DNA of 64,000 nt, taken from contig OZ219871.1 in the NCBI GenBank assembly GCA_964291495.2, positions 1 to 64,000 on the forward strand. Reading direction: 5' to 3'. The translations under genes were made by a program, and so were the position numbers. Within the stretch, counting starts at the first letter, position 1. Every line of letters starts with the position of its first letter. The notes under the pieces were generated by a model, which saw only the letters and a program-made list of their open reading frames with translations, did not search any database and was not told where the DNA came from. The DNA is from Dehalococcoidia bacterium. Its GTDB lineage: Bacteria; Chloroflexota; Dehalococcoidia; UBA2979. Positions 1 through 64,000 of the stretch are shown here, piece by piece.

Positions 1-451
1 CGCGGCGCAATCGCACCCACGGGCGACCGTCATCGCCGCCGACACGATCGTCGCCCTCGGCGGGCGCATGCTGGGCAAGCCGAACGGGGCGGAGGAGGCC
101 GCGGCGATGCTCGGATCGCTGCGCGGACGCCCCCACGAGGTGGTGAGCGCCGTCGCGGTCACCGCGGAGGGCCGCGAAGCCGTCGAGGCGGCGGCGACCG
201 CCGTGACGATGCGCGACTACGGCGACGAGGAGATCGCTCGCTTCATCGCGCGCGGCGAGCCGTTCGACAAGGCGGGCGGCTATGCGGTGCAGGACGCGGA
301 GTTCGCCCCGGCCGCGAGCGTGGACGGCTGCCTCTGCGCCGTGATCGGACTACCGCTGTGGACCGTGCGCGGCCTGCTTGCGAGCGTCGCCGGCATCGAG
401 GCCGCGCCACCCGCCTTGGAGCGCTGCGCCGCCTGCCCGCTGCGCGCGTAG
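1..451 (+). CDS. maf: Maf-family nucleoside triphosphate pyrophosphatase (5' truncated by window edge)
   Basis: IAADTIV..LGKP, GRPHEVVSAV, GEPFDKAGGYAVQ and VIGLP motifs; frame is open from the window start. Confidence 0.9.
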   Translation, partial: AAQSHPRATVIAADTIVALGGRMLGKPNGAEEAAAMLGSLRGRPHEVVSAVAVTAEGREAVEAAATAVTMRDYGDEEIARFIARGEPFDKAGGYAVQDAEFAPAASVDGCLCAVIGLPLWTVRGLLASVAGIEAAPPALERCAACPLRA

Positions 452-472
452 CGCGAGGGTGGGCCGAGCCCG

Positions 473-1039
473 CTACACCTGGACGACGAGCAACTCGCCG
501 ACGAACGTCGAGAGGCGCATCCGCACGCGGCGCTCGGCGTCCTCGTAGCCCTCGCTGCGCACGTGGATGTCCCGCACGACGCCCTCCTCGCGGCGCCCAA
601 GGACGTCGACGCTGCCGACGATCGACTGCGCCGTGACGTCGACGCCGACGGCGCGCGGCACGCGCACCTGGATCGTCCCCAGCCAGCAGAGCAGCGCGAG
701 CTCCGTCTCGCCGGGCGGCAGCTCCGCCTCGCGCAGGTCGAGCTCGATGTCGCCGACGACCGTCGAGATGACCGCGTCGTCCTCGACGGTCCAGCCGTCC
801 ACGGAGGAGCGCACGTGGCCGACCGCCAGCCGCAGCTTTCGCGTGAAGCGTCGCACGCGCCAGGCCGCGATGATCGCGAGCCCGCCAAGCGCTACGAAGG
901 CGAGGCCGAAGGCGCTGCCGATCGCGCCGGCGAGGCCGAGCGAGCGCGCGCCGGTGCTATCGATCAACAGCACGGCGCCGAGCGTCACGAGGTAGAGCGC
1001 GACCGTGACCGGGGCGACATCGCGCGCACGGGCGCTCAT
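473..1039 (-). CDS. LiaF-like cell-wall stress membrane protein (DUF2154-type C-terminal domain)
   Basis: Two N-terminal TM segments, then VGDIELDLREAELP..LGTIQVRVP beta repeats; ATG at 1039 overlaps the stop of the upstream gene. Confidence 0.75.
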   Translation of the reverse strand: MSARARDVAPVTVALYLVTLGAVLLIDSTGARSLGLAGAIGSAFGLAFVALGGLAIIAAWRVRRFTRKLRLAVGHVRSSVDGWTVEDDAVISTVVGDIELDLREAELPPGETELALLCWLGTIQVRVPRAVGVDVTAQSIVGSVDVLGRREEGVVRDIHVRSEGYEDAERRVRMRLSTFVGELLVVQV

Positions 1040-1203
1040 TGGCCTCGCCTCCGCCAGGCGCGGCGCAGGCGCTCGTAGAGGATGACGGCGCCGACGCCGA
1101 TCAGGATCAGCGGCCACAGCTCGCGGATGCCGAACTCGGTGATGCCGAGCGACTCCGCGAGGAAGATCAGGCCGATGATGACGAGTACGACCCCGAAGGC
1201 CAC
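1036..1203 (-). CDS. Small membrane protein, DUF5668/LiaI-like
   Basis: GVVLVIIGLIFL...LWPLILIGVG motif; GTG start at 1203 inferred. Confidence 0.7.
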   Translation of the reverse strand: MAFGVVLVIIGLIFLAESLGITEFGIRELWPLILIGVGAVILYERLRRAWRRRGQ

Positions 1204-1368
1204 CTTCGGTCCTTCCCGCTCGGCGCCGCGCGAACGCGCTGGCGATTCCGCGCCTTCATTGTACGGCGGCCCCCACGACAAGCTGCCAGCGCCAGATGCT
1301 GGCGCTCACCGGAACCGCGTCCGAGAATGGACACGTGCGCGACAGACACGTCCGGGTCAGGGGGTGAG

Positions 1369-2064
1369 ATGAGCGAAGCGATCATCGAGATCACGGACCT
1401 CGTCAAGACCTACGAGACGGGCGAGGTCCAGGTCCGCGCCCTGCGCGGCGTCTCACTCTCCGTCCAGCCCGCCGAGATGGTCGCGATCATGGGCCCGTCC
1501 GGCTGCGGCAAGACCACGCTGCTCAACACCGCCTCCGGCCTCGACGACCCCACCAGCGGCACCATCATGATCGAGGGTACCGACCTCGAGAGCCTCGACG
1601 ACAACACGAAGACCTCGTACCGCGCGCGCCGCATGGGGTTCATCTTCCAGTTCTACAACCTGCTGCCCGTGCTGAGCGCCGTCGAGAACGTCGAGCTTCC
1701 GCTGCTGGTCTCCGGCACGCCGTCGTCCGAGGCGCGCGAGCGCTCGCTGGCGGGGCTCGAGCAGGTCGGCCTGACCGAGTGGGCGGACCACCGGCCGGGC
1801 CAGCTCTCCGGCGGTCAGCGCCAGCGGGTCACGATCGCCCGCGCGCTCGTCAACGATCCGGCGATCGTGTGGGCGGACGAGCCGACGGGCGACCTCGACT
1901 CCGTGACGGCGAACCAGATCATGGACCTGCTGATCGGTCTCAATGAGTCGCAGGGCCAGACGTTCGTGCTGGTAACGCACGGACGCGAGATCGCGGAGCG
2001 CTGCCACCGCATCGTCCACATGCGTGACGGCGAGATCGAGAGCGAGGAGCAGCTGGTTGGATAG
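1369..2064 (+). CDS. ABC exporter ATP-binding subunit (LolD/MacB type)
   Basis: GPSGCGKTT Walker A, LSGGQRQR signature, WADEPTGDLD. Confidence 0.93.
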   Translation: MSEAIIEITDLVKTYETGEVQVRALRGVSLSVQPAEMVAIMGPSGCGKTTLLNTASGLDDPTSGTIMIEGTDLESLDDNTKTSYRARRMGFIFQFYNLLPVLSAVENVELPLLVSGTPSSEARERSLAGLEQVGLTEWADHRPGQLSGGQRQRVTIARALVNDPAIVWADEPTGDLDSVTANQIMDLLIGLNESQGQTFVLVTHGREIAERCHRIVHMRDGEIESEEQLVG

Positions 2065-5000
2065 CCTCTTCGGGATCCCGCTGACCAGCATCCTCGTCGC
2101 GCTGCTGCTCGCGCTCGGCGGGATCTTCGCGATCCTCGGCGTCATCGCCTGGCGCCAGCCCCTGCTGGTGCGCATGGGGCTGCGCAACATCGGCCGGCGC
2201 AAGCCGCAGACCGCGCTGATCGTGATCGGGCTCATGCTCTCCACGCTGATCATCAGCGCCGCCTTCGCGACCGGCGACACGGTCGGCTACTCGATCGCGA
2301 ACGAGGTCTACGACCAGTTCGAGGAAGCCGACATCCTGATCGCGTACGACGACGATATCTCGGAGTTCGGCGATCGCTTCCTGACCGACGAGTTCCTCGA
2401 TGCGCTCACCGCCGAGTTCATCAACGATCCCGACATCGACGGCATCACGGGCGTCCTCAACGAGGTGCTGCCCGTGATCAATCCCGAGCGACGCCTCTCC
2501 GAGGCCAACGCCAGTCTGATCGGCGTCGATCCCACGACCGTGGACGCGTTCAAGGGTCTGAAGACCCTCGACGGCGAGCTCATCCCGGGCTCCACCCTCG
2601 GCGGATTGCGCGCCCATGTCTCGGAGGACCTTGCCGACGGAATCAACGTCGTGGCCGGCGACACCATCCACGTCTTCCACGGCGGCGAGCCGACAGCGTT
2701 CGAGGTGATCGACATCGTCCAGAACACCTCGATCACCCAGGCCCAGGGAGGGGCCGGGGGCCTCGTCGTCAGTCTCGATGTCGCTCGCGAACTGACCGGC
2801 AACGAAGGCAGCCTGACCGCTATCGCGGTGTCCATCACGGGGGGCGTGCGCGATACGCTGGACCTCAACGACGAAGTCGCGAACCGGGTCGAGGACTTCA
2901 TCGCGGCGCACCCGGAGAGTCAGGCCGAGATCTTCTTCACGAAGAAGGAGGCGGTCGAGCTCGCGGAACTGATCGGCTCGATCTTCGTCACCTTCTTCCT
3001 GATCTTCGGGTTGTTCGCGATCGCCTCGGGGATTCTGCTGATCTTCATGATCTTCGTCATGCTCGCCGCCGAGCGCCGCTCGGAGATGGGGATGGCGCGC
3101 GCCGTCGGCATGCAGCGGTTGCACCTCACCGAGTCGTTCCTCGCCGAGGGGATGGCGTACAACGTCGGCTCCGCTGCGGTGGGCGCCCTGCTCGGCCTCG
3201 CGGTCGCGTTCCTGCTGGTGCTCGTGCTGGGCCGGATCTTCACCGAGGCGCTGGGCTTCGGGATCACGTTCAACTTCAACTGGCAGGGCTTCCTTATCGC
3301 CTACAGCCTGGGCGTGGTCCTGACCTTCGCGACCGTCGCGTTCTCCTCGTTCCGCATCGCGAACCTCAACATCGTGCGCGCGATCCGTGATCTGCCGGAG
3401 CCGCAGCCGCTGCGAGGCGCGGACCGCTCGTTCGGCAGCCTGCTCAAGTCCGCGGTCGGCGCGTTGTGGATGGTCGGCTGGATCGTCGTGCTGGTGGTCT
3501 CCGGGTACTTCACGATTCTTCTCACCGTGCTCGCGATCGTGGCGGTCTTCGGCAACCTGCCGCTGATCCTCGAGGCGATCTTCAGCGGCGCCGCGCTGAT
3601 GGCCGTCGCCGCGCTCATGTTCTTCGGCGCACGCACCGTCGGCCGAGGGCGGTTCCTCGAGATGGAGGGCTGGCAGAACTGGCTGATCTGGGCGCTGTGG
3701 ATGAGCGTCTTCAGCGTGGTTGCCGCCGGCGTATGGCTGCTGCAGCTCTCGCGTGACTGGGCCGGACGGCACCGCAACGCGGGCGGCTGGGCCGTCATCA
3801 TGCTGCTCATCGGCGCGACGTTCGTCTGGCTCTCGGGCTGGGGCCTCGACGCCCTGAGCGCGTTCCAGGGTCAGGCGTTCGCCTACACGGGCGGCTTCAC
3901 GCTCGCCGTGCTCGCCGTGGCGATGCTGCTCGTCTACTTCGGCATAAACGAGCGCCTCTCCTTCACGGTCGCCGGGCTCGGCCTGGTCTGGTACTGGGTG
4001 CTCCCGCTCCCCTTCTCGCTCTTCCTCGATCTCGAGAGCGTGGTCGGCGGCGACCTCGACCCGATCGACGGCGTCCTGCGGCTGCTCGGTCTCCCGAGGC
4101 CGGGACACATCGAGGGCAACGTCGAGATGTTCTTCGTCTCGGGGATTGCGATCACGGCGGCGGCGGTGCTCGTCATCATCCTCAACGCCGAGGTGGCGCT
4201 CGCGCCGGTGCGCTGGCTTGGCGGGTTGCTCGGCGGGATCGCGCCGGCGATCAAGACGGCGATCGCCTACCCGGTCGCCTCGAAGTTCCGCACCGGGATG
4301 ACCCTCGCGATGTTCGGGCTCGTCGTCTTCAGCCTCGTGGTCATGGCCACGCTCAACTCGAACTTCACCCAGGCCTTCCTCAGCGACGACGCGGCCGGCG
4401 GCTTCGATGTCGCCGTCGACGTCAACCCCAACAACCGCATCCCCGACCTGCGCGACGCGCTCCGCTCCGCCGGCTACGAGCCCGATACCTCGATCGGCGG
4501 CGCCGGGCGCCTTGTCTCCGCCTTCCCCCAGGTGAGGCGCAGCGACGACGCCCTCGGCAACGAGGGCTATGAGACCTATCACCTGGCGGGCATGGACGAC
4601 GAGTTCCTCGACCTGCAACGCTTCCCCATCGAGCACCGCGCGGCCGGGTACGACAGCGACGAGGCGGTGTGGGAGGCGCTCCGCAGCGATCCCGGCGTCG
4701 CCGTCGTCGACGCCTCACGCCTCGTGGAGCCCACCGAGTTCGGCGGCGACCCGAACGAGCCGGGCGACTTCTGGCTCGGCGTCACCGATCACGAGCTTCG
4801 CCACAACCCGTGGGATCCGATCCCGCTCACCTTCCGCGACCCGGAAAGTGGTCAGACCGTCGAGCTGCGGATCATCGGAGTGCTCGAGCCGCAGGTCACC
4901 TCGGTGATCCCGGACTTCTTCGCCATCTTCACGCACGCCTCGGCGGTCGAGGAGTACTTCGAGGGCGGCGACTGGGAGGCCTACTACGTCGTGACCGCCG

Positions 5001-5524
5001 AGGCGACCGACGAGGCCGCGATCGAGACCGCGCGCGACATCGAGTCGACGCTGCTGGAACTCGGCGTGCAGGCGAACTCGATCGACAAGCTGATCGACGA
5101 CCAGGCGTCCACCTCGCGCTCGTTCCAGTACCTGTTCGAGGGCTTCATGGGGCTCGGACTGATCGTCGGCATCGCGGCGCTCGGAGTGATCGCCTTCCGC
5201 ACCGTGGTGGAGCGGCGCCAGCAGATCGGGATGCTGCGCGCGATCGGCTACAGCCGCAGGCTGGTGGCGATCTCCTACTTCCTCGAGTCCTCGTTCATCG
5301 CACTGGCGGGCATCGCCATCGGGATCACGCTCGGGTTGGCGATCTCCTACAACCTGCTGGCCAGTCCGGAGTTCACCGGCGGCACGGAGATCGACTTCCA
5401 GGTGCCGTGGGCGCGGCTGGCGGTGGTCCTCGGTGTCGCCTATGGCGCGAGCGCGCTGATGACGCTGCTCCCCGCCCGCGCCGCCTCGCGCGTCGCCGTC
5501 GCCGAGGCGCTGAGGTACGAGTAG
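2057..5524 (+). CDS. Large FtsX/MacB-like ABC permease with two FtsX domains
   Basis: ERRSEMGMARAVG and ERRQQIGMLRAIG motifs, many TM helices; TTG start at 2057 overlaps the ATPase 3' end. Confidence 0.88.
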   Translation: MDSLFGIPLTSILVALLLALGGIFAILGVIAWRQPLLVRMGLRNIGRRKPQTALIVIGLMLSTLIISAAFATGDTVGYSIANEVYDQFEEADILIAYDDDISEFGDRFLTDEFLDALTAEFINDPDIDGITGVLNEVLPVINPERRLSEANASLIGVDPTTVDAFKGLKTLDGELIPGSTLGGLRAHVSEDLADGINVVAGDTIHVFHGGEPTAFEVIDIVQNTSITQAQGGAGGLVVSLDVARELTGNEGSLTAIAVSITGGVRDTLDLNDEVANRVEDFIAAHPESQAEIFFTKKEAVELAELIGSIFVTFFLIFGLFAIASGILLIFMIFVMLAAERRSEMGMARAVGMQRLHLTESFLAEGMAYNVGSAAVGALLGLAVAFLLVLVLGRIFTEALGFGITFNFNWQGFLIAYSLGVVLTFATVAFSSFRIANLNIVRAIRDLPEPQPLRGADRSFGSLLKSAVGALWMVGWIVVLVVSGYFTILLTVLAIVAVFGNLPLILEAIFSGAALMAVAALMFFGARTVGRGRFLEMEGWQNWLIWALWMSVFSVVAAGVWLLQLSRDWAGRHRNAGGWAVIMLLIGATFVWLSGWGLDALSAFQGQAFAYTGGFTLAVLAVAMLLVYFGINERLSFTVAGLGLVWYWVLPLPFSLFLDLESVVGGDLDPIDGVLRLLGLPRPGHIEGNVEMFFVSGIAITAAAVLVIILNAEVALAPVRWLGGLLGGIAPAIKTAIAYPVASKFRTGMTLAMFGLVVFSLVVMATLNSNFTQAFLSDDAAGGFDVAVDVNPNNRIPDLRDALRSAGYEPDTSIGGAGRLVSAFPQVRRSDDALGNEGYETYHLAGMDDEFLDLQRFPIEHRAAGYDSDEAVWEALRSDPGVAVVDASRLVEPTEFGGDPNEPGDFWLGVTDHELRHNPWDPIPLTFRDPESGQTVELRIIGVLEPQVTSVIPDFFAIFTHASAVEEYFEGGDWEAYYVVTAEATDEAAIETARDIESTLLELGVQANSIDKLIDDQASTSRSFQYLFEGFMGLGLIVGIAALGVIAFRTVVERRQQIGMLRAIGYSRRLVAISYFLESSFIALAGIAIGITLGLAISYNLLASPEFTGGTEIDFQVPWARLAVVLGVAYGASALMTLLPARAASRVAVAEALRYE

Positions 5525-5575
5525 GCGCCACGCGACGCCGTCATTCCTCCGCGGAGTTGGAAGCCGAGAAGAAGG

Positions 5576-10126
<4,551 letters not shown>

Positions 10127-10345
10127 GGCACGCGCCCTCCGGAACGGCTCAACTCACCCCCACCGCGGGGGAGGAGTCTCCGAGGAATGCACAATCATAG
10201 CCCACACCCGGAACAGCCCGTTGTGAGGACGGCCGGTCGTGGGCGCCGAACTTGGCGATACTCTATTCTGCGCAAAATTTCACAAACTTTCAAGCCACCT
10301 CCCCCCTCCGCTCGCGCGGCCGCGGCAGCGTGACTCGCCGCGAGG

Positions 10346-11593
10346 CTAGCCGAGCTCCGGCGTCGGTCGCTCGTCCCACACCACCTCGCGTTCGACGAGC
10401 GCGTCGATGCCCGCGGCGTCGAGGCCGAGCAGCCCGGCGAGCAGCGCCCTCGAGTCCTGGCCCATGTCCGGCGAGGTGCCCTGGATCGCGCCGGGTGTGC
10501 GGGAGAGCTTGATCGGCGTCTCCACCAGCGGGAGCGTGCCGAGCGTGTGGTGCTCCACGGGCTTGAGCATTCCGCGCGCCCCCACCTGCGGCTGCGCCGC
10601 GGCCTCGGCGATGTTGTTGAGCGGCCCGCAGGGGATCTCGTACGGCGTCAGCCGCTCCACCCACTCGGCCGTGGTGCGCTTGCGGAACGCCTCGTTGAGC
10701 AGCGGTTCCAGCTCCGCGTGGTTCGCCGAGCGCGCGTGCGCCTCGGCGAAGCGCGGGTCGTCGATCAGTTCCACGACATCCAGCTCCGAGCAGAGCAGGG
10801 CCCACTGGTTCGGCACGCCCCAGGCGAGGGCGACGACGATGTAGCCGTCCGCGGTGGGAAACGCCTGGAACGGCACGGCCCAGGAGTGCCGCGTCCCCAG
10901 CGGCTGCGGCAGCTGGCCCGTCAGGTGGTAGCGCAGCAAGGCGTTCTCCTGGATCGCCAGCTGGCAGTCCAGCATCGAGATGTCGACGAGCTGGCCGCGG
11001 CCCGACGTCTCGCGCTCGCGCAGCGCCGCGAGGATGCCGACCGCGCCAAACAGCCCGCCCGCGATGTCGGCGAGCGAGAGGCCAGGCTTGAGCGGTGGCC
11101 CGTCCGGCTCGCCGGTCACGGACATCACGCCGCCCGCGCCCTGGATCACCACGTCGAGGGCCGGCCGATCGCGCATCGGCCCGGTCTGGCCGTAGCCGGA
11201 GATGGCAGCGTAGATCAGGCCGGGATGGACCTCGGCGAGCCGCTCGTAGCCGAGGCCGAGGCGCTCGAGCGTGCCCGGCCGGAAGTTCTCGACCAGCACG
11301 TCGAACTGCGGCACGAGCTGCAGGAACAGCTCGCGCCCCTCCTCCTGCTTGAGGTCGATCGCGATGCTGCGCTTGCCTCGATTGACGCTGAAGAAGTAGC
11401 CGGACTCGCCGTCGAGGAGCGGGCCAGTGGTGCGGGCCACGTCGCCGAAAGGCGGGCGCTCGCACTTCACCACCTCCGCGCCGAGGTCGCAGAGGATCAT
11501 CGTGCAGTACGGGCCGGCGAGCACCCAGCTCAGGTCCAGCACGCGCAGGCCGCTCAGCGGACCGCCGCTCATCGAGGATCCTTCCGCCATCAC
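10346..11593 (-). CDS. CaiB/BaiF family (class III) CoA-transferase
   Basis: PLSGLRVLDLS..LAGP, NRGKRSI, ENFRPG, catalytic Asp in LADIAGG. Confidence 0.92.
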   Translation of the reverse strand: MMAEGSSMSGGPLSGLRVLDLSWVLAGPYCTMILCDLGAEVVKCERPPFGDVARTTGPLLDGESGYFFSVNRGKRSIAIDLKQEEGRELFLQLVPQFDVLVENFRPGTLERLGLGYERLAEVHPGLIYAAISGYGQTGPMRDRPALDVVIQGAGGVMSVTGEPDGPPLKPGLSLADIAGGLFGAVGILAALRERETSGRGQLVDISMLDCQLAIQENALLRYHLTGQLPQPLGTRHSWAVPFQAFPTADGYIVVALAWGVPNQWALLCSELDVVELIDDPRFAEAHARSANHAELEPLLNEAFRKRTTAEWVERLTPYEIPCGPLNNIAEAAAQPQVGARGMLKPVEHHTLGTLPLVETPIKLSRTPGAIQGTSPDMGQDSRALLAGLLGLDAAGIDALVEREVVWDERPTPELG

Positions 11594-12501
11594 GCACTCG
11601 CGTCGTCGCGCCGCACGAGGCTGAGCCCGCCCCGCAGGGCGACGTACACCCCAGCGAGGAGCAGCGCGGCGCCGAGCGCCTCAAGCAGTGTAGGCCGCTC
11701 GCCGAGGAGCGTCGCGCCGATCGCGGTCGCGCCGACGGGCTCGCCGAGCACGGCGACGGCGACGACCGCCGCGGGCAGCGAGCCGAGCGCCCAGGTCAGC
11801 GCGCCGTGCCCCATCAGCTGCGGCACCAGCGCGAGCAGCACGATGAAGATGTAGGCCTCGGCGCCCCAGCCGAGCAGCGACTCGCCGCTGACGGCCAGCG
11901 CGACAAGTAGTGCGACCGCGGCGATCGCGTTGACCAGCGCGGCGTAGCTGACGTTCGAGAGCCTCGCGCGGACGCGCCGCCCGGCGACGAGGTAGATCGA
12001 GGCGAAGACGGCTCCCAGCGCCGCGAACGCGTCGCCGCGCAGCGAGACGCCGTCGCCGAGGTCCGAGCCCGCCAGCAGCAGCGCTCCGGCGGCGGCGATG
12101 GCGATCGCGGTAAAGAGGGCGCGCGTCGGTCGCTCCCGCAGCCACAGCCAGGCGCCGAGGCCGACGATCAGCGGCTGGGTCGCAACGATCGCCGTGCTGG
12201 CCGCGATCGAGGTGTCCTGCAGCGAGGCGACCCAGAAGCCGAAGTGAGCGGCGAGCGCGAGCCCCGCGAGCATCAGCAGGGCCACGTCGCCGCGCTCGAG
12301 CAGCCGCAGCTCCTCGCGGCGGCGCAGCCCCGAGAGCGCGAGCAGCGGGAGGGCGGCGAACGTCATGCGCAGCGAGGCCACCACCAGCGGCGGAGCGTCC
12401 GCCAGCCGGATCAGCGGCGCGGCCCAGGAGAGTGCAGCCACGCCCACGAGCAGCACGATCCACTCGTGCGACGCCACGCGCCCAAGCCACGCCCTGTCCA
12501 T
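11590..12501 (-). CDS. DMT/EamA family transporter (copy 2)
   Basis: About ten hydrophobic helices, LGEPVGA motif; close paralog of 12538-13458. Confidence 0.88.
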   Translation of the reverse strand: MDRAWLGRVASHEWIVLLVGVAALSWAAPLIRLADAPPLVVASLRMTFAALPLLALSGLRRREELRLLERGDVALLMLAGLALAAHFGFWVASLQDTSIAASTAIVATQPLIVGLGAWLWLRERPTRALFTAIAIAAAGALLLAGSDLGDGVSLRGDAFAALGAVFASIYLVAGRRVRARLSNVSYAALVNAIAAVALLVALAVSGESLLGWGAEAYIFIVLLALVPQLMGHGALTWALGSLPAAVVAVAVLGEPVGATAIGATLLGERPTLLEALGAALLLAGVYVALRGGLSLVRRDDASA

Positions 12502-12537
12502 GGGGCGACGCTAGCAGGTGCGCCCGCTAACGGGCGC

Positions 12538-13458
12538 TCACGAGGGCGCTCCGCCCCCATCCTCGCGCGTTACGAGGCGCAGCCCGCCGCGCAGCGCGAC
12601 GTAGACACCCACCAACAGCAGAGCGGCGCCGAGGGCCTCGAGCAGCGTCGGCGGCTCATCGAGGAGCGTCGCGCCGATCGCGGTCGCGCCCACCGGCTCG
12701 CCCAGCGCGGCCACCGCGACGACGGCGGCAGGCAGCGAGCCGAGGGCCCAGGTGAACGCCCCGTGCCCGAGGAGCTGCGGCAGCAGCGCGAGCAGCACGA
12801 TCAGGATGTAGGCCTCGGCGCCCCAGCCGAGCAGCGACTCGCCGCTCGCGGCCAGCGCGATCAGCAGCACGATCGCACCGATCGCGTTGGCCAGCGCGAA
12901 GTAGCTGACGTTCGAGAGCCTCGCCCGCACACGCCGCCCGGTCACGAGGTAGATCGAGGCGCAGACGGCGCCCAGCGCCGCGAAGGCGTCGCCGCGCAGC
13001 GAGACACCGTCGCCGAGGTCCGCGCCCGCCAGCACCAGCGCTCCGCCCGCGGCGATGGCGATGCCGATCAGCAGCGGGCGCGTCGGCCGCTCGCCGAGCG
13101 CGACCCAGGCGCCGAGCCCGACGATCAATGGCTGCGTCGCGATGATCGCGGTGGCCGCGGCGATCGAGGTGTCCTGCACCGAGGCGGTCCAGAGCCCGAT
13201 GTACCCGGCGAGCGCCAGCCCCGCGAGCGCCAGCAGCGCCGCGTCGCGTCTGCCGAGGAGGCGCAACTCCTCGCGGCGGCGCAGGGCGGAGACCGCGAGC
13301 AGCGGGAGCGCCGCCAGCACCAGCCGCAGCGAGGCGATGACGAGCGGCGGGGCATCCGTCAGGCGGACCAGTGGCGCGGCCCAGGCGAACCCCACCACTC
13401 CGGCGAGCAGCACGATCCACTCGCGCCCCGCCACGCCCTCGCGCCAGGCCTTGTTCAT
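12538..13458 (-). CDS. DMT/EamA family transporter (copy 1)
   Basis: Same architecture as 11590-12501, long near-identical DNA stretches. Confidence 0.88.
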   Translation of the reverse strand: MNKAWREGVAGREWIVLLAGVVGFAWAAPLVRLTDAPPLVIASLRLVLAALPLLAVSALRRREELRLLGRRDAALLALAGLALAGYIGLWTASVQDTSIAAATAIIATQPLIVGLGAWVALGERPTRPLLIGIAIAAGGALVLAGADLGDGVSLRGDAFAALGAVCASIYLVTGRRVRARLSNVSYFALANAIGAIVLLIALAASGESLLGWGAEAYILIVLLALLPQLLGHGAFTWALGSLPAAVVAVAALGEPVGATAIGATLLDEPPTLLEALGAALLLVGVYVALRGGLRLVTREDGGGAPS

Positions 13459-13508
13459 GCCGCGACGCTAGCAGGTGCTGCCCCTACCGGCCGGGTGACG
13501 GCAGAGCG

Positions 13509-14432
13509 CTAGCTCTCGCCCCCGTGCTCGGCGAGGAGCGCCTCGATCATCCTGCGCAGCTCGCCGCTCCTTGGCTCCGCGAAGAGCATGTCCACGAACT
13601 TATCCGAGTTGGGAGCGATGGCCGCGTAGTTGGGGTGGTAGCGGAAGCCGAGGCTCATCGCGAACTCCTTGTCCTCGCGGATGATCCAGTTGAGGATCAC
13701 GAAGTTCACCCGGTCCTGGAATTCGAGTCGAAGCGCGTTCACGACGTGCCGTACACGGTTGCAGGCCGGTCACCCGGGGTCATCGACGACGACGAAGGTC
13801 GGCATCCCGTTCACCGGCAGCCACGCCCCCGTGGACACGACCCGGTTCGGTGAAAGCTCGTCGCGCGACACTGTGACAGCCGGCCCGGTCGGGAAGTCGT
13901 AGCTCGGCTCGGGCGTCTCGGTCGGCGTCGGTTCGGGCGTTGCTGTCGGTGTCGGCTCAGGCGTCGCGGTGGGCGTTGGCTCTGGCGTTGCCGTCGGCGT
14001 CGGCTCTGGCGTCGCGGTTGGCGCTGGCTCCGGCGTCGCCGTCGGGGTTGGCTCCGGCGTCGCGGTTGGCGTTGGCTCTGGCGTCGCGGTTGGGGTCGGC
14101 TCAGGCGTCGCGGTCGGCGTCGGCTCAGGCGTCGCCGTCGGTGTCGGCTCAGGCGTGGCGGTGGGCGTTGGCTCGGGCGTTGCGGTCGGTCTCGGCTCGG
14201 GCGTTGCGGTCGGTCTCGGCTCGGGCGTTGCGGTGGCGGTCGGCGTCGGCTCGGGCGTAACGACTATGGTCGGCTGCGGCGTGGCCGTTGCTACGACGGC
14301 CGAGGGCGTCGTCGTTGCCTCGGGGGTCGGTTCAGCCTCGTCGTCGCCCGCGCAGGCCGCCGCCAGCGCCACGCAGGCAAGGGCCAGGACCGCGAGGCGC
14401 GGGGCTGGCATGTGACGCCGGAGGCGCGGCAT
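13509..14432 (-). CDS. Thioredoxin-fold lipoprotein, predicted selenoprotein (UPAC; TGA at 13770-13772), long Pro/Thr/Glu stalk
   Basis: ORFs 13770-14453 and 13509-13742 are in one frame: ..[35 protein letters not shown]..; lipobox LAAAC; GAGG RBS before ATG 14432; SECIS-like hairpin. Confidence 0.82.
13732..13750 (-). promoter_or_regulatory. Putative bacterial SECIS hairpin
   Basis: GGCACGU-CGUGA-ACGCGCU, loop at +27..+31 after the UGA, one A-C mismatch. Confidence 0.7.
13905..14256 (-). repeat. 24-bp coding tandem repeat (PEPTPTAT)n
   Basis: More than a dozen imperfect PTATPEPT units in the translation. Confidence 0.93.
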
Positions 14433-14439
14433 CAGCACC

Positions 14440-14883
14440 TCAGACCGGCTCAATCACCTGGATCGTGCTTGCCTCGACGAGCTGCACGCACTCGCAGGGG
14501 GTCATGCCGGGAAGCGCTTCCTGACCGGGCTCCATCCGCTCGAGGCTGTTCGCGATCGAGGCGATCTGCTCGCGCGAGCGTTCCAGCTCCTCGATGCGGC
14601 CGTCGAGCTGCTCGACGGCCTCGGCGAGCGTCCGGCTGAGGACCGTGCGGATATCGCCGCAGGTACCGTCGTGCGCGAGGCCGAGCACCGTGCCCATCTC
14701 GTTGAGCGACAGCCCGAGGCCGCGCAGCCCGACGGCGAGCCGCAGGGTCTCGACATGCTGCTCGGAGTAGTCGCGATACCCGTTCGCACGGCGTGGCGCC
14801 GGGGGCAGAACGCCCTGCCGCTCGTAGAAGCGGATTGTGTCGGCGCTGAGGCCGCTGGCGGTGGCGGCACGCTGGATGTTCAT
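14440..14883 (-). CDS. MerR-family heavy-metal-type transcriptional regulator
   Basis: [23 protein letters not shown]; Cys in GTCGD and C-terminal PCEC. Confidence 0.9.
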
Positions 14884-14952
14884 CCCGTTCGCCCGCTCCC
14901 GTTCTCGTTCGCCGTTTAAGGATACGCCGCCGCGAGGCGCTCGTGGCCCCGG

Positions 14953-15474
14953 CTATCCACCCTGGCCGGCGATCGCCTCGTCGAGGAGCTCGCGCAGCGC
15001 CACCTCGCGCAGCGGACCGAAGGTCGTCTTCAGCACGTCGCTGGCGTCGGCAGTGACGACCGCGAAGGACGGGTGCCGGCCGACGCCCAGCTCCCTCGCC
15101 AGGTCACGCTCCGCCGATTCGTCGAAGTCGAGGACCACGAAGTTGACCCGGTCCTGGTATTCCTCCCGAAGCCCGTGCACGACGGGCCGCGCGATCGCGC
15201 AGGACGGTCACCAGATCGCATCGACGAAGACGAGCGTCGGCTTGCCGTTCGCGGGGACGTAGGCGCCGGTGGAGTCGACGCGGTCGCCCGGAAACTGGTA
15301 GCCGGCTGGCACGAGCACCGCCGGCCCGGTGGGGAAGCCCGCTCCCGCCGCCGTTGCGTCGGACGACGCCGCCGATGACGCGGGAGCGCCCTCGTCGCCA
15401 CCGGAGCAGGCGGCGACTAGCACCGCCCCGGCGAGGAGCGCGAACACGATGCCGAGAGCGCGCTGGATGCTCAT
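14953..15474 (-). CDS. Thioredoxin-fold lipoprotein, predicted selenoprotein (WUPSC; TGA at 15208-15210)
   Basis: ORFs 15208-15474 and 14953-15180 are in one frame: KPTLVFVDAIW-TGA-PSCAIARPVVHGLREEYQDRVNFV..HP; lipobox VAAC. Confidence 0.87.
15170..15188 (-). promoter_or_regulatory. Putative bacterial SECIS hairpin
   Basis: GGCCCGU-CGUGC-ACGGGCU, loop at +27..+31 after the UGA. Confidence 0.8.
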
Positions 15475-15562
15475 GCGGTCCGGACCTTCCTCGCGGGGGT
15501 GGCTGCCTGTCGGGGATCTCCGGGATCAAGGATATGACGCGACGCGGTTGTGCGGCGCGCGG

Positions 15563-16153
15563 CTAGCCCTCGTAGCGCGAGATCAGGGCGTCGAGCATGC
15601 CGCGCAGCTTGGGCTCGCGCTGCACCCCGAAGACCCTCGCGATCACCTCGGCCGAGTCGGGCGCGATCAGCAGGTAGGCGGGCGTCCCCGAGTAGCCGAG
15701 CGCTCGCGCCAGCCTGTCGTCCTCGCGGTCGTCGACATCCAACACCACGAAGTTCACCCGGTCCTGGTATTCCGTTCGGAGCCCATGCACGATGGGCCGC
15801 GCGATCTCGCAGAACTGTCACCAGATCGCATCGACGAACACCAGGGTCGGCTTGCCGTTCGAGGGCAGGTAGGCGCCCGTTGAGGCGACGCGATCCTCGG
15901 GCGGCGCGTAGCCGGCGGCCACGAGCACCGCGGGGCCGGTCGGGAAGGCATAGCTCTCCGGAGTCGGCGTTGGCGATGGCGTCGGGGTCGGCGTCGCCTC
16001 GGGAGTCGCGACGACGGTCGGCGCGGGCGTCGCGGCGGGCGCCGGCGCGTCCTCGCCGCCCCCGCCCGTGCAGGCGGCGCCGAGCGCCGCGCAGGCGAGA
16101 ACCAGCAGTGCGAGGATCGGGATACGGAAGCGGCGTGCGCGGGATTGCAGCAT
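15563..16153 (-). CDS. Thioredoxin-fold lipoprotein, predicted selenoprotein (WUQFC; TGA at 15818-15820)
   Basis: ORFs 15818-16399 and 15563-15790 are in one frame: KPTLVFVDAIW-TGA-QFCEIARPIVHGLRTEYQDRVNFV..GTP; lipobox LGAAC; TATGAT 7 nt before ATG 16153. Confidence 0.87.
15780..15798 (-). promoter_or_regulatory. Putative bacterial SECIS hairpin
   Basis: GGCCCAU-CGUGC-AUGGGCU, loop at +27..+31; A-U pair replaces the G-C pair of the other copies. Confidence 0.8.
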
Positions 16154-16190
16154 CGCTTCGATCATACGCCCGCGGGCCTGCCGCGACACG

Positions 16191-16817
16191 CTACTCGTAG
16201 GCGCCGCCGGCCGTGTCCGCATCGGCCACGCCGACCTCGAGCAAGTGGCCGACGACGGTTCCGAGGGCGGTCGTGCGCAGGATCCCGTCACGGTCGATGA
16301 AGAACGTCGCGGGCAGCGCGCGCACCCCGTAGCGTCGCGCGACCTCGCCACCGGACGTATCGAACATGATCGGGAACGTGAGCCCGAACTCCTCGACAAA
16401 GGCTTCGGCCGCGGCGCGCGTGTCCGTCGGCAACAGGTTCACGGCGAGGATCACGAGGTCGTCGGGACCGTCCGGCCCGCGCTCCTCCCACAGTTCCTGG
16501 AAGTCCGGCATCTCCCGGTGGCAGGGCACGCACCAGCTGGCCCAGAAGTTCAGCACGACGGTCTTGCCTCGATAGTCGGAGAGCCGCACCGCGCCGCCCC
16601 CGAGCGCGTTCAGCAGGAAGTCCGGCGCGGGCCGGTCGACGTCCACGAGAGCGTCGTCCAACAGCCCGATCGTGGCCCGCCGCGGCGTCGGTGTTTGCGT
16701 GGGTGTCGCCGTCGCGACGGCGGTCGCGGTCGCCGGCGGCTCGGCGCCGCCGTCCCCGCAGGCGGCCGCGATCAGCAGCAGGCAGGCAAGCGCCGAGAGG
16801 GCGAGGCGCCGCAGCAT
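16191..16817 (-). CDS. TlpA/ResA-family disulfide reductase lipoprotein
   Basis: [41 protein letters not shown]; lipobox IAAAC. Confidence 0.92.
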   Translation of the reverse strand: MLRRLALSALACLLLIAAACGDGGAEPPATATAVATATPTQTPTPRRATIGLLDDALVDVDRPAPDFLLNALGGGAVRLSDYRGKTVVLNFWASWCVPCHREMPDFQELWEERGPDGPDDLVILAVNLLPTDTRAAAEAFVEEFGLTFPIMFDTSGGEVARRYGVRALPATFFIDRDGILRTTALGTVVGHLLEVGVADADTAGGAYE

Positions 16818-16841
16818 GACGACCTCGGGCCGCCGTTCGGT

Positions 16842-17438
16842 CTAGCCGCCACCGCCGGCGTCCGCCTTCTCCACGCCGGCGGGGAGCAGGTTGCCGAAGA
16901 CGGGGCCGTAGTTGACCCCGCGCACCACGCCGTCACGGTCGATGAAGAACGTCGCCGGCAGCCCCCGCACGCGGTAGCGCTCCGCCACCGCGCCGTCCGC
17001 AGTGTCGAACAGCACCGGGAACGTGAACCCGTTGCCCTCGATGAACTTGCGGGCATCGGTCATCGTGTCCTGCACGAGGAAGTCGAGCGCGAGCATCACG
17101 AGGTCGTCCGCGCCGTCCGCGCCGCGCTCATCCCACAGCTCCTGGAACTCGGGCATCTCCTCGCGGCAGGGCGGACACCAGCTCGCCCAGAAGTTGAGCA
17201 CCACTGTCTTGCCGCGGAAGTCGGAGAGCATGACCGTCTCGCCATCGAGGTCCGTCAGCGCGAAGTCGGGCGCGGGCTGATCGATGGCCACCGACAGGTC
17301 GTCGAGCAGGCCGATCTCGACCATCACGCCCTCGCTCGTCATGCCCTCGTCGACGTGCGGGTCGATGAACTCGCGCTGCACGAAGAGCGCGGCGATCACC
17401 GCCACGATCAGGAAGGCCAGCCTTCTGTTCTCCTGCAT
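16842..17438 (-). CDS. TlpA/ResA-family disulfide reductase, membrane-anchored
   Basis: [27 protein letters not shown]-terminal hydrophobic anchor. Confidence 0.92.
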
Positions 17439-17486
17439 ACCCGCACCCCTTCCCGATCACGCCCGCGGACCGGGCGCAGCCCCCCG

Positions 17487-18824
17487 TCAGGAGCGATCCA
17501 CGTCACTCTCGAGGATGACACGCGTCTCCGGCTTGAACACCGCCCAGGCGAACCAGAAATGGTTGCCGGAGACGAGCGGCGTCAGTTGCTGCCCCGCCAG
17601 CGGCCCCGACACCGCGCGGCCGAGCACGTCCCACGTGCTGCCCGTGCCAGCGTCGACGATCGCGCCGTCGCGCGCCTCGAAGCGCAGCCGCTCGCCGTCG
17701 AGGAACGGGCTGAACGCGCCGGCGGAGCCGACGTTGCGGCTGCCGATGATGAACGCCTCGTCGAGGGCGGAGACCTGCCCCGGCTGCCAGAAGGCGACGA
17801 CCTGCTCGCCGCCGACCTCGGCCTCGATGACCACGAGTTCGCTCAGCGCGCTGAACGGGAACGCTGCCGTCTCGCCTCCGAGTTCGAGCGTCAGCACGCG
17901 CTCTTTGGCGGAGAGCTGGTTGTTGAACTCACCGACGGGGAAGAGCGTCCTGCCGCTGGAGTCGTAGAGGACGTAGGGATTCTCGCCGTAGTTCCGCGCG
18001 TGGCCGGTCTCGCGGCTGAGCACGACGCCGTCCTCGAAGGCCGCGCGGAACTCCCCGAAGGAGACGAGCTGGGCGGGCAGGAACTCCAGCACCACGCCCG
18101 TGTCGCGTCCGACGATCGCCTCGCCCGTGAGCTGTTGCCACAGCGTCTCGGTCTGGCGGTCGTACATGATGAGATCGCTGTTGCGCAGGCTGCCGGAGAC
18201 GCCGAACGTGCGCTCCTCGCCGTTCACGACGCGCGAGAAGGCGATCGCCGAGTTGCAGAGGGGGCAGTAGGTCACGATCACCGGCTCGCCGCCGACCACG
18301 TCGTTGACGATCTCGTGCCAGGTCAGGATCTCCAACGGGTAGGCGCGCGCGTCCCCGTTGCGCTCGAAGGCGATCACCGGCGCCTCCGCCGAGAGCCACT
18401 CCGAGGCCTCCTCGATCGTCAGGAAGCGCGGCTCGTCGATCGCCGGGATCGCGTCGGGCGGGATCACCGACCTGATCTCGGCGAGGTTCACCGAGCGCTT
18501 GCTGAGATCGATCCTCGGGAAGTTGCCCTCGAGGATCCGCGCCAACTGCCGTTCGACAGCGTCGGCCGCATCGCGCAGCGGCGTGGGCGTAGGCGTCGGT
18601 GCGGGCGGCGTCGCGGTGGCGGCCGGCGCCGTCGCGGTTACCGTCGCCTCGGGGGTCATCGTGGGCGACGCCTGCGCGGTCGCGGCGGAGGTGGCGGCGG
18701 CCTCAGGCGCGGGGTCGGGCTGAGCGTCGCTGCCGCAGGCCGCGAGGAGCGCCGCAGCGGCGAGGACGAGGCCCGGCCATGCCTGCAGCCGCACCCCCCT
18801 CCGCGCACGTCCGGCGTCAGCCAT
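17487..18824 (-). CDS. DUF3179 domain lipoprotein (Cys form, CPLC)
   Basis: PPDAIPAIDEP, AYPLEILTWHEIVND, VTYCPLCNS, YDRQTETLWQQ, FWFAW; lipobox LAAC. Confidence 0.88.
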   Translation of the reverse strand: MADAGRARRGVRLQAWPGLVLAAAALLAACGSDAQPDPAPEAAATSAATAQASPTMTPEATVTATAPAATATPPAPTPTPTPLRDAADAVERQLARILEGNFPRIDLSKRSVNLAEIRSVIPPDAIPAIDEPRFLTIEEASEWLSAEAPVIAFERNGDARAYPLEILTWHEIVNDVVGGEPVIVTYCPLCNSAIAFSRVVNGEERTFGVSGSLRNSDLIMYDRQTETLWQQLTGEAIVGRDTGVVLEFLPAQLVSFGEFRAAFEDGVVLSRETGHARNYGENPYVLYDSSGRTLFPVGEFNNQLSAKERVLTLELGGETAAFPFSALSELVVIEAEVGGEQVVAFWQPGQVSALDEAFIIGSRNVGSAGAFSPFLDGERLRFEARDGAIVDAGTGSTWDVLGRAVSGPLAGQQLTPLVSGNHFWFAWAVFKPETRVILESDVDRS

Positions 18825-19049
18825 GCTGCCTCCTCGCGTCCGCCCTCGGCCACTTCCGAGGCGGGAACGCACTGCGTTCGTGCGATGCGGAAACCTCCAT
18901 GATCCGCCCTCCCGGGCCTCCATTCCATGATACGTCGCGACCCCTCTACGGACCGCGCCGGCGGGCTTCACGAGGCCGGGACTGGTGGCCTCGATCCGGC
19001 GAGACTACGATGGCGCCGATCGCGGACAAGCGGCGCGGGGAGGCGGCGG

Positions 19050-19850
19050 ATGGACCAGCAAGCGCTCGACGGCGCCGCCGGGATCCTCGCGAGCGCCACC
19101 CACACCGTCGCGCTCACCGGGGCGGGCATCTCGAAGGAGTCGGGCATCCCCACCTTCCGAGGCCCGGACGGCCTCTGGACCAAGCGCGGCGAGCCGCCGC
19201 TCAACGGCTACCAGATCTTCCTCCAGGACCCCGCGGCCTGGTGGGAGCAGCGCATCGAGCAGCTCGAGCAGCCCGACGAGTTCCGTAGCTCCTTCGAGAC
19301 GGCGCAGCCGAACGCGGGCCATCGCGCGCTCGCCGCGCTCGAGGAGCTGGGCGCGCTGCACCACGTCATCACGCAGAACGTCGACGACCTGCACCGCCGC
19401 GCCGGCACGCAGTCGCTGACCGAGATCCACGGCAACACCAACTGGATGCGCTGCCTCAGCTGCTACGCGCGCTGGCCTCGCGAGGAGTTCCCGGTCGACC
19501 GCGATCAGCTCCCGCCGCTCTGCACCCAGCCCGGTTGCGAGGGCATCGTGAAGAGCGACGGCGTGATGTTCGGCGAGCCGATCCCGCTCGAGGCCCTCGA
19601 GCGCTGCGGGCTGGAGGCGCGGCTCTGCGACGCCTTCATGATCATCGGCACCACCGCCGTCGTGTACCCCGCCGCCGAGTACCCGCAGATGGCCGTCCGC
19701 CGCGGCGTCCCGCTGATCGAGGTCGACCCCGACCCCACGGCGCTGACCGACCTCGCGACCGTCGTGCTGCGCGGCCCGGCCGGCGAGGTGCTTCCCGCGC
19801 TTGTCGAGGCCGTGCGCGCGCGGCGCGAGGCGGACGCAGCCACGCCGTGA
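19050..19850 (+). CDS. cobB: Sir2/CobB-family NAD-dependent deacylase
   Basis: LTGAGISKESGIPTFRG, ITQNVDDLH, EIHGN, Zn-binding Cys, VYPAA. Confidence 0.9.
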   Translation: MDQQALDGAAGILASATHTVALTGAGISKESGIPTFRGPDGLWTKRGEPPLNGYQIFLQDPAAWWEQRIEQLEQPDEFRSSFETAQPNAGHRALAALEELGALHHVITQNVDDLHRRAGTQSLTEIHGNTNWMRCLSCYARWPREEFPVDRDQLPPLCTQPGCEGIVKSDGVMFGEPIPLEALERCGLEARLCDAFMIIGTTAVVYPAAEYPQMAVRRGVPLIEVDPDPTALTDLATVVLRGPAGEVLPALVEAVRARREADAATP

Positions 19851-20818
19851 CGTCGCGCTACGACCCCCGAGGCGACCCGCTCGGCGTCCTGATCGGCACG
19901 GAGCGCGGGCTCTGGCAGCTGCTTCCCGGCGAGCCGCTGCGCTGCATCCTCCCCGACCTCGCGATCGCCTCGATCGACGTGCGGGGCGAGGTCGCGCTCG
20001 CCGCCGCGCCGGGGCGCGGGGTCTGGCAGCACGAGGGCGGCCACGCGACGGCCTGGCGGCAGGTCTGGGAGGGCGACCCGCGCTGCGTGCGCATGCGCGC
20101 CGAGGGCGTCCGCTACATCGGCGCGGCGCCCGCCGCGCTGCTGCGGGCGGAGCCCGGCGAGGAGCAGTGGGCGGCCTCGCAGAGCCTCGACAGCGTGGTG
20201 CGCTACCAGCGCACGCGCAGCCGCGGTCCGGCCGGATCGCGCTGGGAGCTGAGCGCGATCGCCTTCCCAGGCAGCGCGCTGCTCGTCGCCGTCGGCGGCG
20301 CGGGCACCTGGCTCTCGAACGACGAGGGCCGCAGCTGGATGCCGCGTTCCGAGGGCATCAACCCGGACGTGACCGGCCTCAAGGAGCATCCCGAGCGCAG
20401 CGACCGCGTCTACGCGACCACCGGCGGCGGCCTCTTCCGATCCGAGGACGGCGGCTTCAGCTGGCTGCAGTCGATCACTGGCCTCGACCGCACGGTGGCG
20501 CACAGCGTGGCGGTGCTGCCGGGCGCGCCGGACGCGCTCGTGCTGGGGGCGTCGCGCCGCGCCGGGGGCGTCGGCGGCGCGCTGTTCCGCTCGGTCGACG
20601 GCGGGGTGCGCTGGATTCGCCTGATCCTCGGCGACGAGGACGAGTGGCCGGAGGCGCCGCTTGTCGCCGCCCTCCCGGGGAGTCGCGACACCGTCTTCGC
20701 CCTCGCCGCCGGCGTGATCTGGGCCTCGCACGATCGAGGCGGCGACTGGCGCCCCCTCACCGACCCCTCGGCGCGCTCCACCCTGCCGCTCGCCCACTGC
20801 CTCGCCGTCGCGCTCTGA
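19847..20818 (+). CDS. BNR/Asp-box beta-propeller protein
   Basis: Repeated SxDxGxxW boxes (SNDEGRSW, SEDGGFSW, SVDGGVRW, SHDRGGDW); GTGA overlap with the sirtuin stop. Confidence 0.8.
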   Translation: MTSRYDPRGDPLGVLIGTERGLWQLLPGEPLRCILPDLAIASIDVRGEVALAAAPGRGVWQHEGGHATAWRQVWEGDPRCVRMRAEGVRYIGAAPAALLRAEPGEEQWAASQSLDSVVRYQRTRSRGPAGSRWELSAIAFPGSALLVAVGGAGTWLSNDEGRSWMPRSEGINPDVTGLKEHPERSDRVYATTGGGLFRSEDGGFSWLQSITGLDRTVAHSVAVLPGAPDALVLGASRRAGGVGGALFRSVDGGVRWIRLILGDEDEWPEAPLVAALPGSRDTVFALAAGVIWASHDRGGDWRPLTDPSARSTLPLAHCLAVAL

Positions 20819-20900
20819 GCGTCCGAGCGTGCGCGGATCGGGGAACCTCCGGTACGTCCGTGTCGTCTAACCTCTCAGGAACTGTTGGGAGGGGGCCATC

Positions 20901-23900
20901 GTGCCGCTGCGTCGCGCGCTCGCCCTGCCCCTCACCGTCCTCGTGCTGTCGCTCGCCGCCGCCCTGACGGCGTGCACGGACGACCCGGTCGAGCCTCCCG
21001 CACCGCCCGCGACGGCGACCGTCCAGCCGACGCCGGCTGCCACGGCGACACCCCCGCCGACGCCAGCCGCAACGCCCACGCCCACGCCCACGCCTACGCC
21101 CACGCCCACGGCGACGGCAACGAGGACCGCGACGCCCTCGCCGACCGCGACGGCCACGCCCATCCCTACGCCGACCGCCACCGCAACGGCGTTGCCAACC
21201 CCAACGCCCACGCCGACCGCGACCCCGACGCCCGAGCCAGCAGCAAGCCCGACGCCCTCCCCCACGACCTTCCGCTACACCACCTACGACACGAGCGGCG
21301 CCGTCGCCGAGCCCGGCAGCTACGCCTTCCTCGCCGACCCCGCCGACGCCTCGAGCGTCGTCACGACGTACGAGGGCCTGCGCGACGGCACGGCGAGGGC
21401 GCTGCGCATCCACGCCACGGACGCGGACGGCGTCTCCCGCGCCGCCTTCCTCGACACCGTCGAGGTGGGCGACCTGTTCGAGTGGCGGCAGGCCGAGGAC
21501 TGCTTCGTGCGCTACACGGTGACGGAGCTCCTACCCGACCCCTCGGGGACGCCTCGGAGGCTGCTCGGCGTCGAGTGGATGACCTACGCCTTCACGGGCT
21601 GCAGCGGGCCGATCGCGGCGGAGGCCGCAGTCACGGTCGACTGGGGGGAGTTGCCGGACCTCGGCGGTACCAGTCTGACGGCGCCGGTGGTGCACGGGAT
21701 TTACCAGCTCGTGCCAGCAGGCTGGACCGGGGAAACCGAGGAGCCGGAGCTGCATTCGTCTGCCGTCACCTCCTACGAGAACCCCATCCGGACCGACGAC
21801 CCTGCTGTCGCGAGGACGCTCCCCTACTGGCGCGACCCGGAACTGCCGGACGGCTGGACCCTCGATTGGGTCACCAGTGGCGGCGTGCCCGACCCCGCTT
21901 ATGGGTATTGCGCGACGTACCTCACGGAACCCCGGCCCTCGGCGCTGGACGGAGGGGCGCTGCGGCGCGTCCGGGGAGTCGAGGTGTGTGGCTATCACGC
22001 CAGCGCCAGGCTGGATGTCGAGGCGGCGTCCTGGCGCAACGGCTCAAGTGTATCGGAGACCCGCACGATCGCGGGTAGACCGGCCCGCATCACCTACAGC
22101 CCGCCAGGGCCAAATTACGACCGGCGCGCCTACATCCGCGTGTGGGTGTACGACCCTGCGACGAAGAGCGAGTACTTCCTCATTGGAGGCGGTCTTCTTC
22201 GCGGGAACAACGTTGATCCGGTGATTGCAATCGCACGCAGCCTCTTCGAGCCTCCGAACCCGCTCGCACCCCCCACCACCTTCCGCTACACCACCTACGA
22301 CACGACCGGCGGGGTCGCCGAATCCGGCAGCTACGCCTTCCTCGCCGACCCCGCCGACACCTCGAGCGTCGTCACGACGTACGAGGGCCTGCGCGACGGC
22401 ACGGCGAGGGCGCTGCGCATCCACGCCACGGACGCCGACGGCGTCTCCCGCGCCGCCTTCCTCGACACCGTCGAGGTGGGCGACCTGTTCGAGTGGCGGC
22501 AGGCCGAGGACTGCTTCGTGCGCTACACGGTGACGGAGCTCCTACCCGACCCCTCGGGGACGCCTCGGAGGCTGCTCGGCGTCGAGTGGATGAGCTACGC
22601 CTTCACGGGCTGCAGCGGGCCGATCGCCGCGGAGGGCGCCGTCACGGTGGACTGGGGGGAGTTGCCGGATCTTGGCGGGACCAGCCTGACGGCGCCCGTG
22701 GTGCACGGCATCTACCAGATCGTCCCTGCCGGGTGGAAGGGCGCAACCGTGGAGCCGTTGGTCGACTTCAGTGGGCCGGACCAGCCTGAGCGCCTTCACT
22801 CGTACGAAACACTTGCCGAGGCGCGCCAGCTCCCCTACTGGCGCGATCCGGCGCTTCCTGAGGGGTGGGTACTCGAGGGCGCCACGATTGGGTTCGAGGG
22901 ACCGCGCTACGGCTACTGCGCGATCTTCCGTACGGAAGAACGGACAAGGCGAAACAACGAGGTCTACCGCAACTACGGCTTTGATATCTGCGGTCTGCAC
23001 GTCACCGGGTGGTATCACCCGGAGATCGCATCGTGGCATGACGGGGCCAGCGTCAGGGAGACCCGTGTGGTCGCCGGTCGCCCTGCCATTGTCATCTACA
23101 GCCCCGAAGGACCGGGTAGCAGACCCGACTTCCCCATCAACATCTGGGTCTACGACCCGGAGACGGAGACCGATTATCACCTCGGTGCAGCCGACGGGAG
23201 CATCAGCGGCTCGAACATCGATGCGGCACTGGCGATCCTCCGGGGCCTGTTCGAGCCTCCGAATCCGCTGACGCTAGAGACCACCTTCCGCTACACCACC
23301 CACGACACGACCGGCGCCGTCGCCGAGCCCGGCAGCTACGCCTTCCTCGCCGACCCCGCCGACACCTCCAGCGTCGTCACCACGTACGAGGGCCTGCGCG
23401 ACGGCACGGCGAGGGCGCTGCGCATCCACGCCACCGACGCCGACGGCGTCTCCCGCGCCGCCTTCCTCGACACCGTCGAGGTGGGAGACCTGTTCGAGTG
23501 GCGGCAGGCCGAGGACTGCTTCGTGCGCTACACGGTGACGGAGCTGCTACCCGGCCCCTCGGGGCCGCCTCGGAGGCTGCTAGGCGTCGAGTGGATGACG
23601 TACGCCTTCACTGGCTGCAGCGGGCCGATCGCGGGGGAGGAGGCTGCCGTCACGGTCGACTGGGGCGAGCTACCTGACCTCGGCGGGGCGAGCCTGACCG
23701 TTCCGGTCGTGCACGGGGCGTTTCAACTTGGCCCGAGAGGTTGGACCGGTGCCGAAATGCCGCGCGAGAGACGGAATCCACCGAGCTACTCCGACATCAA
23801 CCCCGTCTACACGACCAGTGTCGCAGAAGCGCAACACCTTCCCTACTGGCGCGATCCGGTGTTGCCCGCCGGATGGACACTCCACGAGGCGGCTAGCGGG

Positions 23901-24254
23901 GGGAACGACCAGCCCTCATACGGATACTGCGCGATCTACTTGACGGAGAGGGGTGGGCGGGGCGTCGAGATCTGCGCGGGCCACGTGAGCCTGAGGTTCG
24001 CGTGGCGAGTGACGACCACGGAGACAGGAGGAGTCACCGAAACGAGAGTGATTGGTGGCTACCCAGGACTGATCCGGTACTGGCCCCCGCACCCGGACAG
24101 GAGACCCAACACGGCGATTCAGGTTTGGGTCTATGACGCAGCAGCCAACAGCGCGTACACAGTTCGTGGAATCGACCCAACCGTCACTGGACGCAACGTC
24201 GATCCCGTCATCTCGATCGCGCGCAGCTTGTTCGAGCCTCCGAACCCGCCGTAG
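20901..24254 (+). CDS. Large surface lipoprotein with Pro/Thr stalk and three ~335-aa tandem modules, function unknown
   Basis: Lipobox LTAC, (PT)n linker, three units each running TTFRYTT...LFEPPNP. Confidence 0.85.
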   Translation: MPLRRALALPLTVLVLSLAAALTACTDDPVEPPAPPATATVQPTPAATATPPPTPAATPTPTPTPTPTPTATATRTATPSPTATATPIPTPTATATALPTPTPTPTATPTPEPAASPTPSPTTFRYTTYDTSGAVAEPGSYAFLADPADASSVVTTYEGLRDGTARALRIHATDADGVSRAAFLDTVEVGDLFEWRQAEDCFVRYTVTELLPDPSGTPRRLLGVEWMTYAFTGCSGPIAAEAAVTVDWGELPDLGGTSLTAPVVHGIYQLVPAGWTGETEEPELHSSAVTSYENPIRTDDPAVARTLPYWRDPELPDGWTLDWVTSGGVPDPAYGYCATYLTEPRPSALDGGALRRVRGVEVCGYHASARLDVEAASWRNGSSVSETRTIAGRPARITYSPPGPNYDRRAYIRVWVYDPATKSEYFLIGGGLLRGNNVDPVIAIARSLFEPPNPLAPPTTFRYTTYDTTGGVAESGSYAFLADPADTSSVVTTYEGLRDGTARALRIHATDADGVSRAAFLDTVEVGDLFEWRQAEDCFVRYTVTELLPDPSGTPRRLLGVEWMSYAFTGCSGPIAAEGAVTVDWGELPDLGGTSLTAPVVHGIYQIVPAGWKGATVEPLVDFSGPDQPERLHSYETLAEARQLPYWRDPALPEGWVLEGATIGFEGPRYGYCAIFRTEERTRRNNEVYRNYGFDICGLHVTGWYHPEIASWHDGASVRETRVVAGRPAIVIYSPEGPGSRPDFPINIWVYDPETETDYHLGAADGSISGSNIDAALAILRGLFEPPNPLTLETTFRYTTHDTTGAVAEPGSYAFLADPADTSSVVTTYEGLRDGTARALRIHATDADGVSRAAFLDTVEVGDLFEWRQAEDCFVRYTVTELLPGPSGPPRRLLGVEWMTYAFTGCSGPIAGEEAAVTVDWGELPDLGGASLTVPVVHGAFQLGPRGWTGAEMPRERRNPPSYSDINPVYTTSVAEAQHLPYWRDPVLPAGWTLHEAASGGNDQPSYGYCAIYLTERGGRGVEICAGHVSLRFAWRVTTTETGGVTETRVIGGYPGLIRYWPPHPDRRPNTAIQVWVYDAAANSAYTVRGIDPTVTGRNVDPVISIARSLFEPPNPP
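21264..24251 (+). repeat. Three ~1-kb intragenic direct repeats; first ~440 bp nearly identical, remainder diverged
   Basis: Units start near 21264, 22275 and 23280 (ACCTTCCGCTACACCACC). Confidence 0.92.
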
Positions 24255-24350
24255 CCACGGGGGCCTCGCGTGCGGCCGGGCAGCGCGCAGGGGTAGCCGG
24301 TGCTACGATGGGCCATCCGCATCACGCTCGCTCGCACGGAGGCAGACGCA

Positions 24351-25220
24351 GTGGCGAATCGCGCCCAGGCTGAAACGGTCGAGATCAACGGCCTCACGCT
24401 CAACTACCAGGAGTGGGGCGACTCCCGCAGCACGCACGCCCTGCTGCTGCTCCACGGCTTCGGCGAGACCTCCGGCATCTGGGAGGAGATCGCGATCGAG
24501 CTCTCCCGCGAGTACCGCGTCCTCGCGCTCGACCAGCGCGGCCACGGCGGCAGCGAGCGCCCGCGCGACCACAACTACAGCCGCAACAGCCAGGTCGAGG
24601 ACCTCGAGGCCTTCGTCGAGGCGCTCGGCCTGCGCAACGTCACCATCGCCGGACAGGCGATGGGCGGCGCCAACGCGCTCTGCTACGCCGCCGAGCACCC
24701 GGACGTCGTCACCGCACTGATCGTGATCGAGGCCGCCCCCGAGGTGCTGCGCAGCGGCGTCGAGACGATGCGCCGCCTGCTCGCCTCGGCCGACAGCTTC
24801 GTCAGCCTCGACGAGGCCGTCGAGGTCTACGAGGAGTTCTACCCCTACGCCACCAGCGAGCAGCTCAACCGCCGCGTCAAGGCCACCCTCGCCCGCAGCG
24901 AGGACCTCACCTACGTCTGGGACTTCGACCCGATCTTCCGCGACCCGACCGCACGGCCGCCCGACCCGGACCCCGGCCAGCGCCGCATGACGAACCTCTG
25001 GGAGTGCGTCGAGCGCGTGCAGTGCCCGGTGATGATCGTGCGCGGGGCCGAGACCGACATGCTCACGCCCGAGGCAATCCAGCGCCTGCATCGCCGCATC
25101 CCCGGCTCGCGCGTCTCGCTGATCGAGGAGGCCGGCCACGCCGTGCCGACCGACCAGCCCGCCGCGCTCAGCCAGCACATCCGCGAGTTCCTGCAGAGCC
25201 TTTCGAGGAGCCCCGCGTGA
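24351..25220 (+). CDS. Alpha/beta-hydrolase-fold protein with atypical nucleophile elbow
   Basis: LLLHGF, LDQRGHGGS, GQAMGG, AGHAV. Confidence 0.85.
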   Translation: MANRAQAETVEINGLTLNYQEWGDSRSTHALLLLHGFGETSGIWEEIAIELSREYRVLALDQRGHGGSERPRDHNYSRNSQVEDLEAFVEALGLRNVTIAGQAMGGANALCYAAEHPDVVTALIVIEAAPEVLRSGVETMRRLLASADSFVSLDEAVEVYEEFYPYATSEQLNRRVKATLARSEDLTYVWDFDPIFRDPTARPPDPDPGQRRMTNLWECVERVQCPVMIVRGAETDMLTPEAIQRLHRRIPGSRVSLIEEAGHAVPTDQPAALSQHIREFLQSLSRSPA

Positions 25221-26467
25221 CGACCACCCGCGAGCTGCAGCGCGTCCTCGTCACGGGGATCGGGGCGGTCACGCCGATCGGCAACGACGCGGCCTCGTAC
25301 TGGGAGGGCCTGCGCGGCGGCCAGAACGGCATCGGCCGCGTCACGCTCTGCGACCCCGAGGGTCTGCCCGTCCAGATCAGCGGCGAGGTCAAGGACTTCG
25401 ACCCGGAGCAGCACCTCGACCGCCGCGTCGCGCGCCGCACCGCGCGCTTCGCGCAGTTCGCCGTCGCGGCCAGCCGCGAAGCCCTCGAGGATGGCGGCCG
25501 CGCCGGGGACGGGGAGCTGCAGGACGAGATCGGCGTGGTGATGGCGACCTCGGGCGACGCCTTCGAGATGGGCCTGCCCTACATGGAGATGGAGCGCCGC
25601 GGCCCGATGCGCGCCGACCCCTTCATCATCACGCGCTCCGGCCAGCACATGGGCGCGGCGCGCGTCGCCCGCGAGCTGGGACTGCGCGGCCCCAACACGA
25701 CGATCAACACCGCCTGCGCCTCCGGCACGGACGCGCTCGGCCACGCCCTCAACCTGATCCGCCTCGGCCAGACGCAGGCGCTGCTCGCCGGCGGCACCGA
25801 GGCGCTGATCGGCCGCCTCTCGCTCGCCTCGATGGGCCGCCTGGGCGCGCTCTCGCGCAACAACGAGGACCCGGAGCACGCCTGCCGCCCGTTCGACGCG
25901 AACCGCGACGGCTTCGTGCTCGGCGAGGGCGCCGGGGTGTTGCTGCTCGAGTCCGAGCAGTCGGCCCTCGAGCGCGGCGCGCGCGTCTACGCCGAGCTGG
26001 CCGGCGCGGGCTGGTCATTCGACGCCACCGACGACACCGCCCCCGACGCCGAGGGCGAGTCGCTGGCAATGACGCGCGCGATGAGCGACGCGGGCATCGA
26101 CCCCTCCGAGGTCGACTACATCAACGCTCACGGCACGAGCACGCAGTACAACGACCGCAGTGAGACGAGCGCCGTCAAGCTCGCGCTCGGCGAGGACAAC
26201 GCCTACAAGATCGCGATCTCCTCGACGAAGTCGATGACGGGCCACCTCGCCGCAGGCGCCGGGGGCATCGAGGCGATCGCCGCGCTGTTCGCAATGCACC
26301 ATGGCTGCATCCCGCCGACGATCAACTACGAGACGCCGGACCCGGACTGCGACCTCGACATCGTGCCGAACGAGGCGCGCGAGGCGGAGCTGCGCGTGGT
26401 GCTCTCCAACTCGTTCGGCCTCGGTGGCCAGAACGCCTGCGTGGTCTTCCGCCGCTACGAGCCGTAG
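25217..26467 (+). CDS. fabF: Beta-ketoacyl-ACP synthase II family
   Basis: VTGIGAVTPIG, TACASG, INAHGTST, KSMTGHL, SNSFGLGGQN. Confidence 0.88.
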   Translation: MTTTRELQRVLVTGIGAVTPIGNDAASYWEGLRGGQNGIGRVTLCDPEGLPVQISGEVKDFDPEQHLDRRVARRTARFAQFAVAASREALEDGGRAGDGELQDEIGVVMATSGDAFEMGLPYMEMERRGPMRADPFIITRSGQHMGAARVARELGLRGPNTTINTACASGTDALGHALNLIRLGQTQALLAGGTEALIGRLSLASMGRLGALSRNNEDPEHACRPFDANRDGFVLGEGAGVLLLESEQSALERGARVYAELAGAGWSFDATDDTAPDAEGESLAMTRAMSDAGIDPSEVDYINAHGTSTQYNDRSETSAVKLALGEDNAYKIAISSTKSMTGHLAAGAGGIEAIAALFAMHHGCIPPTINYETPDPDCDLDIVPNEAREAELRVVLSNSFGLGGQNACVVFRRYEP

Positions 26468-26477
26468 CGCGAGCCGG

Positions 26478-26873
26478 TCAGCCCAGCCGCAACTCGCCCG
26501 CCCACCCCTCCACGCCGACCTCAAGGTCGCACGTGACGCGGTCGCCCTCGGCGGCGAGCGCGCCCTCGACTGCGTCGACGGCGAAGGAGGCGCGCACCTG
26601 CGCCGCGCCCGTCTCGTCGCCCGCGATCACGGAGCCGGCCTCGAGCGAGGCGTTCAGCTCGCCCCGCTCCGCATCGACGACGGTGACGTAGCCCTCGGAG
26701 AGCGGGACCTCGCCCTCGCGGCCAAGCAGCCAGACGAGGGTCCACGAGACCTCGATGCCCTCCGCGTCCGCAGCCTCGCCGTCGAGCACGACCTGGAAGC
26801 GGCCGTCGAGCAGCTCCTCGCGCTCGCTGACCTCGCCGCCGACGCGCAGGCCGCCCGGCATCGCTCCGCTCAC
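26478..26873 (-). CDS. Hypothetical acidic protein
   Basis: ORF coupled (GTGA overlap) to the upstream phosphatase; no family recognised. Confidence 0.6.
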   Translation of the reverse strand: MSGAMPGGLRVGGEVSEREELLDGRFQVVLDGEAADAEGIEVSWTLVWLLGREGEVPLSEGYVTVVDAERGELNASLEAGSVIAGDETGAAQVRASFAVDAVEGALAAEGDRVTCDLEVGVEGWAGELRLG

Positions 26874-27508
26874 GCCTCGCTGAGCCACGGCTCGGTCTGC
26901 GGGCCACCGAGCGCGCGGAGGTGGCAGGTGTCGTTGAGGCTGCGCAGCGTGAGCCGGCCATCCTGCGCCACGCCGACCTCGGTGATGCCACAGTTGGCGG
27001 TGTAGATCTGCGCGTACTCCCCGTCGCCGAGGCCGCAGATGCGGCCGACCGCCGCGCCGAGCACGCCGCCGTGCAGCACCGCAACGGCGGTCCCCTCGCG
27101 GTGGCGCTCGGCGAGCTCGCCGATCCGGCGGGCGACGCGCTCGCGGAAGACCGCCGAGCCTTCCTCGCCGGGGATGCGCCCGCGCCCCCAGGCGCGCCCG
27201 ACGACGTCGAAGCGCTCGCGTACCTCGTCCCAGGTCAGCCCCTGCGCCTCGCCGAAGCCGTATTCCTGCAGGTCGGGCAGCTCGATCACCTCGTGACCCG
27301 TGTGCGCGGCGACGATGTCCGCCGTCTCGCGCGCGCGGCGCAGGTGGCTGGAGTAGAGCGCGTCGATCTCGAGGCCGGCGAGGCGGCGACCAGACGCCTC
27401 GGCCTGCTCGCGGCCCAGGGGCGTCAGCCCATAGTCGGTGAGCTGGCCCTGCACGACGCGCGCAAGGTTGCCCTCGGACTCGCCGTGGCGCAGCAGCAGC
27501 AGCGTCAC
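26870..27508 (-). CDS. Histidine phosphatase (phosphoglycerate mutase-like) family
   Basis: LLRHGES, SSHLRRARETA, LHGG, NCGIT, LNDTCHL. Confidence 0.9.
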   Translation of the reverse strand: MTLLLLRHGESEGNLARVVQGQLTDYGLTPLGREQAEASGRRLAGLEIDALYSSHLRRARETADIVAAHTGHEVIELPDLQEYGFGEAQGLTWDEVRERFDVVGRAWGRGRIPGEEGSAVFRERVARRIGELAERHREGTAVAVLHGGVLGAAVGRICGLGDGEYAQIYTANCGITEVGVAQDGRLTLRSLNDTCHLRALGGPQTEPWLSEA

Positions 27509-28062
27509 GACGCGTCCTCGATCAGCTGCAGGAAGTTTGCGACGACGCGGGCGGTGGCGCCGAAGATCAGGTGCTCGCCGTAGCGGTAGGCGGGCATCAC
27601 CGGCCCGTCCGGTCGCGCGGTCCACTCGAGGGCGTCACCGGAGAGCAGCAGGTCGAGCGGCACCTCGAGCAGCTCGGCGACCTCGATCTCGGCGAAGCGG
27701 AAGGGGTACGGCCCCGGCCGCGTGATCGCGCCGACGAACGGCGTCATCGCGAAGTGGGAGCGCGTCGGCACGTCGTCGAGGCGGCCGAACAGCTCGACAT
27801 CGGAGGCGGCGACACCGATCTCCTCCTCGGTCTCGCGCAGGCAGGTCACCTCGAGCGACCCGTCCTCGGGATCCTGTCCGCCGCCCGGGAAGCTGATCTC
27901 ACCCTTGTGGTGCTCGACGTGGTGGGTGCGGACCTGGAAGAGCAGGTGCTCGACGCCGTCGCGCTCGTAGAGCAGCAGCAGCACGGCGGCGGGCGCGAGG
28001 GCGTCGTCCTCGATTGCCACGGCCTCGTGGCCCCCGACGATCTCGCGGATGCGCTCCCGCAC
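27505..28062 (-). CDS. Nudix CoA pyrophosphatase (NudL/PCD1-like)
   Basis: AAVLLLL, HKGEISFPGG, LRETEEEIG, IFGATA. Confidence 0.9.
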   Translation of the reverse strand: MRERIREIVGGHEAVAIEDDALAPAAVLLLLYERDGVEHLLFQVRTHHVEHHKGEISFPGGGQDPEDGSLEVTCLRETEEEIGVAASDVELFGRLDDVPTRSHFAMTPFVGAITRPGPYPFRFAEIEVAELLEVPLDLLLSGDALEWTARPDGPVMPAYRYGEHLIFGATARVVANFLQLIEDAS

Positions 28063-28102
28063 GGGACCGCCCCTTCCCGGCCGTCCGCCCTCGCACGCCG
28101 CG

Positions 28103-29251
28103 TCAGATGCGGCGCAGCGCCTGCCCCTTGCGGTAGGTGGCGACGCGCCAGAGCCACTCGGCCGGCCCGAACCGGAAACGGTCGAGCCAGATGCGCGACC
28201 ACCACAGATGCAGGGCCCAGACCGCCAGCACGAAGATCAGGATCCCGGTCCGGCCGACGCTCGCGCCGTCCAGCAGGACGGTGAGCGTGAGCACTCCGAG
28301 GACAGTCTGGGACAGATAGTTGGTCAGCGCCATCCTGCCGGTAGCGAGCAGCCGCCGCTTCAGCCAGCCCTCCCCGCGCCGGTCCCAGAGGACCAGCAGG
28401 CTCATGTAGCCGAGCGCGGCGGGAATCGTGCCCAGCGTGTTCGGGATCTGGCCGATGAACGCCACCTCGCGGGCGTAGTCCCCCAGCGCCGTCACGACGA
28501 CGCTGGCAGTAGCGAGGGGCAGCCCGACGCCCAGACCAACGATGGCGGTCCGGCGGTAGGTCCGGGTGGACATGCGTCCGCTCATGAACCCCAGGCGGTA
28601 CAGGCCGGCGCCCATGAGGATCATGCCCAGCCCGCGGGCGGCGTAGCCGAGCAGCGTCAGCGCCTCCATAGTCGCATTCACTTCCGACGCCTCGTCCGGC
28701 TCCCAGATGCCCGCCAGCGACACATCGGTCGTGTTGGTGATGTGCTGCGCGAGGAAGGTATTCGGGACGGACAACAGGAAGACGAGCGCTCCGACGGCGA
28801 TGAGGGTCCTGGATTGGAGCGACCGCAGTGCGAGCAGGACGACGGCGGACAACGCATACAGCATCAGCACATCGCCGTCCCACAGCATGGTGTGGAGCAC
28901 ACCGATGCCCAGCAGCAGGACGTTGCGCCAGAGGTTGAGCAGCACCGGCCGCGCTTCACGCGCCTCGGCACGCTCGATGAAGAGCAGGATTCCGGCGCCG
29001 AACAGCAGCGAGAAGACAGCCATGAACTTCTGGTCGATGAAGATCTCCCCGAGCACGCCGACGGCCCAGTCCAGGCCCGTCTCGGAGCCCCCGGCGCTGA
29101 GGTTCAGGTAGGGGGGAAGTCCATACTTGAAGGACACCGCGTTCATCAGCAGGATGCCCAGCACCGCCACACCCCGGATCAGATCCAGACTCGTGATCCG
29201 ATCCGACTCGGTAACCGGCCCGGAAGCGGGCGCTTGACGATCGAGGCTCAT
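28103..29251 (-). CDS. DUF418 (YeiB-like) membrane protein
   Basis: RITSLDLIRGVAVLGILLMN, KFMAVFSLLFGAG, GRMALTNYLSQ, FRFGPAEWLWR. Confidence 0.9.
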   Translation of the reverse strand: MSLDRQAPASGPVTESDRITSLDLIRGVAVLGILLMNAVSFKYGLPPYLNLSAGGSETGLDWAVGVLGEIFIDQKFMAVFSLLFGAGILLFIERAEAREARPVLLNLWRNVLLLGIGVLHTMLWDGDVLMLYALSAVVLLALRSLQSRTLIAVGALVFLLSVPNTFLAQHITNTTDVSLAGIWEPDEASEVNATMEALTLLGYAARGLGMILMGAGLYRLGFMSGRMSTRTYRRTAIVGLGVGLPLATASVVVTALGDYAREVAFIGQIPNTLGTIPAALGYMSLLVLWDRRGEGWLKRRLLATGRMALTNYLSQTVLGVLTLTVLLDGASVGRTGILIFVLAVWALHLWWSRIWLDRFRFGPAEWLWRVATYRKGQALRRI

Positions 29252-29406
29252 CGGGGGCGCCTCCCGCCACGGGCAGCGCCACGGGCGTGTCGGCCGGTGA
29301 GACGACGTATACTAGGGCGGCGCCGGCTCCACACGCGAGACGGCGGCCCGAGTCAGGCCCGAGAGCCGCGCCGGAGTACGCGCACAACGGTCAGGGGACA
29401 AGCGCC

Positions 29407-30069
29407 ATGCTGAGACTCGTCGAGGAAATCGTCCTGCTCATGCTTCGCGACGACGACGGGACGTTCGTGCGGGTGCCGAGCTGGTCTCGGAACTACGCCA
29501 TCGCCGGCGCCGTGCTCATGGACCTGGCGATGGAGAACCGCATCGACACGGACCTCGAGAACCTGATCCTGCTCAACGATTTGCCGACCGGCGACAGCCT
29601 CCTCGATCCGACGCTGGCCGACATCGCCGGCGGAGAGACGCACGGCGCGCGCTACTGGGTGGAGCGCACCGCGGAGCACGCCGAGGCGATCCAGGATGAG
29701 ACGCTCTCCCGGCTGATCGAGCGCGGCATCCTCGAGCGCCGCGACGACCGCTTCCTCTGGGTCTTCAAGTCGAGGCGCTACCCGACGATCGACGGGCGGG
29801 CGGAGCGCGAGGTCAAGCTGCGCATCATGGGCGTGCTGTTCAGCGACGACATCCCGGACCCCCGCGACGTGACCATCATCTGCCTCGCGGACGCGTGCGA
29901 CATCTTCAAGGAGCTGCTGACCGGGCGCGAGCTGGAGCAGGCCGCGCCGCGAATCGAGCAGGTGCGCAGGCTCGACCTGATCGGGCAGGCGATGTCCGGG
30001 GCGATTCGCGACATCGAGGTGTCGGTGGCCGCCTCGGTCGCCGCCTCGATCGAGGGCCACGTCTACTAG
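29407..30069 (+). CDS. GPP34/GOLPH3 (Vps74)-family protein
   Basis: LVEEIVLL, AGAVLMDLAMENRI, TGDSLLD, RLIERGIL..RRYP pattern. Confidence 0.8.
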   Translation: MLRLVEEIVLLMLRDDDGTFVRVPSWSRNYAIAGAVLMDLAMENRIDTDLENLILLNDLPTGDSLLDPTLADIAGGETHGARYWVERTAEHAEAIQDETLSRLIERGILERRDDRFLWVFKSRRYPTIDGRAEREVKLRIMGVLFSDDIPDPRDVTIICLADACDIFKELLTGRELEQAAPRIEQVRRLDLIGQAMSGAIRDIEVSVAASVAASIEGHVY

Positions 30070-32264
30070 GCCGGCTCCTCCTCGACGGGCTCGACCCGCA
30101 CGTCGGGGAGCCACTCGAGCCACGACGGCAGATACCAGTTGCGGCTGCCCAGCAACTCCATGCTGGCCGGCACGAGCACGGACCTCACGAGGGTCGCATC
30201 GAGCAGGATCGCGACGGCCAGACCGAAGCCGACCTGCTGGTTCACGATCGTCTGGCCCGAGGCGAAGGCGCCGAACACGGCGACCATGATCAGCGCCGCG
30301 CCGGTGATGATCCCCGTCGTCTCGCGCAGCCCGCTCGCAACGGCCTCGGCGTTGTTCCCCGTCTGGTCGTAGCGCTCACGGACACGACTCAGCAGGAAGA
30401 CGTGGTAGTCCATCGAGAGCCCGAAGAGCACGGCGAACAGGAAGAGCGGGATCCACACATCGATCACCTCGGCGTGCTGGAAGCCCAGCAGCTCCCTCCC
30501 CACGTTCTTCTGGAACACCAGCACGAGGATCCCGTACGAGGCGCCGACCGACAGCAGGTTCATGAAGACGGCCTTCACCGGAATCACGATCGAACGGAAG
30601 ACCAGCATCAGGACGATGAAGCTGAAGCCGAGCACGAAGGCGAAGACGATCGGCGTGTAGCGGTCCGTGATCGCGAAGACGTCGCTCGCCACCGAGCTGA
30701 TGCCGCCGACCGAGGCCGTGGCGGGCACGCCTGCGAACGCCGCGGGCACGAGCTCGTCGCGAATGGTGTCCAGCGCCTCCACGGTGTCGGGACTGCTCGG
30801 CTCACCCGGCAGCACGACCTGCATCAGCGCGAGGTCGCCCTCCGGGTTCACCTGGAGCACCGGCGGCGCCGGCGAGAGCGCGGCCAGCGAGGCGGTCAGA
30901 CCCGCCACGGCCGCCTGTACCTGCGGATCCTGCGGGTTGCCCTCGATGGCGATCTCGACGGGGTTGGCGACGCCGAAGGAGAACGACGGGTCGGCCTCGA
31001 GGGCGAGGAAGGCCTCGCGCGTCCGCGCGCCCTCGGGGAGCTTGTCGACGCCGTTCAGGCCCGTCTCGATCTGGAAGTAGAAGAGCGTCACCACCACCAT
31101 CGGAATGCCGACGGCGAGCAGGCCGATCACCGGGAAGCGGGTGACGAGGCGCGTCGTGACGTCCCAGAATCCTCCGCCCGGGTCATCCGCCTCGCTGCTG
31201 GCGGCGTCGCGCTTGCCGACGAACGGGAGCGACAGCCGGTTCACGTTGGGACCCAGCAGCATCAGCACGGCCGGCAGCAGGGTCAGCGTCGCCGCCAGCT
31301 CGACGATGACGACGAGCACCGCTCCGAGGCCGAGCGAGCGGAAGAAGGTCATCGGCACGATGAACAGCCCGAGCAGCGCGATCACGACCGTGACGCCACT
31401 GAACAGCACCGTCCGCCCCGCCGTCGCCCCCGTGCGCTCGACGGCCTCGGCGACGGGCAGGCCGCTGCGCAGCTCGTCGCGGAAGCGCGAGATCATGAGC
31501 AGGGAGTAGTCGATGCCGACCGCGAGGCCGATCATCGTGATCATCAGCGTGACGAAGAACACCAGCTCGTAGACCTGCCCGATCAGCGCGGCGAGCCCGA
31601 GTGCGATCCCGATCCCCACGATCGCAAGCCCGATCGGCACGAGCGCCGCCACGACGGCGCCGAACAGCACGAGCAGGATGATCAGCGCGACCGGAACCCC
31701 GAATCGCTCCCCCTGCTCCAGGTCGTGGGTGGCGAACTCGTTCGTCTCGTAGGAGCTGCTGGCCTGGCCGACGATCAGGACGCGGAAGCCGTCGTCCGTG
31801 CTGACCTCGTCGATTGCCTCGAAGACGTGCTCGATGTTGCGCTCGGCATCTTCGAGCGTGCCCGCCATCTCGAAGAGGATGATCGTCGTCTTGCGATCGG
31901 CGGACACCAGCCGCGGATCTGGCAGCAGGAAGTAGTGGAGGCCCTGGCTCACGACCTCGCCGCCGAGGCCGGCGATGGCTCCGAAGACCGCGTTGACCTT
32001 CACAGCGAAGGCCGGATCGTCGATGGTCAGCGAGTCCGACTGGACGACGACCACCTCGCGGGGCTGTTGCGTGCCGGGGAAGCGCTCCTCGAGGAGCCGC
32101 CGGGTGTCTTCCGACTCGAAGCCCGGGGAGAGCCGCAGCTCAGTGGTGGTTGCGCTGTCGAGCAGGTTCACGTTGAGCGCGCCGGCGACGAGCAGCAGTA
32201 CGACCCAGGCGCCGATCGTCAGCCACGGTCGTCGAGCGCTGACGCGGGCCAGCAGGTCAGTCAA
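30066..32264 (-). CDS. MMPL (RND superfamily) transporter
   Basis: GLAVGIDYSLL, GRTVLFSG, FGLSMDYHVFLLSRVRE, DATLVR. Confidence 0.92.
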   Translation of the reverse strand: MTDLLARVSARRPWLTIGAWVVLLLVAGALNVNLLDSATTTELRLSPGFESEDTRRLLEERFPGTQQPREVVVVQSDSLTIDDPAFAVKVNAVFGAIAGLGGEVVSQGLHYFLLPDPRLVSADRKTTIILFEMAGTLEDAERNIEHVFEAIDEVSTDDGFRVLIVGQASSSYETNEFATHDLEQGERFGVPVALIILLVLFGAVVAALVPIGLAIVGIGIALGLAALIGQVYELVFFVTLMITMIGLAVGIDYSLLMISRFRDELRSGLPVAEAVERTGATAGRTVLFSGVTVVIALLGLFIVPMTFFRSLGLGAVLVVIVELAATLTLLPAVLMLLGPNVNRLSLPFVGKRDAASSEADDPGGGFWDVTTRLVTRFPVIGLLAVGIPMVVVTLFYFQIETGLNGVDKLPEGARTREAFLALEADPSFSFGVANPVEIAIEGNPQDPQVQAAVAGLTASLAALSPAPPVLQVNPEGDLALMQVVLPGEPSSPDTVEALDTIRDELVPAAFAGVPATASVGGISSVASDVFAITDRYTPIVFAFVLGFSFIVLMLVFRSIVIPVKAVFMNLLSVGASYGILVLVFQKNVGRELLGFQHAEVIDVWIPLFLFAVLFGLSMDYHVFLLSRVRERYDQTGNNAEAVASGLRETTGIITGAALIMVAVFGAFASGQTIVNQQVGFGLAVAILLDATLVRSVLVPASMELLGSRNWYLPSWLEWLPDVRVEPVEEEPA

Positions 32265-32377
32265 GGCTCAGCCCTCTCGGAACTGCACAGCTGGGGTCTG
32301 GTCACGGGTCCGCATGGTACCGGGGAGCCTTGAGGGTCGTCACGTGGCTCCGCGGCTCGCACTCAACGCGCTGTAAG

Positions 32378-32583
32378 AAGAGACCTCGGGCATCGAGGGT
32401 TAACGCGAAACCGCGCACTCCCGGTTGCCCGGATGTGCGCGGTCTCTCGCCTCGCTGGATTCCGCTGTTCCCCGGAGCCTCCAGCGGATTTTGGCTCCTG
32501 GGACACCCCCGCTCGGCTGATGAAGAGACTAGGGGATCCCGAGGCGGTTGTGGGTGGATTTCGGCCCCACTTAATCACAACTC
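32378..32583 (-). ncRNA. Candidate structured RNA (unassigned) upstream of the MMPL gene
   Basis: Several nested helices, GCAA tetraloop, H-type pseudoknot; G-U pairs form only on the minus strand; no convincing ORF. Confidence 0.5.
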
Positions 32584-32641
32584 GTGCGCATTACATCCAC
32601 CATCGTCCACAAACCGCGCCGCGAAGGGCCTGGGCGCGCGA

Positions 32642-33997
32642 TCAGGCGCTCGCCCGCCCCGCCGCAGCCGTCTCTTCCTCCAGGTACGGCATGATCGCTT
32701 CCATCAGGTCGGTCCGTGAGTCCAGCGTGCGGCCGATCCCCGACAGCAGCCCCATCACCCTCGCGATCAGCACCACGTCGCCGGGCACCTCGACCAGCGG
32801 GTTCGCGCGGAGCACACGACCGAGCCGCACGTTGACCTCGGCGAAGAGCCGCTGATCGGCGTACGCCTGGCCGGAGCGCAGCACCTCGCCGAGGAACGCC
32901 TCGCCCAGCTCGTAGTAGGTCTCCTCGTCGCGCACACGCGTGCGGAAGCCCATGTCCTCCATCGCCGAGGACACCTCGGCGCGATGCTGCGCGATGATCG
33001 CGCTGGTCAGCACCACCACCTGCTGCCGGAACTCGTCCGGCAGCCGTTTCGTCAGCCCGAAGTCGACGAGCCCGATGCGGTCCGGCAGACCTTCCTCCGA
33101 GGGCAGCACGAAGAGGTTGCCCGGGTGCGGGTCGGCGTGGAACATGCCGCGCCGCAGGATCATCACGTTGTAGATGTCGATCAGCGAGTCCGCGACCTGC
33201 CTCGCATCGACGCCCGCCTCGTGCAGCGCCTCGACGTTCGTGATCTTGATGCCGTCGAGGTAGTCCATCGTCAGCACGCGAAGGCTGGAACGCTCCCAGT
33301 AGATACGCGGGACCACCACATCCTCGCGGTGATCCAGGAGCGCGGCGATCTCCTCGGCGGCTCGGCCCTCGTGCACGAAGTCGATCTCGTCAGGCGCGTT
33401 GCGCTGCATCTCGGCGGCGATCGGGCGGAAGTCGATCACCGTCTCGATACGCGCCCAGATCGCCGTCAGCCAGCCGATCGTCTCGAGGTCCCAGTGCACG
33501 ATCCGCTCGATGCCGGGGTACTGCACCTTGACCGCGACGTCCGTGCCGTCGTGCAGCCTCGCGCGATGGACCTGCGCGAGCGAGGCCGCGGCGACGGCCA
33601 CCGTGTCGAACTCGGCGAACAGCTCCTCGACGGGTCCACCCAGCTCCTGCTCGACCAGCGGCCGCAGCTCCTCCCAGGGCCGCGGGGGGACCGCGTCGTG
33701 CAGCAGCGAGAGCGTCTCGACGTACTCCTCGCGCAGGATGTCGGCGCGGCTGCCGAGGAACTGCATCGCCTTGATGATCAGCCCCTGCTGGCGGATCGAG
33801 CGGCGCACCATGGCGCGAGCAGCGGCGAGGTGGAAGCGCTCGGTCGCCTCGGGAAGCTCGGAGCGCAGCAGGCGGCGCCTCAGCCTGAGCCAGCGCCAGC
33901 GCAGCCAGAGCAGCACCACGGTCGTCGCCATCGGCGCGAAGCGCCGCCAGCGGCCGGAGGGCGGGCGCGGCGGATCGCCGTCGCGAAGGTGGCTCAT
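32642..33997 (-). CDS. ABC1/UbiB/AarF-family atypical kinase
   Basis: AAASLAQVHRA, VAVKVQYPG, FHADPHPGN, VDFG. Confidence 0.92.
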   Translation of the reverse strand: MSHLRDGDPPRPPSGRWRRFAPMATTVVLLWLRWRWLRLRRRLLRSELPEATERFHLAAARAMVRRSIRQQGLIIKAMQFLGSRADILREEYVETLSLLHDAVPPRPWEELRPLVEQELGGPVEELFAEFDTVAVAAASLAQVHRARLHDGTDVAVKVQYPGIERIVHWDLETIGWLTAIWARIETVIDFRPIAAEMQRNAPDEIDFVHEGRAAEEIAALLDHREDVVVPRIYWERSSLRVLTMDYLDGIKITNVEALHEAGVDARQVADSLIDIYNVMILRRGMFHADPHPGNLFVLPSEEGLPDRIGLVDFGLTKRLPDEFRQQVVVLTSAIIAQHRAEVSSAMEDMGFRTRVRDEETYYELGEAFLGEVLRSGQAYADQRLFAEVNVRLGRVLRANPLVEVPGDVVLIARVMGLLSGIGRTLDSRTDLMEAIMPYLEEETAAAGRASA

Positions 33998-34044
33998 CGC
34001 GCCTCCGGGGTGCGCACGCCGCTCACTGCGGTACGATCCGATCC

Positions 34045-35247
34045 ATGGCGGTCTTCAATCCGTTCCTGCCCTCGTTCCAGGCCGATCCGTATCCCCAGTA
34101 CGCCGCGCTGCGCGCCGCCGACCCCGTGCACTACAGCCTCGCGCTCCAAGCCTGGGTGCTGACCGCCTACGAGGACTGCGCGCTGGTCCTGCGCGACGAC
34201 GAGACCTTCTCCTCGAGCTCCAACACGGCCTCGGGGCAGCTGGCGGAGGTGCTGCAGCAGCAGCGTCGCGAGTTTCCACTGGGCGAGACGCCGACCGTCC
34301 TCAACTCCGACCCGCCCGTGCACACCCGCCTCCGCGGCCTGCTCAATCGCGCCTTCACCCCGCGCGCCATCGAGGGCCTGCGCCCGCGCATCGAGGAGAT
34401 TGCCGCCTCGCTGCTGGACGACGTCGACGCCTCGAACGGGCGCTTCGACGTCGCCCGCGGCTTCGCGCAACCCCTCCCGATCATCGTAATCGCGGAGCTG
34501 CTGGGCGTCCCGCCCGAGGATCGCGACCGCTTCAAGCGCTGGTCCGTCGCGATCGCGCGCACCACGGACGTGCTCAACACGCCCGCCATCCTCGACGCCG
34601 CGCGCGAGGCCACCCGCGAGCTGATCGCCTATATGGACGAGGTGGTGGCGCAGCGCCGCCGCGCCCCGGGCGCCGACATCCTCACGGCCCTCGCCGCGGC
34701 CGAGGAGGAGGGCGAGCGCCTCTCGCACGACGAGTTGCTCGCCTTCTCGATCCTCTTGCTGCTCGCCGGGCACGAGACCACCACCAACCTGATCGGCAAC
34801 GGTCTGCTCGCCCTTGCCGCACGTCCGGAGCTGGTCGCGAGGCTGCGCGCCGAGCCTTCGCTGCTGCCCTCGGCGGTCGAGGAGCTGCTGCGCTACGACA
34901 GCAGCGTGCAGGGCGTCGTGCGCTTCGCGCGGCGGCGCACGGAGCTGGGCGGCCGCACGATCGAGCAGGGCGCGGCGCTACTGCCGATGGTCGGCGCCGC
35001 CAACCGCGACCCGGCGCAGTTCAGCGAGCCGGACGAGCTCGACCTCGCCCGCTCGCCGAACCGCCACCTCGCGTTCGGGCGCGGGATCCACTTCTGCCTC
35101 GGCGCCCCGCTCTCCCGCCTCGAGGGCGAGATCGCCTTCGGCGCGCTGCTCGATCGCTTCCCGCAGCTGCGCGTCGCCGAGGACGGCGTGGAGCGCAGCG
35201 GCACGCTGCTGCTGCGCGGCGTCGGCCGGCTCGAGCTGGAGGTCTGA
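34045..35247 (+). CDS. Cytochrome P450
   Basis: DPPVHTRLR, AGHETT, EELLRY, FGRGIHFCLG heme motif. Confidence 0.95.
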   Translation: MAVFNPFLPSFQADPYPQYAALRAADPVHYSLALQAWVLTAYEDCALVLRDDETFSSSSNTASGQLAEVLQQQRREFPLGETPTVLNSDPPVHTRLRGLLNRAFTPRAIEGLRPRIEEIAASLLDDVDASNGRFDVARGFAQPLPIIVIAELLGVPPEDRDRFKRWSVAIARTTDVLNTPAILDAAREATRELIAYMDEVVAQRRRAPGADILTALAAAEEEGERLSHDELLAFSILLLLAGHETTTNLIGNGLLALAARPELVARLRAEPSLLPSAVEELLRYDSSVQGVVRFARRRTELGGRTIEQGAALLPMVGAANRDPAQFSEPDELDLARSPNRHLAFGRGIHFCLGAPLSRLEGEIAFGALLDRFPQLRVAEDGVERSGTLLLRGVGRLELEV

Positions 35248-35288
35248 GCCGTGCAGGAACGGCCAGGCGCTGTGGCAGAATGCGCGCC

Positions 35289-35654
35289 ATGAGCGAGACG
35301 ACGGGCTACGACAGCAGCAACGTCTTCGCGCGCATCCTGCGCGACGAGATCCCGAGCGACCGCGTCTACGAGGACGACGAGTTCATCGCCTTCCGCGACA
35401 TCAACCCCGCCGCGCCCACGCACATCGTGCTGATCCCGCGCGGCGAGCCGCCTGCCGGCCCCGGCGGCCTCGATGACGGCGACGCCGGCTGGGCGGGCCG
35501 GATGCTGGTCGTCGCCTCGCGGATCGCGGCGGAGCAGGGGCTGGCGGCGAACGGCTACCGGCTGGTGCTCAACAACGGGCGCGACGCCGGTCAGGAAGTG
35601 CCGCACATCCACATGCACATCCTCGGCGGCGGCCCGCTTGGCCCGATCGCCTGA
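35289..35654 (+). CDS. HIT-family nucleotide hydrolase
   Basis: VFARILRDEIP, AFRDINPAAPTH, QEVPHIHMHILGG. Confidence 0.93.
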   Translation: MSETTGYDSSNVFARILRDEIPSDRVYEDDEFIAFRDINPAAPTHIVLIPRGEPPAGPGGLDDGDAGWAGRMLVVASRIAAEQGLAANGYRLVLNNGRDAGQEVPHIHMHILGGGPLGPIA

Positions 35655-35732
35655 GGCCGCGCGCAGCGAGGCGCCATCGCGGGCTCCGGGCGCAAGCGAA
35701 GGGCGCGCGTGTACCCTAGTGCGGCCGCGCGG

Positions 35733-35809
35733 GGGCCCGTAGCTCAGCGGCCTAGAGCAGTCGGCTCATAACCGATCGGTCCCAGGTTCGAATCCTGGCG
35801 GGCCCACCA
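35733..35809 (+). tRNA. tRNA with CAT anticodon, probably tRNA-Ile2 (lysidine) rather than Met
   Basis: GGGCCCG/CGGGCCC acceptor stem, TAGCTCAG, anticodon loop CTCATAA, GGTTCGAATCC, encoded CCA; C4-G69 and C5-G68 fit TilS determinants; no initiator features. Confidence 0.93.
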
Positions 35810-35934
35810 ACACGTACGGAACTCATAGCTCCGCCTGAGAGAGCCACGCCGCCCGGGTGCACGGCTTCCGACGGGCCGGACCGCGCCACCTTCCCCGCCC
35901 GGCGACCCGCGCACGCGCCACCCGGTGCCGCATC

Positions 35935-35969
35935 GCCTTATTGACACTCTGTATCAATAAGGCCATGCT
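35935..35969 (+). promoter_or_regulatory. Palindromic operator (Fur/Zur-box-like) overlapping a sigma70 -35 element
   Basis: GCCTTATTGA-N9-TCAATAAGGC perfect 10-bp inverted repeat; TTGACA at 35941, CATGCT 17 bp later. Confidence 0.7.
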
Positions 35970-36005
35970 CGACGGTCACGAGCAAGAACTCGGGAGGAAC
36001 GTCGC

Positions 36006-37172
36006 GTGAGCAAGAAAAGCAGACTACGGCGGCGGGAGCAGGCCCCGAAGCGGTCGCGCCTCCACCAGGTCGCGATCGTGGGCGCGGGACCGGCCGGACT
36101 TGGCTGCGCGGTTGCCCTCAAGGAGTTTGGCGTCCGCGACATCACCATCCTCGATCGCCATGAGGTCGGCGCCTCCTTCCGGCGCTGGCCGCAAGAGATG
36201 CGCTTCATCACGCCGTCGTTCACTGCGAACGCGTTCGGGTTGCTCGACCTCAATGCGATCGTCCCCAACACGTCGCCCGCCTACACGCTCGACCGCGAAC
36301 ACCCCAGCGGGATCGCCTACGCGCAGTACCTCGACAACATCGTTCACCACTTCGCGCTCCAGGTGAAGTCCGGCATCGATGTCTGCGCCGTCACGGTCGA
36401 GGATGACGGAACGTTCACGCTCACGACGACCGACCGCCCGGTGCGGGCGCGGCACTTGATCTGGGCGGCCGGGGAGTTCCAGTACCCGGACCGCGACCCG
36501 TTCGCGGGCGCGGAATCCTGCTGCCACTCCTCCGAGGTCCGCACCTGGCAGGACCTCGAGGGTGACCGTTTCACGGTGATCGGCGGCTACGAGAGCGCCG
36601 CGGACGCGGCCGTCTCGCTGGTGCAGCTGGGGAAGAACGTGACCGTGCTGGCGCGATATGCGACGTGGAAGCGAGAAGACCCGGACCCCAGCATCTCCCT
36701 CTCCCCGTTCTCCCGCGAGCGCCTGGAATGGGCCGATTCCGTGGGGGCGCTGGACCTCGTCGCCGATGTCGACATCACGTCAGTGCGCGTGGACGGTGAC
36801 ACGTGGGTCGCCCAGGCCTCGGACGGCCGCGAGTGGGCGAGCGAGACACGTCCGATCCTGGCCACCGGCTTTAGGGGATCGCTCAAGCCCCTCGACGGCC
36901 TGATTGAGTACGGCGAGGGCGGCGCCCCCGTCGTCACGGAAGAGGCCGACGAGTCCACGCTTGTGCCGGGCCTGTTCATCTCCGGCCCCGCACTCGAGCA
37001 CCGGGGCGTGAACTTCTGCTTCATTTACAAGTTCCGCCAGCGCTTCGCCATCGTCGCCGATGCAATCGCACAGCGCCTCGGAAGGGACACCACGGAAGCC
37101 GTTGAGGCCCACCGAGCGGCGGGGATGTACCTGGACGACCTCTCGTGCTGCGTGGAGTCCTGTGCGTGCTGA
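36006..37172 (+). CDS. NAD(P)/FAD-dependent oxidoreductase (pyridine nucleotide-disulfide/FMO-like) with Cys-rich C-terminus
   Basis: IVGAGPAG, WAAGEFQYP, VIGGYESA, LATGF, FCFIYKFRQRF, DDLSCCVESCAC. Confidence 0.88.
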   Translation: MSKKSRLRRREQAPKRSRLHQVAIVGAGPAGLGCAVALKEFGVRDITILDRHEVGASFRRWPQEMRFITPSFTANAFGLLDLNAIVPNTSPAYTLDREHPSGIAYAQYLDNIVHHFALQVKSGIDVCAVTVEDDGTFTLTTTDRPVRARHLIWAAGEFQYPDRDPFAGAESCCHSSEVRTWQDLEGDRFTVIGGYESAADAAVSLVQLGKNVTVLARYATWKREDPDPSISLSPFSRERLEWADSVGALDLVADVDITSVRVDGDTWVAQASDGREWASETRPILATGFRGSLKPLDGLIEYGEGGAPVVTEEADESTLVPGLFISGPALEHRGVNFCFIYKFRQRFAIVADAIAQRLGRDTTEAVEAHRAAGMYLDDLSCCVESCAC

Positions 37173-37191
37173 CCGATCTGACATCGCTGTC

Positions 37192-38397
37192 ATGGCGCCT
37201 CCCGCCACGTCGCTCCCCGGACGTGCGAGCGGTGGCAGGTCCGTGCCGATTCGTGCCATAGCGGGGCAGCTTGCGAAGAGCGGGAGCTTCCGCCGGCGCG
37301 GACTCCTCGACCACGCGGTCGCAGGTCCGGCGACAGCGGCCGTCCTCCTGATCCTTCCCGCTCTACTCGCGGTGCTCGGCGCGAACCAGGCCGCCGCCTG
37401 GCTTGATCCGCTGGCCGTGGCGGGCACGACACCCCTGGTCGAGCGGATCGAGGGCTGGCCGGGACTGCTCGGCGCGGTGCTCGCCGGTGACTACGGACTG
37501 CTCACGATGGGGCCGCTGCTGTTCGTCTGGGCGGTCCCGACTGTGCTGGTCTACTCGGCGCTGATCAGCGTCTACAAGGCGAGCGGCCTCGCCGACCGCA
37601 TCGGGACGGCGCTCCACCCCCTGTTGCGGCCGGTCGGCCTGCACGGGCGCGACGTGACACGGGTGCTGATGGGCTTCGGCTGCAACGTCCCGGCAATCGT
37701 CGCGACCCGCTCCTGCGCTGCCTGCACCCGGCCGACGACCGTCGGGGCGATCTCCTTCGGATCCGCCTGCTCGTACCAGCTCGGCGCGACGCTCGCGGTG
37801 TTCGCCGCTGCTGGCAAGAGCGGTCTCGTTGTGCCGTACCTGGCGCTGCTCGTGGGGGCGACGCTCGTCTACACGCGCCTCATCAGTCAGCCTGCCGCGC
37901 GCTCGCCACTCAACACGCTGCTCATCGAGCCGCGCACCGTCCTCACCTGGCCGTCCTTCGCGGCAGTAGGGGTGGAGGCACGAGGGACGGTCTGGGCGTT
38001 CTTCCGCACGGCGCTCCCGACCTTCTTCGCGATCGCCATGGTTGCCTCGCTCCTCGACTGGTCGGGCGTGCTCGATGCAGCGGGGGGCTTGCTGGCGCCG
38101 GCGATGGCCGTGTTCGCACTGCCGGCGGACGCGGCAATGCCGACCGTGCTCGCCGCTGTCCGCAAGGACGGCATCCTGCTCCTGGCGGAGGCCGGCACCG
38201 TCGCCTCGTTGAGCGCGGCCCAGCTGCTGGTTGCAGTATTCCTCGCCGGAACGGTGCTGCCATGCCTGGTCACCGCGATCACGATTGGACGCGAGCTCGG
38301 GCTACGGTTCGCGGGCAGGCTCGTCGTGAAGCAGTCTGCCTTCGCGGTCACGGTCGCCGCAGCCGTCGGTTGGGCCTCGGCCGCGCTCGGTGGGTGA
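37192..38397 (+). CDS. FeoB-like membrane (gate) domain protein with no GTPase domain
   Basis: LMGFGCNVPAIVATR and LPCLVT FeoB motifs, multiple TM helices; no P-loop. Confidence 0.75.
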   Translation: MAPPATSLPGRASGGRSVPIRAIAGQLAKSGSFRRRGLLDHAVAGPATAAVLLILPALLAVLGANQAAAWLDPLAVAGTTPLVERIEGWPGLLGAVLAGDYGLLTMGPLLFVWAVPTVLVYSALISVYKASGLADRIGTALHPLLRPVGLHGRDVTRVLMGFGCNVPAIVATRSCAACTRPTTVGAISFGSACSYQLGATLAVFAAAGKSGLVVPYLALLVGATLVYTRLISQPAARSPLNTLLIEPRTVLTWPSFAAVGVEARGTVWAFFRTALPTFFAIAMVASLLDWSGVLDAAGGLLAPAMAVFALPADAAMPTVLAAVRKDGILLLAEAGTVASLSAAQLLVAVFLAGTVLPCLVTAITIGRELGLRFAGRLVVKQSAFAVTVAAAVGWASAALGG

Positions 38398-38488
38398 CGG
38401 TCCACGTCCGGCTGCGGGGAAGCTGCACCGCGACAACGGCAGTACAGTACGTGCAGGCCCACCAGGAGCAATTGACTCGAGCACAAGA

Positions 38489-38600
38489 GTGAAGAAGTAC
38501 ATTCTCTTTGACCACGATGGGGTCCTGGTCGAAACAGAACCCTGGTACTACCTGGCGAACCAACGAGCGCTGGCTTCTCTTGGGATTGATCTCCCCCGAG
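38489..38600 (+). pseudogene. N-terminal fragment of a HAD-family phosphatase
   Basis: KKYILFDHDGVLVETEPWYYLANQRAL (motif I), after which similarity ends and the frame runs into the convergent gene; lower GC. Confidence 0.7.
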
Positions 38601-38651
38601 ACAATCGCGCCGCGGGGCAGGCGTCACAACGGTCATCAACCTCGCAGCCGC

Positions 38652-40442
38652 CTAGAACAACCCCTCGAGGTTCTCGCGGAGGTTCCGCCACCAGTCCCGG
38701 TCCGACCCACGATCCGGGACGAACTCGACCGCGTACGTCCCGTCCTCCTCCACTCTGAGCCACCCGCCCAGGGTCACCACGCGGCCCAGAGCGAGTCCTC
38801 CGAGGACCTCCGAGGGGTCGCGCACGCTCACCCGTTGCACGTACTCCTCCCGGTCCACGTCGAGCAGCAGCTCGCCGGCGTCCCGGGAGACGAGCGTGCC
38901 GCGGACCCGCACGCACTGATCGCGGAACAGATCGCCGGCGACCGCGATCTGCGCGGGCGTCGGGATGGGGGGAGACTCGAGCGGACACGGCTTGTCGCGA
39001 GGCGAGACCACGTCGAGGCTGAACAGGACGAGCAGGACCAGCGTCCCGATGGCCACGATGCCGGCCACCCAGGTGAGGCACCCGCGGAGGCACCCGCCGC
39101 CCTTCCCCTCCTGGACCGGCCCCTCCCACCACTGCGTCGGGTAGTCCGTGGGTGGCGCGCCCGCCTGGGCTGCCGGAGGACTGCCCGGCGTCTCCGACTC
39201 ACGCAGCAGCTCCTCGACCTCGAAGCCGGTTTCGCGGCGCGCGGCCGGCTCCGTATCCGGCGCCTGCAACTCGAACAGCCCGATTTCTTCAGTCTCGTCG
39301 GCTCTGCCGCGCTGCGCGGCCGGCTCGGTATCCGGCGACTCCAGATCGAGGAGCTCGAGCTCCAGTTCGTAACCCGACTCCGCGGCTGCTTTCGCCGCAT
39401 CGCCCGACCCTCCGGGAAGGCCCCACCACAGCGCGTGCATGAAGGCGCGATAGGCCGCGTCGAGTTCGGGACCTCTTAGCGAGGATGCCTCGTCGGACCT
39501 GAACCAGCGTGGAGCGGAGGCCGTCACGTCGAGCCACTGCTGGGCCTCACCCAGCGCGACGGCGTACGGCAGCATCGGATCGGATTGGTCCCGACCGCCC
39601 GTCGGCTCAGATCGGGCCTGACCCCCCAGCGCCTCTACCAGACCGAGCCACTGACCAATCTCACGCGCTCCGGCCGGCGTTGGCGTCAGCATGCCCGTCC
39701 GTACCTCCGGCGCCATCCCCAGGTAGACGAGGCCCGAGAACGCGCCGATCAGGGCGCTCGCCCACCACTGGTCCAGCCAGAGCGCCGTCCACAGCCCGGT
39801 CCCGACGCCCATCAGGATCCCGGCGAGCAGGCCCCATCCGGCCGCGTCCTCGTCGTTTTCCCTCCTGACTCGTACCGGGTTGTCATGGAACAGGCCGCGT
39901 TGCTGCAGGTAGTCGCCAATCTGGTCGCCGATGGTGTCCCTGTGCCTGGTTATCCGTTCATCCAGCGCATCGATCGTCGTAGCACCCCTCGGCAGGGTGT
40001 CGCAGATCGTTCGCTCCCAGTCGTACCCCGTCGGGCCTTGCCGGGACAGCCGGTAGAGGTAGCCGACCGGTGTTCCGACGGCGTCGATTTGCAGCGTGCC
40101 GCGCTGGCACATCTCGACGATGGAGGCCAGGATCGTCGGGCTCCAGATCATGTGGCCCTGCAGCGCGGATACCGCCGCCGCGGGCATGGAACCGGACGGC
40201 AAAGTCATCGAGGACCACGGGATCGCCGGCGGAGGCCGGTACTTGGGCCACAGCCACAGCACGATGATGAGCAGTTGCGCCGCGACTATGCCGATCGTTC
40301 GGAAGCCCCATGCGACCAGCTGCTGCCAGTCCATCCCGCGATGGTCGGGGAAGCCGCTCTCGGCTATGACCCCGCCCGGATCCATCGCGAGCAGCAACCC
40401 GACTGTGGCGAGGGCTGCCACCGCTACCAGCAGACTGCCCAT
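38652..40442 (-). CDS. Membrane protein with DUF2207-like region and extra C-terminal domain
   Basis: ASIVEMCQRGTLQI, LTPAG..W, MLPYAVALG; start uncertain (40442 or 40493). Confidence 0.65.
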   Translation of the reverse strand: MGSLLVAVAALATVGLLLAMDPGGVIAESGFPDHRGMDWQQLVAWGFRTIGIVAAQLLIIVLWLWPKYRPPPAIPWSSMTLPSGSMPAAAVSALQGHMIWSPTILASIVEMCQRGTLQIDAVGTPVGYLYRLSRQGPTGYDWERTICDTLPRGATTIDALDERITRHRDTIGDQIGDYLQQRGLFHDNPVRVRRENDEDAAGWGLLAGILMGVGTGLWTALWLDQWWASALIGAFSGLVYLGMAPEVRTGMLTPTPAGAREIGQWLGLVEALGGQARSEPTGGRDQSDPMLPYAVALGEAQQWLDVTASAPRWFRSDEASSLRGPELDAAYRAFMHALWWGLPGGSGDAAKAAAESGYELELELLDLESPDTEPAAQRGRADETEEIGLFELQAPDTEPAARRETGFEVEELLRESETPGSPPAAQAGAPPTDYPTQWWEGPVQEGKGGGCLRGCLTWVAGIVAIGTLVLLVLFSLDVVSPRDKPCPLESPPIPTPAQIAVAGDLFRDQCVRVRGTLVSRDAGELLLDVDREEYVQRVSVRDPSEVLGGLALGRVVTLGGWLRVEEDGTYAVEFVPDRGSDRDWWRNLRENLEGLF

Positions 40443-40796
40443 GGAATCACCTTGCTTCTCGGGTCTTGCTGCCTCAGGGTCTCGGCCGGACAACCGTCGG
40501 TCGTGCCGCTCTCAGCGAGCAGCGTTCGCCACGCGACACGCGCGCCCGGCGGTGTCCGAGGCGATCCCCCAGGGGCAGAGCATAGCGGCGTGGGCGTCCG
40601 GCGCGGCGACCCCGACGTCGCTGGCCTGTCTCCCCCCAGCGGGCGGGCCGAGCTACGGCGGTCCGGGGCTTCATGGCACCGGCCGAGTCACCTGTCGAAC
40701 GCGCCGAGGTGGTGAGGGCCGCGGGGCGCGCCGCTATGCTGCGCCGCGTCGCCGCGCGAATCGCTTTGCGGCCACGTACACGGGAGGGGGGGCCCG

Positions 40797-41000
40797 ATGC
40801 CCGTACCAGACAACGTCGAAGCGACGGTCCGCGCGCTCGTCGACGCGGCGGGACTGCCCGTCAGCGACGAGGAATTCCGGTCGCTCGTCGACGGCTATCC
40901 GACGCTCCGCGAGCTGACCGACCGGCTCTACATCGAGGAGGTCCGCTACGAGGAGCCCGCGCTGATCTTCACGCCCGTCCCGCCGGCGAAGGGTGAGTGA
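40797..41000 (+). CDS. Small amidase-associated protein (GatC/AtzG-like by size and position)
   Basis: 67 aa with strong RBS, overlaps the amidase start, ends EEPALIFTP. Confidence 0.65.
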   Translation: MPVPDNVEATVRALVDAAGLPVSDEEFRSLVDGYPTLRELTDRLYIEEVRYEEPALIFTPVPPAKGE

Positions 41001-42420
41001 GATGACCACACCCCGAACCATCGAATCGGCTGCTGCGGCGCTCCGCAGCGGCGAGGCGAGCAGCGTCGAGCTGACCGAAGAGGCGCTGGAGCGCATCGCC
41101 GCGCTCGACGAGCGTCTCGGCGCGTTCATCGCGGTCAATGAGGCGGGCGCGCTGCAGCAGGCCGAGCAGGCCGACGCCGACCTCGCGGCGGGCGTGGACC
41201 GCGGGCCACTGCAGGGCATCCCGTTCGGTCTCAAGGACATCCTCGCCACGAAGGACCAGCCGACGACGGCCAACTCGCTCATCCTCGACCGCGCATGGGG
41301 CGAGGGCTACGACTCGGTCGTCGCCGAACGCGTCCGCGACGCCGGCGCGGTCATCATGGGCAAGCTCGTGCTCTCCGAGTTCGCCCTCGGCGCGCCGGAC
41401 GAGGAGAAGCCGTTCCCGATCCCGCGGAACCCGTGGCGGCTGGACCGCAGCCCCGGCGGGTCGTCGTCGGGCACGGGCATCGCCGTCTCCACCGGCATGG
41501 TGCTCGGCGGCCTCGGGACCGACACCGGGGGTTCCGTGCGCTTCCCCGCCGCCTACTGCGGGCACAGCGGCCTCAAGGTCAGCTACGGCCGCGTCCCGAA
41601 GTGGGGCTGCGTCCCCCTCGGCTACACGCTCGACTCGATCGGCCCGATGGCGCGCTCGGCCTACGACTGCGGCGCGATCCTCAACGTCATCGCCGGCCAT
41701 GACCCGCGCGACCCCACCGCCTCGGCCGAACCCACCGAGGACTACCTCGCGGGCGTCGAGGGCGGGGTCGCGGGGCTGCGGATGGGCGTGCCGCGCGAGT
41801 ACTTCTTCGACCACGAGGAGCTCGACGCGGAGGTGCGGTTGGCGACCGAGGCGGTGATCGACACGCTCGCCGGCCTCGGCGCGGAGGTCGTCGAGGTGAA
41901 GCTCCCGCACTCGGACATCGCGAAGGAGGCGAACCGGCTGACCATGCTCTGCGAGGCCTTCTCCTACCACCGCATGGACATGGGCAGCGAGCGCTGGACC
42001 GAGTACGGCAAGGGCGCGCGGAGCATGATCAGCCGCGCCGCCCTCTGTTCGGCGGCCGACTACGTCCAGGCTCAGCGCTTCCGCAGCTGGTACGCGAAGC
42101 AGGCCGCGCGCGTCATGGCGGACGTCGACGTGCTCGTCGTGCCGATGACCCACGAGCCGGCGGCCGCACACCCGCCGCCCGACGTGAACCGGCGGCTGAC
42201 GCAGCCGAGCTACGCGGCGCCGTTCAACCTGCTCGGGTATCCCGCGCTCGCGCTGCCGTCGGGGTTCTCCTCCGAGCTCGGACTGCCGCTGTCGGCGCAG
42301 ATCGTCGGGGCGCCATTCGCCGAAGCGCTGCTCGTGCGCATGGGCCGTGCCTATCAGCAGGTGACGGACTGGCACCTGCAGGCGCCGCCGGACGACGCAC
42401 CGGGCGGCGAGGAGGCGTAA
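40993..42420 (+). CDS. Amidase signature family protein
   Basis: GLKD, PGGSSSG, GTDTGGSVRFPAAYCG. Confidence 0.93.
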   Translation: MSEMTTPRTIESAAAALRSGEASSVELTEEALERIAALDERLGAFIAVNEAGALQQAEQADADLAAGVDRGPLQGIPFGLKDILATKDQPTTANSLILDRAWGEGYDSVVAERVRDAGAVIMGKLVLSEFALGAPDEEKPFPIPRNPWRLDRSPGGSSSGTGIAVSTGMVLGGLGTDTGGSVRFPAAYCGHSGLKVSYGRVPKWGCVPLGYTLDSIGPMARSAYDCGAILNVIAGHDPRDPTASAEPTEDYLAGVEGGVAGLRMGVPREYFFDHEELDAEVRLATEAVIDTLAGLGAEVVEVKLPHSDIAKEANRLTMLCEAFSYHRMDMGSERWTEYGKGARSMISRAALCSAADYVQAQRFRSWYAKQAARVMADVDVLVVPMTHEPAAAHPPPDVNRRLTQPSYAAPFNLLGYPALALPSGFSSELGLPLSAQIVGAPFAEALLVRMGRAYQQVTDWHLQAPPDDAPGGEEA

Positions 42421-42516
42421 GCGGCCGCAGTACAGTACGTCCAGGCACATCGGGCGCCGTGCGCCCCACGAGACGCCTGCGCAATAGCTGGACAGTGGAG
42501 AGAAGGAGCCGATCAG

Positions 42517-43902
42517 ATGAGCAGCGGGCGGGTGGTCATCGTCGGTGGGGGCTTCGCGGGCCTCAGCGCCGCCTACACGCTGATGAAGCGGGGCATCACT
42601 CCCGTCCTGCTCGAGGCTGAGGATCATGCGGGCGGGCGCGGCAGCGGCGAGCGCGTGGACGGCTTCTCCCTGGACATGGGCGCGTTCGTCTTCACCTCCA
42701 CCTACGACACCGCATTCCGCATCTGCGAGGAGCTGGGACTCCCGCTGGTGCGCTCGCAGATGAAGTTCGGCCACTACCGCGATGGGCGCTGGGTGACCAC
42801 GACGCCTGATCAGTCGCTCTGGAACTTCATGCGGCACTTCCGTGCGGCCATCGCCATGGGCTTCCTCTCGCCCTCGGGCCTGCGGTCCGGGTTCAAGGTG
42901 ATGCGGGAGATCCACCAGCAGGCGCCGTACATGAGCTTCGCCAGCGACAGCCCCCTCGCCGAGATCGACGACGACGAGAGCTTCGGCGAGTACCTCGAGC
43001 GGCTCGGCGTGCCCGAGAGGCTGCAGGTGACGCTCGAAGCGCCCCTCAAGATGATCCTGGGCGACCCGGCGCCGGCGGGCCAGGCCCTGATGCGGGCCTA
43101 CATCGGGGAGACGATGCTGCACTCCGGCCAGGTTTCGATGCCCGAGCGCGGCATCGGCTCCCTCAGCGAGGCGCTCGCGACGTACTGCGCCGATGTGATT
43201 CGCGTATCCACGCCCGTCAGGCGCATCGTCGTCAACGACGGGAAGGCGACCGGCGTCGTCGTGGACGGCGAGACGATTGAGGCGGACGCGGTGATCTCCG
43301 CCGTCCCCGGCACGAAGGTCCCGGACCTCATCCCCGACCTGCCGACGGAGACTCGTCGCGCGCTCGGCGCCGTCAGCTACTCAACCGGCTGCCGGGTGGT
43401 GATCGGTCTCGACCACTCCCCGCTCCCTCCGGGCTGGCATGGCGCGCTCTACCCGGAGGACGACGACGCCCCGCTTCTGCTGGACCGCGCCGTCTTCCTG
43501 CCCGACTGCGCGCCTCCCGGCAAGGGCCTGCTCGACCTGCTGATCGGGCGCGAGCGCGCGAAGGAGCTCATCCCGCTCGACGACGAGGACGTGAAGCGCG
43601 AGCTGCTGGGCGCCGCTCGCCGGAACGCGCCTCCGGGCTCCGCTCTTCCCGGCGACGACGAGGGCCTGTTCTATCGCGTGTACCGCTGGGAAGAGGCGCT
43701 ATGCATGGGGACACCCGGGATGCTCGCCGCGATGGCGAAGATCCCGGGGCAGCTCGCGGGGCGCATCGACAACCTGTTCCTGGCGGGCGACTACATGGGC
43801 ATCCCCTCGGTCAACGGCGCCCTCTCCAGCGGCCGCAGCGCCGCCAGCGAGGTCGCCGACTTGCTGGCCTCTCGCACCAACCGGGCAGGGCGTCCGGTTT
43901 GA
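42517..43902 (+). CDS. FAD-dependent oxidoreductase (amine oxidase/protoporphyrinogen oxidase-like)
   Basis: IVGGGFAGLSAA, LEAEDHAGGR, DMGA, LFLAGDY. Confidence 0.85.
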   Translation: MSSGRVVIVGGGFAGLSAAYTLMKRGITPVLLEAEDHAGGRGSGERVDGFSLDMGAFVFTSTYDTAFRICEELGLPLVRSQMKFGHYRDGRWVTTTPDQSLWNFMRHFRAAIAMGFLSPSGLRSGFKVMREIHQQAPYMSFASDSPLAEIDDDESFGEYLERLGVPERLQVTLEAPLKMILGDPAPAGQALMRAYIGETMLHSGQVSMPERGIGSLSEALATYCADVIRVSTPVRRIVVNDGKATGVVVDGETIEADAVISAVPGTKVPDLIPDLPTETRRALGAVSYSTGCRVVIGLDHSPLPPGWHGALYPEDDDAPLLLDRAVFLPDCAPPGKGLLDLLIGRERAKELIPLDDEDVKRELLGAARRNAPPGSALPGDDEGLFYRVYRWEEALCMGTPGMLAAMAKIPGQLAGRIDNLFLAGDYMGIPSVNGALSSGRSAASEVADLLASRTNRAGRPV

Positions 43903-44057
43903 GCCCACGCTGTCATACTGAGCGCAGCGAAGATCCGAGGGCAGGCCGGGCGTACTCCCGGAGGCAGCGAGGCTGGACCGCCGGCCTTGCAGATCGCAGG
44001 ACTCTCGTGGGAGGGTCACACGGAACGCGCGACGCGTCGCTACGCGAGGGGGACCGC

Positions 44058-44669
44058 ATGCTGCAACGGGGAACGGCGGCCGCGGTCATCCTCGCGCTGT
44101 CTCTCGTCCTCGCTGCATGCGGCGGCTCGGACGAGGCCGCGACCGGCGACGGGGCTTCCCCGACACCCGCGTCCACGCCAGCGGCCACTGCCTCACCTCA
44201 GCCTGAGGCCACGCCGACGGCCACCGCCACGCCTCGGCCCGAGGCCACTCCCACCGCGACGGCATCCGCGCCGACGGCCACTGCCACGCCCGCGGCGGAA
44301 GCCACTCCCACCGCGACCGCATCCGGGGAGGCCGCCTCCAGCGACCCCGTGGACCTCGTGGAACACCTCCGCCAGCGGACCATGCAGATGTGGGAGGTCT
44401 ACAACACGTACGACATCGACGCGCTCAAGGCCTTCTACGAGGAAAGCTACTTCCAGGAGGAAGAGGACGAGCTCCGGGCGAACATCCGGCCCTTCAGGAC
44501 CTTCGGCGCGAAAGTCAAGGCGGAGGAGACTTCACCGCCCATGGAGGTCGCTCCGGGCAAGTGGGAGACGAGGCACACCGGATCGTTCCCGTTCGGCTCG
44601 GTGAAGATGATCTTCATCTGGGAAGAGTTCGACGGAGTGTGGCTGCTCACCTACGCGGAACCCGAGTAG
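44058..44669 (+). CDS. Lipoprotein with Pro/Thr/Ala stalk and small NTF2-like C-terminal domain
   Basis: Lipobox LAAC, ATPTATA repeats, DIDALKAFY..IWEEFDGVWLL. Confidence 0.7.
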   Translation: MLQRGTAAAVILALSLVLAACGGSDEAATGDGASPTPASTPAATASPQPEATPTATATPRPEATPTATASAPTATATPAAEATPTATASGEAASSDPVDLVEHLRQRTMQMWEVYNTYDIDALKAFYEESYFQEEEDELRANIRPFRTFGAKVKAEETSPPMEVAPGKWETRHTGSFPFGSVKMIFIWEEFDGVWLLTYAEPE

Positions 44670-44830
44670 GTCGAAACACGCGGCGCACGCACGCCGGCCC
44701 CGCGTCCGACGGGTCCGAGGAACCTCGATAGCCGGGAAGTCGCCCTACAGCACGTGCGGGCATCCGGCATCCACGGGGTGCTCGGCTATGCTTGGTTCCG
44801 GCGCTTCGGAGTGCGGAGGCACACGCTGCC

Positions 44831-45478
44831 ATGGCCAACGATCGATTCGTCGGGATTCTGCTCATCCTGCTGGGGATTCTGTTCCTGGCGCCACGCGTAA
44901 GCGGCCTCGAATTGCCACTGGAGCAGTGGTGGCCGCTCTTCCTCGTGGTGATCGGCCTCGCCAGCGCCTCGAGCGGCAATCTGAGGGGCGGCGTCGCGGT
45001 CATCGCCGTCGGGGCCGCGTTCCTGCTCCACAACCTGGAGATCGTCGGGTTCGACCTGTCGTCGCTGTGGCCGGTAGCGCTCATCGCAGTCGGGGCGGCC
45101 ATGATCTTCGGCTTCTGGCGCTCTGGCTCCAACCGGATGACCGAGGCAGGCGACGAGCTCAACGTCGCCAGCCTCTTCTCCGAGAGCAACCAGGTCGCCG
45201 CAAGCGAGCATTTCCGGGGAGGCAACGTCTCCGCGACCTTCGGGAGCGCGGAGATAGATCTCCGCTCTGCCGCTCCCCTCGACGGCGTGGCCACGGTCAA
45301 CGTCAGCGTGCTGTTCGGTCGCATCACCCTCCGGGTACCGCCCGACTGGGCGGTCGAGGTGCGCTCGTCGGCCACCTTCGGAGGCATTGAGTCGAAACGG
45401 GCGGAACCCTCCGACCCGCGAGCCAGACTCATCGTCACGGGCTCTTGCCTGTTCGGCGAGATCCAGATCGCGTCCTGA
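44831..45478 (+). CDS. LiaF-related membrane protein (DUF5668 TM region + beta domain)
   Basis: WWPLFLVVIG/LWPVALI, FGSAEIDLR, FGRITLRVPPDW. Confidence 0.8.
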   Translation: MANDRFVGILLILLGILFLAPRVSGLELPLEQWWPLFLVVIGLASASSGNLRGGVAVIAVGAAFLLHNLEIVGFDLSSLWPVALIAVGAAMIFGFWRSGSNRMTEAGDELNVASLFSESNQVAASEHFRGGNVSATFGSAEIDLRSAAPLDGVATVNVSVLFGRITLRVPPDWAVEVRSSATFGGIESKRAEPSDPRARLIVTGSCLFGEIQIAS

Positions 45479-45644
45479 GCAGCAGCCAACCGATCGGTAC
45501 ACGAGTGCCGCGGGACCGGGAGGCCGGACCCTCCGCGAGCTGAAGTCCGCGGCACGGCGCCAGCGGGCCCCCGTATTTCACTTGTTGTGCTAGCGTGAGC
45601 GCGTAACGGGACTTTGTCGCACTAACGGCGGAGGGGAGGACACG

Positions 45645-46823
45645 ATGCCGACCATTTCATGGAGGAGCATCGTCTCGCTCGCGCTGGCCGTGTTGCTGAT
45701 CCCGCTTGCGTTCGCCTGCGGCGACGATGGCGGCGACGAGCCGTTCCGGATCGGCGTGATGGAGTCGGCGACCGGGCCCGGCGAGACCTACGGCCGGGTT
45801 GCCATCCAGGCCAAGCAGATGGCCGTCGACGAGATCAACGCGGCGGGCGGGATCAACGGCCGCATGCTCGAGCTCGTCGTCGAGGACTCGAAGTGCAACG
45901 CGCAGGACGCCATCACCGCCTACAACAAGCTCACCGACGTCGACGGCGTGAAGATCATCCTCGGCACCTCGTGCAGCGGCGCGATGCTCGGCGCCGCCCC
46001 GCTGGCGGAGGCCGACGGCGTGGTGCTCTTCTCCGGGCTGGCGACCAACCCCGACATTGCCAACGCCGGCGACTACATCTTCCGAACCTCGATGAGCGAC
46101 GCGCAGGTCGGCATCGACACCGGCAACCTGATGTGGGCCGACGGTGTCCGCACGCTGGCGACGATTACCGAGTCGACCGACTACGCCGAGGGCGTGCGGC
46201 GCACCTCGGTGGCGCAGTTCGAGAAGCGCGGCGGCCAGGTGGTGGGCGCCGAGCGCTACGCCTCGGACGTCACGGACTTCAGAACCCAGCTGACGAAGCT
46301 GCTGAACGAGAGCCCGGACGCGCTGCACGTCGCCGCGCAGTCCGAGTTCACCGGCGGCACGATTCTCAAGCAGGCCCGCGAGCTGGGCTACACGGGCCCG
46401 ATCTACTCCGACATCGTGCCCGTCGGCACCACCGCGATCGAGATCGCGGGAGATGCGGCGACCGGCGTGAAGGCGGTCATCGCCGACCTCGACCCGGCCA
46501 ACGCGAAGGGCCAGGAGGTGCTCAGTACGTTCCGGGGGCGCTACGGCTACGTCACGCTCGCCTGGTATCTCGGCTCGGCCTACGACGACGTGCACATCGC
46601 CGCCGCCTGCCTCGAGGAAACCGACGACGACCAGGACGCCGACGGGTTCCGGGACTGCCTCTACGACATCACCTGGAGCGGCGCGATCGGGGACAACTAC
46701 AGCTTCGACGCGAACGGCGAGGTCGTCGGCCTCACGAACGTCGTCGTCGAGGTGCTGCCAACGGGCGAGCGAACGCCGGAGAACAACGGCTACAGGACGC
46801 TGGGCTCCGCGCCCAGCGAGTAG
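45645..46823 (+). CDS. Liv-type ABC transporter substrate-binding lipoprotein
   Basis: AVDEINAAGGINGR.LELVVED, DFRTQLTKL; lipobox AFAC. Confidence 0.92.
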   Translation: MPTISWRSIVSLALAVLLIPLAFACGDDGGDEPFRIGVMESATGPGETYGRVAIQAKQMAVDEINAAGGINGRMLELVVEDSKCNAQDAITAYNKLTDVDGVKIILGTSCSGAMLGAAPLAEADGVVLFSGLATNPDIANAGDYIFRTSMSDAQVGIDTGNLMWADGVRTLATITESTDYAEGVRRTSVAQFEKRGGQVVGAERYASDVTDFRTQLTKLLNESPDALHVAAQSEFTGGTILKQARELGYTGPIYSDIVPVGTTAIEIAGDAATGVKAVIADLDPANAKGQEVLSTFRGRYGYVTLAWYLGSAYDDVHIAAACLEETDDDQDADGFRDCLYDITWSGAIGDNYSFDANGEVVGLTNVVVEVLPTGERTPENNGYRTLGSAPSE

Positions 46824-46889
46824 ACTCGACGCGGGCCGGCCGGTCGGCCGGGCCGCCCGCCCTCCCCAGGCATTGAGGGGCCCGCATCG

Positions 46890-48266
46890 GTGAGCGTTGG
46901 GCTCGGAGGCATCGACTTCGCGAGGTATCGCGATCGCCAGAGTACGCTCGTGGCGATCGTGCTGGCCGTCGCCGCCGTCGCCTACGTCGCCTGGAAGATC
47001 AGCGAGTCGCCTGAGCAGGCGCTGCAGTTCGCGTTCAACGGCCTCTCCGTCGGCGCGGTCTACGCGCTGCTCGCGATGGGCTTCACGCTCGTCTACAGCA
47101 CTGTCTGGTTCTTCGACCTCTACTACGGGGCCGCCGCCGCGATCGGCGCCTACGGCGTCTTCTACCTGCGCTCCGGGGAAGCCCTCGGAGGGCTCTACGA
47201 GGTCAACGAGCCGTTCGTCAATATCGCCTTCGCCGCCGTCGTCGCGGGCGTGGTCGCGTGGGCGCTGCGCGAGGGGCTCTACACGCGCCTGCGCAATCGC
47301 TACCGCACGCGGAACCTGATCCTCACGGCCAGCCTGCTCTCAGTCGCCGCGGGCAGCTACGCGGGCCTCGTGCTCACCCGCCCGAACGAGATCGAAGTGC
47401 TGCTCAGTCCCGCGATCGGCGTGGCCGTGGCGCTGGGCGTGCTCTGGATCCTCCGCCGCGGCCACCGATTCGCGCACGGAAGCGCCCTCCCGAGGCCGCT
47501 CTTCGCCATCGCGGCAATCGCTGCGGCGCTCGCCGGCGGGTACTGCGCGCTGCTCGTGGCGGGCGCGCCGGGCTCCCGCCTCTACCTCAGCTGGGCTGTC
47601 TCCTGCCTGCTGGCCGGCGCCGTCGGCCTCGCGCTCTATCGAGGGCTCTACGTCTACATGATCGCGCGGGCCCGCTCCCCGCTGATCATGCTCGTCGCCT
47701 CGCTCGGCGTGCTGCTCGCCATGACCGCGGCGACCACCATCGTCTTCCAGGCCGCTCCGCGTCCCCTGCCGGACGCCTTCGGCACCGATCCCGTGGTCAT
47801 CGGCGGGGCGACCATCAAGGGCTTCAACGTCTTCACAATCGGCGTCGCGCTCGTCGGGTTCGCCGGCCTCTGGCTGCTCCTCAAGCGCACCTCCTTCGGC
47901 AAGGCCGTGCGCGCGATCGGCGACGACGAGGAGGTCGCGAAGGTGGTGGGGATCAACACCACCGTCGTGATCGCCGTCGTCTTCTTCATCGGCGCCGTCT
48001 ACGCCGCGCTGGCCGGGCTGCTGAGCGGCCACGACACCGCGATCCAGCCCCGCATGGGGCTGCTGCTGCTGCTCAAGGGCTGGATCGCCTCGGTGGTCGG
48101 CGGTCTCGGCAATCTCTACGGCGCGATCGTCGGTGGCTTCGCCCTCGGGATGGTCGAGCAGTTCGGCATCTGGGACCTGGCGGGGGAGTGGCGGGACGTG
48201 ATCTCCTTCGGTGTGCTGATCCTCTTCCTCTCGTTCTGGCCCAAGGGCCTGCTGCCGAGGAAGTAG
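46890..48266 (+). CDS. Liv-type ABC permease (LivH-like, with internal TM insertion)
   Basis: NGLSVGAVYALLAMGFTLVY, TSFGKAVRA, VVGGLGNLYGA. Confidence 0.88.
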   Translation: MSVGLGGIDFARYRDRQSTLVAIVLAVAAVAYVAWKISESPEQALQFAFNGLSVGAVYALLAMGFTLVYSTVWFFDLYYGAAAAIGAYGVFYLRSGEALGGLYEVNEPFVNIAFAAVVAGVVAWALREGLYTRLRNRYRTRNLILTASLLSVAAGSYAGLVLTRPNEIEVLLSPAIGVAVALGVLWILRRGHRFAHGSALPRPLFAIAAIAAALAGGYCALLVAGAPGSRLYLSWAVSCLLAGAVGLALYRGLYVYMIARARSPLIMLVASLGVLLAMTAATTIVFQAAPRPLPDAFGTDPVVIGGATIKGFNVFTIGVALVGFAGLWLLLKRTSFGKAVRAIGDDEEVAKVVGINTTVVIAVVFFIGAVYAALAGLLSGHDTAIQPRMGLLLLLKGWIASVVGGLGNLYGAIVGGFALGMVEQFGIWDLAGEWRDVISFGVLILFLSFWPKGLLPRK

Positions 48267-48269
48267 CCG

Positions 48270-49325
48270 ATGGCGATCAATCCACGGGCAATCGGGGCGC
48301 TGGCCGCGTCGGCGCGCGATCCTCGGGCGTTGCTGCGCCACGCCCGAGGCAACGTGGAGCTCTGGGCGAACCTGATCGTGCTCAGCTGGGCGGTCGCGTT
48401 CATGCTCTGGCAGGGGGTGGGCTTTGCGATCACGCTCGGCACCGTCTTCGCGATCTGGGCGATCCTCGCGGTCAGCCTCAACCTCGTCGTCGGCTTCACG
48501 GGCCTGCTCTCGATCGGACACATCGGCTTCTTCGGCATCGGCGCCTACGCGATGGCGTTCCTGACCTCGGACGCCTCATACGAGCAACTGCGGACCGAGG
48601 CGATCCCGACGCTCGGCTGGCCCTTCTTCGCGGCGCTGCCGGTGAGCGTGGCGCTCGCGGGGGTGCTGGCGCTGCTGGTAGGGATCGTCTTCAACCGCTT
48701 CCGGGACGACATCTTCGTGCTCGTCTCCTTCGGATTCGCGATCATCGCGTTCAGCGTCTTCCTGAACCTGCGGAGCGTCACGCGGGGCGCCTTCGGCATC
48801 CACGAGATCGAGCGGCCCGCGATCGGCGGCTGGGTGCTCGACGGCGAGGTCGAGTTCCTGGTCTTCGCGCTGATCTGCCTCGCGCTGGTCGTCCTCGTCT
48901 GCTGGCTGATCGTCACCTCCTCGTTCGGCCGCGTGCTGACCGCGATCCGCGAGGACGAGCAGGCGATCGCGGTCTTCGGCTACCAGGTGATGCACTACAA
49001 GCTGGCGGTGTGGGTGATCTCGGCGATGATGGCGGGCCTCGCGGGCGGCCTGTTCGGCAGCTGGACGAGCTTCATCGACCCCAACTCCTTCATCCTGCTG
49101 GAGTCGATGCTGCTGGTCTGCATCGTGATCCTCGGAGGGCTGGCGACGATCTGGGGCTCGCTGCTGGGGGCGATGGCCTACGTGCTGCTCGAGGAAGGCA
49201 TGCGCTTCCTGCCCTTCATCCCACCGGAGTTCGTCGGCCAGGTGCGGCAGATCGTGCTCGGCGTCCTGCTCGTGCTGCTGATGTTGTTCCGGCCTCAGGG
49301 GCTGGTCGGGAGGTACAGGCTGTGA
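48270..49325 (+). CDS. Liv-type ABC permease (LivM-like)
   Basis: SLNLVVGFTGLLSIGH..FFGIGAY, FGRVLTAIREDE, FRPQGL. Confidence 0.9.
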   Translation: MAINPRAIGALAASARDPRALLRHARGNVELWANLIVLSWAVAFMLWQGVGFAITLGTVFAIWAILAVSLNLVVGFTGLLSIGHIGFFGIGAYAMAFLTSDASYEQLRTEAIPTLGWPFFAALPVSVALAGVLALLVGIVFNRFRDDIFVLVSFGFAIIAFSVFLNLRSVTRGAFGIHEIERPAIGGWVLDGEVEFLVFALICLALVVLVCWLIVTSSFGRVLTAIREDEQAIAVFGYQVMHYKLAVWVISAMMAGLAGGLFGSWTSFIDPNSFILLESMLLVCIVILGGLATIWGSLLGAMAYVLLEEGMRFLPFIPPEFVGQVRQIVLGVLLVLLMLFRPQGLVGRYRL

Positions 49326-50077
49326 GCGCCGCCGACTCCCGCGACGCCTACGCCGTCGAGACGATCGAGATCTCGAAGCACTTCGGCGCGGTGCGGGCCG
49401 TCGACGAGCTAAGCGTCTCGATCCCGCACGAGGGCATCACGAGCATCGTCGGGCCGAACGGCTCCGGGAAGTCGACGCTGGTCAACCTGCTGAGCGGCGT
49501 GCTGCCACTGGACGGCGGCCTCGTGATCCTCGACGGCGTGCGGCTGCGCGTGGTGAAGGCGCACGAGACGCCGGAGCATGGCGTCACCCGCACCTTCCAG
49601 GAGGTGCGGCTCTTCGACCAGATCAGCGTCCGGGACAACATCATGGTGGTGCTCACCAGCCGACGCCTGCTGCCCGCCCTGCTGGAGCGAGCGACGCCCG
49701 CCCACAGGGAGCGAACCGAGCAGATCCTCCGCGAGGTCGGAATGTGGGAGAAGCGCGACTCCCTCGCGCAAGAGCTGTCGTACGGCCAGCGCAAGCTGCT
49801 CGAGATCGGGCGCGCGCTGGCCCTCGACGTGCGCACCTACCTGTTCGATGAGCCCTTCGCGGGGCTGTTCCCGGAGATGCTGGAGCGCGTCAAGGAGATC
49901 GTGGTGCGGATGCGCGATGAGGGCCGCACGCTGATCTTCATCTCGCACAACATGGACATCGTGCGCGAGCTGCCGGACCACCTGATCGTCCTCGACAGCG
50001 GCAGGCTGCTCACGGAGGGTGAGGTCCACGACGTGCTGAGCCGCGAAGAGGTGATCGAGGCGTACCTGGGCGACTAG
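49322..50077 (+). CDS. Liv-type ABC ATP-binding subunit (LivG-like)
   Basis: GPNGSGKST, RTFQ, LSYGQRKLLE, DEPFAG. Confidence 0.9.
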   Translation: MSAADSRDAYAVETIEISKHFGAVRAVDELSVSIPHEGITSIVGPNGSGKSTLVNLLSGVLPLDGGLVILDGVRLRVVKAHETPEHGVTRTFQEVRLFDQISVRDNIMVVLTSRRLLPALLERATPAHRERTEQILREVGMWEKRDSLAQELSYGQRKLLEIGRALALDVRTYLFDEPFAGLFPEMLERVKEIVVRMRDEGRTLIFISHNMDIVRELPDHLIVLDSGRLLTEGEVHDVLSREEVIEAYLGD

Positions 50078-50097
50078 GCCAACGCGGACGGAGAGCG

Positions 50098-50877
50098 ATG
50101 ACGCAGACCGCGACTTCGAATGGCCCCGCCGAGCCGGCGCTGCTCGCGCTGGACGGCGTCTCCGTGCATTACGGCGCGGTCGTGGCCCTCGACGACGTCT
50201 CGCTCGGCATCCGCAAGGGCGAGGTCGTGGCCGTGATGGGTCCCAACGGCGCGGGGAAATCGACCGTGCTGAAGGCAATCATGGGCCTCGCGCCGGTGGT
50301 GGCCGGCGAGGTCTACTGGCGGCAAGAGCGGCTGGCGGCGGCCACGCACGAGATCGTGAAGGAGGGCATCGCCTTCGTACCGCAGGGCCGGCGCGTCTTC
50401 ACCCACCTCACGATCGAGGAGAACCTCGAGCTGGGTTGCCTCTATCTCGGCGACGGGGAGGAGAAGGCGCGGCGGCTCGACTCGGTGATGGAGCTGTTCC
50501 CGATCCTGCACGAGAAGCGGCGCGACATGGCCAGCGCGATGTCTGGAGGGCAGCAGCAAATGCTGGCCCTCGGCCGCGGCCTGATGGCCGACCCCGAGCT
50601 GCTGCTGCTCGACGAGCCGACGCTGGGCCTGGCGCCGATCGTGGTCAGCGAGGTCTTCCAGAAGGTCCGCGAGATCAGCGACCGGCTCGACACGACGATC
50701 GTCCTCGTGGAGCACAACATCCGGGGCGCCCTCGAGATCGTGGACCGCGCCTACGTGCTCGACCGCGGCTGCATCGCGCACGACGGCACGCCAGCCTCTA
50801 TCCGCGAGTCCAACATCCTGACGGACGTCTTCCTCGGCCGCGTCAGGCGCGACGACGGCGGCGAGGGCAGCTCGTAG
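50098..50877 (+). CDS. Liv-type ABC ATP-binding subunit (LivF-like)
   Basis: GPNGAGKST, VPQGRRVF, MSGGQQQML, DEPTLGLAP. Confidence 0.92.
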   Translation: MTQTATSNGPAEPALLALDGVSVHYGAVVALDDVSLGIRKGEVVAVMGPNGAGKSTVLKAIMGLAPVVAGEVYWRQERLAAATHEIVKEGIAFVPQGRRVFTHLTIEENLELGCLYLGDGEEKARRLDSVMELFPILHEKRRDMASAMSGGQQQMLALGRGLMADPELLLLDEPTLGLAPIVVSEVFQKVREISDRLDTTIVLVEHNIRGALEIVDRAYVLDRGCIAHDGTPASIRESNILTDVFLGRVRRDDGGEGSS

Positions 50878-50910
50878 CAGGCGAGGCGGGACGCCTCGGT
50901 GCCTCGCGAC

Positions 50911-51483
50911 TCAGCCGGCCGCGGTCGCCAGCTCGAGGAGCTTCGTCACCGTTCTCCAGTTTCGGCCCGTGCCGATAGTCGCGAGGCCGGAGTCGAAGTA
51001 GCTGTTCGTGAGCTTGCTGCGGGCGACCCCGTTCGGATAGTGGACGAAGACCTCGCGACCCAGTACCGCGAACTCGTCGCCGGGCGAGCGATTCGGGTCC
51101 AGTGCTTCGACATGCGCAGGGTCGGGCAGGTCCTCGAGGAAGAAGACGAGCTGTTTGTTCGGTTCGGTTCCGGAGTCCGCGAAAGGGTTGGCCTGCGCGA
51201 TCAGCTGGAGCTCTCGGGCAGTACGGGTGATCACCGGAATGCGGTACCCGAAGCGGCTCAGGATCGACGCACTGATCAGGGATGGGATCTCTTCAGCGAG
51301 CGCCGGAGCGGCGCGAAAGATCACGTTCCCGCTCTGGATGTAGGTCCGGACGTCGTCGCACCCGGCCTCCCGGAACATCGCGGCGAGATCCGCCATCGGC
51401 AGCTTGTTCTTCCCGCCGACGTTGATCCCGCGAAGCAACGCGACGTGTACGCCTGTCGCGCCATCGATGCTGTCAGCGGACAT
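50911..51483 (-). CDS. DUF1697 family protein
   Basis: VALLRGINVGG, TYIQSGNV, TGRNWRTV. Confidence 0.9.
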   Translation of the reverse strand: MSADSIDGATGVHVALLRGINVGGKNKLPMADLAAMFREAGCDDVRTYIQSGNVIFRAAPALAEEIPSLISASILSRFGYRIPVITRTARELQLIAQANPFADSGTEPNKQLVFFLEDLPDPAHVEALDPNRSPGDEFAVLGREVFVHYPNGVARSKLTNSYFDSGLATIGTGRNWRTVTKLLELATAAG

Positions 51484-51531
51484 GTGAGGCCTCAGTCCGT
51501 TGTGCGGGAGCGCAGCGCAACGCTCGCGCGC

Positions 51532-52698
51532 CTAGCGCTCCTCGATCGGGATGTAGGGCTGGTCGAGCGGGCCGACGTACTGGAGGAGGGGGCGCAGCAG
51601 GATGTTGTTCTCCATCTGCTCGAGGACCTGCACCGTCCAGCCAGGCACCCGCCCGACCGCGAAGATCGGGACGAACAGATCCTGCGGGATGCCGTGCAGG
51701 TAGTAGATCACGCCCGCGAAGAAGTCGACGTTCACGTTCACGCCGAGCCGCCCGTAAGGGCGCATCGCCTCCTGCACCGCCTCGAGGATCGCGTACCACT
51801 TCGGCTCGCCCTTCTCGGCGCTGAGCCGCTGGACGCCCTCGCGCAGGTGGCGGGCGCGGGGGTCCTCGGCGCGGTAGACGCGGTGACCGAAGCCCATGAT
51901 CGGCTCGGAGCGGGACCGCAGTTCCTTGACGTAGGCGGCGGCGCGCTCCGGCTCCTCGATCTCCTGCGCCATCTTCATCACGTTCTCCGCCGCGCCCCCG
52001 TGCGAGGGGCCGGACAGCGCCGCGATCGCGGCGGTGATCGAGCTGTGCAGGTCCGCCTGCGTGCCCGTCACCACTCGCGCCGTGAAGGACGAGGCGTTCG
52101 AGCCGTGCTCGGCGTGGAGGATAAAATCCTTGTCCATCAACCGCGCCGAGTCCTCGCTCGGAACCTCGCCGTCGAGCATGTAGAGGAAGTTCGCCGCGTG
52201 CGAGAGGTCGTCCCTCGGCTCGATCGGGTCCCGGCCCTCGCGGATGGCGTGGTGCGCCATCACGATGGTCGGCACCTGCGAGGTGAGGCGCATGCCCTTG
52301 CGCAACGTGGCGTCGTGCGACTTGTCCGCCGTCTCCGGGTCGATCGCCGAGAGCGCGGACACGGCCGTGCGCAGCACGTCCATCGGGTGGGCGTCCTTGA
52401 CCACCCGGACCACGTCGAGGATCTCACCCGGCAGCGTGCGCGCGGACTTCAACTCGGCGTCGAAGGCGGCGAGCTGGTCGGCCGTCGGCAGGCCGCCGTG
52501 CAGCAGCAGGTAGCCGGTCTCCTCGAACGTGGAGTGCTCGGCGAGATCGTCGATCGAGTAGCCGCGGTACTGGAGCTTGCCGGCGCGTCCGTCGATGAAG
52601 CAGGTCTCGCTGCGGTCGAAGTAGACGCCGTTGAAGCCGCGGTGGATCTGGATCTCGTCGGCCGATGTCATCTCGCCGCCTTCCGCCTTCGGCTCCAT
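51532..52698 (-). CDS. Citrate/2-methylcitrate synthase
   Basis: HAEHGSNAS, HGGA, MGFGHRVY, NVDFF; alternative start at 52671. Confidence 0.93.
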   Translation of the reverse strand: MEPKAEGGEMTSADEIQIHRGFNGVYFDRSETCFIDGRAGKLQYRGYSIDDLAEHSTFEETGYLLLHGGLPTADQLAAFDAELKSARTLPGEILDVVRVVKDAHPMDVLRTAVSALSAIDPETADKSHDATLRKGMRLTSQVPTIVMAHHAIREGRDPIEPRDDLSHAANFLYMLDGEVPSEDSARLMDKDFILHAEHGSNASSFTARVVTGTQADLHSSITAAIAALSGPSHGGAAENVMKMAQEIEEPERAAAYVKELRSRSEPIMGFGHRVYRAEDPRARHLREGVQRLSAEKGEPKWYAILEAVQEAMRPYGRLGVNVNVDFFAGVIYYLHGIPQDLFVPIFAVGRVPGWTVQVLEQMENNILLRPLLQYVGPLDQPYIPIEER

Positions 52699-52762
52699 CG
52701 CAGCCGGAGCGCGCCGCGCGAGCCCCGAGGGGGCGCGGCGCGCAGCCGGCTGATTGTGCGGA

Positions 52763-54511
<1,749 letters not shown>

Positions 54512-54650
54512 AGCGAATCCCTCCCCCGTTGGGCGTGTCGGCGGCGCCGAGTATATCGCAGCCTCTCGCGACAGGCCGCGACGCACTCGAGGCTGCCCCG
54601 AGGCTATGTGCGTCGTATCTCGCGGCGACCGCGTCAGGCCGGGCGCGGTC

Positions 54651-54971
54651 CTACGCGCCGGGCGGCCGGTACTCGACGGACTTCGCGACGGCCTCGTCGA
54701 TCTCCTCGGCAGTCAGCAGCACGGTGGTGCTCCAGCTGATCGCCCCGGCGCCGCCGATGGCGAGGCCGAGCGCGGCCGCCGAAACCTGGTCTGGGACGTC
54801 CATGATGATGCAGAGGTCGTCGTCACCGAAGGCGTAGTAGAAGGCCTCCACCGTGCCCCCGACGGAAGCGATCGCGGCGCTGAGGGCGTCGCGACGGGAT
54901 GTCCCGCCCTCCGCGAGCAGGCCTCCGACTCCCTCGATGCTGTATGACGCTCTGGCCAGATACTTGGGCAT
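54651..54971 (-). CDS. GYD domain protein
   Basis: MPKYL..ASYS.EG, GGTVEAFYYAFGDDD, YRPPG. Confidence 0.85.
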   Translation of the reverse strand: MPKYLARASYSIEGVGGLLAEGGTSRRDALSAAIASVGGTVEAFYYAFGDDDLCIIMDVPDQVSAAALGLAIGGAGAISWSTTVLLTAEEIDEAVAKSVEYRPPGA

Positions 54972-55042
54972 GTTGTTCCTCCTCCGGGCGGCGCATGCAC
55001 GGTTGACGGGCCTAACCGTACTACAGGGGTGCCCCGCCCGAC

Positions 55043-56002
55043 CTACGCGGCACGGAGTTGGTCGACCGCCCTCGCGGCGGCGGCGAGGCCGCGCTCGATC
55101 CACTGTTGCGGATCGCCCGGGCCGATCGGCAGCACCAGCAGCTCGCCGAGGCCGGTGCCCGCGAGCTCGACAAGCCGATCGGCGACCTGCTGCTCGCTGC
55201 CCGAGACGATCAGCGCGTCGACCAGCGCCTCCTCGATATTCGAGGCGGCGTCCGGGTAGCCGGCGGCGGCGAGCATCCCGGCGTAGAACGGCAGCTGCGC
55301 GGAACGGCCGAGCTGGCTCTTGCCCGCACTCAGGACCAGCTCGCGGTCCTCGCTGACGCAGACCGGGACGTGCGCGATCAGCGGCGGCGGCTCGCGGCCG
55401 GCCTCGGCCGCGCCCTCGCGCAGCGCGGGGAGCGCGCGCTCCAGCAGGTAGGCGGCGGGCGAGTTCCAGGAGATCGCCCCGTCCGCCAGTTCGCCGCAGA
55501 GCCGGTAGGAGCGCAACTGCAGCGCCGACGCCATCACCGGCGTGGAGAGCGGCGCATCGAGGCGGCCGCGCGCGGTGACGTGGCTGCCCTCGAATTCCAC
55601 CTCGCCCTCGTGCAGCAGCGTGGTCAGCACGTGCAGGTACTCGCGCAGGTGGGTCAGCGGCGTGCGCCACTCGACACCGAAGGTGTGCACCATCCCCGGC
55701 TCGTGCCCGGGCCCGATGCCGAGCCGGAAGCGGCCCGGCGAGATCTCCTCGAGCGCCCTCGTCTGCTGGGCCAGCAGCACAGGGTGCCGCGGCCAGGTCG
55801 GCACGATGCAACTGCCGAGGATGATCCGTTCCGTTCGCGCGAGCGCCGCGCCGAAGATCGTCAGCGCGTCGGCGCGCGTGCCACCCGTGGTCATCCACGC
55901 GGCGGGGATGCCGAGGCGCTCGGCCTCCTCGATCTGGGCGAGGGCGTCCCCCGCCTCCGCGGCGGAGGCGACGACGCCGATCGGCGGTGTCGGGGCGCTC
56001 AT
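55043..56002 (-). CDS. Luciferase-like (LLM) flavin/F420-dependent oxidoreductase
   Basis: TERIILG, RHP..LA, GRFRLGIG, GELADG. Confidence 0.88.
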   Translation of the reverse strand: MSAPTPPIGVVASAAEAGDALAQIEEAERLGIPAAWMTTGGTRADALTIFGAALARTERIILGSCIVPTWPRHPVLLAQQTRALEEISPGRFRLGIGPGHEPGMVHTFGVEWRTPLTHLREYLHVLTTLLHEGEVEFEGSHVTARGRLDAPLSTPVMASALQLRSYRLCGELADGAISWNSPAAYLLERALPALREGAAEAGREPPPLIAHVPVCVSEDRELVLSAGKSQLGRSAQLPFYAGMLAAAGYPDAASNIEEALVDALIVSGSEQQVADRLVELAGTGLGELLVLPIGPGDPQQWIERGLAAAARAVDQLRAA

Positions 56003-57126
56003 CGGGAGTCTCCAAAGATGATCGCGGGCTTGATCTCGTCCCAACTCTGCATGCGCACCATCGCCTCGTTGATCTCCTCGATCGGGTAGCGGTTGGAGAT
56101 CATGTCCATCCAGGTGAAGCGCTCCCAGTTGTGGGCGATGAACTGCAGCGCGCGGTGGTAGTGCGCCACGCTCGCCGAGATCGAGCCGATGATGCGCACG
56201 TGCTTGCGCGTGACCTCGCCCGGCTTGATCGGCACGTCCTCGTTGTGGAGCTGGCCGATGATCAGGTAGCGCCCGCCGCGGCGGATCATCGAGAAGCCCT
56301 CGGGGAAGGCGGCGACCACGCCGGACACCTCAATCACCACGTCCGGGCCACGTCCGTCCGTCCACTCGCGGATCTGCGCCTCGCGGTCGGCGGCGTCCGG
56401 CACGTCGGCGATGTCGATCGTGTGCGTCGCGCCCCAGCGGCGTGCGACCTCGAGGCGCGCGGCCGGCCCGCCGATGACGATGATCTTCGAGGGCCCGCTG
56501 CGCGCCGCCACGGCCGTCGAGAACAGCCCCAGCGGCCCGGAGCCCTGGATCACCAGCGCGTGGCGGTCGTCGAGCCGTCCGAGGCGGTCGAAGCCATGCA
56601 CGACCGTGCGCAGCGCGCAGGCCGCCGCCGAAGCGAGCTCGTCGGGGACGATGTCGGGCACCTTGACGCGCCCGGAACTGGGGTAGACGTAGCCGTACTC
56701 GGCGAAGCCGCCGGTGAGGTACGGGTACTCGGTGGCGAGGCCCCGCATGTAGCCGCGGCGGTCGTCGCAGAGCGTCTGCTCGTGCTCGATCACGCAGTTC
56801 ACGCACTGCCCGCAGAAGCCGTGCGTCCAGATGATGCGGTCGCCGACACGCAGCGGCTCGCCGAGCGAGTCGCGCTCGGCGCCATCGCCGATCGCAACGA
56901 CGCGGCCCGTCATCTCGTGGCCGAGGATGCGCGGGAACAGGTCGGACGAGGAGCCCGACTCGCCCTCCCAGAGGTGCACGTCGCTGGCGCAGATCGTGGC
57001 GGCGGTGTTGCGCACCAGCAGCGCACCCGGCTCCAGCTCCTGCGGGATCGGCACCTCGGCGACGTCCATCGGTTGCTGATGGCCGACCAGCAGTGCGGCG
57101 CGACACGTCGCGGGTATCTTCGCCAT
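55999..57126 (-). CDS. Zn-dependent medium-chain alcohol dehydrogenase
   Basis: ICASD, ILGHE, CGQCVNC..C, QGSGPLG. Confidence 0.92.
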   Translation of the reverse strand: MAKIPATCRAALLVGHQQPMDVAEVPIPQELEPGALLVRNTAATICASDVHLWEGESGSSSDLFPRILGHEMTGRVVAIGDGAERDSLGEPLRVGDRIIWTHGFCGQCVNCVIEHEQTLCDDRRGYMRGLATEYPYLTGGFAEYGYVYPSSGRVKVPDIVPDELASAAACALRTVVHGFDRLGRLDDRHALVIQGSGPLGLFSTAVAARSGPSKIIVIGGPAARLEVARRWGATHTIDIADVPDAADREAQIREWTDGRGPDVVIEVSGVVAAFPEGFSMIRRGGRYLIIGQLHNEDVPIKPGEVTRKHVRIIGSISASVAHYHRALQFIAHNWERFTWMDMISNRYPIEEINEAMVRMQSWDEIKPAIIFGDSR

Positions 57127-57217
57127 CCGGACCTCCTCGCGCGCCTCGCAGGGCGCAGTCGCGCGGGAACTGTAGCGCATGGGGCCGGAGGACGCGGTGG
57201 GCCGCTCTGCCCTCGCG

Positions 57218-58541
57218 CTACTGGAGGCGGCGCAGCGTCGGGAAGGCCGGGAAGAGCGCCAGCGCGACGACGAGCAGGAAGGCGGCCGCGCCGCCGATCG
57301 CGAGCTGCAGGCCGACCACCTCGGCGATCGCGCCGACGGCGAAGACGCCGAGTGCGACGAGGCCGAACTCCATCATGTAGATCGAGAGCACGCGGCCGCG
57401 GTACTCGGCCGCGACGTAGGTCTGGAGCAGCACGGTGCTGAGCGACATCCGGCCCGCGTGGGCGACGCCGATCACGGCGGTCAGCAGCGCGGCGATCAGG
57501 AACGCATCGAAGACCGCGAACGCGAGCACCCCGCTCGCCAGCAGCACGGCGCTGAGCAGATAGAGCAAGCCTCGGCGGCGCGGCGGCAGCGAGGCGATGA
57601 CGAGCGAGCCGAACAGCGAGCCGACGCCCATCACGCTGAGCAGCAGCCCGAGGTGGAAGCCGCCGAGGCCGAGCACGTCCTCCACCCAGCCGGGCAGCAG
57701 GAACATCCAGGGCATCGAGGCGCAGACGATCAGCAGGTTGACGGCGAGCACCTGCAGGATCGCGGGCTGCCGCATCGTGTAGCGAACCCCGTCGCGCACC
57801 CCCGCCCAACCCTGCGCGTCGCGGGCCGGCCCGCTCGCCGAGCGCGCGCTCGCCAGGCGCATCGGGACGATCGCGCCGATGGCGATGAGGTAGTAGACAA
57901 CGACCGCGCTGTAGAGCCAGGCGCTGTTCGCGATCACGAGCAGTGCGCCGCCGATGGCGGGCGCAATCAGCCGCATCGTGGTCATGCCGGCGGCGCCGAG
58001 CGAGATCGCGTTCATCAGCCGCTCCTCGCCGGCGATCTCGTGAATCATCGCCTGCCGCGCGGGCATCATCAGCGACATCCCCGCGCCCTGGAAAAAGACG
58101 ATCACGATCAGATGCTCGTAGCGCAGCACCCCCAGGAAGAGGAGCGCCGCCACGAGACCCGCGAGCAGCGCCTGGAATGTCTGGCCCACCTGCAGCACGA
58201 GCCGCCTCGGCACGCGGTCCGCGAGCATCCCCCCGTAGAGCGAGAAGGCGAGCGACGGAATCGCGTTGACGAGCGCCACGAGGCCGAGCCGCCCCGGCGA
58301 TCCGGTCAGCTCGTAGACGATGAAGCCCATCGCCAGCATCTGCGTCTGGATGCCGCCGAACTGCCCCAGCGTCGAGATGAAGAACCAGCGGAAGTTGCGG
58401 TCGCCCAGCGACTCGAAGGTGCGCAGCTCGCCCGCGCGGCCGGCGAACGGGAGGCGTGGCCCCCGCCCGGCGCCCGCCTCGGCGCGCTCGCCTCGAGGGC
58501 TCTCGGGAGCGGGGCTGGGCGCAACGCTCATGGCCGTCCAT
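57218..58541 (-). CDS. MFS transporter
   Basis: RNFRWF, GMLADRVPRR, YRGRVLS, about 12 TM helices. Confidence 0.9.
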
Positions 58542-58705
58542 TCGCGCGTGCGGGCGTGGCCTGCGCCTCGGTGGCGCCGCGCCCGGACGATGACGCACGG
58601 GGAGTGCGAGCGTAGCACGGGCCCCCGCTGCGAGCCCGCGCGCGCCTGCTCACAGCGCCCGGTTGCCGGATGGGCTAGGCTTAAGGCGGCAGCGGAGGAG
58701 CAATC

Positions 58706-59359
58706 GTGACGACCGACCTTGACCTCGACACCGACGTTGACGAGTACGGCCCCGAGATCTCAATGACCGACGAGGCGATCGCCCGCCTCCTGCATCTGAT
58801 GGAAAGCGCCGGCGAACCGCCCGTCACCGGCATCCGCCTGCAGGTCGCACGCCGGAGCAAGAACGGCATCGAGCACCTGCTGACGATGGTCGACGCGGGG
58901 CGCGAGCCGGAGGATGACTTCGAGCTGGACTTCGACGGGCTCGCGCTTTATGTCGATAGCGACCACGCCGACTACCTCGACGGGCTGGCAGTGCACTGGG
59001 CGTACAAGGGCGAGGGCGTCAACGGCTTCGAGTTCGACAACCCGAACCCGCGCTGGCGCGATCCGCTGGCCGAGCGCATCCAGGTGCTGTTCGACGAGCA
59101 GGTCAACCCGGCGATCGCCGCGCACGGCGGGGCCGTCGACCTCCTCGGCGTCGAGGACAGGGTGGCGTTCATCCGCATGGGCGGCGGGTGCCAGGGCTGC
59201 GGGATGGCGAACGTGACCCTGCGCGAGGGCATCGAGGGCATGATCAAGGAGACCGCGCCCGAGATCGAAGAGATCATGGACGCCACCGACCACGCGTCCG
59301 GCCGCAACCCCTACTACCAGCCCTCACCCGGCCACGGGCACGGCCACTCGCACGGCTAG
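58706..59359 (+). CDS. nfuA: NfuA-like Fe-S carrier (degenerate A-type domain + NifU-C)
   Basis: GFEFDNPN, VNPAIAAHGG, GGGCQGC, DATDHASGRNPYY; His-rich tail. Confidence 0.9.
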   Translation: MTTDLDLDTDVDEYGPEISMTDEAIARLLHLMESAGEPPVTGIRLQVARRSKNGIEHLLTMVDAGREPEDDFELDFDGLALYVDSDHADYLDGLAVHWAYKGEGVNGFEFDNPNPRWRDPLAERIQVLFDEQVNPAIAAHGGAVDLLGVEDRVAFIRMGGGCQGCGMANVTLREGIEGMIKETAPEIEEIMDATDHASGRNPYYQPSPGHGHGHSHG

Positions 59360-59394
59360 CGGCGCCCAACTGCCGCCTTCCTGTCTTGACTGCG

Positions 59395-59691
59395 GGGGGC
59401 TGCGCCCCCCACACCCCCGCTGCTGCTCCCCCCGAGCCTCGAGGGCGCGCTTCAGCCCGCCTCCCGGAAGCCCCGAGTGCGCACCTTCCGGCCCCCTCTC
59501 CCCGAGGGAGAGGGTGGGGGTGAGGGCGCTTGCCCTCGCGATCGGGGAGCAACAGCGACTTGAGGGTCCGGGCACGCCCTTCGTTCGTGGGGGCTCCGCC
59601 CCCACGCCCCTCGGAACCCTAGAGGTCGCATCGAACTTCCGATGGCGTCCGGTCCCCTCTCCCCTCGCGGGAGAGGGCGGGGGTGAGGGGG
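59395..59691. repeat. Cluster of REP-like extragenic palindromes between convergent genes
   Basis: Two CCCCTCTCCC-N-GGGAGAGGG-N-GGGGTGAGGG copies (59492-59526, 59654-59691) alternating with two GGGGCT(G/C)CGCCCC..CAC.CCCC copies (59395-59420, 59590-59610). Confidence 0.75.
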
Positions 59692-59714
59692 ACGGGCGCA
59701 GCCCGCCCAGCCCT

Positions 59715-60644
59715 CTAGAAGATCGCGAGCGGGTTGACGGGGCTGCCCGTGCCGCCCCGCACTCTCAGCGGCGAGATGATCAGCAGGAACTCGTAGCGGC
59801 CCTGCTCGGCGCACGCCTCGGCGAGCGGCTGCAGCAGCGCGTTGTCGAGCAACGGGACGCCGTAGGCGTAGATCACGCCGTGCATCGCCCACGGGTAGTC
59901 GTACTCGTTCGGCTTCGCGTCCATCATGTCCCAGCCGAGCAGCGAGACATCGTTGTCGCGCACGAACGGCAGACATGAGGCGTGCAGTCCGGGCGTCGTG
60001 CTCCCCGCCTCGCCGAGGAACTGCTCCGGGTGCTCGGCCTGATAGGCCTCGCGGCCGCTGTAGACCAGCAGCGCGTCGCCCGACCCGACGCTCGATCCCT
60101 GCGCCTCCGCGATCTCCTCGAGCTCCCAGCCGTGCACGGGGCGGTCCGTCGTCACGTAGTCCGTCCCCCGGTGGCGCGGCACGTCGAGCAGCACGCCGCG
60201 GGTAATGATGCCGGTGTCCCAGGCCGTCACATCGGCGTAGGTGACGCCGTCGCCGGTGATGAACTCGGACGGGTCGCGGCCCTGCCACGCGCCGTTCTTG
60301 TCCCAGACGTGGCAGAGCGCGTCGAGGTGGGTGTGCGTGTGCCCGTGGAAGATGAAGCCGTAGTAGTCGACGACCGATCCGCCGTCGGGCGGGCGCACGT
60401 TCTGGCGCAGGAAGTGCTGCGCCGGCACCGGGTTCGTCGGCCCCGGATCCTTCGGGTACTCGCGGCTGATCGAGACGACGCGCGCCTGCTGCACCAGCCC
60501 GAACGCCGCGAGGCGCTTCTCGTCCGTGATCAGGTTGACGGCGCCGCGGCTGTCGTCGTCCCCCCAACGGCCCCAGTTGCGCCGCTCGGTCAGCCAGGAC
60601 GTCACCTCTTCGGTCGTCGGCAGCGCTCGCTCGTCGTTGCTCAT
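59715..60644 (-). CDS. Cyclase family (kynurenine formamidase-like) metal hydrolase
   Basis: NWGRWGDDD, HTHLDALCH, RGVLLD, GGTGSPVNPLA. Confidence 0.9.
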   Translation of the reverse strand: MSNDERALPTTEEVTSWLTERRNWGRWGDDDSRGAVNLITDEKRLAAFGLVQQARVVSISREYPKDPGPTNPVPAQHFLRQNVRPPDGGSVVDYYGFIFHGHTHTHLDALCHVWDKNGAWQGRDPSEFITGDGVTYADVTAWDTGIITRGVLLDVPRHRGTDYVTTDRPVHGWELEEIAEAQGSSVGSGDALLVYSGREAYQAEHPEQFLGEAGSTTPGLHASCLPFVRDNDVSLLGWDMMDAKPNEYDYPWAMHGVIYAYGVPLLDNALLQPLAEACAEQGRYEFLLIISPLRVRGGTGSPVNPLAIF

Positions 60645-60733
60645 CGGGGCCCCCTTCCGGCCGCGCCGATGATAGCGCTCCGCCCGCCGTACGCGCCTTG
60701 ACCGGCGCACGCGCGCGCGCGCATGGTGCGGGC

Positions 60734-63205
60734 ATGGCCGAGCAACTGAGCAGCGAGGGCTGGACGGGGCCGCTGAGCGGCCTGCGCGTGCTCGACTTCG
60801 GCCAGGCCGCCGTCGGCCCGATCGCCGCCGAGTACCTCGGCTGGCTCGGCGCGGACGCGATCAAGGTCGAGTCGCCGCGCGGCGACACCGTGCGCGGCAC
60901 GAAGCCGCGGCTGCGCGGGACCGGGCACACCTTCCTCGGCAACAACCTCGGCAAGCGCGGGGTCGTGCTCGACCTCAAGGATGCGGCGGACCACGCGCAG
61001 GCGCTGCGGCTGCTCGAGAGCGCCGACGTGCTCGTCGAGAACTTCCGATCGCCCGAGGTGATGCGCCGCCTCGGCCTCGGCTACGAGCTGCTGCGCGAGC
61101 ACAACCCGCGGCTGATCTACCTGCAGAGCTCGGCCTACGGCCCGCGCGGGCCGATGCACGGCATGACCAGCAACGAGTGGTTCTCGCAGGCCGCGGCCGG
61201 CCTGACCAGCGTGACCGGCGAGGCCGGCGGGCGGCAGGAGTTCTCGCGCGGCACGGCGACGCTCGACTGGAGCGGCGCCTTCACCAACCTGCAGGCGCTC
61301 CTCGTCGCGCTCTACGTACGCGAGCGCAGCGGGCGCGGAACGTTCATCCAGACCTCGCAGCTGCAATCGACGATCGTCGGGGCGACGAGCCGCATCGCCG
61401 AGTACTTTGCGGACGGCTGCGCGCCCGGTCCGATGGGCAGCGCGCGCCCGAACATCGTGCCGGACCAGGCGTTCGCGTGCGCCGATGGCTATGTCGCCGT
61501 CGGCGTCCCGCACGACGGCTTCTGGCCGAAGCTCTGCGACGCCCTCGGCCTCCGCGAGCTGGGCGACGACCCACGCTTCGCGACCAACGCCGCGCGCGTC
61601 GAGCACCGCGCCGAGCTGATCCCGCTCCTCGCGGCCTGCTTCCGCGAGCGCAGCGCCGAGGAGTGGGAGCGGCTGCTGCACGCGGCGGACGTCCCGGCCG
61701 CCGCCTACCAGCGCGGCCCGACGCTGAGCGCGAGCCTGCTCCAGCATCCGCAGGCGATCGCCGAAGACCTCGTGACGGTGCTCGACACCCCCAACGGCGA
61801 CATGGCCAGCGCGAAGCCGCACTGGCGCTTCGGCAAGACCGAGGCGCGCATCACGCGCGCCGCCCCCCGCCACGGCGAGCACACCGCCGAGGTGCTCGCG
61901 GAGCTCGACGCCGCCGGAGCGACGAACGGCGCGAGTCCGGGCGCGGCCTCGGACGGACGGGCACACTCGCAGCCGCCGCTCGCGGGCCTGCGCGTCGTCG
62001 ATGTCTCGCAGGGCATCCCCGGGGCGCTGTGCGCGATGCAACTCGGCGACCTCGGCGCGGAGGTCGTGAAGCTGGAGCCGCCCTCGGGCGACTGGCTGCG
62101 CACGATCGGGCCGTTCGTCGAGCCGCCGAACGGCGGAGCGGCGGAGGGCGGCCTGTTCCTGCAGTTCCAGCGCAACAAGCGCGGCATCGCCGTCGACCTC
62201 AAGAGCGAGGCCGGTACGGGGGTCTTCGCGCGGCTGCTCGAGGACGCCGACGTGCTCGTCGAGGGCTACCGGCCGGGCGTGATGGAGCGGCTCGGCTTCG
62301 GCTACGAGGCGTTGCGCGAGCGCCACCCGCGCCTCGTTTACTGCTCGATCAGCGGCTACGGCAGCCGCGGCCCGCTGGCGGGCGCGCCCGCGAGCGAGAT
62401 CGACATCCAGGCGATCGTCGGCTCGAACCGCCACATCGGACGGCCCGAGGATCCCCCGCTGCGCTTCGGCTACGACTTCGCGCAGCATGCGGCGGGGATG
62501 GCCGGCTTCCAGGCGATCCTGACCGCGCTCCTCTGGCGCGACCGCCATGGCGTCGGCCAGCGCGTCGAGACCTCGATGCTTGCGGCGCTCACCGCGATCC
62601 ACCAGTGGACCTTCACGGCCGAGCGCTCGCAGGACTCGCTCGAGGGCCGGGCGTTCACGGGTCTGGCCGACCCGCCCGACTATGGCTTCGAGACCGCCGA
62701 CGGCCCGGCGTTGATCACGCTGCGCGGCGACGAGGGCGGCTGGAACGCCTTCCTCATCGCCATCGACCGCCCCGAGGTGCTGCTCGACGAACGCTTCAGC
62801 GGACCGCGCGGGATGATGGACAACCTCGCCTACCTGCCACCGGAGATCAACGAGACGCTGCGCAACTGGCCCTTCGAGGACCTGCGCCGCATCGTGCAGG
62901 ACGAGCTGGGCGGCACGATCGTCCCCATGCACACGCTCGAATCGCTGCTCAAGAGCGAGCAGGTCGCGGCGCTCGAGATGGTGCGCCGCCTCGAGGGCCA
63001 CGCCACGCTCGGCGACCTCGAGACGGTCGCGCCGCCGTGGACCTTCGAGGAGCCGTGGACCGCGCTGCGCCACCCGCCCCCCGTGCTCGGCCAGCACACC
63101 GCCGAGGTCCTCGCGGAGACCGGCTACGGCGATGCCGATGTCGCCCGTCTTGCCGAGGCGGGGGCGGTGGTGGTGTGGCAGGGCGGAGATGCCCCTTCCG
63201 GCTAG
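60734..63205 (+). CDS. Fused two-domain CaiB/BaiF CoA-transferase
   Basis: Two PLxGLRV..D domains, each ending in a (R/P)xxG(E/Q)HTAEVLAE-like motif. Confidence 0.9.
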   Translation: MAEQLSSEGWTGPLSGLRVLDFGQAAVGPIAAEYLGWLGADAIKVESPRGDTVRGTKPRLRGTGHTFLGNNLGKRGVVLDLKDAADHAQALRLLESADVLVENFRSPEVMRRLGLGYELLREHNPRLIYLQSSAYGPRGPMHGMTSNEWFSQAAAGLTSVTGEAGGRQEFSRGTATLDWSGAFTNLQALLVALYVRERSGRGTFIQTSQLQSTIVGATSRIAEYFADGCAPGPMGSARPNIVPDQAFACADGYVAVGVPHDGFWPKLCDALGLRELGDDPRFATNAARVEHRAELIPLLAACFRERSAEEWERLLHAADVPAAAYQRGPTLSASLLQHPQAIAEDLVTVLDTPNGDMASAKPHWRFGKTEARITRAAPRHGEHTAEVLAELDAAGATNGASPGAASDGRAHSQPPLAGLRVVDVSQGIPGALCAMQLGDLGAEVVKLEPPSGDWLRTIGPFVEPPNGGAAEGGLFLQFQRNKRGIAVDLKSEAGTGVFARLLEDADVLVEGYRPGVMERLGFGYEALRERHPRLVYCSISGYGSRGPLAGAPASEIDIQAIVGSNRHIGRPEDPPLRFGYDFAQHAAGMAGFQAILTALLWRDRHGVGQRVETSMLAALTAIHQWTFTAERSQDSLEGRAFTGLADPPDYGFETADGPALITLRGDEGGWNAFLIAIDRPEVLLDERFSGPRGMMDNLAYLPPEINETLRNWPFEDLRRIVQDELGGTIVPMHTLESLLKSEQVAALEMVRRLEGHATLGDLETVAPPWTFEEPWTALRHPPPVLGQHTAEVLAETGYGDADVARLAEAGAVVVWQGGDAPSG

Positions 63206-63628
63206 TTAGCCGCCCACCAACTCGATGCGGCCTGCGAAGCGGAGAAAGTCCGCACTGTTGAGCGTCAGGAGCCTGCGCTCGCCATGGGCGAGCATGGTCG
63301 CGACGATGTTCGCGTCATGAATCTGCCGCCCTCCCACGACCACCTCGCGACAGAGCGCGACCAGCGAACCGGTCACGGCGGGACCGTCCTCCAGAATCTC
63401 GAAGCGGCTCATCAATCTCTGCAGGTCGTCGAGTGCTTCATCGCGCGTGATCGTGACCGCCCAGGCCTGGGGCCTGGTCACAACGGCCAGGTACTCGCGC
63501 AGCACCTGACGGCTGATCCGCAACGGCTCGGGATCGCGGAAGGCGCGTTCCAGCCTCACCCTCGCGATGTTGTGGTTCGGGGCTTCGAGGAAGCGGGACG
63601 CCACGAGGACGTTGGTGTCGATGAACAT
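63206..63628 (-). CDS. PIN-domain (VapC-like) toxin
   Basis: MFIDTNVLV, QVLREY, QIHDANIVATM, TLNSADF. Confidence 0.9.
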   Translation of the reverse strand: MFIDTNVLVASRFLEAPNHNIARVRLERAFRDPEPLRISRQVLREYLAVVTRPQAWAVTITRDEALDDLQRLMSRFEILEDGPAVTGSLVALCREVVVGGRQIHDANIVATMLAHGERRLLTLNSADFLRFAGRIELVGG

Positions 63629-64000
63629 CAGGCGGGCGGCATCCGTTCGTCGTAGATATCCTCCCGCCTGAGGCTCAGATCGTCCGGCCAGCTCCCCACT
63701 CTACGGACCGGCCAGACCTCATCGAGGGTGGCGGCGCGAATGGCCTCGGGCTGCTTCCGCCTGAACAGCAGCGTCTCAGCATCCATATCGACCTCGGCGG
63801 TCTCCCATCCGGCGATGCTCCACGCGAGGGCTTGGCTATGGCCGTTGCTGCTGCTCTGGTTCGCCCACCACGGCCGGTGCAGGCGCGCGGACGCAGGCAA
63901 CTCGAAACCGATGATCGACTCGATCTCGCCGAAGGACGTTCTCCACTCCCTGGTACGGAGCCCGCAGAGATGTTCATACAGGCGCCGGTACTTACCCCGG
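63628..64000 (-). CDS. Putative cognate antitoxin (5' truncated by window edge)
   Basis: Frame open to the window edge: GKYRRLYEHL..SFGEIESIIGFELPASA..WWAN, ending LRREDIYDE; TGATG coupling to the PIN gene. Confidence 0.7.
   Translation of the reverse strand, partial: RGKYRRLYEHLCGLRTREWRTSFGEIESIIGFELPASARLHRPWWANQSSSNGHSQALAWSIAGWETAEVDMDAETLLFRRKQPEAIRAATLDEVWPVRRVGSWPDDLSLRREDIYDERMPPA

Follow-up and report, generated by a model that had tools for sequence, protein, structure and literature searches.

Three neighbouring genes on the minus strand of the window (the whole 64,000-nt stretch of Dehalococcoidia DNA analysed here), designated g1, g2 and g3, are very probably, when taken together, intact genes for selenocysteine (Sec) lipoproteins of the thioredoxin fold; we put the probability of this reading at about 0.85. 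The first-pass annotation had proposed the same, and its proposal is supported by the Sec machinery of the genome, the Cys homologues, a SECIS-like hairpin, selection downstream of the TGA and public predictions which stop at the TGA. Looking at each gene separately, g2 and g3 appear highly likely to encode selenoproteins and g1 appears likely to do so. The weakest case is g1: its hairpin is mismatched, it has no Pfam match and the context of its active site is diverged.

Gene structures and the TGA column

Under table 11 the locus consists of six ORF fragments, which become three frames once the TGA is read through. The earlier joining of the six fragments into three genes is thereby borne out, and the positions given for the three TGA codons (13770, 15208 and 15818) are exact.

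13770..14453 and 13509..13742, minus strand: ORF fragments joined in g1 (table 11)
15208..15474 and 14953..15180, minus strand: ORF fragments joined in g2 (table 11)
15818..16399 and 15563..15790, minus strand: ORF fragments joined in g3 (table 11)
13509..14432, minus strand: g1, predicted selenoprotein gene, 307 aa, U221, context DDPG-U-PAC
13770..13772, minus strand: in-frame TGA of g1 (predicted Sec codon)
13904..14249, minus strand: 24-nt tandem repeat, 14.4 copies, coding for the TPEPTPTA stalk of g1
14953..15474, minus strand: g2, predicted selenoprotein gene, 173 aa, U89, context AIW-U-PSC
15208..15210, minus strand: in-frame TGA of g2 (predicted Sec codon)
15563..16165, minus strand: g3, predicted selenoprotein gene, 200 aa, U116, context AIW-U-QFC
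16153, minus strand: alternative ATG start of g3
15818..15820, minus strand: in-frame TGA of g3 (predicted Sec codon)

Each gene contains one in-frame TGA, located at the column where the thioredoxin CxxC has its first, attacking Cys, and the final stop is TAG in all three. The lipobox described for each gene is present: the signal peptides end in LAAAC, LVAAC or LGAAC (read by eye), and conservation of the lipobox Cys in the family alignment is at least 90%. With such signal peptides, and with Lgt (158.8 bits) and LspA (127.4 bits) both encoded in the genome, the three products are predicted to be bacterial lipoproteins. The lipobox is followed in g1 by a long Pro/Thr stalk and a divergent thioredoxin-like domain, in g2 by a short Ser/Ala-rich linker and a thioredoxin domain, and in g3 by a Pro/Thr linker and a thioredoxin domain; the Pro/Thr stalk previously attributed to all three is therefore found in g1 (the 14.4-copy repeat) and, in a short form, in g3, and not in g2.

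The thioredoxin fold had also been ascribed to each gene. This holds above Pfam thresholds for g2 (Thioredoxin, PF00085: 32.5 bits, cut-off 23.5; PF13098: 25.8 bits, below cut-off) and for g3 (Thioredoxin_2, PF13098: 29.8 bits, cut-off 27; PF00085: 26.4 bits), while g1 matches no Pfam thioredoxin family at E ≤ 0.01. The g1 protein is 38% identical to g2, and the family profile matches g1, g2 and g3 with 186.2, 241.9 and 247.8 bits, respectively, each match spanning one TGA. In the alignment to the solved thioredoxins 1m7t_A and 4ulx_A, the U/C..C motif falls on WCGPC, with U at the first Cys, and the conserved hP of the family sits on the thioredoxin iP of the cis-Pro loop.

The homology reported to flank the TGA on either side is recovered when g1–g3 are aligned with one another and with 20 full-length homologues. 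A search for homologues with Cys at the TGA column had been suggested, and Cys is found there in all 20; downstream of the UGA the alignment to the Cys-form proteins extends over the whole length. The short database matches listed (100 of 100) end at ...AIW, directly before the TGA, which agrees with the suspected mis-annotation. Among the 120 matches listed there are 100 Sec and 20 Cys forms, a ratio that varies with how narrowly the family is drawn; section 8 of PMC13188914 gives as the general rule a large excess of Cys homologues over Sec forms. The TGA is kept in 16 of 16 matches in related genomes (9 of the 301 sampled genomes of the class), and Sec forms are found in 26 of the 28 loci from named MAGs; Cys-form genes in the MAG loci number two.

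In 51 distinct sequences from three old paralogue clades, the TGA occupies the same codon (the g1 clade comprises 20 Sec rows, with support of 100/100). Since all three clades carry the TGA, it is inherited, and to argue from nonsense mutations that arose three times independently, as was done earlier, is not the right approach; the weight of the evidence lies in the TGA being kept after duplication and not in independent gain. The best arrangement of Sec and Cys forms on the unrooted tree needs two changes. We claim neither a direction of change between Sec and Cys nor a reversion, as a single clade of the 20 Cys rows is unrejected (p-AU 0.287) and the tree is unrooted.

Concerning selection, Nei–Gojobori dN/dS estimates, which are distorted by a third-position GC content of about 93%, range downstream of the UGA from 0.105 to 0.535 for the genes of the window against orthologues more than 70% identical (14 pairs), and in all comparable pairs have medians of 0.55 downstream (n = 285, maximum 1.31) and 0.28 upstream (n = 287). 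The relaxed selection that had been named as evidence against the proposal is thus not what the own-gene values show; purifying selection acts on the region that follows the UGA, though the constraint there is looser than upstream. The distance to the end of the gene is also similar across the family, with 43 of 54 genes finishing 84–86 codons past the TGA.

Predicted Sec decoding and the SECIS-like hairpin

All four components of the Sec machinery for which the first-pass annotation had recommended a search are found in the genome, and each exceeds its curated cut-off: tRNA-Sec (77 bits, cut-off 47; tRNA-SeC with anticodon TCA in ARAGORN), SelA (424.9 bits), SelB (301.7 bits, cut-off 242.25) and SelD (368.3 bits). 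The frames of SelA and SelB are open, without internal TGA; SelD is of the Sec type and carries one TGA itself. Further selenoprotein genes of the genome are three UGSC-family copies (167.8, 121.3 and 98.1 bits, cut-off 125), an AhpC/TSA protein whose motif is WUGVC (75.9 bits) and a U-containing Fdh-alpha, which scores 653.7 bits on a partial frame (cut-off 666.25); bona fide selenoprotein genes of this genome contain similar GU-containing loops 20–35 nt past the UGA. A genome-wide scan for in-frame TGA was too strict, missing g1–g3 and SelD, and its 29 candidates do not represent the size of the selenoproteome.

A hairpin is located shortly after the UGA in each gene:

13729..13751, minus strand: SECIS-like hairpin of g1, columns 22–44 after the UGA, with an A.C mismatch
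15167..15189, minus strand: SECIS-like hairpin of g2, loop CGUGC, −11.2 kcal/mol (23 nt)
15777..15799, minus strand: SECIS-like hairpin of g3, loop CGUGC, −9.8 kcal/mol (23 nt)

It has 6–8 bp and a 5-nt CGUGM loop, begins 21 nt past the UGA and has a loop spacing of 26 nt. The bSECIS model in the Fig. 2 legend of PMC13188914 has an apical loop of 3–9 nt with G in its first two positions, an upper stem of 4–16 bp, a distance of 16–37 nt from UGA to loop, and an MFE ≤ −7.5 kcal/mol. A SECIS search had been among the checks suggested, and the hairpin fits this published model, with g1 borderline on energy because it passes −7.5 only in +10..+60 (−7.7 kcal/mol, against −5.1 on 23 nt); across the family, 47 of 51 sequences pass this limit on 23 nt and all 51 on +10..+60. 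The corresponding hairpin pair is also mismatched in L066, the closest orthologue of g1.

Alignment A3 contains 51 distinct 75-nt stretches (8 pairs, 408 cells). In total 97.8% of the 408 cells are paired, slid controls pair at most 43.1%, and none of 500 shuffles attains the observed value for paired share, cell count or covariation score. Cells altered on both sides number 21, at 3 of the 8 pairs, and g3 has A-U where g2 has G-C (a compensatory change); only these three pairs vary, kinship among the sequences inflates the cell counts, and the number of pairs altered on both sides is also reached by 102 of 500 shuffles of A3 and by 18 of 500 of A2. The loop is CGUGC in 28 sequences, CGUGA in 22 and GGUUC in one. 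As the hairpin lies within conserved codons (RPVVHGLR), its conservation is partly at the protein level; two Cys-form genes retain only one and two of the six core pairs. Folds of single sequences are unremarkable (z-scores 0.00, −1.83 and +0.59), and the comparative analysis alone is informative. A lower stem between the UGA region and the CCAGGACCGG stretch, present in single folds of g1 and g2, was dropped; it is not claimed because RNAalifold kept just three invariant pairs there.

These data also bear on other accounts of the in-frame TGAs. It is highly improbable that g1–g3 are pseudogenes, or N-terminal fragments only, in which the UGA terminates and the downstream frames are relics. 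The fragment is what public gene callers predict (the 100 short matches listed), and decay would be in line with the weak hairpin of g1 and with the ease with which long open frames arise at the 70% GC of this genome. However, the N-terminal piece lacks most of the thioredoxin fold, and decay is contradicted by the TGA kept at one codon in 51 distinct sequences of three old clades, by the full downstream alignment to Cys forms with own-gene dN/dS of 0.105–0.535, by the common end of 43 of the 54 genes and by the compensatory changes in the hairpin. We also consider it very unlikely that the UGA is read through outside the Sec pathway, by near-cognate insertion of Cys or Trp, yielding a full-length non-selenoprotein. 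The inserted residue is predicted here from sequence, and Cys insertion at UGA Sec codons is possible under selenium scarcity; against this, the Sec machinery is complete, the bSECIS-like hairpin stands at the right distance and is absent from Cys-form genes, and the bona fide selenoprotein genes of the genome have similar GU loops. The probability that TGA is a sense codon genome-wide (code 4 or 25), with g1–g3 being ordinary genes, is negligible: its sole support is the in-frame TGAs themselves, whereas TGA is the terminal stop in 406 of 1013 long coding-like frames and in the MerR gene of the cluster, the homologues have Cys and not Trp or Gly at this column, and internal TGAs are absent from SelA, SelB and most other matches.

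Gene neighbourhood and predicted function

The genes surrounding g1–g3 are the following:

11590..12501, minus strand: second EamA/DMT transporter (PF00892, 106.7 bits)
12538..13458, minus strand: EamA/DMT transporter directly downstream of g1 (PF00892, 109.3 bits)
14440..14883, minus strand: MerR-family regulator between g2 and g1 (MerR_1, 59.8 bits), ending in TGA as stop
16191..16817, minus strand: TlpA/ResA-like thiol-disulfide oxidoreductase with lipobox and WCVPC, Cys form (AhpC-TSA, 101.1 bits)
16842..17438, minus strand: TlpA/ResA-like thiol-disulfide oxidoreductase with WCPPC, Cys form (AhpC-TSA, 107.8 bits)
17487..18971, minus strand: DUF3179 protein with lipobox and CPLC motif (PF11376, 349.2 bits)

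The three genes are old paralogues in a conserved cluster of DUF3179, one or two TlpA-like genes, Sec-thioredoxins, MerR and EamA, with up to four family members per locus. Of 28 related loci, 16 contain an EamA gene within 700 nt after a family member and 8 a MerR gene. The unit of a g1-type gene and EamA is duplicated in some genomes. The best NCBIfam match of the MerR protein is CueR (83.8 bits, below the cut-off of 147.4); the protein of 16191..16817 matches the ResA subfamily with 111.8 bits, below the cut-off of 170, and that of 16842..17438 has a hydrophobic N-terminal stretch. DUF3179 is a selenoprotein family in Table 1 of PMC13188914. The Pfam search found no metal-binding domain in the cluster, and the more distant loci (γ-glutamyltranspeptidase, M20 peptidase, PNPOx, PhoX and others) share no partner with the window. 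One 133-nt contig of run X8 (recorded as metatranscriptomic; DNA possibly present) lies on 15101–15233 without differences and reaches only 23 letters past the TGA, fewer than the 31-letter rule for bridging.

The g1–g3 proteins are probably lipid-anchored extracytoplasmic thiol-disulfide oxidoreductases. SelB with Sec-tRNA(Sec) would bind the hairpin as the ribosome arrives at the UGA, and Sec would be inserted. After export of the precursor, Lgt would lipidate the lipobox Cys and LspA would cleave, so that the mature protein would be tethered by its flexible linker at the outer face of the cytoplasmic membrane, where the W-U-x-x-C site may act as a thiol-disulfide oxidoreductase. The selenolate would attack a disulfide or an oxidised cysteine of an exported client, the second Cys would resolve the resulting selenenylsulfide, and the oxidised site could be re-reduced either by a small exported thiol or by the adjoining TlpA-like proteins acting through a membrane protein of the CcdA type. 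We infer the redox direction, the clients and the electron donors from family resemblance and gene neighbourhood only; a role as reductase or isomerase is slightly favoured.

A different function, rather unlikely in our view, is that g1–g3, regulated by a metal-type MerR, are true selenoproteins whose selenol/thiol pair binds or passes on a selenium species or a soft metal (Cu, Hg). The CueR-like MerR between the paralogues and in 8 of the 28 loci (83.8 bits, below cut-off) and the EamA/DMT transporter that follows a family gene in 16 of these loci are consistent with this, and section 7 of PMC13188914 describes many predicted selenoproteins as metal-related. Against it, g1–g3 align with redox thioredoxins in fold, WCxxC-type motif and cis-Pro position, the closest neighbouring genes code for TlpA/ResA-like reductases, 20 of the 28 loci lack MerR, and the Pfam search detects no metal-binding domain in the cluster. 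An extension of the oxidoreductase reading, which we regard as unlikely, is that the cluster forms a self-contained extracytoplasmic selenol redox relay peculiar to one Dehalococcoidia family. In such a relay the Sec-thioredoxin lipoproteins would cooperate with the TlpA-like proteins and DUF3179, and the g1-type paralogue would be coupled to the following EamA, which would export a small thiol reductant instead of CcdA serving this role; Sec would be ancestral and dominant in the subfamily, with the Cys forms arising by reversion.

Comparison with known selenoproteins and thioredoxin-like families

Thioredoxin-fold UxxC selenoproteins, including lipoproteins, are an already known class (PMC13188914; NF041057), and selenoprotein-rich Dehalococcoidia are already catalogued. 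Literature searches on selenoproteins of Dehalococcoidia and Chloroflexota, on sponge symbionts and on thioredoxin-like lipoproteins brought up no paper on the g1–g3 family; BSepDB may hold it. What is known of Sec decoding and of the kinds of bacterial selenoproteins stays unchanged, and the family would add an exported, lipid-anchored thioredoxin-like selenoprotein found in multiple copies per locus. It is systematically mis-annotated, the few named short predictions being called 'hypothetical protein'. Since no NCBIfam model reaches its cut-off for g1–g3 and the predictions end at the TGA, a family model would repair many MAG annotations.

With TlpA, ResA and DsbE(CcmG) the g1–g3 proteins appear to share membrane anchoring, an extracytoplasmic location and the thioredoxin fold. 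Their domain, however, as far as the alignment alone shows, is shorter and without the TlpA-type insertion; they have no AhpC-TSA (PF00578) or Redoxin (PF08534) match, whereas the upstream TlpA-like neighbours score 92–108 bits, and the DsbE model matches g3 only (21 bits, cut-off 123.15). They therefore seem to fall outside the TlpA/ResA/DsbE group (cd02966). One Cys homologue (P0008) is named 'TlpA family protein disulfide reductase' by NCBI, and the WCPxC of the Cys forms presumably resembles the CcmG motif.

The thioredoxin selenoprotein (PF00085, UxxC), which Table 1 of PMC13188914 gives as experimentally verified, shares the fold and has Sec at the place predicted for it in g1–g3, the first CxxC Cys. 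The g1–g3 proteins differ in having a signal peptide, a lipobox and a linker, a conserved N-terminal extension of about 40 residues (FPTGPAV...STGAYLP.NGKPT), the motif W-U-P/Q-x-C and not WCGPC, and a probably extracytoplasmic location; their scores against the thioredoxin equivalog (31.7–34.4 bits) are far below its cut-off of 96.8. The known predicted exported thioredoxin-like UxxC oxidoreductases are similar, in a comparison by description only, where g3 passes PF13098, g2 is below its cut-off and g1 has no match. By name, the Rcas_1661 family NF041057 (called DsbG-like in Table 1 of PMC13188914) is a thioredoxin-like lipoprotein family with both Sec and Cys forms. The g1–g3 family differs from it, as there is no NF041057 match at E ≤ 0.01; the existence of NF041057 means that selenolipoproteins of the thioredoxin fold are an already established kind.

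Gene structure, fold and homologues

With TGA counted as a stop, as in the standard bacterial code, the region shows six minus-strand ORF fragments, which fuse into three frames (g1, g2 and g3) when TGA is read through; the TGA coordinates and motifs given in the first-pass annotation are exact.

The three thioredoxin-like lipoprotein genes and their in-frame TGA codons
13509-14432, minus strand: g1, 307 aa, TGA at 13770-13772
14953-15474, minus strand: g2, 173 aa, TGA at 15208-15210
15563-16165, minus strand: g3, 200 aa, alternative ATG at 16153, TGA at 15818-15820

The final stop of all three genes is TAG. Each N-terminus is a hydrophobic signal sequence terminating in LAAAC, LVAAC or LGAAC, followed by a linker and a domain of ~125 residues. 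A Pro/Thr stalk had been described for every gene; it is present in g1 (a 24-nt repeat, 14.4 copies) and, as a short stretch, in g3, but the linker of g2 is a short Ser/Ala stretch. Based on a profile search, g1–g3 are the only copies of the family in the organism's own genome.

Both g2 and g3 score above the Pfam cut-off of Thioredoxin or Thioredoxin_2. No thioredoxin cut-off of Pfam is passed by g1, which is 38% identical to g2 and scores 186.2 bits against the family profile. Solved thioredoxins are among the proteins that this profile retrieves, the best at an E value of 3.3e-9. In its alignments to 1m7t_A and 4ulx_A, the first Cys of WCGPC lies opposite the TGA column and the cis-Pro loop opposite the conserved His-Pro of the family.

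The first-pass annotation had suggested looking for homologues with Cys at the TGA column, that is, the selenocysteine (Sec) column. A protein database search with g2 as the query gave 135 matches; among the 120 listed, the 20 homologues covering most of g2 all contain Cys there, as W-C-P-x-C. The other 100 matches listed are 95–155 aa long and all stop at ...AIW, one residue before the Sec column (24 of these ends were also read by eye), which bears out the suspicion that the family is mis-annotated. Concerning its distribution, the family is found in nine of the 301 sampled genomes of the class, all from one taxonomic family (the own genome and 8 of its 16 other members), and in no genome of the other taxonomic families sampled; all 16 matches from this search carry the TGA. 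Scanning species-representative genomes turned up 28 loci, every one in a Dehalococcoidia or Chloroflexi MAG: Sec forms are found in 26 and Cys forms in two.

One g1-type homologue (L055:7193-7267, plus strand, the same sequence as L032:735-809, minus strand) reads U-P-H-U, with TGA at both active-site positions. It has the same hairpin after the TGA and its frame is open and conserved downstream; its closest relatives have UPQC and UPHC. The second TGA probably belongs to one genome only and could reflect an error in assembly or a mutation that arose recently. Also, contigs from sequencing runs X4 and X6, labelled as sponge metagenomes, match within positions 13400-16300 of the window at 85–99% likeness, which indicates that relatives of this organism occur in such samples; one 155-nt piece is identical to 15580-15734.

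Decoding of UGA and the hairpin downstream

The own genome can decode UGA as Sec: the machinery that the first-pass annotation had proposed to look for is complete, comprising tRNA-Sec (77 bits, cut-off 47; called by ARAGORN as tRNA-SeC with anticodon TCA), SelA (424.9 bits), SelB (301.7 bits, cut-off 242.25) and SelD (368.3 bits), which contains one TGA itself. SelD belongs to a partial tally of the selenoproteome beyond g1–g3 (L069, L070, L071, L072, L073 and L018). Three UGSC-family genes with an in-frame TGA score 167.8, 121.3 and 98.1 bits against a cut-off of 125. A partial frame of formate dehydrogenase alpha, also with U, scores 653.7 bits (cut-off 666.25), and an AhpC/TSA protein containing WUGVC scores 75.9 bits. 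Otherwise TGA is an ordinary stop in this genome, terminating 406 of 1013 long coding-like frames as well as the MerR gene inside the cluster.

The sequences following the UGA, aligned as 51 distinct gap-free stretches of 75 nt, share a hairpin resembling a SECIS, the element read by SelB. Counting columns after the UGA, 22-29 pair with 35-44, with a 2-nt bulge and a 5-nt loop (CGUGC in 28 sequences, CGUGA in 22, GGUUC in one). Standard pairs occupy 97.8% of 408 cells, and ≤43.1% are paired in the slid-partner control. Changes on both sides are found in 21 cells, a count inflated by related sequences and drawn from three varying pairs only (two change from C-G to U-A and one from G-C to A-U). 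Paired share, cell count and covariation score are each reached by none of 500 shuffles; counting instead the pairs altered on both arms gives an unexceptional value, which 102 of 500 shuffles reach. A 16-sequence set gives the same picture. The hairpin sits inside conserved codons, and several compensatory changes join an amino-acid change on one arm to a synonymous change on the other (g2 vs g3: Val to Ile with CAC to CAT).

The hairpin agrees with all the terms of the bacterial SECIS model set out in a published figure legend (loop size, stem length, loop G, spacing and energy limit; PMC13188914, Fig. 2 legend), with GU at loop positions 2-3 and a spacing of 26 nt; the energy limit is reached by 47 of 51 sequences on the 23-nt core and by all 51 on +10..+60. 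In SelD, UGSC and FdhA of the own genome, hairpins whose loops contain GU lie at comparable distances. Two Cys-form genes keep 1/6 and 2/6 of the core pairs.

Selection, history and the case of g1

Downstream of the UGA, dN/dS between the own genes and orthologues >70% identical is 0.105–0.535 (14 pairs), so the downstream region is not under the relaxed selection that the first-pass annotation had named as a counter-sign. Across the family the median is 0.55 (maximum 1.31, 285 usable pairs) downstream and 0.28 (287 pairs) upstream; all these values are crude Nei-Gojobori estimates at ~93% GC in third positions. The distance from the UGA to the gene end is 84–86 codons in 43 of 54 genes.

An unrooted tree built from 54 Sec rows and 20 Cys rows places g1, g2 and g3 in three separate clades, all with strong support. 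These clades have 20, 5 and 9 rows, respectively, and each consists of Sec rows from several MAGs. The duplications must thus be old, with the TGA passed down through them, which removes the earlier argument from three independent nonsense mutations at one codon. The Cys rows form two supported clades, one of 18 rows and one of 2; two Sec/Cys changes, whose direction would depend on the root, are required by the best tree, and a single Cys clade is not rejected (p-AU 0.287).

The weakest case of the three is g1. Pair 26-38 of its hairpin is an A.C mismatch, and L066, its closest orthologue, is mismatched at that pair too. The hairpin energy of g1 is -5.1 kcal/mol for the core and -7.7 for the wider window, and the residues preceding Sec are DDPG, vs DAIW. 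Purifying selection nonetheless acts on g1: comparison with its two orthologues gives dN/dS of 0.278 and 0.479. With the UGA, the decoding machinery, the hairpin, Cys homologues and conservation all present, the selenoprotein interpretation of g1–g3 holds: g2 and g3 are predicted to be working selenoproteins with a probability of roughly 0.9, and g1 is quite likely to be one.

Gene neighbourhood, proposed function and known systems

The three genes lie within a tight co-directional array.

Order of the minus-strand array
17487-18971, minus strand: DUF3179 lipoprotein, lipobox, CPLC motif
next, minus strand: TlpA/ResA-like gene, WCPPC
next, minus strand: second TlpA/ResA-like gene, lipobox, WCVPC
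next, minus strand: g3, then g2
14440-14883, minus strand: MerR-family regulator, best matches CueR and NmlR
next, minus strand: g1
next, minus strand: two EamA transporters, then a CoA-transferase

Among the 28 related loci, an EamA gene lies ≤700 nt after a family member in 16, a TlpA-like gene ≤1200 nt before one in 15, DUF3179 is found in 15 and MerR in eight; 14 loci contain one family copy, six contain two, seven three and one four. Four loci (L044, L057, L061 and L063) have two g1-type genes in tandem, each followed by an EamA gene, as if the two were duplicating as one unit. The window's two EamA proteins contain one Cys and no Cys, respectively, and so are not redox conduits themselves. 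In some distant loci a family member is found near gamma-glutamyltranspeptidase and M20 peptidases (L042:3251-5098, 6419-7309; L051:7825-9150), which could hint at extracellular thiol or peptide metabolism, or be chance.

SelB would direct Sec insertion at the UGA, and the Sec-containing precursor would be exported and then lipidated; the own genome encodes both Lgt and LspA. Outside the membrane the lipoproteins would act as thiol-disulfide oxidoreductases with a selenolate as the attacking residue. The TlpA/ResA-like neighbours and the thioredoxin-type motif somewhat favour a role as reductase or isomerase. The main rival, a role in metal handling, is suggested by the MerR gene, whose product contains Cys within the stretch GTCGD and a CEC at its C-terminal end, and whose best NCBIfam matches, CueR and NmlR, are both below cut-off; we regard this role as unlikely. 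A DsbD/CcdA-type membrane protein is encoded elsewhere in the own genome; the sole DsbD_TM/CcdA-type match (G000:C6:236785-237476) consists of two adjacent pieces, L067 and L068, lying in open frames 148 and 525 aa long, and the gene may be split, fused or frameshifted.

According to a 2026 review of prokaryotic selenoproteomes (PMC13188914), DUF3179 has UxxC/T selenoprotein members, so the cluster would join two families both having Sec forms. A description of the g1–g3 family was not found in the literature searched; the family may already be filed in BSepDB, which counts 57,630 bacterial selenoproteins belonging to 111 families and places two Dehalococcoidia MAGs among the richest (49 and 46 selenoproteins; PMC13326102). 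No NCBIfam model reaches its cut-off against g1–g3, and the 'Rcas_1661 family thioredoxin-like (seleno)lipoprotein' model does not match them. The review also lists thioredoxin (PF00085, UxxC) as experimentally verified (PMC13188914). The g1–g3 family is a distinct subfamily inside this well-known class, one whose public annotation is wrong and whose conserved neighbourhood is worth noting.

Follow-up and report, generated by a model that had tools for sequence, protein, structure and literature searches.

A 19-nt hairpin situated 19 nt downstream of the in-frame UGA in each of three neighboring genes of a Dehalococcoidia bacterium is, on comparative sequence grounds, very probably the bacterial SECIS of these genes, and one that is specific to a single protein family rather than a consensus of the lineage. 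The structure is conserved and covarying, is tied to the TGA, has decayed in relatives carrying cysteine (Cys) in place of selenocysteine (Sec), and occurs in a genome in which the Sec machinery is present. The genes lie in what I will call the window, the whole 64,000-nt stretch of DNA analyzed here, and they are listed below together with their Sec codons and hairpins; the first base after the UGA is numbered +1 throughout.

13509-14453, minus strand: gene 1, lipoprotein-like thioredoxin-fold selenoprotein, G-U-PAC, start codon uncertain (TGA=U translation)
13770-13772, minus strand: in-frame UGA (Sec codon) of gene 1 (TGA=U translation)
13732-13750, minus strand: hairpin of gene 1, loop 13739-13743, GGCACGU-CGUGA-ACGCGCU, weakened
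14953-15474, minus strand: gene 2, thioredoxin-fold lipoprotein selenoprotein, W-U-PSC (TGA=U translation, Pfam, AlphaFold)
15208-15210, minus strand: in-frame UGA (Sec codon) of gene 2 (TGA=U translation)
15170-15188, minus strand: hairpin of gene 2, loop 15177-15181, GGCCCGU-CGUGC-ACGGGCU
15563-16165, minus strand: gene 3, thioredoxin-fold lipoprotein selenoprotein, W-U-QFC, start 16165 or 16153 (TGA=U translation, Pfam)
15818-15820, minus strand: in-frame UGA (Sec codon) of gene 3 (TGA=U translation)
15780-15798, minus strand: hairpin of gene 3, loop 15787-15791, GGCCCAU-CGUGC-AUGGGCU

The three genes and their products

The three neighboring genes are predicted to encode exported, lipid-anchored thioredoxin-fold oxidoreductases in which Sec replaces the first active-site Cys (U-x-x-C). 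Each gene has one in-frame TGA, and the translations, judged by eye, all begin with signal-peptide and lipobox-like N-termini. Residues 75-162 of the gene 2 product, a stretch that includes U89, match PF00085 at 32.5 bits (cut-off 23.5), and the gene 3 product exceeds the cut-off of both PF13098 (29.9 versus 27 bits) and PF00085 (26.4 versus 23.5 bits). Also, the AlphaFold model of gene 2 (pLDDT 94, pTM 0.89) has a thioredoxin fold with a strand at 34-39, U43 and a helix at 44-60, placing U just before helix alpha-1, and its top matches in the PDB are thioredoxins (rmsd 1.5-1.7 A, TM 0.70-0.76 by target). The gene 1 product, which contains a long Pro/Thr/Glu-rich linker in the TGA=U translation, has no Pfam thioredoxin match of its own at E<=0.01 and is assigned to the family solely through its 40-45% identity to other members (42% to gene 2 in the alignment); in the tree it is sister to the homologue L024. 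Its TGA aligns with TGA in 59 other homologues and with TGC in two Cys orthologues (L074 and L076), and dN/dS among its orthologues in the part after the UGA is 0.27, the orthologue values as a whole spanning 0.16-0.72.

No dedicated NCBIfam selenoprotein model reaches its cut-off on these proteins and only generic thioredoxin models match; TIGR01068 gives 31.7 and 34.5 bits against a cut-off of 96.8. Strong matches (E<=2.7e-24) number 48, in 22 of the 41 related genomes searched, all 48 with an in-frame TGA; a metagenome scan for further Cys forms with DNA likewise returned in-frame TGA at all 22 of the family's 22 loci, and in Dehalococcoidia MAGs the genes form tandem arrays of one to four copies. 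The products are like known thioredoxin-fold UxxC selenoproteins in having a thioredoxin fold and U-x-x-C for C-x-x-C, but unlike them in carrying a signal peptide and lipobox and, in gene 1, the long Pro/Thr linker. A likeness to the extracytoplasmic thiol-disulfide oxidoreductases of the TlpA/ResA type is suggested by the Cys orthologue P0008, which NCBI names 'TlpA family protein disulfide reductase', whereas the Sec proteins match thioredoxin profiles and not AhpC-TSA/Redoxin, and their best structures are classical thioredoxins. Two true TlpA/ResA-like CxxC genes adjoin the array at 16191-17438.

Geometry and folding of the hairpin

All three hairpins occupy exactly +20 to +38, with the loop at +27 to +31, and in these positions and in the sequence strings the first-pass annotation was exact; its continuous stem of 6-7 bp does not hold for gene 1, where three pairs, an A.C mismatch at the fourth pair and three more pairs give.(((.(((.....))).))). 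instead. With energies taken on the 21-nt segment +19 to +39 (the published procedure may differ), the hairpin has -11.2 kcal/mol in gene 2, -9.8 kcal/mol in gene 3 and -5.1 kcal/mol (z -0.25) in gene 1. Minimum free energy (MFE) folds of 61 nt contain it in genes 2 and 3 and leave it unused in gene 1, and the 61-nt z-scores (-1.08, -0.55 and +1.66) are no better than shuffles; single-sequence folding is uninformative in a genome of 71% G+C. Of the two closest relatives of gene 1, L024 has a stem of -4.4 kcal/mol and L046_m4557 is without the loop-closing pair. A low-G+C marine clade keeps only four to five of the seven pairs in the common register and adopts instead an 8-bp hairpin that has a bulge and a GUU triloop. 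In gene 2 the hairpin codes for R-P-V-V-H-G-L (residues 50-56), within helix alpha-1 of the model, and the loop CGUG(C/A) simply spells the Val-Val-His/Asn of the thioredoxin-like family.

The yardstick for these features is the bacterial SECIS model, that is, the Zhang and Gladyshev 2005 consensus as summarized in a review, which gives a loop of 3-9 nt, an upper stem of 4-16 bp, 16-37 nt from UGA to loop, an MFE of <=-7.5 kcal/mol and, at the first or second position of the loop, a G with G or U as the usual next base (PMC13188914). Like the E. coli fdhF type, the element described here is a coding-region stem-loop just downstream of a Sec UGA, with a 5-nt loop, a 7-bp stem (3+3 in gene 1), G-U at loop positions 2-3 and 26 nt from UGA to loop, and its host has tRNA-Sec (C6:655918-656014), SelA, SelB and a TGA-containing SelD. 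The agreement that the first-pass annotation saw in the loop G extends in genes 2 and 3 to every other feature compared, but stops short at gene 1, which misses the energy cut-off as L024 does, whereas genes 2 and 3 and 53 of the 60 family members pass it as measured on the 21-nt segment. It departs from the model in that its sequence is peculiar to one protein family and in that the first and last loop bases, which mostly pair in the published pattern, are an unpaired C...C/A here.

Other structures were considered and set aside. The outer helix GUCCUG/CAGGAC of the 61-nt folds was dropped, its 5' side varying without compensation in the alignment, by eye. A small hairpin at +7 to +18 over the Cys codon, given by RNAalifold, is 86.6% paired versus 85.3% with partners slid by +2, its recoding P has a median of 0.17 with 22% of sequences below 0.05, and its sequence persists in the Cys forms. 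A search of Rfam returned no SECIS family and nothing on the region at E<=10, and a twister-sister match on the opposite strand, below threshold at 23.4 bits versus 34, was taken as chance.

Selection on the pairing

The comparative evidence argues strongly that the hairpin is under selection at the RNA level. In a covariation set of 60 TGA-containing sequences, 56 of them distinct, 96.7% of pair cells are paired versus 90.9+-0.5% in shuffles, a level that 0 of 500 shuffles reach although related sequences can pass this test without any structure; partners that have been slid leave 5.6-52.6% of cells paired. Cells changed on both sides number 24 where 3.9 are expected (0 of 500), compensatory changes occur in four of the seven pairs, and RNAalifold yields the same helix as the hairpin given above. 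Furthermore, a parsimony count on a tree from which the hairpin and TGA columns were excluded, quickly made and unresolved at many forks, gives approximately nine separate origins of compensatory changes: G-C to A-U twice, C-G to U-A on five or more occasions and with U.G intermediates, another C-G to U-A once, and U-A to G-C once. The covariation first noticed between genes 2 and 3, in which an A-U pair in gene 3 stands in place of G-C through an ATC codon for GTC (Ile for Val) and a synonymous CAT for CAC (His), was confirmed, and the 60 homologues widen it.

Each compensation joins a synonymous and a nonsynonymous site (CCC/TCC with GGG/GGA, CCC/CCT with GGG/AGG, and GTC/ATC with CAC/CAT), and since the hairpin falls within the codons for helix alpha-1 (R-P-V-V-H/N-G-L), the pairing would dictate rare codons and even the choice of amino acids. 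Considering 46 sequences, the Arg codon is CGG in 44 (20% in the genome), the Pro codon is CCC in 31, CCT in eight and never the CCG that makes up 61% in the genome, and the Gly codon is GGG in 32, GGA in five and never GGC (72% in the genome). When the genes are recoded synonymously with the protein preserved, the probability of at least the observed pairs is 0.014-0.03 for gene 2, 0.0004 for gene 3 and 0.12-0.13 for gene 1 (0.13-0.21 for gene 1 and L024 in the family-wide run), and it falls below 0.05 in 49 of the 60 members, with the codon usage of the window's genome applied to all genomes. In addition, the loop G followed by U (columns 37 and 38) is invariant in 60 of 60.

Cysteine-containing relatives

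L074 and L076 (WCPxC...RP(A/I)FHDL), the sole Cys orthologues with DNA, which form one clade and represent one evolutionary event, no longer have the hairpin: they fold at -1.2 and 0.0 kcal/mol, and the covariance model R1 gives them 17.7 and 12.1 bits, versus 54-70 bits for the window genes. Their genomes, of unknown completeness, yielded neither SelA nor a SelB wing domain, and nothing in them scored above 47 bits as tRNA-Sec; in two Sec-form genomes tRNA-Sec scores 73-75 bits. Equal conservation of the hairpin in Cys homologues from Sec-less genomes, against which the first-pass annotation had wanted its reading checked, is not what is seen in these two. At the protein level, the Gly of H-G-L is kept in 0 of the 20 full-length Cys homologues and R-P-x-F replaces R-P-V-V in 18 of the 20; among the Cys forms, P0022 and P0023 retain R-P-V-V-H-S-L.

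One tentative explanation, to which I would give somewhat less than even chances, is that the Cys clade (WCPxCALTRPIFHxL; the two loci with DNA plus 18 of 20 full-length Cys clusters, overlapping sets) represents a Sec-to-Cys reversion after loss of the Sec machinery, with the SECIS decaying and the V-V-H-G of helix alpha-1 drifting to I-F-H-D/K/R. In a protein tree rooted on an outgroup, whose branches measure 1-6 changes per site, the Cys forms are nested within the Sec forms, and a single clade of all Sec forms is not rejected by the AU test (p 0.46).

Alternative explanations

The first-pass annotation went further and proposed that the hairpin, with its CGUG loop fixed at +27 to +31, is the lineage's own SECIS consensus and can be used to mine the selenoproteome, a proposal that I consider very improbable. 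The window's genome contains at least 12 further selenoprotein genes (FdhA, SelD, FtrB, five UGSC, Prx and others), and among them UGSC_e (C5:543984) does set a CGUGAU loop on a GCCCGC/GCGGGC stem, while most of the hairpins, though not that of SelD with its UCUC loop, have a G in the first two loop positions. However, the hairpins of the 12 other genes have other sequences and loops (GGUCU, GGUC, GUG, GGC, CGUGAU and UCUC), and they sit nearer the UGA than +20, with stems starting at +11 to +18 and loops at +16 to +25; FdhA and SelD, the very genes suggested for comparison, differ in sequence, loop and distance alike. The proposed pattern with the loop at +27 matches two of the 56,622 TGAs, which are genes 2 and 3 (gene 1 is missed), and when left free in position it gives 152 matches, none at another selenoprotein gene. 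The R1 model, which scores gene 1 at 53.9 bits (E 7e-11), gene 2 at 69.9 bits and gene 3 at 64.2 bits, gave no further locus at E<0.1 among the 150 of 8,805 first-look candidates that were scored, and when run unfiltered on the 12 other loci it reaches no more than 6.2 bits (E 2.9) where it overlaps a true site. Distant Sec thioredoxin-like genes from another family of the class have their hairpin at +10 to +28, with AGUUG/AUUUG loops.

Could the hairpin instead be a by-product of the conserved peptide RPVVHGL written in G+C-rich codons, with no RNA function at all? The amino-acid sequence alone supplies three to five of the seven pairs, 22.5% of the genome's TGAs have some generic SECIS-like hairpin after them and the folding z-scores are unremarkable, but a by-product would explain neither the fixation of rare codons where the preferred CCG and GGC are never used, nor synonymous sites that change together with their partners, nor the success against the recoding null, and both structure and peptide dissolve in the Cys forms; I find this reading hardly credible. 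It is also very unlikely that the RNA is selected for some other job, such as slowing the ribosome for lipoprotein export or stabilizing the mRNA, while Sec insertion relies on an element elsewhere, since the Cys proteins, which retain their signal peptides, have lost the main hairpin along with Sec, the loop G-U is invariant, and no alternative SECIS candidate is supported, the +7 to +18 hairpin having failed its controls. What speaks for another job is the signal-peptide and lipobox-like N-termini, together with the position of the stem, whose start is 2-9 nt more distant from the UGA than in the genome's other selenoprotein genes.

In the preferred reading, a family-specific SECIS, the hairpin would form in the mRNA ahead of the arriving ribosome, SelB loaded with GTP and Sec-tRNA(Sec) would use its C-terminal winged-helix domains to bind the apical loop with the invariant G-U, and the UGA would then be decoded as Sec and not as a stop.

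Significance

The presence of a SECIS is in itself unsurprising, since every bacterial selenoprotein gene should have one, and what the alignments describe is best read as a bacterial SECIS of the ordinary sort that is specific to one family. A SECIS pattern derived from a single family proved of no use for the remaining selenoprotein genes of its own genome, in agreement with two reports in which bacterial SECIS elements are without conserved features (PMC13326102, PMC12013277). In the literature searched on Dehalococcoidia/SAR202 selenoproteins and on bacterial SECIS covariation, neither the family nor such covariation was found described, and the BSepDB tables may list the genes. The Sec forms in public protein collections seem to be only fragments of 95-155 residues, some named 'hypothetical protein', and therefore the family would seemingly be under-annotated in Dehalococcoidia MAGs.

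The approximately 75 homologues, with some nine compensatory events and a Cys control, constitute an unusually clean dataset for a coding-region RNA that forces rare codons and residue replacements in a helix. According to a 2026 review, bacterial Sec-to-Cys reversions of this kind are rare and documented mainly for FdhA and SelD (PMC13188914). If the tentative history of the Cys clade is true, the family would provide a Sec-to-Cys reversion in a thiol oxidoreductase, and with it a natural and replicated record, in approximately nine amino-acid-changing compensations, of an RNA structure dictating protein sequence.

Three selenoprotein genes with a hairpin at a fixed position

Three neighbouring genes of the window each contain exactly one in-frame TGA, and translation of this TGA as selenocysteine (Sec, U) gives the following active sites:

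13509-14453, minus strand: gene 1, in-frame TGA at 13770-72, active site G-U-PAC
14953-15474, minus strand: gene 2, in-frame TGA at 15208-10, active site W-U-PSC
15563 to ~16165, minus strand: gene 3, in-frame TGA at 15818-20, active site W-U-QFC

All three products begin, by eye, with a signal peptide and a lipobox-like motif, and continue through a low-complexity linker into a thioredoxin domain; the products of genes 2 and 3 exceed the cut-offs of Pfam thioredoxin models in matches that span the U, and none of the three proteins scores above the cut-off of any NCBIfam model. The structure model of the gene 2 domain (46 homologues as input, pLDDT 94) places U43 immediately before a predicted helix at 44-60, and classical thioredoxins rank best among the PDB matches to it (1.5-1.7 A). 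The gene 1 linker holds about 14 tandem copies of a 12-residue unit between lipobox and thioredoxin domain (13900-14260, minus strand), which on the opposite strand give GVGSGVAV repeats in a spurious ORF. An orthologue dN/dS of 0.27 downstream of the UGA indicates that gene 1 is still translated, with whatever efficiency.

Counting the first base after the UGA as +1, a hairpin occupies +20..+38 in all three genes, with its loop at +27..+31:

gene 1: GGCACGU-CGUGA-ACGCGCU
gene 2: GGCCCGU-CGUGC-ACGGGCU
gene 3: GGCCCAU-CGUGC-AUGGGCU

The first-pass annotation had described a 6-7 bp stem at a fixed position in all three genes, and the position stands while the stem of gene 1 does not, as it has an internal A.C mismatch, reaches only -5.1 kcal/mol and is not part of the 61-nt MFE fold. 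The G-C to A-U change reported there between genes 2 and 3, through Val-to-Ile and a synonymous His change, is indeed in the sequence. At the 71% G+C of this genome, single sequences fold no more stably than their shuffled versions (z = -1.08, -0.55 and +1.66), so significance must come from other evidence.

The genome encodes tRNA-Sec, SelB, SelA, and a SelD with a TGA of its own. As set out in the 2026 review PMC13188914, the bacterial SECIS model has a 3-9 nt loop on a 4-16 bp stem, a G as the first or second loop base with mostly a G or U after it, a UGA-to-loop distance of 16-37 nt and an MFE of -7.5 kcal/mol or lower. With energies taken on the 21-nt segment +19..+39, which may differ from how the model was applied in print, the gene 2 and gene 3 hairpins fall within every one of these limits and gene 1 misses only that for energy. 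The early loop G, already pointed out in the first-pass annotation, belongs to a G-U that is invariant at loop positions 2-3 in 60/60 Sec-form sequences (homologues with the in-frame TGA), and 53 of these 60 hairpins reach -7.5 kcal/mol or better. Judged from sequence, the hairpin is a predicted SECIS, with SelB binding and Sec insertion as its presumed roles.

Rfam holds no family match for the hairpin region; a twister-sister match opposite the gene 2 hairpin (15139-15220, plus strand; 23.4 bits, gathering score 34, E 0.062) is sub-threshold and was taken as chance in G+C-rich palindromic sequence.

Covariation, kinship and the coding peptide

Of 41 related genomes searched, 22 contain strong matches (48 in total, E<=2.7e-24), among them every one of the 18 other species in the genus, and the TGA is in frame in 48/48. 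Extra loci came from metagenomes and from a one-genome-per-species scan, in which related loci bear the titles of Dehalococcoidia or Chloroflexota MAGs, and the resulting gap-free codon alignment holds 60 different Sec-form sequences, with 15 more from metagenomes. Across the 60, standard pairs fill 96.7% of pair cells vs 90.9+-0.5 with shuffled partners (0/500 shuffles reach 96.7%), only 5.6-52.6% of cells pair when the partner is slid by 1-3 columns, and both-side changes occupy 24 cells vs 3.9 expected (0/500 shuffles), with compensatory changes at 4/7 pairs; RNAalifold recovers the same helix independently.

Because kinship alone can let structureless sequences pass such partner shuffles, states were also read on a tree of the rest of the domain, from which the hairpin and TGA columns had been removed. 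On it, G-C to A-U arose twice (in locus L090 and in a nine-member clade of gene 3), the fifth pair went from C-G to U-A on five or more occasions (U.G intermediates occur), and the third pair (C-G to U-A) and the loop-closing pair (U-A to G-C) changed once each, giving about nine compensatory events on what is a quick tree with many open forks. Every one of them joins a synonymous site to a protein-changing site (Pro/Ser with GGG/GGA, CCC/CCT with Gly/Arg, Val/Ile with CAC/CAT), and co-evolution at the protein level therefore cannot explain the compensations. A marine clade of low G+C departs from the common register (4-5/7 pairs): its fold is a bulged hairpin of eight pairs with GUU as the loop. 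Gene 1 and the two sequences closest to it likewise all have imperfect stems.

The peptide by itself supplies 3-5/7 pairs when synonymous codons are resampled from the genome's own usage with the peptide held constant. Under this recoding null the observed pairing is reached with P = 0.014 for gene 2, 0.0004 for gene 3 and 0.12 for gene 1, and 49/60 Sec-form sequences beat it at P<0.05. Among 46 family members the hairpin Arg codon is CGG in 44 (genome 20%), the Pro codon is CCC in 31, CCT in 8 and CCG in none (genome CCG 61%), and the Gly codon is GGG in 32, GGA in 5 and GGC in none (genome GGC 72%). In genes 2 and 3, dS is lower downstream than upstream of the UGA in 6/6 orthologue pairs (for example 0.145 vs 0.362 and 0.296 vs 0.501), which is what an RNA-structure constraint on silent sites would give, the samples being small.

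Cys forms as a control

Two close orthologues with TGC replacing the TGA (L074 and L076, with 63-65% identity to the query alignment) have lost the hairpin (-1.2 and 0.0 kcal/mol) and score 17.7 and 12.1 bits vs 54-70 bits for the window genes in the covariance model; their peptide is RP(A/I)FHDL, and the preferred codons CCG and CGC occur. Searches of their possibly incomplete assemblies matched neither SelA nor the SelB wing domain, and the best tRNA-Sec there scores 46-47 bits, the level of secondary matches in Sec-using genomes; two Sec-form genomes have SelA, SelB and a tRNA-Sec of 73-75 bits. The absence of the hairpin from these two Cys orthologues, the ones covered at the DNA level, in genomes seemingly without Sec machinery, proposed beforehand as a check, thus bears out the SECIS reading, with both loci belonging to one clade and counting as a single evolutionary event. 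In a tree rooted on an outgroup this clade falls within the Sec forms, and it may be a reversion from Sec, the alternative to the nesting not being rejected (AU test, p 0.46).

Among the matches listed from a large protein collection, 20/20 full-length homologues are Cys forms, one of which bears the name TlpA family protein disulfide reductase; all 20 lack the H-G-L Gly, and R-P-x-F replaces R-P-V-V in 18/20. The other 100 listed matches (P0024-P0123), several named 'hypothetical protein', have lengths of 95-155 residues and query coverages of 21-51%, and are presumably halves of TGA-split genes.

Other selenoprotein genes of the same genome

Ranking by codon usage of 21,412 TGAs with open frames on both sides, with the best 260 inspected, gave 11 candidates whose Pfam or NCBIfam match spans the U in 11/11. 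SelD was missed, as 25 open codons were required upstream of the TGA, and with it there are at least 12 further selenoprotein genes (L053-L063 and L126, on contigs C1, C2, C5 and C6 of the window's genome, G000).

Candidates outside the window, all with a family match spanning the U, and hairpin loops
FdhA (TIGR01591, E 2.6e-196): loop GGUCU
Ferredoxin-thioredoxin reductase FtrB: loop GGUC
Five UGSC-family genes: loop GUG in four, CGUGAU in the fifth
Peroxiredoxin: hairpin ambiguous
W-U-GVC AhpC/TSA protein
AhpD/YciW-like C-K-W-U protein
Rhodanese (rhodanese-CBS protein)

Three of the five UGSC-family genes are fused to a C-terminal region of ~400 residues.

The first-pass annotation had proposed a lineage-specific SECIS with which to mine the selenoproteome, and this is not what the genome holds. 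Hairpins of the other genes start at +11..+18 and are unlike in sequence and loop, as its intended comparison with fdh and selD makes plain (GGUCU in FdhA, UCUC in SelD); loop GGC occurs at three genes. The suggested scan for a TGA-spaced CGTG stem-loop, run as loop CGUGN at +27 with a stem of at least 5, retrieves 2/56,622 TGAs, genes 2 and 3, and misses gene 1; with the position freed there are 152 matches, 0 at other selenoprotein genes, and a generic SECIS-like hairpin follows 22.5% of all TGAs. Model R1, a covariance model of the 60 Sec-form hairpins, finds only genes 2, 3 and 1 in the genome (E 4e-15, 1e-13 and 7e-11 in that order; next 0.11) with 150 of 8,805 first-look candidates scored, and with filters off gives nothing above a 6.2-bit partial overlap at the 12 other loci. 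The loop CGUG(C/A) simply codes for Val-Val-His/Asn of helix alpha-1 of this selenoprotein family.

Another family of the class includes two more distant Sec thioredoxin-like genes, with the hairpin at +10..+28 and loops AGUUG/AUUUG. They lie in tandem (L030 in genome G029, minus strand; W-U-PSC and T-U-PVC, TGA at oriented positions 1743 and 2418), and their hairpins, CGGUCUG-AGUUG-CAGACUG and GCUCUG-AUUUG-CAGAGC, have stems that differ by paired changes.

Gene neighbourhood

A MerR-family gene (CueR-like, 83.8 bits vs cut-off 147), present in 9/20 fetched regions, lies between genes 1 and 2, and beyond the array are two TlpA/ResA-like CxxC genes and one DUF3179 gene. The order is conserved genus-wide (window 10346-18971; L033-L051): CoA-transferase, EamA transporter(s), Sec-thioredoxin, [MerR], one or two Sec-thioredoxins, one or two TlpA/ResA-like genes, DUF3179. 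Sec-thioredoxin genes of the 'VVN' type are always directly upstream of an EamA gene, and in several genomes this two-gene unit has been duplicated whole. At 20901-24254 (plus strand) a lipoprotein-like ORF of 1117 residues has three internal repeats of ~335 residues with almost identical first halves, and the covariance-model search gave three weak, chance-level matches in it, ~1 kb apart.

Relation to known selenoproteins

Thioredoxin (PF00085, UxxC) and thiol:disulfide interchange (PF13098, UxxC) proteins are among the selenoprotein families tabulated in PMC13188914, and Dehalococcoidia MAGs are placed among the richest selenoproteomes, with 46-49 genes, in PMC13326102. Genes 1-3 are a further example of an already known kind of selenoprotein gene and SECIS, and may already be catalogued (BSepDB). 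The diversity of SECIS elements within this one genome agrees with the statement in PMC13326102 and PMC12013277 that bacterial SECIS elements are without conserved features.
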